Source: a virus
Taxonomy: Duplodnaviria > Caudoviricetes
Length of the DNA stretch: 30,872 bases
IMG/VR virus record: IMGVR_UViG_3300012665_000072
Span: 1 to 30,872 of that record
Strand: one strand, 5' to 3'
The notes below the pieces were generated by a model. It saw only the letters and a list, made by a program, of their open reading frames with translations. It was not told the origin of the DNA and did no database searches. Position numbers and translations under genes: made by a program. Of the stretch, positions 1 through 30,872 are shown piece by piece. Position 1 is the stretch's first letter. Each line of letters starts with the position of its first letter.

Positions 1-2
1 AT

Positions 3-1133
3 GGCACAAACCTATTTTATACGGGTAGCACATCTCAAGTCATCAACTTTTGGGGTTCTCAACTTGTCGAAGGCACAACAGCGAAGGACTACCAAAAAAC
101 GGAAACACGCCTAAACATCCCACGACTTGACTACTCAAACGGTACTTGTCCAAGTTTGTTAGTAGAACCTCAGAGGACTAATAGTGTTCTTTATAGCAAT
201 AAGATTAGTGACTCAACTTGGCTGAAATTTTTTGACAATGGTGGTTCAGCTCCTATCATTACTGATAATTATGCGATAAGCCCCGATGGTTTACAAAACG
301 CACAGCGCATACAATTAACAAGAACAAATACAGCTAATTCATATTCTTACATTCTTCAAAATATTACGGGTATTGTTGGACAATCTTATACTTGGAGTGT
401 GTGGTTAAAGTCCTTAAGCGGAACGCCATCAGTAGCTTTATCAAATGTTGGCAGTTCTTATTCAAATATTGTAACGCTTTCCAATGAATGGGAAAGATAC
501 GAATTTACAGCAACTGCCGTTGGTACGGGTTTACAAGCTATGTTTTTAATATTTGAAGCTATACCATCAACCTCTTTAACAGCTGACTTTTTAGCATACG
601 GATTCCAATTAGAACTTGGAAGTTATGCAACATCCTACATCCCTACAACCTCTGCAAGTGTAACACGCAACGCAGACGTAATATCAAAGACGGGAATTAG
701 TTCGCTTATCGGTCAAACGGAGGGAACAATGCTTTGCGACATTTACAACACCACGAATTCCAATTTCGGAATAGTATTGAGTCAAACTTTAGGAGACTAC
801 ACAAATAGCATTTACTTTTTTAATGTAGGTCTTTCTAATCAATTTGTTGCTGAAGTGTTTACGGGTGGTGCTATACAAATGGCATACGCTAAAGGAAGTT
901 CACTTTCAATAGGTAGAAATAAGATAGCAATCACTTATAAAAACAATGACTTTGCAGTAGCCTTGAATGGGGTTGTAGTTTGGGCAGATACTTTAGGAAG
1001 TGTACCGACTACAAATAACTTGGACTTTGCTGATGCTGGAATAGGCACAAACTATGCTTATGAAGTCAATGCAGTCGCCCTTTGGAAAACTCGCCTTACA
1101 AATACTCAACTCGCACAACTTACAACGATATGA
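3..1133 (+). CDS. Head spike/fibre-type structural protein with carbohydrate-binding-like and C-terminal LamG/ConA-like domains (5'-truncated by the window)
   Basis: The frame is open from position 3 (GTNLFYTGSTSQVINFWGSQLVEG...), so the track's TTG start at 156 is not the real start. It contains PRLDYSNGTCPSLLVEPQRTN and YGFQLELGSYATSYIPTTSASVTRNAD, motifs typical of phage spike/fibre proteins. The C-terminus is beta-rich and ends ...WKTRLTNTQLAQLTTI. Confidence 0.7.
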   Translation, partial: GTNLFYTGSTSQVINFWGSQLVEGTTAKDYQKTETRLNIPRLDYSNGTCPSLLVEPQRTNSVLYSNKISDSTWLKFFDNGGSAPIITDNYAISPDGLQNAQRIQLTRTNTANSYSYILQNITGIVGQSYTWSVWLKSLSGTPSVALSNVGSSYSNIVTLSNEWERYEFTATAVGTGLQAMFLIFEAIPSTSLTADFLAYGFQLELGSYATSYIPTTSASVTRNADVISKTGISSLIGQTEGTMLCDIYNTTNSNFGIVLSQTLGDYTNSIYFFNVGLSNQFVAEVFTGGAIQMAYAKGSSLSIGRNKIAITYKNNDFAVALNGVVVWADTLGSVPTTNNLDFADAGIGTNYAYEVNAVALWKTRLTNTQLAQLTTI

Positions 1134-1483
1134 TTTATAAGCTAACATACGAAAACAAGGAACAAGCAACCGCAGACCTAACAGCTAAGGGGATCTTAGT
1201 TGAGGTTACATTCCAAGAACAAACGCACGAAGCATACGGAGAAGGTGTGGCTGCGGTTGTAGAAATTGGTCTCATCATGATTGAGCCACCGGTAATGGAT
1301 GGTATGACAATCGTTACACCGCCTGTATACGCAGAAGGTTATCACTATGATGTAATGTCAGACAATGAGTATGACTTTGGTGCTAATCTTGTAGACCCAA
1401 AAAATCCTAAACACGCATTCGCGGGACACGCAACAACAGAAGAGGTATATCCATATGAGCCAACAATATCAGCAGAAGTTTAG
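1130..1483 (+). CDS. Small acidic fibre-associated protein (117 aa, MIYKLTYENKEQ...)
   Basis: ATG at 1130 overlaps the upstream TGA (ATGA coupling), which is a better start than the track's 1082. Motifs GYHYDVMSD and PKNPKHAFAG are present. Function is inferred only from its position after a fibre gene. Confidence 0.6.
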   Translation: MIYKLTYENKEQATADLTAKGILVEVTFQEQTHEAYGEGVAAVVEIGLIMIEPPVMDGMTIVTPPVYAEGYHYDVMSDNEYDFGANLVDPKNPKHAFAGHATTEEVYPYEPTISAEV

Positions 1484-1793
1484 TAACTATGGATCATTAG
1501 CTTTAATAGGGACCGCTATTCATGAGGCTCCAGCTAATAATTCATCGACAGTTAATTCTATAAGATTTAACAATGCTTCTGCATGCTCTATAAGTTTGTC
1601 TCACTATAAATACTTGACATCAACTACTAGTCACATATACACTGTCAATCTCTCAGCTGGAGATATAATGACAGACACATTCCCATTCTTCCTAAATGCT
1701 GGAGATAAATTGATTGCAACTCCTTCAGCTATTGGCACATCATTTACCATAGAGGGAGAAAATGGGCCAAACCTAGGAGTTAGATGCAAATAG
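1455..1793 (+). CDS. Hypothetical beta-rich structural protein (112 aa)
   Basis: ATG-started ORF overlapping both neighbours. Alternating hydrophobic pattern, with the motif FPFFLNAGDKLIAT. Confidence 0.55.
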   Translation: MSQQYQQKFSNYGSLALIGTAIHEAPANNSSTVNSIRFNNASACSISLSHYKYLTSTTSHIYTVNLSAGDIMTDTFPFFLNAGDKLIATPSAIGTSFTIEGENGPNLGVRCK

Positions 1794-2464
1794 TAGATAG
1801 ATACGGAATTGTTCATGGAGTTGATAGAATACAGATCAACAGTATAGATGGAAGGGAAAAACCATCTACTACAAATTATGGCTTGTTTACTCAAACGGCA
1901 AAAAGTGTTCCTGTTACAAATAGCACAACTGAGCAGTCATTAATCTATGTAAACTTTGAGCAGAGGGTAATTAACGGTGGAGGTGTTGTTGAGTCAATGT
2001 CTTGTATGGATCCTGAGCTTAGAAACTACGGAAGTGTTGGATCTTTAACTGTGCCTGCAAATGGATTTAGAGTTGGCGACAGTTTTCGCGCGGTACTTAC
2101 GGGCCATATATCTTCTTTAAACAACCACACGCTTCATATACGCATTAAAACAGATAGCATTGCTCTAGTAGATACAGGTGTAATAACAATGCCAGCAACA
2201 ACTGGTAAGCATTGGAAGTTAGATGTTGACTTTACTGTTAGAGCTATTGGACCATCGGGAGTTGCGGCAATAGCTTCAGGTGGATCATTTGTATATACTA
2301 AAAATGCGTCTAATGCATTTGAGGGGACTAATTTTAGCACGGAGCTAACAACCGGTTTTGATACGACTATAAGCAACACGTTAGAAATAACAGCTCAATG
2401 GGGAACTGCAAGTGCTAGTGACTCGATATACTCTGAAATATTCACATTAACAAAAACATTCTGA
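1784..2464 (+). CDS. Hypothetical virion/fibre protein (226 aa, beta-sandwich)
   Basis: S/T/G-rich and beta-rich (GSLTVPANGFRVGDSFR; FDTTISNTLEITAQWG). Its stop overlaps the next ATG (TGATG). Confidence 0.55.
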   Translation: MQIVDRYGIVHGVDRIQINSIDGREKPSTTNYGLFTQTAKSVPVTNSTTEQSLIYVNFEQRVINGGGVVESMSCMDPELRNYGSVGSLTVPANGFRVGDSFRAVLTGHISSLNNHTLHIRIKTDSIALVDTGVITMPATTGKHWKLDVDFTVRAIGPSGVAAIASGGSFVYTKNASNAFEGTNFSTELTTGFDTTISNTLEITAQWGTASASDSIYSEIFTLTKTF

Positions 2465-2889
2465 TGAGATACTTACTGATCATATTACTGCTTGCTTCAT
2501 GCAGCCCGACGAAGAGATTCAACCGATTAATCGAGAAGTATCCTTATCTGATTACTTCAGACACTGTGGTGATCAGAGATACCATTACTCTATACGTCCC
2601 TGAGGTGCATACAGACACTGTGGTAACGTTAAAGGAACTTACTGACACCATTACTATCACTAACGAGAGAGTAACGGTAAAAGCATGGTACGTTCCAAAG
2701 GAAAAGAAGGTATATATCCAAGGAAAATGTGATCCTATTTACATCACTAAAATCGTTGATAGGAAGATACCGGTTAAGTATTATGAGAAGTATCCGTTTT
2801 GGAAGAAGCTAGTCAACAACATTTTAGCTTTTTTAATTATCTTTGTTATACTTTATACAGGGTATAGAATACTTAAAACATCGATATGA
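2464..2889 (+). CDS. Lipoprotein with C-terminal transmembrane helix; putative unimolecular spanin
   Basis: Signal peptide II MRYLLIILLLAS-C13, a beta-rich middle (DTVVIRDTITL, DTVVTLKELTDTITI) and a C-terminal hydrophobic helix ILAFLIIFVILYTGY. It lies directly upstream of the holin and endolysin. Confidence 0.65.
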   Translation: MRYLLIILLLASCSPTKRFNRLIEKYPYLITSDTVVIRDTITLYVPEVHTDTVVTLKELTDTITITNERVTVKAWYVPKEKKVYIQGKCDPIYITKIVDRKIPVKYYEKYPFWKKLVNNILAFLIIFVILYTGYRILKTSI

Positions 2890-3335
2890 AAACTAATACC
2901 ATAATCATTTTGTCAAGCTTTATCACGCTATTCGCGCCAATCGGACCATTGGTCACAATTGCATTAATTTCTATCGGCTTTGACTTCGGGTTTGGTATTT
3001 GGAGATCTATTAAGAGCAGACGCAAGGCAGGATCAACTGCTAAGGTAGGCGATATTATAACTAGTCAAAAGATGCTGGCTACTGGAATTAAATGTTTGAT
3101 TTATGCAGCAGCTATTGCATTCTTCTACTTGGTAGAGAAGTATATCGCTGGAGACATCATATCTCACTTCATATCAATCAATCTTTTACTTACCAAAGCA
3201 ATCGCATTGTTCTTTGTATTCATCGAAGTTAAGAGCATGAACGAGAGCTACAAAGATATTACCGGTAAAGACATACTAAAATCTTTTAGAGACTTTATAA
3301 CCGGACTTAAGAGCGAAAGCGATAAATGGCGATAA
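2886..3335 (+). CDS. Phage holin
   Basis: 149 aa with about three hydrophobic segments, a FDFGFGIWRS motif, FIEVKSMNE and a charged C-terminus. It is immediately upstream of the amidase. Confidence 0.75.
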   Translation: MKTNTIIILSSFITLFAPIGPLVTIALISIGFDFGFGIWRSIKSRRKAGSTAKVGDIITSQKMLATGIKCLIYAAAIAFFYLVEKYIAGDIISHFISINLLLTKAIALFFVFIEVKSMNESYKDITGKDILKSFRDFITGLKSESDKWR

Positions 3336-3336
3336 T

Positions 3337-4011
3337 ATGAAACTACCATCTAACATCAAGCAGGTCCCTATGAAGGACTCTCAGTACATTAAGACTGAGA
3401 CAAAGAAGAGCATGATCGTATTACATCACACTGCTGGAAACAGCTCAGGTGTAGGTACAATTAAGATGTGGGACAATGACGATAGAGGTCGTATTGCTAC
3501 ATGTGTAGTTATCTCAGGTAAAGGCCAATCGAAAGATACATATGACGGAGAGATCTGTCAGGCGTTCAGCTCAAAGTATTGGGGGTATCACTTAGGTCTT
3601 AAGCAAGACATCTTCAGAGCGAAGGGTGTTCCTTACAAATCAATTGACCCAATGTGTGTGGCTGTTGAGATATGTAACTGGGGACCGTTGACTAAGAAGG
3701 GTGATAAGTTCTACAACTATGTGAGCAGAGAAGTTCCGATTGATCAAGTATGTGAGCTAGACAAGCCATATAAAGGACGCAAGTACTACCATGCATACAC
3801 AGACGCTCAGATTGAATCTCTGCGTCAATTGATGTTGTACTGGGCAGAATTATATAAGATTGATCTGACGTATCGAGAAGAAGATATGTGGGACATTTCA
3901 GTAAGAGGGTTAAAGGGAGAGAACGGTGTATATAGCCACAACTCATTCCGCAAGGATAAGTCTGACATCTACCCATGTCCACGAATGATCGCTATGCTTA
4001 AGAGCCTTTAA
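3337..4011 (+). CDS. N-acetylmuramoyl-L-alanine amidase (Amidase_2 family) endolysin
   Basis: Zn-amidase motifs IVLHHTAG, WGYHLG, VAVEICNWG, YTDAQIESL and YSHNSFRKDKSDIYP. Confidence 0.88.
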   Translation: MKLPSNIKQVPMKDSQYIKTETKKSMIVLHHTAGNSSGVGTIKMWDNDDRGRIATCVVISGKGQSKDTYDGEICQAFSSKYWGYHLGLKQDIFRAKGVPYKSIDPMCVAVEICNWGPLTKKGDKFYNYVSREVPIDQVCELDKPYKGRKYYHAYTDAQIESLRQLMLYWAELYKIDLTYREEDMWDISVRGLKGENGVYSHNSFRKDKSDIYPCPRMIAMLKSL

Positions 4012-4022
4012 TTATTTTTTAG

Positions 4023-4030
4023 TAAATTTG
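4023..4030 (+). promoter_or_regulatory. Bacteroidota -7 promoter element TAAATTTG
   Basis: Matches TAnnTTTG in the 23-nt gap after the endolysin. The ATG follows 4 nt later, at 4035. Confidence 0.7.
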
Positions 4031-4034
4031 TGAT

Positions 4035-4436
4035 ATGAAAGTAAATAACTATAACGTAGTAGCACCAAATGTTAATTGTACCGTATTCGGTACAAATGAA
4101 AATGGAGATCAAAAGAACTTCAATGTACAAGCTTTATTGGCATTAAATGCTACGCCTGAGGTTGTTACTACAAACTTATTGACTTCTTTCACTATTACAA
4201 AGACTAACACATACTTCACAGGAACGGCAGGAGCATCATTTGCGATTACTCTTCCTGCATCTAACTCAAATTTAGATGGTGCTAAGTATGTCGTAATGGC
4301 AACAGCTACCCGTGCAACAACAACATGGATATCAGGAGGCGCTACATTTGTAGGCGCTCCAGCAACATTAACAGCAAACACGCCAGTGTGTTTCCAATAT
4401 AACCACGCCGACGCAACTTGGTACATATCTTTATAA
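4035..4436 (+). CDS. Hypothetical structural/fibre protein (133 aa)
   Basis: T/A-rich beta protein with an ITLPAS motif, ending FQYNHADATWYISL as in small fibre tip domains. Confidence 0.55.
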   Translation: MKVNNYNVVAPNVNCTVFGTNENGDQKNFNVQALLALNATPEVVTTNLLTSFTITKTNTYFTGTAGASFAITLPASNSNLDGAKYVVMATATRATTTWISGGATFVGAPATLTANTPVCFQYNHADATWYISL

Positions 4437-4439
4437 ATT

Positions 4440-4871
4440 ATGGCAATAATTCCAATTGGGCAAAAATTCCACACAATAGCATCAAACGTTCAGACGGTTG
4501 AGCGTGGATCATCATTAGTAAATGCTCAGAAAAACATTTACACTATGCAGGATATTAGCGACAGTCTTTCTGTTTTGCAGTCTATAACTGTAACTAGCGC
4601 TAGTCAAAATGTTAATGCATTAAATGGAAATATTACTGCACTATTAATGCAGTCGTCTACTACTGTTACTTTATCTAATTTCGCTGTAGGTGTATACATA
4701 TTAAAGATAACACAAGGAGGTTCAGGTAGCTACACAATAACATGGCCTGCAAGTGTAAAATGGAGTGGTGGAACTACACCAACATTAACAACTACAGTAG
4801 GTAAAACTGACGTTATTACATTGTTCTACGATGGAGTAAATTTCTATGGAGCTGTTTCATTAAACTACTAA
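4440..4871 (+). CDS. Short fibre-like protein (143 aa)
   Basis: The C-terminal module YILKITQGGSGSYTITWPASVKWSGGTTPTLTTTVGKTDVITLFYDGVNFYG is typical of phage fibre C-termini. Confidence 0.65.
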   Translation: MAIIPIGQKFHTIASNVQTVERGSSLVNAQKNIYTMQDISDSLSVLQSITVTSASQNVNALNGNITALLMQSSTTVTLSNFAVGVYILKITQGGSGSYTITWPASVKWSGGTTPTLTTTVGKTDVITLFYDGVNFYGAVSLNY

Positions 4872-4872
4872 T

Positions 4873-5715
4873 ATGATATTTCCATTTAGTTTTCTAAAGC
4901 CTCAGACTACAACAACCACTACTACCACAGCAGCTTTCGACCCTGCTGCACAAGCATTCATTACAGCTGCCGGGATAACTGATCCTACACAACAATCTGC
5001 TATTAATAATCTTGTGATTGGATTAAAAGCTGATGGACTTTGGACAAACATGACAGCTATATATCCATTTGTTGGAGGGACTGCAACTACACACAAATAC
5101 AATTTAAAAGACCCTAGGGATTTAGATGCTGCATATCGTTTATCTTTTAGTGGTGGTTGGACTCACAACGCAAATGGAATTACAGGAAATGGTGTTAATT
5201 CATATGCAGATACATTTAGTTTTTCATCTAGAACAATAGGTGTTTATTCTAGAGTTAATGGAAAATTTTTAGGACAAACCGCAGCATTTGAGGATGGCGA
5301 TGGAAATATGGGTAATTATCTTGGATTTGAAATGTCTGGAAATATTTTATTGGTAAATAATAATGGTATAAATATAAGTGGTTCTCCATTTACTAAAATG
5401 TATACTATTGTAGACTCTGATAGTTTTAATGCGAATTCACTTAAAGTTTATAGAAATGGAGTTGATACTTTAACATCGTCTCCAGCATATGCTACTCCAT
5501 GGTCTAAATCAATTAATTATGTTTTAGGTGCAACTCGGTATGCTGAGTATGGTTATAATATGTACCCAACACCTAATACAGTCTTTGAATCAGGATTTGG
5601 AACTGCAAATATAGCTTTGGCTTGCTTTAGTGATAGTATGTTTACTGCTTTACAAGCGGCTAATTTAAATACAAGAGTAGTAGCATTTCAAACTGCATTA
5701 AGTAGACAAGTATAA
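4873..5715 (+). CDS. Putative receptor/glycan-binding virion protein (ConA/LamG-like) with N-terminal Thr8 tract
   Basis: N-terminus MIFPFSFLKPQ-TTTTTTTT-AAFDPAAQAFITAAGITD, then AIYPFVGGTA, a beta-rich core (LKVYRNGV) and a C-terminal helix AFQTALSRQV. Confidence 0.6.
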   Translation: MIFPFSFLKPQTTTTTTTTAAFDPAAQAFITAAGITDPTQQSAINNLVIGLKADGLWTNMTAIYPFVGGTATTHKYNLKDPRDLDAAYRLSFSGGWTHNANGITGNGVNSYADTFSFSSRTIGVYSRVNGKFLGQTAAFEDGDGNMGNYLGFEMSGNILLVNNNGINISGSPFTKMYTIVDSDSFNANSLKVYRNGVDTLTSSPAYATPWSKSINYVLGATRYAEYGYNMYPTPNTVFESGFGTANIALACFSDSMFTALQAANLNTRVVAFQTALSRQV

Positions 5716-5724
5716 AATAATTAT

Positions 5725-5732
5725 TACCTTTA
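5725..5732 (+). promoter_or_regulatory. Possible variant -7 promoter element TACCTTTA
   Basis: One mismatch to TAnnTTTG, in an intergenic gap at the boundary between the fibre and packaging modules. It is followed by the leader CATCAAATTAAATAAA-ATG. Confidence 0.4.
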
Positions 5733-5748
5733 CATCAAATTAAATAAA

Positions 5749-5988
5749 ATGGAAAAGAAAATCAAACAAGAACAGTTAGATCGATTGATCGATGCTAACA
5801 GAAAATTTAGAGACCTTAAGTTCAACATTGCAGACATCGAGATTAATTTCGAGCGTTTGAAAGTTCAGAAGGCTCAGTCAATGGCGAATATTGAAATCGC
5901 TGCTCACGACCTATCTTCCGTTCAGGAGGAAATATACAACGAGTATGGTGACGTACAAGTAAACCTTCAAACAGGTGAATTTAATTAG
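5749..5988 (+). CDS. Small coiled-coil hypothetical protein (79 aa)
   Basis: Helical heptad pattern ending EYGDVQVNLQTGE, with an A-rich start context. Confidence 0.7.
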   Translation: MEKKIKQEQLDRLIDANRKFRDLKFNIADIEINFERLKVQKAQSMANIEIAAHDLSSVQEEIYNEYGDVQVNLQTGEFN

Positions 5989-6196
5989 AAAGATATCTGT
6001 TGGTCCTGACTACATGAAGTGCATGCACTACGTTGTAGGACAACGCGTTCTCCGAGACGAGTATGAGATCGAGTCTATTATCAAGAACGATGATGGATCT
6101 ATTTCTATTTGGATCATGCAGGATGGCGCGATTGTTTGTTGGAAAAACTTCTCGGCCAATATGCCAATCTCAACAGAATACAAAATAGATTTCTAA
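5975..6196 (+). CDS. Hypothetical phage protein (73 aa, GTG start)
   Basis: LIRKISVGPDYMKCMHYVVGQ...WKNFSANMPISTEY. It overlaps both neighbours, with a TAATG junction to the next gene. Confidence 0.7.
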   Translation: MNLIRKISVGPDYMKCMHYVVGQRVLRDEYEIESIIKNDDGSISIWIMQDGAIVCWKNFSANMPISTEYKIDF

Positions 6197-6753
6197 TGAA
6201 AGCTCCCTACTGCTTCATCATAAAGCCGGTTGGCTTGAGGCGGTACGACAACATAAGACAATTCGGAGACTCCGAGTTTATTATTAGTACCTCTCAGGAA
6301 GACCATCGCGTATCCAATAGATTCGCTGAGGTTATCTCCGTGCCTATGTATTACGATGGTCCAATACAAGCAGGTGACACTGTGTGTGTTCACCACAACG
6401 TGTTTAAGTTCTACTACGATATGAAGGGTAGACAACGTAGTAGTTGGCATCACCTATCAGAAGACTTATTTATTGCTGAGCCTGATCAGATTTACCTATT
6501 TAAAAGAGGTGAAGAGTGGCAGGCACCTGAACCATTTGTATTTGTTAGACCAATCGAATCGGAAGATCGGATGTTTAATCAAACAGGCGGCCTAGAGCAA
6601 ATGTGGGGTGAGTTGGTTTACAAGAACGACAAGCTAGAAGAGGTTGAGCAAGGTGATATAGTATCATACATGCCTGACTGCGAGTATGAGTTTAAGATTG
6701 ACGATGAGATTCTTTACCGAATGTATAACCGGAACATATGTCTAAAAAAATAG
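6196..6753 (+). CDS. GroES-like co-chaperonin with two tandem GroES-like units (185 aa)
   Basis: The real start is the ATG at 6196 (TAATG overlap), not 6109. Two similar units are visible: FIIKPV...AEVISVP...IQAGDTVCV and VFVRPI...GELVYKN...VEQGDIVSY...EFKIDDEILYRM. Confidence 0.65.
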   Translation: MKAPYCFIIKPVGLRRYDNIRQFGDSEFIISTSQEDHRVSNRFAEVISVPMYYDGPIQAGDTVCVHHNVFKFYYDMKGRQRSSWHHLSEDLFIAEPDQIYLFKRGEEWQAPEPFVFVRPIESEDRMFNQTGGLEQMWGELVYKNDKLEEVEQGDIVSYMPDCEYEFKIDDEILYRMYNRNICLKK

Positions 6754-7013
6754 AGATTGTAGAAGCAGCTAAGCAAGCGATTGATGAGCTGATCAAAGTA
6801 TTAAAGTCTCCAATCATTACTCACGCTGAGGACGATATATCGGCCGATAAGATGAAGAACGCTGCGTCAGCTAAACGTTTGGCATTTGAGGATGCTATGT
6901 ATATGCTCACAAAGATTGAGGAGGAGGAGACTAAGCGAGACCAACCAGCTGAAGTAACGGCAGGTAAAGGCGGATGGGCTGAGGGAAGAGCGAAGATAAG
7001 AAATGGAAAATAA
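6738..7013 (+). CDS. Putative terminase small subunit (91 aa)
   Basis: Small helical protein (ADKMKNAASAKRLAFEDA; GWAEGRAK) overlapping the terL start. The call is positional. Confidence 0.5.
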   Translation: MSKKIEIVEAAKQAIDELIKVLKSPIITHAEDDISADKMKNAASAKRLAFEDAMYMLTKIEEEETKRDQPAEVTAGKGGWAEGRAKIRNGK

Positions 7014-9222
7014 GCTATATTCCATATTAAGCAACTATGTGCAGCGTCAAGCTGTAGTAGCCAAGAACAAGAATAAGTCTTGGAACTATGGGTATCACCC
7101 TGAGTATGACCTAGTGGTTATATCAAAGGATGGAACGATTGGCGATGTATACGAGATAAACGGATTAAGGATTGCTATTCCTGCTACACCAAAAGAATTA
7201 GAGAACACAAACAATAGATGGGTTGCTCAAGAGTATCCTGCTGAACTTCAAAAGATCAAGTCAATATTTGACTGGAACAGAAAGGACAACCTATTCAAAT
7301 CAAAGTATGTCGACAGTATAGAGAAAGAGTTTGACCGACGCGAGCATGGACATTGGTTCATGAACAACGGCAAGCCAACCTATTTGACCGGAACGCACTA
7401 TATGTATTTACAGTGGACCAAGATTGACGTCGGTCTACCTGACTTCCGTGAGTCCAACCGTATATTCTATATATACTGGGAGGCATGTAAAGCTGACAAC
7501 CGTTCGTTTGGTATATGTTACCTAAAGAACCGTCGTTCAGGTTTCTCATTTATGTCTTCATCTGAGACATCAAACCAAGGTACAATTGTCCGTGACGCTC
7601 GTCTTGGAATCCTATCTAAAACAGGATCGGATGCTAAGAAGATGTTTACCGACAAGGTTGTGCCTATTGTAAGAAATTACCCCTTCTTTTTCAAGCCGAT
7701 CCAGGATGGTATGGATAACCCGAAGACGGAGTTAGCCTTCCGAGTTCCTGCGAGTAAGATTACTCGTAAGAACATGGATGAGGAGCGCGAGGATGACATA
7801 GAAGGGTTGGATACTACCATTGACTGGAAGAACACAGCTGACAACAGTTATGATGGTGAGAAGTTATTACTACTTGTACATGACGAGAGCGGAAAATGGG
7901 AGAAGCCTGAGAACATTCTCAATAACTGGCGAGTAACCAAGACGTGTCTCCGATTGGGGTCTAGGATTATTGGTAAGTGTATGATGGGATCAACATCGAA
8001 TGCATTATCAAAAGGTGGTGAGAACTTCAAGAAGCTATTCAACGATAGCGACCCTAGACAACGATCTGCCAATGGTCAGACCAAGTCAGGGCTATATGCG
8101 TTGTTTATTCCTATGGAGTGGAACTACGAGGGTTATATCGATGAGTTCGGTTGGCCGGTATTCGAGGATCCAAAGAAACCTGTGGTTGGTGTAGATAAGG
8201 AGATGATTAGTAATGGCGTTATTACCTATTGGAATAATGAGGTTGCGGCATTAAAGTCTGACTCAGATGCACTCAATGAGTTCTATCGTCAGTTCCCACG
8301 CACAGAGTCACATGCATTTAGGGATGAGTCCAAGCAGTCTTTATTCAACTTGACAAAGATATACCAACAGATTGACTACAACGACTCGATGATTAAGGAT
8401 CGTGTCATTACTAGAGGTTACTTCCATTGGAAAGGCGGAGTTGAAGACAGTGAGGTCATTTGGACGCCTGATCAAAAGGGTAGGTTCTATGTCTCGTGGA
8501 TCCCGGATCAAAGACTAAGGAATCAAATTGTTTACAAGAACGGACGTAAGTTCCCAGCAAATGAGCACTTAGGTGCGTTTGGATGTGACCCCTATGACAT
8601 CTCAGGAGTAGTAGGTGGTGGTGGATCGAATGGTGCACTGCATGGTTTGACTAAGTTCCATATGGAGAAGGCTCCAACGAATGAATTCTTTTTAGAGTAT
8701 GTGGCTAGACCGCAAACAGCAGAGATATTCTTTGAGGAGGTATTGATGGCTTGTATATTCTACGGAATGCCTATCTTACCGGAGAACAATAAGGCCCGGC
8801 TATTGTATCACTTTAAGAATAGGGGATACCGTGGTTATGTATTGAATAGACCCGACAAGCAGACGTTTAAGCTGTCTAAGACCGAATTAGAGCTTGGTGG
8901 AATACCTAACTCATCTGAGGACGTTAAGCAGGCTCACGCGGCAGCTATCGAGTCTTATATCGAGGAGTACGTTGGTTTAGATAACGAAGGAACGTACAGA
9001 GAGTCTGATATTATGGGGTCAATGTATTTTACTAGAACGCTAGAAGATTGGGCTAGATTTGATATAAACAATAGAACTAAGCATGATGCCTCAATCAGTT
9101 CAGGTTTAGCTATTATGGCTACTCGCAAGTATATGTTTACACCAGAGAAGAAGGAATCAAAAATAAGTATTAAATTTGTAAAATACGATAATCGTGGAAA
9201 CAGAAGCGAAATAATAAAATAA
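7003..9222 (+). CDS. terL: Terminase large subunit
   Basis: Walker A-like YLKNRRSGFS, Walker B LLLVHDESGKW, coupling motif MMGSTSN, and RNase H-like nuclease motifs GAFGCDPYD and KHDASISSG. Confidence 0.93.
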   Translation: MENKLYSILSNYVQRQAVVAKNKNKSWNYGYHPEYDLVVISKDGTIGDVYEINGLRIAIPATPKELENTNNRWVAQEYPAELQKIKSIFDWNRKDNLFKSKYVDSIEKEFDRREHGHWFMNNGKPTYLTGTHYMYLQWTKIDVGLPDFRESNRIFYIYWEACKADNRSFGICYLKNRRSGFSFMSSSETSNQGTIVRDARLGILSKTGSDAKKMFTDKVVPIVRNYPFFFKPIQDGMDNPKTELAFRVPASKITRKNMDEEREDDIEGLDTTIDWKNTADNSYDGEKLLLLVHDESGKWEKPENILNNWRVTKTCLRLGSRIIGKCMMGSTSNALSKGGENFKKLFNDSDPRQRSANGQTKSGLYALFIPMEWNYEGYIDEFGWPVFEDPKKPVVGVDKEMISNGVITYWNNEVAALKSDSDALNEFYRQFPRTESHAFRDESKQSLFNLTKIYQQIDYNDSMIKDRVITRGYFHWKGGVEDSEVIWTPDQKGRFYVSWIPDQRLRNQIVYKNGRKFPANEHLGAFGCDPYDISGVVGGGGSNGALHGLTKFHMEKAPTNEFFLEYVARPQTAEIFFEEVLMACIFYGMPILPENNKARLLYHFKNRGYRGYVLNRPDKQTFKLSKTELELGGIPNSSEDVKQAHAAAIESYIEEYVGLDNEGTYRESDIMGSMYFTRTLEDWARFDINNRTKHDASISSGLAIMATRKYMFTPEKKESKISIKFVKYDNRGNRSEIIK

Positions 9223-11651
9223 TGGAGAAACCACAAGTTTTAATTTCACAAAGGCCGTTCCCGAATCAGATGGCTACCGACGAAGAAAAGACAACTTTCG
9301 AGTACGGTCTTAAGGTAGCAAAATCTATCGAGGGGGAGTGGTTTAAGAGAAAGGCAAATTCGTGTAGGTTCTATCACCAGTGGGGAGAATTCCACCGATT
9401 GAGACTATACGCAAGAGGAGAGCAGCCAGTTCAGAAATATAAAGATGAATTGTCGATCAATGGAGACATGTCTATGTTAAACTTAGACTGGTCCCCTATT
9501 CCCATTATTCCCAAGTTTGTTGACCTTGTTGTAAACGGAATGTCTGAGAGACCTTATGCTATCAAAGCAGAGGCACAAGACGTTATGTCAGCTGAGAAGA
9601 AAAACATATTCCAGGATATGATTGAGTCTGACATGGTCGCAAAAGACTTCCTTCAGTTAACTAAAGATGAGTTTGGTGTTGATGCATTTAATGTTGATCC
9701 AAACGAACTTCCTGAGAACGACGAAGAATTGTCATTGTACATGCAGTTGAAATACAAACCAAGTATTGAGATTGCAGAAGAGGTAGCTATTGACACATTG
9801 CTCAAAATGAATGATTATGAGTATACTAAGAAGCTATATGACTATGACGTTACTACTATTGGTATTGGAGCTGTAAGACACACATTTTTAGTAAACGATG
9901 GTGTTAAGGTTGACTACGTTGACCCGGCTAATATGATTTACAGTTATACTGAGAAGAATGACTTCTCTGACTGTTATTACTTTGGTGAGGTTAAGATGGT
10001 TCACTACACTGAGCTACTTAAAATTGATCCTACACTTACAGATGAGCAACTTCAAGAGATTAGAAACGCTAGCTCTGCATGGTACGATTACTTCCCTATT
10101 GTTAGAAATTATCAAGACGACTCATTCTTAAATGAGGTCGTTACATTGCTATACTTCAACTACAAGACTGACAAACGTTTTGTATGGAAAAAGAAGATAC
10201 TTGAAAATGGTGGAGAGAGAGTTATCCGTAAGGATGAGTCATTCAATCCAATCATTGAAGATGGAATGATGTATGAAAGAGTAGAAGCCGTTCGTGACGT
10301 TTGGTACGATGGTATCTTAGTTGGTGGATCAAATATTCTTGTTAAGTGGGAGCTTATGAAGAATATGGTTCGTCCTAAGTCTGCTACTCAGAAAGCTCTT
10401 CCAAACTATGTGGTGCATGCGCCAAGAATGTACAAAGGAAATATCGAGTCTTTGGTTAGACGTATGATTCCATTTGCTGATCAGATTCAATTGACACACC
10501 TTAAGCTACAGCAAGTTATGGCTCGCGTAGTTCCTGATGGTGTATTCATTGATGCTGATGGTATTAATGAGGTTGACTTAGGTACCGGTGCAGCATACAA
10601 TCCTGAGGATGCGTTGAAACTATACTTCCAAACAGGTAGTGTTATCGGACGTAGCTACACTCAAGAAGGTGAGTTTAACAATGCTCGTATTCCAATTCAA
10701 GAGTTAAACACAAACAGTGGACAAGGTAAGATGGCTGCTTTAATCGGCAACTACAACCACTACTTAAATATGATCCGAGATGTAACCGGTATCAATGAGG
10801 CTAGAGACGCATCTACTCCTCATCCTGATGCATTGGTTGGTGTTCAGAAGTTAGCTGCATTGAATTCAAATACAGCTACTAGACACATTCTTGAATCTGG
10901 TCTATATACAACTAAACGATTGGCAGACTGTTTATCAGTTCGTATTGCTGACGTTTTAGAGTACTCTGACTTTGCCGAAGAGTTTGCTATGCAGATTGGT
11001 AAGTACAATGTGGCTATCTTAAATGACATTAAAGAACTTTATCTACATGACTTTGGTATCTTTATTGATCTTGCTCCGGATGAAGAGCAAAGATCTCAGT
11101 TAGAGGCAAACATTCAGATATCATTACAGCAACAAACAATTGACCTAGAGGATGCTATTGACATTCGAATGATCAATAACATTAAGTTGGCTAATGAGAT
11201 GCTTAAGGTTAAACGTAAGCGTCGTATGGAGCAACAGCAGAAACAAAAAGAGATGGAGTTCCAAATGCAAATGCAGTCGAACATTCAATCACAGCAAGCT
11301 GCCTCTGAACAAAAAGCACAACTTATCCAATTGGAAGCTCAGTCTAAAATGCAACTTAAGCAAGCTGAAACTGAGTATAGAATTAGAGAGATGCAGGCTG
11401 AGGTTGAGCTTAAACGTCAGTTAATGGATGTCGAGTTCCAATACAACATGCAATTAAAAGGCATGGAAGGTCAAGTTATCAAGGATCGCGATATGGAAAA
11501 AGAGAAAGCAAAAGACAAACGAGTTGACTTGCAGGCTACTAGACAATCAGACCTAATAAACCAAAGACAAAACAATCTACCTCCTAAGAATTTCGAGAGT
11601 ACTGAGGATAGTCTTGATGGGTTTGACTTAGAGTCTTTCGGGCCAAAATAG
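9222..11651 (+). CDS. Portal protein (809 aa)
   Basis: Directly follows terL (TAATG). It contains IIPKFVDLVVNGM and IRDVTGINEARD, plus a long Q/E/K/M-rich coiled-coil C-terminus like the barrel of podovirus portals. Confidence 0.85.
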   Translation: MEKPQVLISQRPFPNQMATDEEKTTFEYGLKVAKSIEGEWFKRKANSCRFYHQWGEFHRLRLYARGEQPVQKYKDELSINGDMSMLNLDWSPIPIIPKFVDLVVNGMSERPYAIKAEAQDVMSAEKKNIFQDMIESDMVAKDFLQLTKDEFGVDAFNVDPNELPENDEELSLYMQLKYKPSIEIAEEVAIDTLLKMNDYEYTKKLYDYDVTTIGIGAVRHTFLVNDGVKVDYVDPANMIYSYTEKNDFSDCYYFGEVKMVHYTELLKIDPTLTDEQLQEIRNASSAWYDYFPIVRNYQDDSFLNEVVTLLYFNYKTDKRFVWKKKILENGGERVIRKDESFNPIIEDGMMYERVEAVRDVWYDGILVGGSNILVKWELMKNMVRPKSATQKALPNYVVHAPRMYKGNIESLVRRMIPFADQIQLTHLKLQQVMARVVPDGVFIDADGINEVDLGTGAAYNPEDALKLYFQTGSVIGRSYTQEGEFNNARIPIQELNTNSGQGKMAALIGNYNHYLNMIRDVTGINEARDASTPHPDALVGVQKLAALNSNTATRHILESGLYTTKRLADCLSVRIADVLEYSDFAEEFAMQIGKYNVAILNDIKELYLHDFGIFIDLAPDEEQRSQLEANIQISLQQQTIDLEDAIDIRMINNIKLANEMLKVKRKRRMEQQQKQKEMEFQMQMQSNIQSQQAASEQKAQLIQLEAQSKMQLKQAETEYRIREMQAEVELKRQLMDVEFQYNMQLKGMEGQVIKDRDMEKEKAKDKRVDLQATRQSDLINQRQNNLPPKNFESTEDSLDGFDLESFGPK

Positions 11652-11669
11652 ACGTAAGTAAATAATACT

Positions 11670-11677
11670 TAACTTTG
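11670..11677 (+). promoter_or_regulatory. Bacteroidota -7 promoter element TAACTTTG for the scaffold-capsid unit
   Basis: Exact TAnnTTTG match in the portal-scaffold gap, 21 nt before the ATG at 11699. Confidence 0.75.
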
Positions 11678-11698
11678 TAACAATTAAATCTAATTATA

Positions 11699-12790
11699 AT
11701 GAGTGAATTTACAGTAAGAACAGTTGACTTCGAAGAGAAGTCATTAGCTGAGAAAGAAACAGAGCTTTTAAAAGCACATGAGGAACAAGTAGAGGAAACT
11801 CCGGTTGTTGACTTATCAAATATTGACACACCTCCGGCAAACGAGCCGGTTGAACTAGATGAATCTAGTGTAGTATCTTACTTAGGTAAGAGATGGAATA
11901 GAGAGATTACTTCTTTAGATGACTTAACTGAACAACGTTCGGCTAATGAAGATCTACCGGAGGACGTTTCTGCATTTCTAAAATACAAGAAAGAAACTGG
12001 ACGTGGTATTGAAGACTTTATCAATTTGAATAGAGACTACAACACCATGGATCAGGACACTTTGCTTCTTGAGTACAACCGAGAACAAAACAAAGGCTTA
12101 GACTTAGAGGACGTTAAGTTCGATTTGGAAGCCAAGTTTAGTTACGATGAAGACTTTGATGACGAAAAGGAAATCAAGAAAAAACAAGTAGCAAAGAAAA
12201 AAGAGCTTGCTAAAGCTAAGGAGTATTTTAATCAACTGAAGGATCAGTACAAGGTGCCGCTTGAGTCAAGGGAGACCTTTGTTCCACAAGAAGAAAGAGA
12301 TGCATACTCTGCTTACAAGAAACAGATAGAGTCTGGAGCTGAAATCCAGGAAGACCAAGCAAAGAAGTCGAAGTATTTTGCTGACAAAACAAATGAGTTA
12401 TTCTCTGATAAATTCGAAGGTTTCGGATTCAACATTGATGAGGGTAAGAAAGTTGTTTACACACCAGCAGATGCTAAGTCTTTGATTCAAGAACAATCTA
12501 ACTTATCGAACTTTGTAAATAAGTTCTTAAACGAAGAAGGTTACTTGAAGGATGCGGAAGTATTCCATCGTGCGATTGCTGTGGCCTCAAACCCTGAGAA
12601 ATTTGCTAAATTCTTTTACGAGAAAGGTAAAGCAGAGGCGGTTGATGGGATTGCTAAAGAATCAAAGAATATTGATATGGTTCGACAGGCAACCCAAGTA
12701 ACTAACAAAGCTGAGGGTCTACAGGTTAGAGCATCTGAACCAAGTGGGTTTGGTAACAGATTAGTTATTAAAAGTAAAAATAAAAACTAA
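11699..12790 (+). CDS. Putative capsid scaffolding/assembly protein (363 aa)
   Basis: Very acidic N-terminus, helical body and basic C-terminal tail. It lies between the portal and the MCP. Confidence 0.7.
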   Translation: MSEFTVRTVDFEEKSLAEKETELLKAHEEQVEETPVVDLSNIDTPPANEPVELDESSVVSYLGKRWNREITSLDDLTEQRSANEDLPEDVSAFLKYKKETGRGIEDFINLNRDYNTMDQDTLLLEYNREQNKGLDLEDVKFDLEAKFSYDEDFDDEKEIKKKQVAKKKELAKAKEYFNQLKDQYKVPLESRETFVPQEERDAYSAYKKQIESGAEIQEDQAKKSKYFADKTNELFSDKFEGFGFNIDEGKKVVYTPADAKSLIQEQSNLSNFVNKFLNEEGYLKDAEVFHRAIAVASNPEKFAKFFYEKGKAEAVDGIAKESKNIDMVRQATQVTNKAEGLQVRASEPSGFGNRLVIKSKNKN

Positions 12791-12795
12791 AAAAA

Positions 12796-14238
12796 ATGGC
12801 TGGTATTTTAGCAGGCACTCCTGGGGTAAGTTTAACTCCAAGTGCACAAAAAGTTGCTATTCCGGATAACTACATCACGGATTTCAACTTCTTAAATCAA
12901 TTTCTTCCTGACACTTACGAGCAGGAATTCGAGCGTTACGGTAACCGTTCAATCGCATCTTTCTTGCGTATGGTTGGTGCTGAGCTTCCTACAAACTCTG
13001 ACTTAATCAAATGGGCAGAGCAAGGTCGTTTGCATACAAAGTACACAAATGTTATTCCTAGTTCAGTGGCTACTTCGGATACGGCAACTTTTACAATGCC
13101 GACAACGTCTCCGGCAACTCTTTGTAACTTCAGATTAAATCAAACTGTATTTTTATCTTCTCAGACAGTTGCTGCTAATTCAGCTAAAGCTGTTATTAGT
13201 GCAGTTGCATCAGATGGTTCTACATTTACAGTTAAATTTTACGATTCTGATGGTTCTCCATTTACACAAACTACTGAACTTGTAACTGCATTCGTTTACG
13301 GATCTGAGTTCCAAAAAGGAGTTGGTGGAATGGAAGGTTCTTTGGAGGCTCAAGATGTATTCTTCGACGTTAAACCAATCATCATCAAAGACAAGTATAC
13401 TGTATCAGGATCTGATATGGCACAAATCGGATGGGTTGAGGTAACAACTGAGAACGGAGCAACAGGATACCTTTGGTATATGAAGTCTGAGCACGAAACT
13501 CGTTTACGTTTCGAGGATTACTTAGAAATGGCAATGGTAGAGGGTGTTCCTGCTGAAACTTCTTCTGCTGCATTAGCTTACTTATCTCCTTCTGACAAAA
13601 CAACGTTTGCTGGTGGTACTGCTGGTTCAACTGCTGCTGGTACTAAAGGTTTATTCTACGAAATTGAAGACCGTGGAAATGTTTGGTCTGGTGGTATTCC
13701 ATCTGCATTGTCTGACTTCGATACAATCGTACAACGTTTAGACAAACAAGGAGCTATCGCTGAGAACACATTGTTCATCAACCGTCAGTTCTCTTTCGAT
13801 ATCGACGATATGTTGGCTGCACAAAACTCTTACGGAGCAGGTGGTACGTCTTACGGATTGTTTGATAACGATGAGCAAATGGCATTGAACTTAGGTTTCA
13901 CTAGTTTCCGTCGTGGATATGACTTCTACAAAACAGACTGGAAATACTTGAACGACGCTACACTTCGTGGTGGTATCGTTGGTGGAGCTGTAAATGGGGT
14001 TTTAGTTCCTGCTGGAACAATGAACGTTTATGACCAAGTTCTTGGTAAAAACGCGAAACGTCCATTCTTACACGTTCGTTACCGTGCTTCTGAATCTGAA
14101 AACCGTCGTTACAAAACATGGATGACAGGATCAGCAGGTGGTGCACAAACAAGTGACCTAGATGCAATGGAGGTTAACTTCTTGTCAGAGCGAGCGCTTT
14201 GTACATTAGGAGCTAACAACTTCTTCATCTTCAAATAA
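12796..14238 (+). CDS. Major capsid protein (480 aa)
   Basis: Position after the scaffold gene, strongly biased codon usage, motifs EQEFERYGNRSIASFLRMVGAE, PIIIKDKYTVSGSD and FLSERALCTLGANNF, and a terminator downstream. Confidence 0.88.
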   Translation: MAGILAGTPGVSLTPSAQKVAIPDNYITDFNFLNQFLPDTYEQEFERYGNRSIASFLRMVGAELPTNSDLIKWAEQGRLHTKYTNVIPSSVATSDTATFTMPTTSPATLCNFRLNQTVFLSSQTVAANSAKAVISAVASDGSTFTVKFYDSDGSPFTQTTELVTAFVYGSEFQKGVGGMEGSLEAQDVFFDVKPIIIKDKYTVSGSDMAQIGWVEVTTENGATGYLWYMKSEHETRLRFEDYLEMAMVEGVPAETSSAALAYLSPSDKTTFAGGTAGSTAAGTKGLFYEIEDRGNVWSGGIPSALSDFDTIVQRLDKQGAIAENTLFINRQFSFDIDDMLAAQNSYGAGGTSYGLFDNDEQMALNLGFTSFRRGYDFYKTDWKYLNDATLRGGIVGGAVNGVLVPAGTMNVYDQVLGKNAKRPFLHVRYRASESENRRYKTWMTGSAGGAQTSDLDAMEVNFLSERALCTLGANNFFIFK

Positions 14239-14251
14239 GAAGAACAAATAT

Positions 14252-14281
14252 GAGAGGGGTTTAGGCCCCTCTCTATTTTTT
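14252..14281 (+). terminator. Rho-independent terminator after the MCP
   Basis: Hairpin GAGAGGGG-tttagg-CCCCTCTC (14252-14273) followed by TATTTTTT. Confidence 0.85.
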
Positions 14282-14303
14282 ATTGTAAATTAAATTATAT
14301 CAA

Positions 14304-15065
14304 ATGAAAAGAGTAAAACTAGATTCAAAAGATCGTACCTATCTTTTAAAAGGTAATTCAGCCCCATTAACTTATTTTATCTTATCTCGCGATACAAAGC
14401 GAAAAAGATTACTTTACTTCGATGAAGAAGATGGAGTAAATCTTACATTAAGATATGCAAGAAATCAAAATAGTCCATTTGAACATGAACAAGATGCTAA
14501 TGCTATATTAGAGCCAATTGTTTTTGAAGACGGAGTATTAATAGTCCCAAGAACAAACCCAGTGCTTCAAGAGTTTTTACATTACCATCCTGGTAACGGA
14601 ACTGAGTTCTATGAATTTGACTCAGAACGAGATGCTCAACAAGATGTTGAATACTTGGTGTCAGAAATTGATGCATTAATTGCAGTTCGTGAATTAACTC
14701 AAAATGACTTTAACAAATTAGAAGCTATTGCTCGATTAGTATTAAACGGAAATGTTGATACAATGAGTTCAGCTGAGGTTAAACGTGATATGATGTTATT
14801 TGCTAAACGTTATCCTCAAGACTTCATGGAAGCATTAGACGATCCATCATTGTCAATTAACAATATTGCATTCAAAGCAATCTCAGAAGGATACTTGACA
14901 TTCAGAAATGGTAAGGATATCTATTACAACTTGAAAGACAACAAGAAACGTTTATTGACTGTTCCATTTGGAGAAGACCATTTATATGTGTTATCTTCTT
15001 ACTTGCAGTCTAACGAAGGTTTAGAGTTGTACAAATTCTTGGAAGAAAAGATCTCCAATATTTAG
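14304..15065 (+). CDS. Hypothetical post-capsid protein (253 aa)
   Basis: Clean ORF with an A-rich leader and motifs LRYARNQNSPF and LQEFLHYHP. Function is not recognisable. Confidence 0.7.
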   Translation: MKRVKLDSKDRTYLLKGNSAPLTYFILSRDTKRKRLLYFDEEDGVNLTLRYARNQNSPFEHEQDANAILEPIVFEDGVLIVPRTNPVLQEFLHYHPGNGTEFYEFDSERDAQQDVEYLVSEIDALIAVRELTQNDFNKLEAIARLVLNGNVDTMSSAEVKRDMMLFAKRYPQDFMEALDDPSLSINNIAFKAISEGYLTFRNGKDIYYNLKDNKKRLLTVPFGEDHLYVLSSYLQSNEGLELYKFLEEKISNI

Positions 15066-15073
15066 TATATTTG
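15066..15073 (+). promoter_or_regulatory. Bacteroidota -7 promoter element TATATTTG
   Basis: Exact TAnnTTTG match immediately after the TAG at 15063-15065. Confidence 0.7.
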
Positions 15074-15102
15074 TACTTTATAAACCCATTAATTTTTTAG
15101 AC

Positions 15103-15399
15103 ATGGAAAAATTTATTAGTATCCCGGTTACTAGTCAACCAAACCAATTAATTTCAGCTACAAATGTTGTTTTAGTTGCTTCAGGACTAGGTTCTGCAAA
15201 CAGTAGCGGAACTGCTGTTACAACTACAATCACTTATTCTGGTGGTAAAGTAGTTACATTAACTCATGCAGCTCAAGTTGCTTTTAGTATGCGTACTGCT
15301 ATTCAAGATGCAATTAATAATGCATTGCAAACATCTTGGACAAACGTTACATATGTAGCGACTGTTCCTCAAGCTGTTAGTGCAGTTACTGTAGCATAA
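15103..15399 (+). CDS. Small A/T/V/S-rich protein (98 aa), candidate abundant virion accessory protein
   Basis: Flanked by its own promoter motif and terminator. Codons are dominated by ACT/ACA, GCT/GCA and GTT/GTA. Confidence 0.65.
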   Translation: MEKFISIPVTSQPNQLISATNVVLVASGLGSANSSGTAVTTTITYSGGKVVTLTHAAQVAFSMRTAIQDAINNALQTSWTNVTYVATVPQAVSAVTVA

Positions 15400-15418
15400 T
15401 AAACCTACTATTACTGAG

Positions 15419-15449
15419 AAGGCACTTTTTAATCGAAGTGCCTTTTTTT
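15419..15449 (+). terminator. Rho-independent terminator
   Basis: Hairpin AAGGCACTT-tttaatcg-AAGTGCCTT (15419-15444) running into a T7 tract. Confidence 0.85.
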
Positions 15450-15452
15450 ATT

Positions 15453-15460
15453 TATCTTTG
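15453..15460 (+). promoter_or_regulatory. Bacteroidota -7 promoter element TATCTTTG for the neck/tail unit
   Basis: Exact TAnnTTTG match just downstream of the terminator, 14 nt before the ATG at 15475. Confidence 0.7.
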
Positions 15461-15474
15461 TAAAAAGCAGACAC

Positions 15475-16167
15475 ATGATTAATGATGTTCGAAATATCGT
15501 TTTATCCATACTAAACAAAGAGAATAGAGGCTATGTGACTCCCATGGAGTTTAACTTATATGCCAAGCAAGCTCAGTTAGATATCTTCGAGAACTACACG
15601 TTCTTGTACAGCAATGCAATCAACAAGCAGAACGCTCGGATGCATGGTGAAGGATATTCAGACATCCCTAAAAACATTGGTGAGGTTATTGATTCTTTTT
15701 ATGAAAGACAATCATTGAATTATAACAGTCCAGTATTTACACCGCCTTCTGATTATTATTTCTTAGATAAATTAATATACAACAATAGTAAAGAGATAGA
15801 GAAGGTTAGTCATAGAAAGATAAACTATCTATTGGATTCAAACTTAACGGCACCTACAACTACTTATCCTGTTTACACATTGGAGAATGATGGTATAATT
15901 GTTTACCCAACAATAATTACAACTAACGTAACGGCTCAATATGTAAGATATCCTAAGGATCCAAACTGGACCTATGTGTCTATAAGTAACGGTGATCCGG
16001 TATTTAGTGCATCAGCAGCAGGTTATCAAGACTTTGAGCTACCAAACAGTGACTTTGCGAACTTGGTTGTAAAAATTTTGTACTACGCTGGTGTTCAGAT
16101 TAGGGAAGAGCAAGTAGCTCAGGCTGCAAAAGGAGAAGAGATTCAAGACGCACAACAAAAACAATAA
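15475..16167 (+). CDS. Putative head-tail adaptor/ring protein (230 aa)
   Basis: Motifs LNKENRGYVTPMEFNLYAKQAQ, AQYVRYPKDPNW and DFELP..D...LV..IL.YAG, consistent with tail tubular/ring proteins. Position between the head and tail genes supports this. Confidence 0.6.
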   Translation: MINDVRNIVLSILNKENRGYVTPMEFNLYAKQAQLDIFENYTFLYSNAINKQNARMHGEGYSDIPKNIGEVIDSFYERQSLNYNSPVFTPPSDYYFLDKLIYNNSKEIEKVSHRKINYLLDSNLTAPTTTYPVYTLENDGIIVYPTIITTNVTAQYVRYPKDPNWTYVSISNGDPVFSASAAGYQDFELPNSDFANLVVKILYYAGVQIREEQVAQAAKGEEIQDAQQKQ

Positions 16168-16170
16168 TAG

Positions 16171-17079
16171 ATGGCTTACATTAGCAATTATCAGTACTAT
16201 ACAAATAATGGAGTTATTCCCGAAGATGCTAATTGGGGATCGTATCAGTATGTGAGCCTAGCTGACATGATAAACAACTTCATACTAATGTATGTCGGGA
16301 ACGATAAGTTGGTCAACAATGTAGATAGATATACAATCTTGTTCCATGCTAAGAGAGCAATCCAAGAGTTAAACTACGACGCATTAAAAAATATTAAAGT
16401 GCTTGAGTTCGAGATGGGTGACAACTTGAAGTTAGTCATGCCACCTGACTACATCAACTATGTAAGAATCTCAATGCTTCGTTCAGGTGTTCTATTACAA
16501 CTATCTGAGAACAGATCAGTTATGGATGCAACTGCATACTTGCAGGACAATCATGGCGACATCGTATTTGACTCAAATGGTAATGTGGTGGTAGGTCAAT
16601 CAAAACTTGACATCTTAAACCAAGAGCAACACTTATACACTGGTACTGGTCCATACAACGGATCATATGGGTGGAACTACGATGGTAATTGGTATTTTGG
16701 ATATAACATAGGTGGGCGTTTTGGGATGGACCCGTCAGAAGCGAACTCAAACCCTAAGTTCACAATCAATAAAGCTGCCGGTGTAATTAACTTTTCATCA
16801 GGTGTTAAGAACTCATTTATTGTTTTGGAATACATCTCAGACGGAATGGAGAACGGTGATGACAGTTTAATCACCATAAACAAAATGGCTGAGGAGTACA
16901 TATACAACTACCTCAAGTGGGCTTTGTTAAGCAACAAGTATGGTGTACAAGAGTACATCGTAAATAGAGTTAAGAAAGAAAAGACAGCTTCTCTTAGAAA
17001 TACAAAGATTAGATTAAGTAACCTACATCCTGCTAGACTTCTTATGAGTCTTAGAGGCAAGGATAAATGGATTAAATAA
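16171..17079 (+). CDS. Putative tail ring/structural protein (302 aa)
   Basis: Motifs FHAKRAIQELNYD, MPPDYINYVRIS, IVLEYISDG and KIRLSN. It precedes the stabilisation protein. Confidence 0.6.
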   Translation: MAYISNYQYYTNNGVIPEDANWGSYQYVSLADMINNFILMYVGNDKLVNNVDRYTILFHAKRAIQELNYDALKNIKVLEFEMGDNLKLVMPPDYINYVRISMLRSGVLLQLSENRSVMDATAYLQDNHGDIVFDSNGNVVVGQSKLDILNQEQHLYTGTGPYNGSYGWNYDGNWYFGYNIGGRFGMDPSEANSNPKFTINKAAGVINFSSGVKNSFIVLEYISDGMENGDDSLITINKMAEEYIYNYLKWALLSNKYGVQEYIVNRVKKEKTASLRNTKIRLSNLHPARLLMSLRGKDKWIK

Positions 17080-17081
17080 CT

Positions 17082-20000
17082 ATGGCTGAAATAGAAAAAA
17101 AGTTTTTATCCGGTAGGATGAATAAAGACGTGGACAAACGTCTTGTTGCTGATGGAGAGTATTTGGACGCTATAAACGTATCTGTAAATACATCAGAGGG
17201 TTCTACTATTGGTGCTGCACAAAACTCGTTAGGTAATGATCTTATTGGAGATATATCTAGCGTATTAGCTGCTAGGGGATTAAACTCTATAGTCAACCCA
17301 ATTGTCATAGGAGCACTTCCTTATGAGGCTAAGAACTTAATCTATTGGTTTGTTACATCAGATAACTTTGATGGTATATTTGAATACAACGAATTAACAG
17401 GAGATACCATATTAATACTCGGTAGTACTGTTGTAGGTGGTAAGACTCAACTCAACTTTAATAGACGTCACATTATCACTGGTGTTAACTATGTGTATAA
17501 TCCTGATGGCAGTCTATTGTTTTGGACCGATGGATACAATCCGCCTAGACGTATTAATATTGCTAGGTGTAAGACATATAACATTGATGATCCACAAATT
17601 AGCGATGACATTGACGTTGTTCTTAGGCCTCCATTAAGCGCTCCGTACATTAAACTATCAAATACTGACACTTTAAATCTTAGACCAAACAATCTAGAGC
17701 AAAAGTTTCTTTATTTTAGTTACCGATTCAAATATGTTGACAATGAGTACAGTTCAATGTCTCCATATTCAGCAGTATCTTTTCAACCGAGAGGATTTGA
17801 AATTGATATAGAGACCGGTGAGAATAAAGGTATGGTTAACATATTCAATCAAGCTAATGTAACATTTGAGACTGGTAATCAGTTTGTTAAGGAGATACAA
17901 TTACTTGTTCGCGATACAAGCGGACTGAATGTTCGGATTGTTGACTCATTTAACAAGGAAGATCTAGGTATCTCAGACAACTCGTCGTATGAGTTTACCT
18001 TCATGAATAACAAGACGTATGCCGCTCTACCGGCTGATCAGACGACTCGATTGTTTGACAATGTACCTTTATTGGCATCGGCTCAGGAGATCATTGGTAA
18101 CCGATTGATTTATGGTGACTACACTCAGTTTAGAAATATTGTATCATGTAATAATGAGTTCATAAACATTAACTATAAAGTTGACTATCAATCTGAATCT
18201 GTAGGTAATACACCTAAGCAAACATTTAGAAGTGATCGAGATTATGAGGTTGGTATTGTTTATGGGGATGATTATGGTCGTATCACTACCGTGTTAACGT
18301 CAAATGACACCAACTCTTCAAATGCAAATACTAACTCGGTATATATACCCCCTGTAAATTCTAGCACAGCTAACAGTTTATCGGTAACAATTAATAGTCC
18401 TGCACCTTGCTGGGCAACAAACTATCGATTCTTTGTTAAACAAGCTAAGAGTGATTATTACAATATATTCCCTAGAACATTTATAAAGGATGGTAACTAT
18501 AGATACTTTTTAATTAATGAGGCTGACAGGGATAAGATTATTGTAAACGGATACATAATATTCAAGGCGTTCGATAATGGACCTACTAATTCAAACAAGC
18601 AATTTAAAGTTCTTGAGCTTGAGTATAAGGAAGCCTTGTTTTTACCCAATGCGGTAGAAGGGTTGTACTTTAAGATTAAGGCAGGTTCAGGTGATACATT
18701 TTTATATACACCTGTACAACAAACATATTCAGATAATCAAAGTGGTAGAGGTCCAAAACCTGACTTATGTTTAGGTGATGGAACTCAATATCCTGTTTCT
18801 AACAGATATGCATCAATAGAAGGACCTATATATTATTCTGGATTGAATGATAATACAATTCAAAATACTGGACCCTCTATTTCTGTAGTATCATCTGCTT
18901 CTTTCCCAATTAATGCAAATTCAGATGCTAGAATTACTATTGAAATATTACCAGGAGGAACAACATTTCGTTGGACTGATGAAGTTGGATTATCTTATTG
19001 GATTGCTGATTTACCAATAACTACATCTCCCACTACATTAGTTATAAATATTAATACTTCTTTGACTATTTCATTTAATGCATTATTTGGATATAATGTT
19101 GGTGATAAATTCGTATTTAACGTAAGAGGTAATGGTGTTAATGCTGGGACACCTTCTCAACCTCAAGGAAATAGAGGTTTACCTTCTTCGACATCTTATC
19201 TAATAGGAAATACAAATAATTATGGGGGACATGCTATATTAAAAGGTCCTGGGGAGATATTTCCAGGGGCTTATATATCTATTGAGATATTGAATGATGG
19301 ACCGTCTAATAATGCTCCGGGTCAAAATGCAACTTTCACGTCATGGTTTTCTAATGCATACTATAAAGATATTGAAGAATGGTTTTGGCAATCAGGCGCC
19401 TATGCTACATTTGTTCAATACGATCAAAATAATAATAATATTACTGCAACAGGAGTTACATTTAGATATGGTGTTAATGTAACAGATTACAATTTAAGTG
19501 ACCCATCAAATTCAATAAAACAACTTAGCAGTGGTGATAAATACATGTTAATTAGAGGGTTTGGTGATAGTAGTGGATGTAATAGAAACTTAATACAAGC
19601 TAAAATTACAGTCACTCAAACCCCATCAAACAAACAACTAATCGCTGAGACTGTTCCGAAAGAAAGTGATCTTGATATCTTCCATGAATTAAGCCATACG
19701 CACCCCGTTGAAAATGGAAAACATATTGTTCTTTGGCATTACGACATATCAACAGCAGATGCATTAGGAACTAAACTTTCAAACTTAGACCACAAGTTCC
19801 CTCACTATTATAGTGTAGGTGATATGGTTTATGTAAGGGCTACCAATATACCAATTGGTTTCTATGAGGTATTATTGACGCCTGATCGTTACACAGTTGT
19901 AATTGACTTTGCTTTTCCTGGAACAAGTCAATCTGGAGCTATAGCATTTAATAGCACGGATCAAGACCAAGGCACAGTCTTCAATGCAGCGAAGGTCATG

Positions 20001-21008
20001 ATTAATAATCCAGCATTTAAGAACAGTGATTACAACGCTTTTGCATACGGAAATGGCCTTGAGTCATATAGAATACTAGATGACTTCAATGCACCTAGAA
20101 TGGACTACAGCTTAAGAGCTAGTACAATCATTGAGGACTACGAAGAGGAGCGTAAATACGCCTCACTTACATACAGTGGTTTATACCGAGGAGACTCATC
20201 AATTAACCGATTGAACGATTTTAATTTATCTCTAGCGAACTTTAAGAACCTAGACCAATCTTACGGTCCGGTTAGAAAGTTATTCGCTCGTGATAGCGAT
20301 CTATTGGTCTTACATCAAGATAAGGTAACATCTGTTTTGTATGGAAAGAATTTATTAGTTGATGCCGTTGGCGGAAGTCAAGTCGCTTCAGTTCCTGAAG
20401 TACTTGGTACACAAATCGCTAGTCAGAGTGAGTATGGTATTAGTGATAATCCTGAGAGTTTTTCTGTTTGGTCTAACAACTACTACTTTGCAGATGCTAG
20501 AAGGGGGGCTGTATTGATGATGACTGGAAATGACATTGTTGAGATATCCGAGAATGGTATGAGGGATTACTTCATTGATTTCTTTAGCTTATCTCCAAAC
20601 ACACAAAAGCTAGGTGGATACGATCCACATAGTCAGACATACATGATATCAGGAAACAATATCCTTAGAAATCCATGTAGAACCTCAATTACACCTGGAT
20701 CTAGAACTCTTCCCAATAATACATTAGGACAAAGCTATCTTATGTTTAGCTTAACATCAGTTACATCATGGACTGTAGAGGTAGTTAACGAAGGATTTGG
20801 TGTTGATTGGGTTGATGTGCCGCCATATTGCTTGTCAGGTTCAGGATCTCAAGATATTTATGCAAATGTTCAAAATAACTTGACCGGCTCATCTAGAAGA
20901 GTTAAGTTTGTAGTTAGATATTGTGATCAGATTTTAGAGTTTATATTGACGCAAGGGCGAGGCAAAGAAACTGACATTTCATTAATCGCATTTAATAAAG
21001 AACCTTAA
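17082..21008 (+). CDS. Tail stabilisation/nozzle protein (P22 gp10-like, N-terminal part) with C-terminal BACON-like domain (1308 aa)
   Basis: Motifs GRMNKDVDKRLV..GEY.DA.N, LLFWTDGYNPPRRINI, FSYRFKYVDNEYS, GNRLIYGDY, EYGISDNPESF, YFADARRGAV and LGGYDP, which I recall from crAss-like stabilisation proteins. Confidence 0.72.
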   Translation: MAEIEKKFLSGRMNKDVDKRLVADGEYLDAINVSVNTSEGSTIGAAQNSLGNDLIGDISSVLAARGLNSIVNPIVIGALPYEAKNLIYWFVTSDNFDGIFEYNELTGDTILILGSTVVGGKTQLNFNRRHIITGVNYVYNPDGSLLFWTDGYNPPRRINIARCKTYNIDDPQISDDIDVVLRPPLSAPYIKLSNTDTLNLRPNNLEQKFLYFSYRFKYVDNEYSSMSPYSAVSFQPRGFEIDIETGENKGMVNIFNQANVTFETGNQFVKEIQLLVRDTSGLNVRIVDSFNKEDLGISDNSSYEFTFMNNKTYAALPADQTTRLFDNVPLLASAQEIIGNRLIYGDYTQFRNIVSCNNEFININYKVDYQSESVGNTPKQTFRSDRDYEVGIVYGDDYGRITTVLTSNDTNSSNANTNSVYIPPVNSSTANSLSVTINSPAPCWATNYRFFVKQAKSDYYNIFPRTFIKDGNYRYFLINEADRDKIIVNGYIIFKAFDNGPTNSNKQFKVLELEYKEALFLPNAVEGLYFKIKAGSGDTFLYTPVQQTYSDNQSGRGPKPDLCLGDGTQYPVSNRYASIEGPIYYSGLNDNTIQNTGPSISVVSSASFPINANSDARITIEILPGGTTFRWTDEVGLSYWIADLPITTSPTTLVININTSLTISFNALFGYNVGDKFVFNVRGNGVNAGTPSQPQGNRGLPSSTSYLIGNTNNYGGHAILKGPGEIFPGAYISIEILNDGPSNNAPGQNATFTSWFSNAYYKDIEEWFWQSGAYATFVQYDQNNNNITATGVTFRYGVNVTDYNLSDPSNSIKQLSSGDKYMLIRGFGDSSGCNRNLIQAKITVTQTPSNKQLIAETVPKESDLDIFHELSHTHPVENGKHIVLWHYDISTADALGTKLSNLDHKFPHYYSVGDMVYVRATNIPIGFYEVLLTPDRYTVVIDFAFPGTSQSGAIAFNSTDQDQGTVFNAAKVMINNPAFKNSDYNAFAYGNGLESYRILDDFNAPRMDYSLRASTIIEDYEEERKYASLTYSGLYRGDSSINRLNDFNLSLANFKNLDQSYGPVRKLFARDSDLLVLHQDKVTSVLYGKNLLVDAVGGSQVASVPEVLGTQIASQSEYGISDNPESFSVWSNNYYFADARRGAVLMMTGNDIVEISENGMRDYFIDFFSLSPNTQKLGGYDPHSQTYMISGNNILRNPCRTSITPGSRTLPNNTLGQSYLMFSLTSVTSWTVEVVNEGFGVDWVDVPPYCLSGSGSQDIYANVQNNLTGSSRRVKFVVRYCDQILEFILTQGRGKETDISLIAFNKEP

Positions 21009-21009
21009 G

Positions 21010-23661
21010 ATGGATAAAACAAAACAATCTTTTGAATACACTGGAAGTAGTGAGTATACTATTGACAATACAATATTAAGTAGCAGCGGTATAGCTTTAT
21101 TCGATACAGCATCAGGAGTTGGAGGCGTTGACTACATGCCATACAATGGATCAACTGTAACAGTAAAAGCTGGAGATATATATGGAGACTATAGAGAACT
21201 AGCTCCAACACTAAACAATAAGTTATATTACTTGGTCTCAGATACGCTATATGATAGCAGTCAAAAGACTATAATTCTTTCATTAGCTACTCAAATACCT
21301 GTATTCTTTAACGGAACTGAATTTGAGGGCACATTTGTTTTTAATAATCCTAACAACTTACCATACATTTACTTACTTTGGGACTATGAGGATAAGATGG
21401 ATTCAGTTATATCCTATAAAGGAGAAACAAGTTCTAGAGCTATTGGCTTTGAACTAGGAACTAATATTGGTCGTGCAGGTATATCCTACAACTTAATGGA
21501 CCCTGATCAACCGACTAGATTTCAAGTTGAGTGGAACGGATCAATCATCAGAGACTCTTTGTATGTTGGTGTAAATAGTTTGTCAAATTACAACGCATTA
21601 ATTGCAGCAGGTGTTCCTCCTGATGAGATTGGATTAGTTTTCCCTTATAACGGATTGGTAAATAATGGCGTTGGAAAGTTGGAGTTTTTTAAAAATACTC
21701 CTGAGTCAACTGCAAATGTTATCGTGTCTTCTCCATTTACAAGTTCAGTTTGGATAGTCAGAAAGATTAGCACATACTTAACTCCATTCTATTTGGATAA
21801 TGCAAACGGAACACCATCTAATGTGTGTGCCCAATGTCCTACAACCTTAGTATACCACAACGGATCGTCTAGACTTCCTGTTGTTGGTGATGTCGTATTT
21901 ACTGCGTCAAACGGTAGCACGGTATATTCAAATCCGAATACACTGCACATGATTGATACTGTCACTTGTACAGTTCCTAGTCCAACTAATAAGACGTATA
22001 TTGAGGCTGATGAGAATGGATTGGTACTGAGTGTATCTCCATGTAATTGCTCAGAATATGCCGTTCCATTTATTTATGAGAATACAATAACTGTTACATC
22101 TAACTCTCAGTCATTTGAAGTTATTGATGCATTAAATAATCCAACATCATGGTCAATTGTTGCTAGTGATCTTCCGCAAGGAATTACATTTGCTGATGGA
22201 GTAGTGTCATTTAATAACGCTCCAACCGGCACATATAGACTAACAATTACTGCTACCAACTGTTTTGGTACGTCTCCAAATACGTTGATTAATATAACTG
22301 TAATATCATCTTCAAATGCTCAACCATGTTTAATTGACATAGAGCAATTTAAAGAGGTGGCTTCAGATGCATGTACGGTTATACCAACATACACACAACT
22401 TTACTTTACTGGTTCTGGACCTGTGCCTGTTGTTCAGGATACTATATTTTACGATCCTGATTTAACTAGACCATTCATGGGTGGTGAGAAGTGGTTCTAT
22501 TTAGATAACTCAGCTGCCGTTATTCAAATTGATCAGGACGGTACAGTGATGAAAACATTTAGTTGTCCGGGAGCTACTACGACAACAACGAGTACTACGA
22601 CAACAACATTACCATCAGGTACTTATTTTACCGCTTACTCATGCCAAGATCCAACGGTTATAGTAACATTACTAGACACTACATCAGGAGGTGCGGTAGT
22701 TGGCAATACGGTTAAAACTACCGATAATAATTGTTGGTATATTACTAATATAGTTTCTCCAAGATTTCCATACTTTTTAACTAAGAATCCATTAGTTATA
22801 TATGGAAATTGTACGGCATGTACTGGTACAACAACTACAACAACCACTACGACTACAACAACAGTCGCTCCATTAATTGCGTTTGCTTTAGATTTAGATG
22901 CTCAAGTTTCTTTTAGAAATGCATGTAATCAGACTGGTGGAACGAGTACATATTATTTCAATAGTTTAGCAGTAAATAGTTTTGTTTACTTTGACTTAGC
23001 AGGAACGACATTATTTAACGGTAATTTTAAGTGGTACAAAGCTGTATACTTAGCTCAAACATATGCGTTATTGATTGCAGATACTGGTCAGATACTTGAC
23101 ATATACAATTGTTCAACTACAACGACTACGACTACAACTACTACTGCCCCTACATATTACTACAGATCAATAATTTGTGGAACGGCTACATATAAGACAT
23201 TAAAGATTCAATCATTTGAACCATTAGCTCTTGGCGCAACAGTTAAAGATAGCTCTAATATATGCAGTGTGCTTGAGTCGGTTATTTCTCCTGGCACAGT
23301 AGATGCTACTATTCGGTATTCATACGGAAGTTGTTTTGAGTGCTTGTCATCTATTCCTACAACTACTACGACAAGTACAACTACAAGTACTACGACAAGT
23401 ACAACTACAACCACGACTACAACAATACCTCCATTAACAGCATTGATACTATCAAGTAATGTTAACAGCACTAACGTATGCACAGTGTTAAATATTCAAA
23501 CTTTTTATGTTAATGGTGCGATTGGTGTTCCTGGAAATGATATCTTTGTTGACGCATTAGGATCTAGTCCTGCTCCAGCTGCTTGGTATTTGCAAATTAT
23601 TACAAACATTGCATACCAATGGAATGGCAGTGATTGGACCGGTGGTTCAATATCTTGCTAA
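21010..23661 (+). CDS. Modular Cys-rich virion protein with an Ig-like domain and four mucin-like poly-Thr linkers (883 aa)
   Basis: Ig-like segment PTSWSIVASDLPQGITFADGVVSFNNAPTGTYRLTITATNCFG, repeated Cys-bounded modules, and Thr/Ser tracts of 11, 12, 10 and 22 residues. Confidence 0.7.
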   Translation: MDKTKQSFEYTGSSEYTIDNTILSSSGIALFDTASGVGGVDYMPYNGSTVTVKAGDIYGDYRELAPTLNNKLYYLVSDTLYDSSQKTIILSLATQIPVFFNGTEFEGTFVFNNPNNLPYIYLLWDYEDKMDSVISYKGETSSRAIGFELGTNIGRAGISYNLMDPDQPTRFQVEWNGSIIRDSLYVGVNSLSNYNALIAAGVPPDEIGLVFPYNGLVNNGVGKLEFFKNTPESTANVIVSSPFTSSVWIVRKISTYLTPFYLDNANGTPSNVCAQCPTTLVYHNGSSRLPVVGDVVFTASNGSTVYSNPNTLHMIDTVTCTVPSPTNKTYIEADENGLVLSVSPCNCSEYAVPFIYENTITVTSNSQSFEVIDALNNPTSWSIVASDLPQGITFADGVVSFNNAPTGTYRLTITATNCFGTSPNTLINITVISSSNAQPCLIDIEQFKEVASDACTVIPTYTQLYFTGSGPVPVVQDTIFYDPDLTRPFMGGEKWFYLDNSAAVIQIDQDGTVMKTFSCPGATTTTTSTTTTTLPSGTYFTAYSCQDPTVIVTLLDTTSGGAVVGNTVKTTDNNCWYITNIVSPRFPYFLTKNPLVIYGNCTACTGTTTTTTTTTTTTVAPLIAFALDLDAQVSFRNACNQTGGTSTYYFNSLAVNSFVYFDLAGTTLFNGNFKWYKAVYLAQTYALLIADTGQILDIYNCSTTTTTTTTTTAPTYYYRSIICGTATYKTLKIQSFEPLALGATVKDSSNICSVLESVISPGTVDATIRYSYGSCFECLSSIPTTTTTSTTTSTTTSTTTTTTTTIPPLTALILSSNVNSTNVCTVLNIQTFYVNGAIGVPGNDIFVDALGSSPAPAAWYLQIITNIAYQWNGSDWTGGSISC
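22576..23424 (+). repeat. Four ACN-codon (poly-Thr) low-complexity tracts: 22576-22608, 22828-22863, 23116-23145, 23359-23424
   Basis: Read directly from the sequence. Tract 4 includes a direct repeat ACTACGACAAGTACAACTACA at 23365-23385 and 23389-23409 (24-nt period). Confidence 0.95.
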
Positions 23662-24572
23662 TGAGAACACTTAGAATGATTTCAGCGCAACCAGCGCTAG
23701 ACTATTATGCTTGGCAGGTTGAGGTTTATATCCACAACTTTGTATCGCTAGGCTACAAGAACATAGATGTAGTTGCAGGCTATCAGGATGAAATACCTGA
23801 GTCATGGCATAAGCTAGTAGAGAACTATTCAGATGTAGCTCACTTCTATTTTTATGAAGATACTTTAGGTGAATGTAACTATCCTCCTGCTATTCAAGCA
23901 CATATACTTAAGAAACATTTTGAATTGCATCCATCTAATGATGCATTCTTTTTCCACGACTCTGACTTCGTTTTTACTAAGTACTTAGACTTCAGTCCAT
24001 ACCTAGCAGACGATACATGGTACTTCTCTGATACTGTCTCATATATAGGATACGATTATATTATGAGCAAAGGAGAGGAAGTACTAGATGCTATGTGCGG
24101 CCAAATCGGTATAAAGAAAGAAATTGTTAAAGCAAACAAGCATAACAGTGGTGGTGCTCAGAAGCTTATGAAGAACTTAACGTCAACATATTGGAAGAAA
24201 GTTGAGATTGACGCTAGGGCATTATACAACATGCTAAATAAAATGCAGAACGTCAAGAATGAAGACGATCCGTATGGCATACAGTCATGGACAGCAAGCA
24301 TGTGGGCCGAACTATGGAACGCTTGGTATTTCGGTAAGCATGTCGAGGTGATCAAGGAGTTTGACTTTTGTTGGGCCACTTGTCCGATCAGCAGGTGGGA
24401 TGATGTGTATTTCTTCCATAACGCTGGCGTTCAGAGCAACACCCAAGAGATGTTCTATAAGGCTGATTACATGCACAAGTATCCATTTGGTATTGACTTA
24501 AAAATTAGTGATAAGCGATGCTCATACAACTACTATGAGATAATCAAGGGAATGAAAAGCTGTTTGGTCTAA
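23661..24572 (+). CDS. GT-A fold glycosyltransferase resembling HPAT/SERGT peptide O-glycosyltransferases (303 aa)
   Basis: The start is the ATG at 23661 (TAATG overlap), not 23634. It has a DxD motif after a hydrophobic strand (AFFFHDSDFVF, D-S-D at 23958-23966), plus YYAWQVEV, NYPPAIQ, GGAQKLMK, SWTASMWA and FFHNAG. Confidence 0.72.
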   Translation: MRTLRMISAQPALDYYAWQVEVYIHNFVSLGYKNIDVVAGYQDEIPESWHKLVENYSDVAHFYFYEDTLGECNYPPAIQAHILKKHFELHPSNDAFFFHDSDFVFTKYLDFSPYLADDTWYFSDTVSYIGYDYIMSKGEEVLDAMCGQIGIKKEIVKANKHNSGGAQKLMKNLTSTYWKKVEIDARALYNMLNKMQNVKNEDDPYGIQSWTASMWAELWNAWYFGKHVEVIKEFDFCWATCPISRWDDVYFFHNAGVQSNTQEMFYKADYMHKYPFGIDLKISDKRCSYNYYEIIKGMKSCLV

Positions 24573-24578
24573 TTTTCG

Positions 24579-24586
24579 TAAATTTG
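24579..24586 (+). promoter_or_regulatory. Bacteroidota -7 promoter element TAAATTTG
   Basis: Exact match in a 19-nt gap. The ATG follows 5 nt later, at 24592. Confidence 0.7.
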
Positions 24587-24591
24587 TATTT

Positions 24592-25314
24592 ATGGAAGAT
24601 ACGTTATCTTATTACAACTATGCCAATGGGTGGACATCTAGATGGTCCTACGTCCCTGAGTGGATGACTCATATGAATAGTAATTTCTATACATTTAAGA
24701 ATGGGGATCTATACATACACAACCTAAACCAAAATCGAAATAACTTCTACGGAGTTCCCGGAAAGTCTACGTTAAGTACTATATTCAATATAGAGCCAAC
24801 TACTATCAAGAAGTTCAAGAATATATTTATAGATAGTAATGAGCCATGGAAGGCTACGATGCATACCAATCTAGACGAAGGCTTTGCTGATTACGACTAC
24901 TACGACAAGAAAGAAGGTAGATGGTATGCATATATCAGACGACCACTTGGGGATAATAATGCTCAGTTGCTATCAACCCAAGGTATTGGAAATGTTATAA
25001 ACTATACAGCTCCTACAATATATTTTAACGTAGATATACAAATAAATCTAAATCAAGGAGACAAGGTATATAAAATAGTCGGATCATCATTAGTTGAATT
25101 AGGTACAGTATCAGCATTTACTCAAAATGCAATATCACTTAGTAGTATTGTTTCAACACCTTCAGTTGGTGATACTATCGTCATAGTTAAGAATGCAGTA
25201 GCTGAGTCATTTGGCCCTAGAGGATACTACCTACAAGTTGACTTCGAGAACAATAAAACATATGAGGTAACAATGTTTGCCGTTGGGGCATCAGTATTCA
25301 AAAGTTTTCCTTAA
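24592..25314 (+). CDS. Tail protein resembling the C-terminal part of the stabilisation/nozzle protein (240 aa)
   Basis: TLSY....NGWTSRWSYVPE, FYTFKNGDLYIHN, RNNFYG, IFNIEPTTIKKFKNI, KKEGRWYAYI and GPRGYYLQV match, from memory, C-termini of podovirus stabilisation proteins. Confidence 0.6.
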   Translation: MEDTLSYYNYANGWTSRWSYVPEWMTHMNSNFYTFKNGDLYIHNLNQNRNNFYGVPGKSTLSTIFNIEPTTIKKFKNIFIDSNEPWKATMHTNLDEGFADYDYYDKKEGRWYAYIRRPLGDNNAQLLSTQGIGNVINYTAPTIYFNVDIQINLNQGDKVYKIVGSSLVELGTVSAFTQNAISLSSIVSTPSVGDTIVIVKNAVAESFGPRGYYLQVDFENNKTYEVTMFAVGASVFKSFP

Positions 25315-25319
25315 ATTTG
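25312..25319 (+). promoter_or_regulatory. Bacteroidota -7 promoter element TAAATTTG overlapping the upstream stop codon
   Basis: The TAA stop (25312-25314) forms the first bases of the motif. The ATG follows 3 nt later, at 25323. Confidence 0.55.
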
Positions 25320-25322
25320 TGT

Positions 25323-25724
25323 ATGGAAGTTAGGTTCTTAAACGAAGGTGATTACGATGTGTTATCATCTTGGTGGAAGGATTGGAGATGGACTCCACCG
25401 CCACGAGATTTCTTACCTCAGGATGGAACCGGTGGTTTGATGGTATCGAAGGATGGGATTGAAATATGTGCTGGGTTTATATATTTTACAAACTCAAAGA
25501 CAGCAATCATAGAGTTCATTGTATCTAACTTTCAGTACAAGAATAAAGACAGGAAGGAAGCTATAGAGTTTCTTATAAATACACTTACTGAGGTAGCGAA
25601 AGAAACGAACGGATGTAAGTACATTTATACATCTCTAAAGAACCAAAACCTACTAAATAGTTTTTCAGCTTGTGGCTACCAAACAGGAAGCACCGGTTGT
25701 ATAGAAATGATTAAAACATTATAA
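25323..25724 (+). CDS. GNAT-fold (acetyltransferase-like) protein (133 aa)
   Basis: MEVRFLNEGDYDVL start, strands GLMVSKDGIEICAGFIY and IEFIVSN, helix AIEFLINTLTEVAKE, and a FSACGY end. It sits between the tail and ejection genes, as T7 gp13-like genes do. Confidence 0.6.
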   Translation: MEVRFLNEGDYDVLSSWWKDWRWTPPPRDFLPQDGTGGLMVSKDGIEICAGFIYFTNSKTAIIEFIVSNFQYKNKDRKEAIEFLINTLTEVAKETNGCKYIYTSLKNQNLLNSFSACGYQTGSTGCIEMIKTL

Positions 25725-25725
25725 A

Positions 25726-26448
25726 ATGGCAGCAGTAACATCAACATTAGTAGCATTAGGAGGAGTGGGTCTATCGGCCGCTCAAGCTATCAAAGCCAAC
25801 AAAGACATGAAGAAAGCATCCTCTCAGTATGGGATGGCTATGAATCAGATGAAACAAATTAAGGAGACGAACCAATTTAAAGGTGTTCAAGTTCCTAGAC
25901 TTGGCTTCGAGTTAGCTCAACAAGGACAAGATCAACAAACACAACAAGCAATCGCTGCTCTTCAAGGAACAGGCGCTGAGGGTATTATTGGTGGTATTGG
26001 ACAATTGGTTGGTGCAGGAAACGAAGCTTACTTAGGTTTGGCTGCTCAAGCAAATCAAGCTCAATCTACAAGAGACATGGCTCAAGCAGAGGCAGGTCAG
26101 GGTATTGAAGCAAGACGAGCTAATAGAGAGTTTGATATTGGATCTCAAGAAGCAATGGATGCTAACATGAGAAGATCTCAAGCGGAGGATACTAGAAACC
26201 AAGCGATTGGTAGTGCGTTCACAGCTCTAGGTACAGCAGCTGGCGGTATTGATAAGATGATTGGATTGTATGGTGATAAACCATTATCAGCAGACGCTCA
26301 AAGAATTAAAGGAATGGGAATCGGTGTTTTAAAACAAGCGCCAGGAACAACAACAACAGCAGGTAAAGCAAAAACAACTCCTGCATTTGGTATACCGGGT
26401 GCGTCTATGTTTGACATGATGAGTAATTATACTTATAAACCAGGATAA
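25726..26448 (+). CDS. Putative internal virion/ejection protein (240 aa)
   Basis: Hydrophobic G/A-rich N-terminus (MAAVTSTLVALGGVGLSAAQAI), A/Q/G-rich helical body and a second G/A-rich segment. Confidence 0.65.
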   Translation: MAAVTSTLVALGGVGLSAAQAIKANKDMKKASSQYGMAMNQMKQIKETNQFKGVQVPRLGFELAQQGQDQQTQQAIAALQGTGAEGIIGGIGQLVGAGNEAYLGLAAQANQAQSTRDMAQAEAGQGIEARRANREFDIGSQEAMDANMRRSQAEDTRNQAIGSAFTALGTAAGGIDKMIGLYGDKPLSADAQRIKGMGIGVLKQAPGTTTTAGKAKTTPAFGIPGASMFDMMSNYTYKPG

Positions 26449-26449
26449 C

Positions 26450-27946
26450 ATGGCAGCACAAGACTATTACGGATACATTCCTCCATCAAAAGGATTAGAT
26501 TTAGGTAAGTTAGCAACTGATTTATCTAATACTATATCAGGTATTGGAGAAAGACGCGAACTTGAGAAGGAACAACTTGATCAAATTAAAGCTGACAATA
26601 CTAAGATTATTAATGATGCTGATATTGGTAAAAGTCAGACGTTTCAAACGATGGCCTTAAACGGCACTCAAAAAGGCGTTCAGTTTATCAATCAATTGAA
26701 CAAGCAATTAAAAGCTGGTCAAATAAGCCCAAAGGAGTATAAGCAAAAAATGAACACCGTAATGGAAAGTTGGGGTACATTTGCTAATACTGTTAAGACA
26801 TATGACGCTAGAATGGCTGATATTCAGAAGCAACAACAAGATGGTAAAGCATCTGGCATTGGTATCAGTGCTAACGAATTCTTTGCTCAGTCTTCTGAAT
26901 TAAAAGACAAAGATATTTTTATTGATGATAATGGCAATATGAGCATGGGTAGAATTGATCCAAATACAGGACAATTAGATCCTGACTCAGTTCAAAGCTT
27001 CAGATCAATGGCTTTGCCTAATAATATGGTATTTGATAAGGTTAATTTAGATGAACAAGTAAGTGCAGTAGTAAAAACTTGGAAACCTTGGGTAGGTGAA
27101 AAAGGACAAACTACAATTGAGGATATCAGGAATAACCCTGATTATGCTAGAAAAATGGCAGATTTTACAGGAGCATTAACTAGTAATCCAAGACTTACAG
27201 CTAGTATACTTGTTGATAATACTGGAGATAATTATGATGTTTACTTTAATCAAGCTGACTATAACAATAAGATTAATGAAATGATTCAAACGGAAAATAA
27301 TGCTAGAGAATTTAGTGGCATTGAACCGATGAATAAAGAAGAGCAAAATGAATTTGCACAAGAAGCTTCAGGTAAGCTTATTGAGATGCGAAAAGATGCT
27401 ACTGATACATATCAACCTGTTATTACAGAGGCTCAATTACGCAGAGCTAAAAATGCAATTGAAGCAACAGTTGGAGTTGAGCTTGGTCAAAAAGTAACTC
27501 AAGATGAAATTCCTATTCGCTCATTAGGTGGAGGTGGAGGAGGTGGAGGCCGCACACCAAAAGATACTAGCAGTCAGACTGTTGACAATATTAGAAAGCT
27601 TATCATTAGTGGAACACCTGATGACTATGACGCCTTATCAGAATTCTCTAAGGATATGCAATATAGCTTTAAACAAGGAGCACCTGGTAAATTAAAAGTA
27701 TTCAAGAAAAAGTCAAATGGAATTGGTACTACAGAAATAGGTGAAGTTAGTTTTGCTAATGCTGGTAAATACTTTGGATTTGAAAATTTAGATAAATGGA
27801 ATGAATTTGTGGCTGACTCAAAGAAAAGAATACCTGGATCAGGAGGCAATAATATGACACCTGAACAATGGAACAATAAATGGGCAACTCTTAAAAAGGG
27901 CCAAAAAATGGTTGGATTAGATGGTAAAACTTATACTAAACAATAG
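26450..27946 (+). CDS. Putative internal virion/ejection protein (498 aa)
   Basis: Helical Q/K/D-rich protein starting MAAQDYYGY...LDLGKLATDLS, with a Gly8 linker at 27527-27550. It lies between the small and giant ejection-type genes. Confidence 0.55.
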   Translation: MAAQDYYGYIPPSKGLDLGKLATDLSNTISGIGERRELEKEQLDQIKADNTKIINDADIGKSQTFQTMALNGTQKGVQFINQLNKQLKAGQISPKEYKQKMNTVMESWGTFANTVKTYDARMADIQKQQQDGKASGIGISANEFFAQSSELKDKDIFIDDNGNMSMGRIDPNTGQLDPDSVQSFRSMALPNNMVFDKVNLDEQVSAVVKTWKPWVGEKGQTTIEDIRNNPDYARKMADFTGALTSNPRLTASILVDNTGDNYDVYFNQADYNNKINEMIQTENNAREFSGIEPMNKEEQNEFAQEASGKLIEMRKDATDTYQPVITEAQLRRAKNAIEATVGVELGQKVTQDEIPIRSLGGGGGGGGRTPKDTSSQTVDNIRKLIISGTPDDYDALSEFSKDMQYSFKQGAPGKLKVFKKKSNGIGTTEIGEVSFANAGKYFGFENLDKWNEFVADSKKRIPGSGGNNMTPEQWNNKWATLKKGQKMVGLDGKTYTKQ

Positions 27947-27952
27947 AATAAA

Positions 27953-30872
27953 ATGGCTAAACAATGGACACCACCAAGTGATGCAGCAGTAACTGCAAAT
28001 AATAAATTTGTACCACCATCAGATGCTGTTGAAGTAAAAAAAAAAGAGGTTTCACAATCAACATTGGATCAAGACAATACTTCATCGGATCGCTTAAACA
28101 ACACAACAACAAGGCCTACGGCATCTTCATCTTTAAAAGGTAATGGTATATATAGAATACCCGGACAACCGGAAGAAGTATTCTACAAGAAAGAGGATGA
28201 TGGTTGGTATAAAAAACAATATGGTGTCTTTGACTATAAGAAAGTCACTGATCCAAATAGAATTAAAAAAATTGAGGCTAATACCGTAGAGTATAATCCT
28301 AAACAAAAAAATGTAAATAAATATTCATTTGAAAATACTCCATCTGTACAGGAGAAGCCACAAGAATGGGTAGATAATAAAGGTAATAAAGGACCTAGTG
28401 AAAGAAATAGTATTGAGTACTGGGACAATTTATTGGCTAATAAAAATATAGATCAAAAGACCTATGATTTCCATGCTGATCGACTTGCATCAATGGGAAT
28501 ATACAAGTCTGTATCAAAAGCTCTTCAACCAAAAGCACAACCAAAGCAATCTGATATACAAGCACAAAAAGTATTCAATGAATCTTTTAGTTCATTATCA
28601 GATACTGATCCTGAATATTTACGACGCAAAGCAGAAAAAGATAAAATAAATAATTCAATCAGCAACATTGATCTCAACCTTGTTGGTATGGATGAGGAGG
28701 ATGTAGTCCCTAAATTAAAACAGTCAATTAAAGACTATTGGTATTTAGAGGTTGATGAGTCAGGTGTTGGTTATGATGAAGTTCTAGTTAGGAATAAAAT
28801 AACCGGTGAAAGCAAAAAGATAAGCCTTGACAACTGGACTTCTGAACGAGACAATGAAGAGTCTAAAATTCTTCGTGGTTTCTTAGATGCTCAAATGAAT
28901 TCAAAGGAATATACTGAAGCTTATAAGAGAGTAAATGATTTAAGATCAGAGATAGCAGACGCAACACCTACTGATCGTATTGCATTAACTAAAAAGTTAG
29001 TTGATGCTCAAGCAAAGTTAACAAAAGAGAAAAATAAACGAGCGGCATATGTGAGCAGTGATAAATATTTATCAGCAGCAATATATGATAAGAATGCTCA
29101 AGAGAATATCAAAACTGATTTGGCGGTAACTCAATTAAGAACTGAGGATTACAAAGAAAAAATAAAAGAATACCAAAAATATTCAACTGATGTAAAAGAT
29201 TCTTACACCCAAGGAAAGATATCTAAAGAGGACTACTACCAAAACTATGTGCCTAAATTAAAGGCTGAAAAAGAAATGTTGTTTGAAGAACAACAAAAGT
29301 TAAGAAACGATTACATTCAAATAAAGAGCGACCAACAGTCAATTGATGAAGTTGCTGGTAATACATTTGCTATTGAATCAAATAGAGGAAATGTTTTAAC
29401 AGGTACAGCTTCAGCTATATTAAGGGGGATTGAATCATCTGTTAGATTTGGTTTAGAAGGTTTATCAGAGGAGGCAGGAGGTGTCCCAGAAGGGTCACTA
29501 AAAGGAGTATTTCAGCAATTAGCTCCGGGTTCAGTAAGTGAATTATATACCAGTTCAGCAAACAGAAGTAAATTCGAACAAATTGTTTTTGGTTTAGCTG
29601 AATCAGGTGGATCAGCTCTAGCAGGAATAGCATCAGGTGGTCCAGTAGGTTCGTTGATGGGCTTATACGCATCTTCGTATACCAACATGAAAGATCAGAT
29701 GAGCACAGAGACATTTAAAGATGTCCCTGAATGGCAGAAGATCCTTATGTCAAGCGTGTATGGTGCAACTATCGGAACATTAGAAGAGATAGGTATAGGT
29801 AAATGGTTTACAAAGTCACCGGCTGGAAAAGGTTTAACAAATTGGATACTTAAGAAAGTAATATCTGAACTACCTGAAAATGCTACAGCTGAAGCTATAG
29901 ACTTAGCTATCAAGAAAAGCTTTAATACGGCTGTTGCAAATGGATTAATTCAGGTTACATCAGCAGGAATTGTGGAGGGATCAACCGAGTTAGCTCAGGA
30001 AGGTGCTGATATGGTTTATAAAGATGTATTCAATAAGCTTAATGAGAAAAAATTCTTTGAAAATCCTAATACATGGGAAGGTGTTTTATCTAGACTAGGT
30101 GAAAGTTTTGTTCTTGGGTTTGCTGGTGGTGCAGGAATGCAGTCCATCACACAAACTACACAGGTAGCAAAGAACGCTATTACAATGAATCAACTCAACA
30201 ATATTGAGAACCTGATTGAAAACCCAAACATCAAGGACATCTATAAAATGAACTTGAAGGATCAAATTCTTTCAGGTGAAATAACTAGCACTCAAGCAAA
30301 AGAACAATTACAAAAATTGGACGAACTTGAGGCTACAGTTAATAAGATACCAAACAATGTAAAGGCAGAGAATAAATACCAAGCGTTCCAATTATTGAAC
30401 GAAAGAGAAGATATACAAAAAGAAATTGCAGGGAAAGACCCAGCGCTTGTTGCTGCTCAAACTGAGCGTATCAATGCGATCAATGATGAACTAAAAACAA
30501 TCAGTCAAAATGCCGTTCAAGAGCAAACAACAAGTGAAGTTCCTGTACAGCCAGAAACCGGAGTTAGCGAAGAAGTGGAGGGAGGAGTACCCGAATCAGA
30601 AACTCAAGAGACTTCCGGAGAAACTGTCGGACAAGAAGGTCAAGCCGAGCAAGCTAAAGCAGCGCTTGATGAAAGGAAAAAGAATGCTATAGAGGAAGAA
30701 AAGGCTAGGATGTCTAAAAGAATATCCCGACTTCAAGACGAGCTTTCTAATGTATCAAGACTTAAACCACTTTATAGGTCAGTAAGAAAATCATCAATAA
30801 GAGAGCAAACTAAATTGCTTGATTTATTAGAGTCAGACCCTAAGCAATATGCCCGAAAACAATTGAAAGAAA
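27953..30872 (+). CDS. Giant internal virion/ejection protein (at least 973 aa, 3'-truncated; absent from the ORF track)
   Basis: ATG at 27953 in the context AATAAA-ATG. It reads MAKQWTPPSDAAVTANNKFVPPSDAVEVKKKE... and I found no stop in the segments I translated. It has coiled coils, G/A-rich hydrophobic segments (GLAESGGSALAGIASGGPVGSLMGLYAS) and an EGSTELAQEG motif. Confidence 0.85.
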   Translation, partial: MAKQWTPPSDAAVTANNKFVPPSDAVEVKKKEVSQSTLDQDNTSSDRLNNTTTRPTASSSLKGNGIYRIPGQPEEVFYKKEDDGWYKKQYGVFDYKKVTDPNRIKKIEANTVEYNPKQKNVNKYSFENTPSVQEKPQEWVDNKGNKGPSERNSIEYWDNLLANKNIDQKTYDFHADRLASMGIYKSVSKALQPKAQPKQSDIQAQKVFNESFSSLSDTDPEYLRRKAEKDKINNSISNIDLNLVGMDEEDVVPKLKQSIKDYWYLEVDESGVGYDEVLVRNKITGESKKISLDNWTSERDNEESKILRGFLDAQMNSKEYTEAYKRVNDLRSEIADATPTDRIALTKKLVDAQAKLTKEKNKRAAYVSSDKYLSAAIYDKNAQENIKTDLAVTQLRTEDYKEKIKEYQKYSTDVKDSYTQGKISKEDYYQNYVPKLKAEKEMLFEEQQKLRNDYIQIKSDQQSIDEVAGNTFAIESNRGNVLTGTASAILRGIESSVRFGLEGLSEEAGGVPEGSLKGVFQQLAPGSVSELYTSSANRSKFEQIVFGLAESGGSALAGIASGGPVGSLMGLYASSYTNMKDQMSTETFKDVPEWQKILMSSVYGATIGTLEEIGIGKWFTKSPAGKGLTNWILKKVISELPENATAEAIDLAIKKSFNTAVANGLIQVTSAGIVEGSTELAQEGADMVYKDVFNKLNEKKFFENPNTWEGVLSRLGESFVLGFAGGAGMQSITQTTQVAKNAITMNQLNNIENLIENPNIKDIYKMNLKDQILSGEITSTQAKEQLQKLDELEATVNKIPNNVKAENKYQAFQLLNEREDIQKEIAGKDPALVAAQTERINAINDELKTISQNAVQEQTTSEVPVQPETGVSEEVEGGVPESETQETSGETVGQEGQAEQAKAALDERKKNAIEEEKARMSKRISRLQDELSNVSRLKPLYRSVRKSSIREQTKLLDLLESDPKQYARKQLKE
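28036..28045 (+). other. A10 homopolymer (GTA AAA AAA AAA GAG), candidate -1 frameshift or transcriptional slippage site
   Basis: Contains the heptamer A_AAA_AAA in the reading frame. The -1 frame stays open for 32 codons, to the TAA at 28141-28143. Confidence 0.45.
30510..30692 (+). CDS. Nested (+1 frame) small basic protein, MPFKSKQQVKFLYSQKPELAKKW... (60 aa)
   Basis: ATG with an A-rich leader (CTAAAAACAATCAGTCAAA-ATG, A at -3). It has 16 Lys and 4 Arg in 60 aa and resembles stand-alone small phage proteins of the MPFKSxxQ.....P..A..W....P.....LP type (from memory). Confidence 0.6.
   Translation: MPFKSKQQVKFLYSQKPELAKKWREEYPNQKLKRLPEKLSDKKVKPSKLKQRLMKGKRML

Follow-up and report, generated by a model that had tools for sequence, protein, structure and literature searches.

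We found that a giant open reading frame (ORF) at the end of a phage contig carries, in its +1 frame, a complete small gene that is almost certainly real and under purifying selection, as the original prediction had proposed; selection on the +1 frame and conservation in relatives sustain this conclusion (see below). We lean slightly towards a fuller reading, in which the gene has its own internal ATG and encodes an accessory head or packaging protein whose helical core would dock on a partner and whose lysine tail would bind DNA. The window, i.e., the whole stretch of DNA that was analysed (30,872 nt), is an entire virus record, IMGVR_UViG_3300012665_000072, about 51% complete. On one strand it contains terminase, portal and virion structural genes and a crAss-type muzzle domain; a Bacteroidota host was inferred from its Flavobacterium phage relatives and from the scarcity of Shine-Dalgarno motifs (4% of true starts). 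The muzzle C-terminal domain (PF25729, E 2e-14) is located at 24592-25314, in a group of non-crAss phages of 60-70 kb. A holin and amidase pair lies at 2886-4011, upstream of the packaging genes, and a GroES-like co-chaperonin gene is found at 6109-6753, immediately 5' of terminase. The features considered here, in window coordinates, are the following:

27953..30872, plus strand: giant host ORF, 973 codons visible, running off the contig end.
30510..30692, plus strand: nested gene of 60 aa, net charge +15, MPFKS family.
30510..30617, plus strand: conserved core, the first 36 codons, with host third-position variation suppressed about ninefold and an island of DNA likeness that begins at the ATG.
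30489..30509, plus strand: leader, A-rich, unstructured and Shine-Dalgarno-free, with A at -3; it includes a +1-frame TAA at 30492-30494.
25317..25724, plus strand: conserved neighbour gene of 135 aa (phrog_17252), outside the element and used as an independent anchor for fetching relatives.

The nested ORF lies wholly within the giant ORF, after 854 open host codons. Relatives of the giant ORF range from 1,800 to over 3,000 aa, its product is a probable virion cargo protein, and its counterpart in the cultured Flavobacterium phage elemoA_7-9A is annotated as 'structural protein'. Searched as the portion left by the contig end, including for homology to a characterised ejection protein, the giant ORF showed no Pfam or PHROG match, and 'ejection protein', its name in the original prediction, is a putative label. 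In locus L099 (12524-14325) the giant gene is split, upstream of the nested gene, into two overlapping frames (622 and 2,023+ codons), due to either a frameshift or an assembly error.

Inspection of the window confirmed the reading of the nested ORF: the translation of 30510-30692 is the predicted 60-aa peptide with its ATG and stop, the ORF overlies the acidic host-frame stretch described for it, and the leader is A-rich with A at -3. The claim that many C/G-ending codons in the host frame betray dual coding failed, because GC3 in the overlap (0.26) is practically equal to that of the remaining giant gene (0.24). An ATG followed by 60 open codons was retained in 10% of 20,000 synonymous shuffles of the host frame (P about 0.10), and 11 related giant genes each contained 3-12 ATG-started +1 ORFs of at least 30 codons, mostly basic. 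On the window sequence alone, the length and basicity of the nested ORF are not beyond chance; the window thus proves little by itself, and the evidence for a nested gene rests on comparison with relatives.

A search of viral contigs with the peptide revealed 361 relatives. The best 80 of these loci, a set biased by its selection, all held an ATG-started copy (80/80) of 41-63 aa, +1-nested in a long ORF. Host-frame routes to unbiased loci were unproductive (a single-protein query gave no matches and the alignment was too divergent), and the neighbour gene was therefore taken as the anchor, with a query alignment derived partly from the peptide-selected set. The best 80 of 563 neighbour-selected loci, together with 14 from a single query, made 89 distinct loci; 65 of them, in which 1,250 or more giant-gene codons were visible, could be evaluated, and 24 were too short, one of these also having a nested copy. 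An intact ATG-started member was present in the +1 frame of the giant gene in 47 of the 65, so that the expectation of a stop-free +1 frame with its ATG in homologous giant genes held for these and not for the other 18. Among the 18, a deletion has removed the 5' half in loci L093 and L094, and the copy in L136 is broken; this broken copy was the only member found when the 31 records without a visible nested copy were searched. None of seven near-complete relatives without a nested copy (0/7) held a family member elsewhere in the genome, which, with the 18 loci lacking it, indicates that the nested gene is dispensable. Genomes that carry it have one copy. Within the gene for the 3,694-aa 'structural protein' of elemoA_7-9A lies an unannotated copy of 42 aa, starting at 54224 of record MT497017, in agreement with the expectation that annotation would miss the gene, and weak matches were found in 68 Flavobacterium phage records. 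In the literature within reach of our search, outside which most subscription papers lie, the nested gene was described nowhere. Two observations concern individual copies. The elemoA_7-9A giant gene has two more degenerate +1 starts upstream of the intact copy (L082, 14605 and 13987), one of them followed by a stop after 10 codons, which are signs of tandem duplication and slot decay. In one nested subfamily (L082, L095, L115 and L167) a conserved cysteine pair (CY...W[DN]C), which might form a disulfide or bind a metal, lies between the two predicted helices.

Selection on the two frames was compared over the first 36 codons in 68 distinct peptide-selected and 27 neighbour-selected sequences of the same subfamily. 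The nested frame had pN/pS values of 0.16 and 0.10, respectively, against 2.7 and 5.1 for the host frame, and amino-acid identity was 83-90% in the nested frame versus 55-59% in the host frame. The suppressed synonymous variation that had been proposed as a check was evident: across the same 155 pairs with alignable upstream sequence, differences at host third positions dropped from 0.502 upstream to 0.054 in the overlap, and host first-position differences stayed at 0.31. As judged from these alignments, the pattern is the one expected for a conserved +1 frame with the host frame merely kept open, and the giant ORF would read the nested gene as an unconstrained linker. At the DNA level, many contigs from four runs align only from 30507-30510 to about 30555-30608.

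The start regions suggest that translation of the nested gene likely begins at an internal ATG of its own. The start context was xAT-GCC, and never xAC, in all of 130 nested loci (130/130, some contigs having been fetched twice). Against 6,505 other +1 ATGs the window leader ranked at the 99th percentile, and against 405 true starts at the 48th; 85% of 95 distinct nested leaders exceeded the 90th percentile of other +1 ATGs, as did 84% of true starts. Predicted folding of the start region was also weak (-1.9 versus -6.4 kcal/mol). The nested leaders fit the initiation signals described for Flavobacterium johnsoniae and the Bacteroidetes in the available text of PMC6847099, namely A at -3 and low structure. 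The conserved start codon with initiation signals that is looked for in embedded genes is therefore present. An internal promoter was also sought: the promoter motif TAnnTTTG occurred within 220 nt upstream in 7 of the 130 loci, no more often than in farther windows, and not in the window itself.

Two readings would deny the peptide a life of its own. The island of DNA likeness at 30507-30608, shared by many unrelated contigs, could mean that conservation acts on a DNA or RNA element, with the peptide incidental. The variation, however, is concentrated at nested-frame third positions (pS about 0.6), which argues for selection at the protein level, and the start region is predicted to be unstructured; the codon-position pattern refutes this reading, which we regard as extremely improbable. 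No RNA is listed as occupying the region. A programmed +1 frameshift would instead give the giant protein an alternative C-terminus, its first 850 residues being followed by the basic peptide. In most loci the +1 frame is indeed free of stops for a number of codons ahead of the ATG, and P0010, a giant homologue of 1,075 aa, ends in frame with the peptide, although this single cluster comes from one contig and could reflect a split gene or faulty assembly. Such a frameshift is nevertheless quite improbable: besides the invariant retention of the ATG, a +1-frame stop directly precedes it in 6 of the 130 loci, no shift motif is shared (A7 runs in 8/130, CCCT/CTTT in 7/130), and the family domain is N-terminal nearly everywhere.

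The family to which the peptide belongs is large. A profile of the nested peptides matched 1,725 clusters at E<=0.001, bearing out the suggestion that homologues exist; among the 148 of these clusters that were listed, 97 were of 80 aa or less and 128 started with MPF. The domain nearly always begins at residue 1, whether the protein is a free one of 40-80 aa or a longer one that the domain heads; these N-terminal fusions include a lytic transglycosylase and DUF6321 proteins. With a stand-alone query, 80 loci comprised 61 free-standing members (8 of them flagged for a long upstream open frame and judged free-standing by hand), 14 nested and 5 fused. Membership of a widespread stand-alone MPFKS family, suggested in the original prediction, is thus supported by the profile matches and by the mostly free-standing loci. 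The residues M1, P2, F3, S5, Q8, P17, A20, L35 and P36 form the conserved core of the peptide, and members of the family were found in phages of Flavobacterium, cyanobacteria, Streptomyces and Mycobacterium. Free-standing members lie unannotated in P-RSP2, S-CBS2 and C75C1 (L256 6001, L257 6001 and L174 5001).

The AlphaFold model of the peptide (pLDDT 83) has helices at residues 6-15 and 17-26 and a less certain tail, the predicted structure beyond the helices consisting of an LP motif and then a basic tail. Fold searches revealed no match at Z>=2 and none at E<=0.001 in PDB or BFVD, the top BFVD rows being uncharacterised phage proteins; PDB sequence matches proved to be summed repeats of designed beta-propellers, no single stretch of which passes, and were discarded. 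The peptide had no Pfam match, and the test of DUF3008 (PF11450), a lead from the ESM Atlas only (score 0.82 on 15% of members), failed. The window peptide itself gave no match to PHROG HMMs at E<=0.01. Many family members gave weak phrog_1375 matches, and alignment A7 matched Barnyard gp9 (PHROG 1375) with an HHalign probability of 95% (E 3e-8, 36 columns), so that the family is linked to PHROG 1375 by homology at the profile level. A phrog_1375 row for crAss001 (E 0.006, within a 535-aa frame) was dropped, since the same search matched 5 of 14 control genomes. Weak relatives were 201phi2-1 gp383 (E 7e-5) and phiKZ gp165.1 (E 0.009), both small reverse-strand genes (L280 2127-2390 and L281 2129-2305), on which our search found no literature.

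The distribution of nested and free-standing copies points to a probable origin by capture rather than by overprinting. At least six subfamilies occupy the same slot in the giant gene. When 27 nested and 30 free-standing peptides were placed in one tree, eight changes of label were required, supported branches forcing at least three of them, and the hypothesis of one nested clade was rejected (p-AU 0.024; 46 columns, 57 rows). In L084 the upstream host region is 67% identical to that of the window, yet a different subfamily fills the slot. In L217 a homologous giant gene is followed, 7 nt past its stop, by a free-standing copy that is close to its nested counterparts in L148 and L161. The -1 frame, which corresponds to that of the giant gene, contained 3-10 stops in all 12 free-standing copies compared (12/12). 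Neither the lack of homologues outside the overlap nor the range narrower than that of the host gene that mark a de novo overprinted gene was found. Six other loci (L198, L219, L224, L232, L238 and L220), some with a GC content of 43-55%, are nested, yet the 330 upstream giant residues gave no BLAST match to the window's group; they are possibly separate captures or very old ones.

A role in the head or in packaging is, on balance, the function we would choose by a small degree, and the molecular role is the weakest step of our best explanation; the 'DNA-condensing core protein' of the original prediction is plausible. A terminase, portal or head gene was among the two nearest long ORFs on each side in 18 of 32 hand-picked non-nested loci, a count with no background rate, viral contigs being enriched for terminase and portal genes. 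Patience gp10 (PHROG 1375), a distant homologue of the nested peptide, has its gene after that for the portal protein; it is expressed, and the accessible part of PMC4324244 counts it among the virion proteins, although Table S1 there gives four stringent peptides at 30 min and two at 2.5 h in infected cells and only one in particles; its lysine richness may limit tryptic detection. The product of 201phi2-1 gp383, unlike its neighbour, carries no virion-protein mark. A predicted complex of the peptide with the probable major capsid protein (window 12796-14238) scored 0.00, which counts neither way.

The main rival to a head or packaging role accepts a real, internally initiated gene and has its protein act in the infected cell, on phage or host nucleic acid, a defence protein or a host enzyme, rather than as a virion part. 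The gp10 peptide counts, highest at 30 min, agree with it, as do the cluster B mycobacteriophage homologues located near 60 kb of 68-kb genomes, and patchy presence with subfamily swapping would fit a conflict gene. We consider it rather unlikely, given the strong purifying selection within a subfamily, the frequent packaging-gene neighbours, the N-terminal fusions (one to a lytic transglycosylase) and a range of phages, from those of Flavobacterium and cyanobacteria to those of Streptomyces and Mycobacterium, for which a generic virion or DNA partner fits better than one host target. Far less probable is the proposal of the original prediction that the gene was born by overprinting on the giant gene, as a new gene on an old frame, and that its product binds the acidic linker that the same DNA specifies. 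Charge does favour it at first sight: over the overlap the host frame was net acidic in 26 of 30 loci, with a nested peptide of +8 to +15. The acidic 'linker' would, however, be a by-product, arising because lysine codons are read one base back, and the host frame is unconstrained, net basic in the other 4 of the 30 and partly deleted in two relatives (L093 and L094). The homologues, moreover, are mostly free-standing, in unrelated phages, and the nested copies are not one clade. The free-standing homologues and the unconstrained host frame largely refute this proposal of birth and binding.

Among known systems, the architecture is like that of lambda Rz/Rz1; the nested gene itself is conserved and unannotated. 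In both cases a small gene lies wholly inside another, in its +1 frame and over a tolerant linker, and the available text of the spanin survey (PMC6139136) describes embedded, overlapped and separated forms that are often missed by annotation. Rz and Rz1, however, form one complex and are of similar scale, whereas here the host gene product is 2,000-3,700 aa, the nested gene is dispensable and a partnership with the host protein is unreported. The family also mixes nested and free-standing members, and in that text of the survey no spanin family mixes embedded with other architectures. The peptide was rejected as a spanin, having no hydrophobic signal or Cys, and the holin and amidase are 26 kb away. 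Members of PHROG 1375 (Barnyard gp9 and Patience gp10) are similarly small, basic and often encoded after the portal gene, but the known ones are free-standing. The Patience gp4/Adjutor gp4 capsid accessory protein, which in the accessible part of PMC11965321 is small and folds on binding, offers a model for how the peptide might act; a direct link was discarded, there being no sequence or fold match and the Patience homologue being gp10. De novo overprinted viral genes also draw two proteins from one DNA stretch, but in the available descriptions their nested frame is young, and here it appears old and constrained.

Under our preferred explanation, ribosomes would start at 30510 inside the late transcript by means of the A-rich leader and yield a free 7-kDa protein; its two-helix conserved core would dock on a partner, and its basic lysine tail would bind phage DNA during packaging or inside the head. 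The small gene would be the older one, captured once its stop codons were gone and the giant frame ran on through it. Subfamilies would then replace one another in the slot by recombination, since the giant protein would need only an open frame. More tentatively, and with rather less than even confidence, we suggest that the giant virion gene of a large group of aquatic Bacteroidota phages has a standing cargo slot, where an older free-standing gene was swallowed, is independently translated and can be swapped or lost as long as the giant frame remains open. Nesting would then result from repeated capture, and the two-helix module may be a general head-targeting, DNA-binding tag that very distant phages use either by itself or as the N-terminal part of virion cargo. 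The function can be tested directly, because there is a cultured phage-host pair (elemoA_7-9A and Flavobacterium sp. BAL314) and the start codon can be removed without altering the giant protein. A large phage protein family has been missed by annotation in both its nested (elemoA) and its free-standing (P-RSP2, S-CBS2 and C75C1) forms. Capture of an old gene by read-through would add a second way for nested genes to arise, one represented in hundreds of phage genomes, whose natural free-standing, nested, swapped, broken and deleted states are open to comparison.
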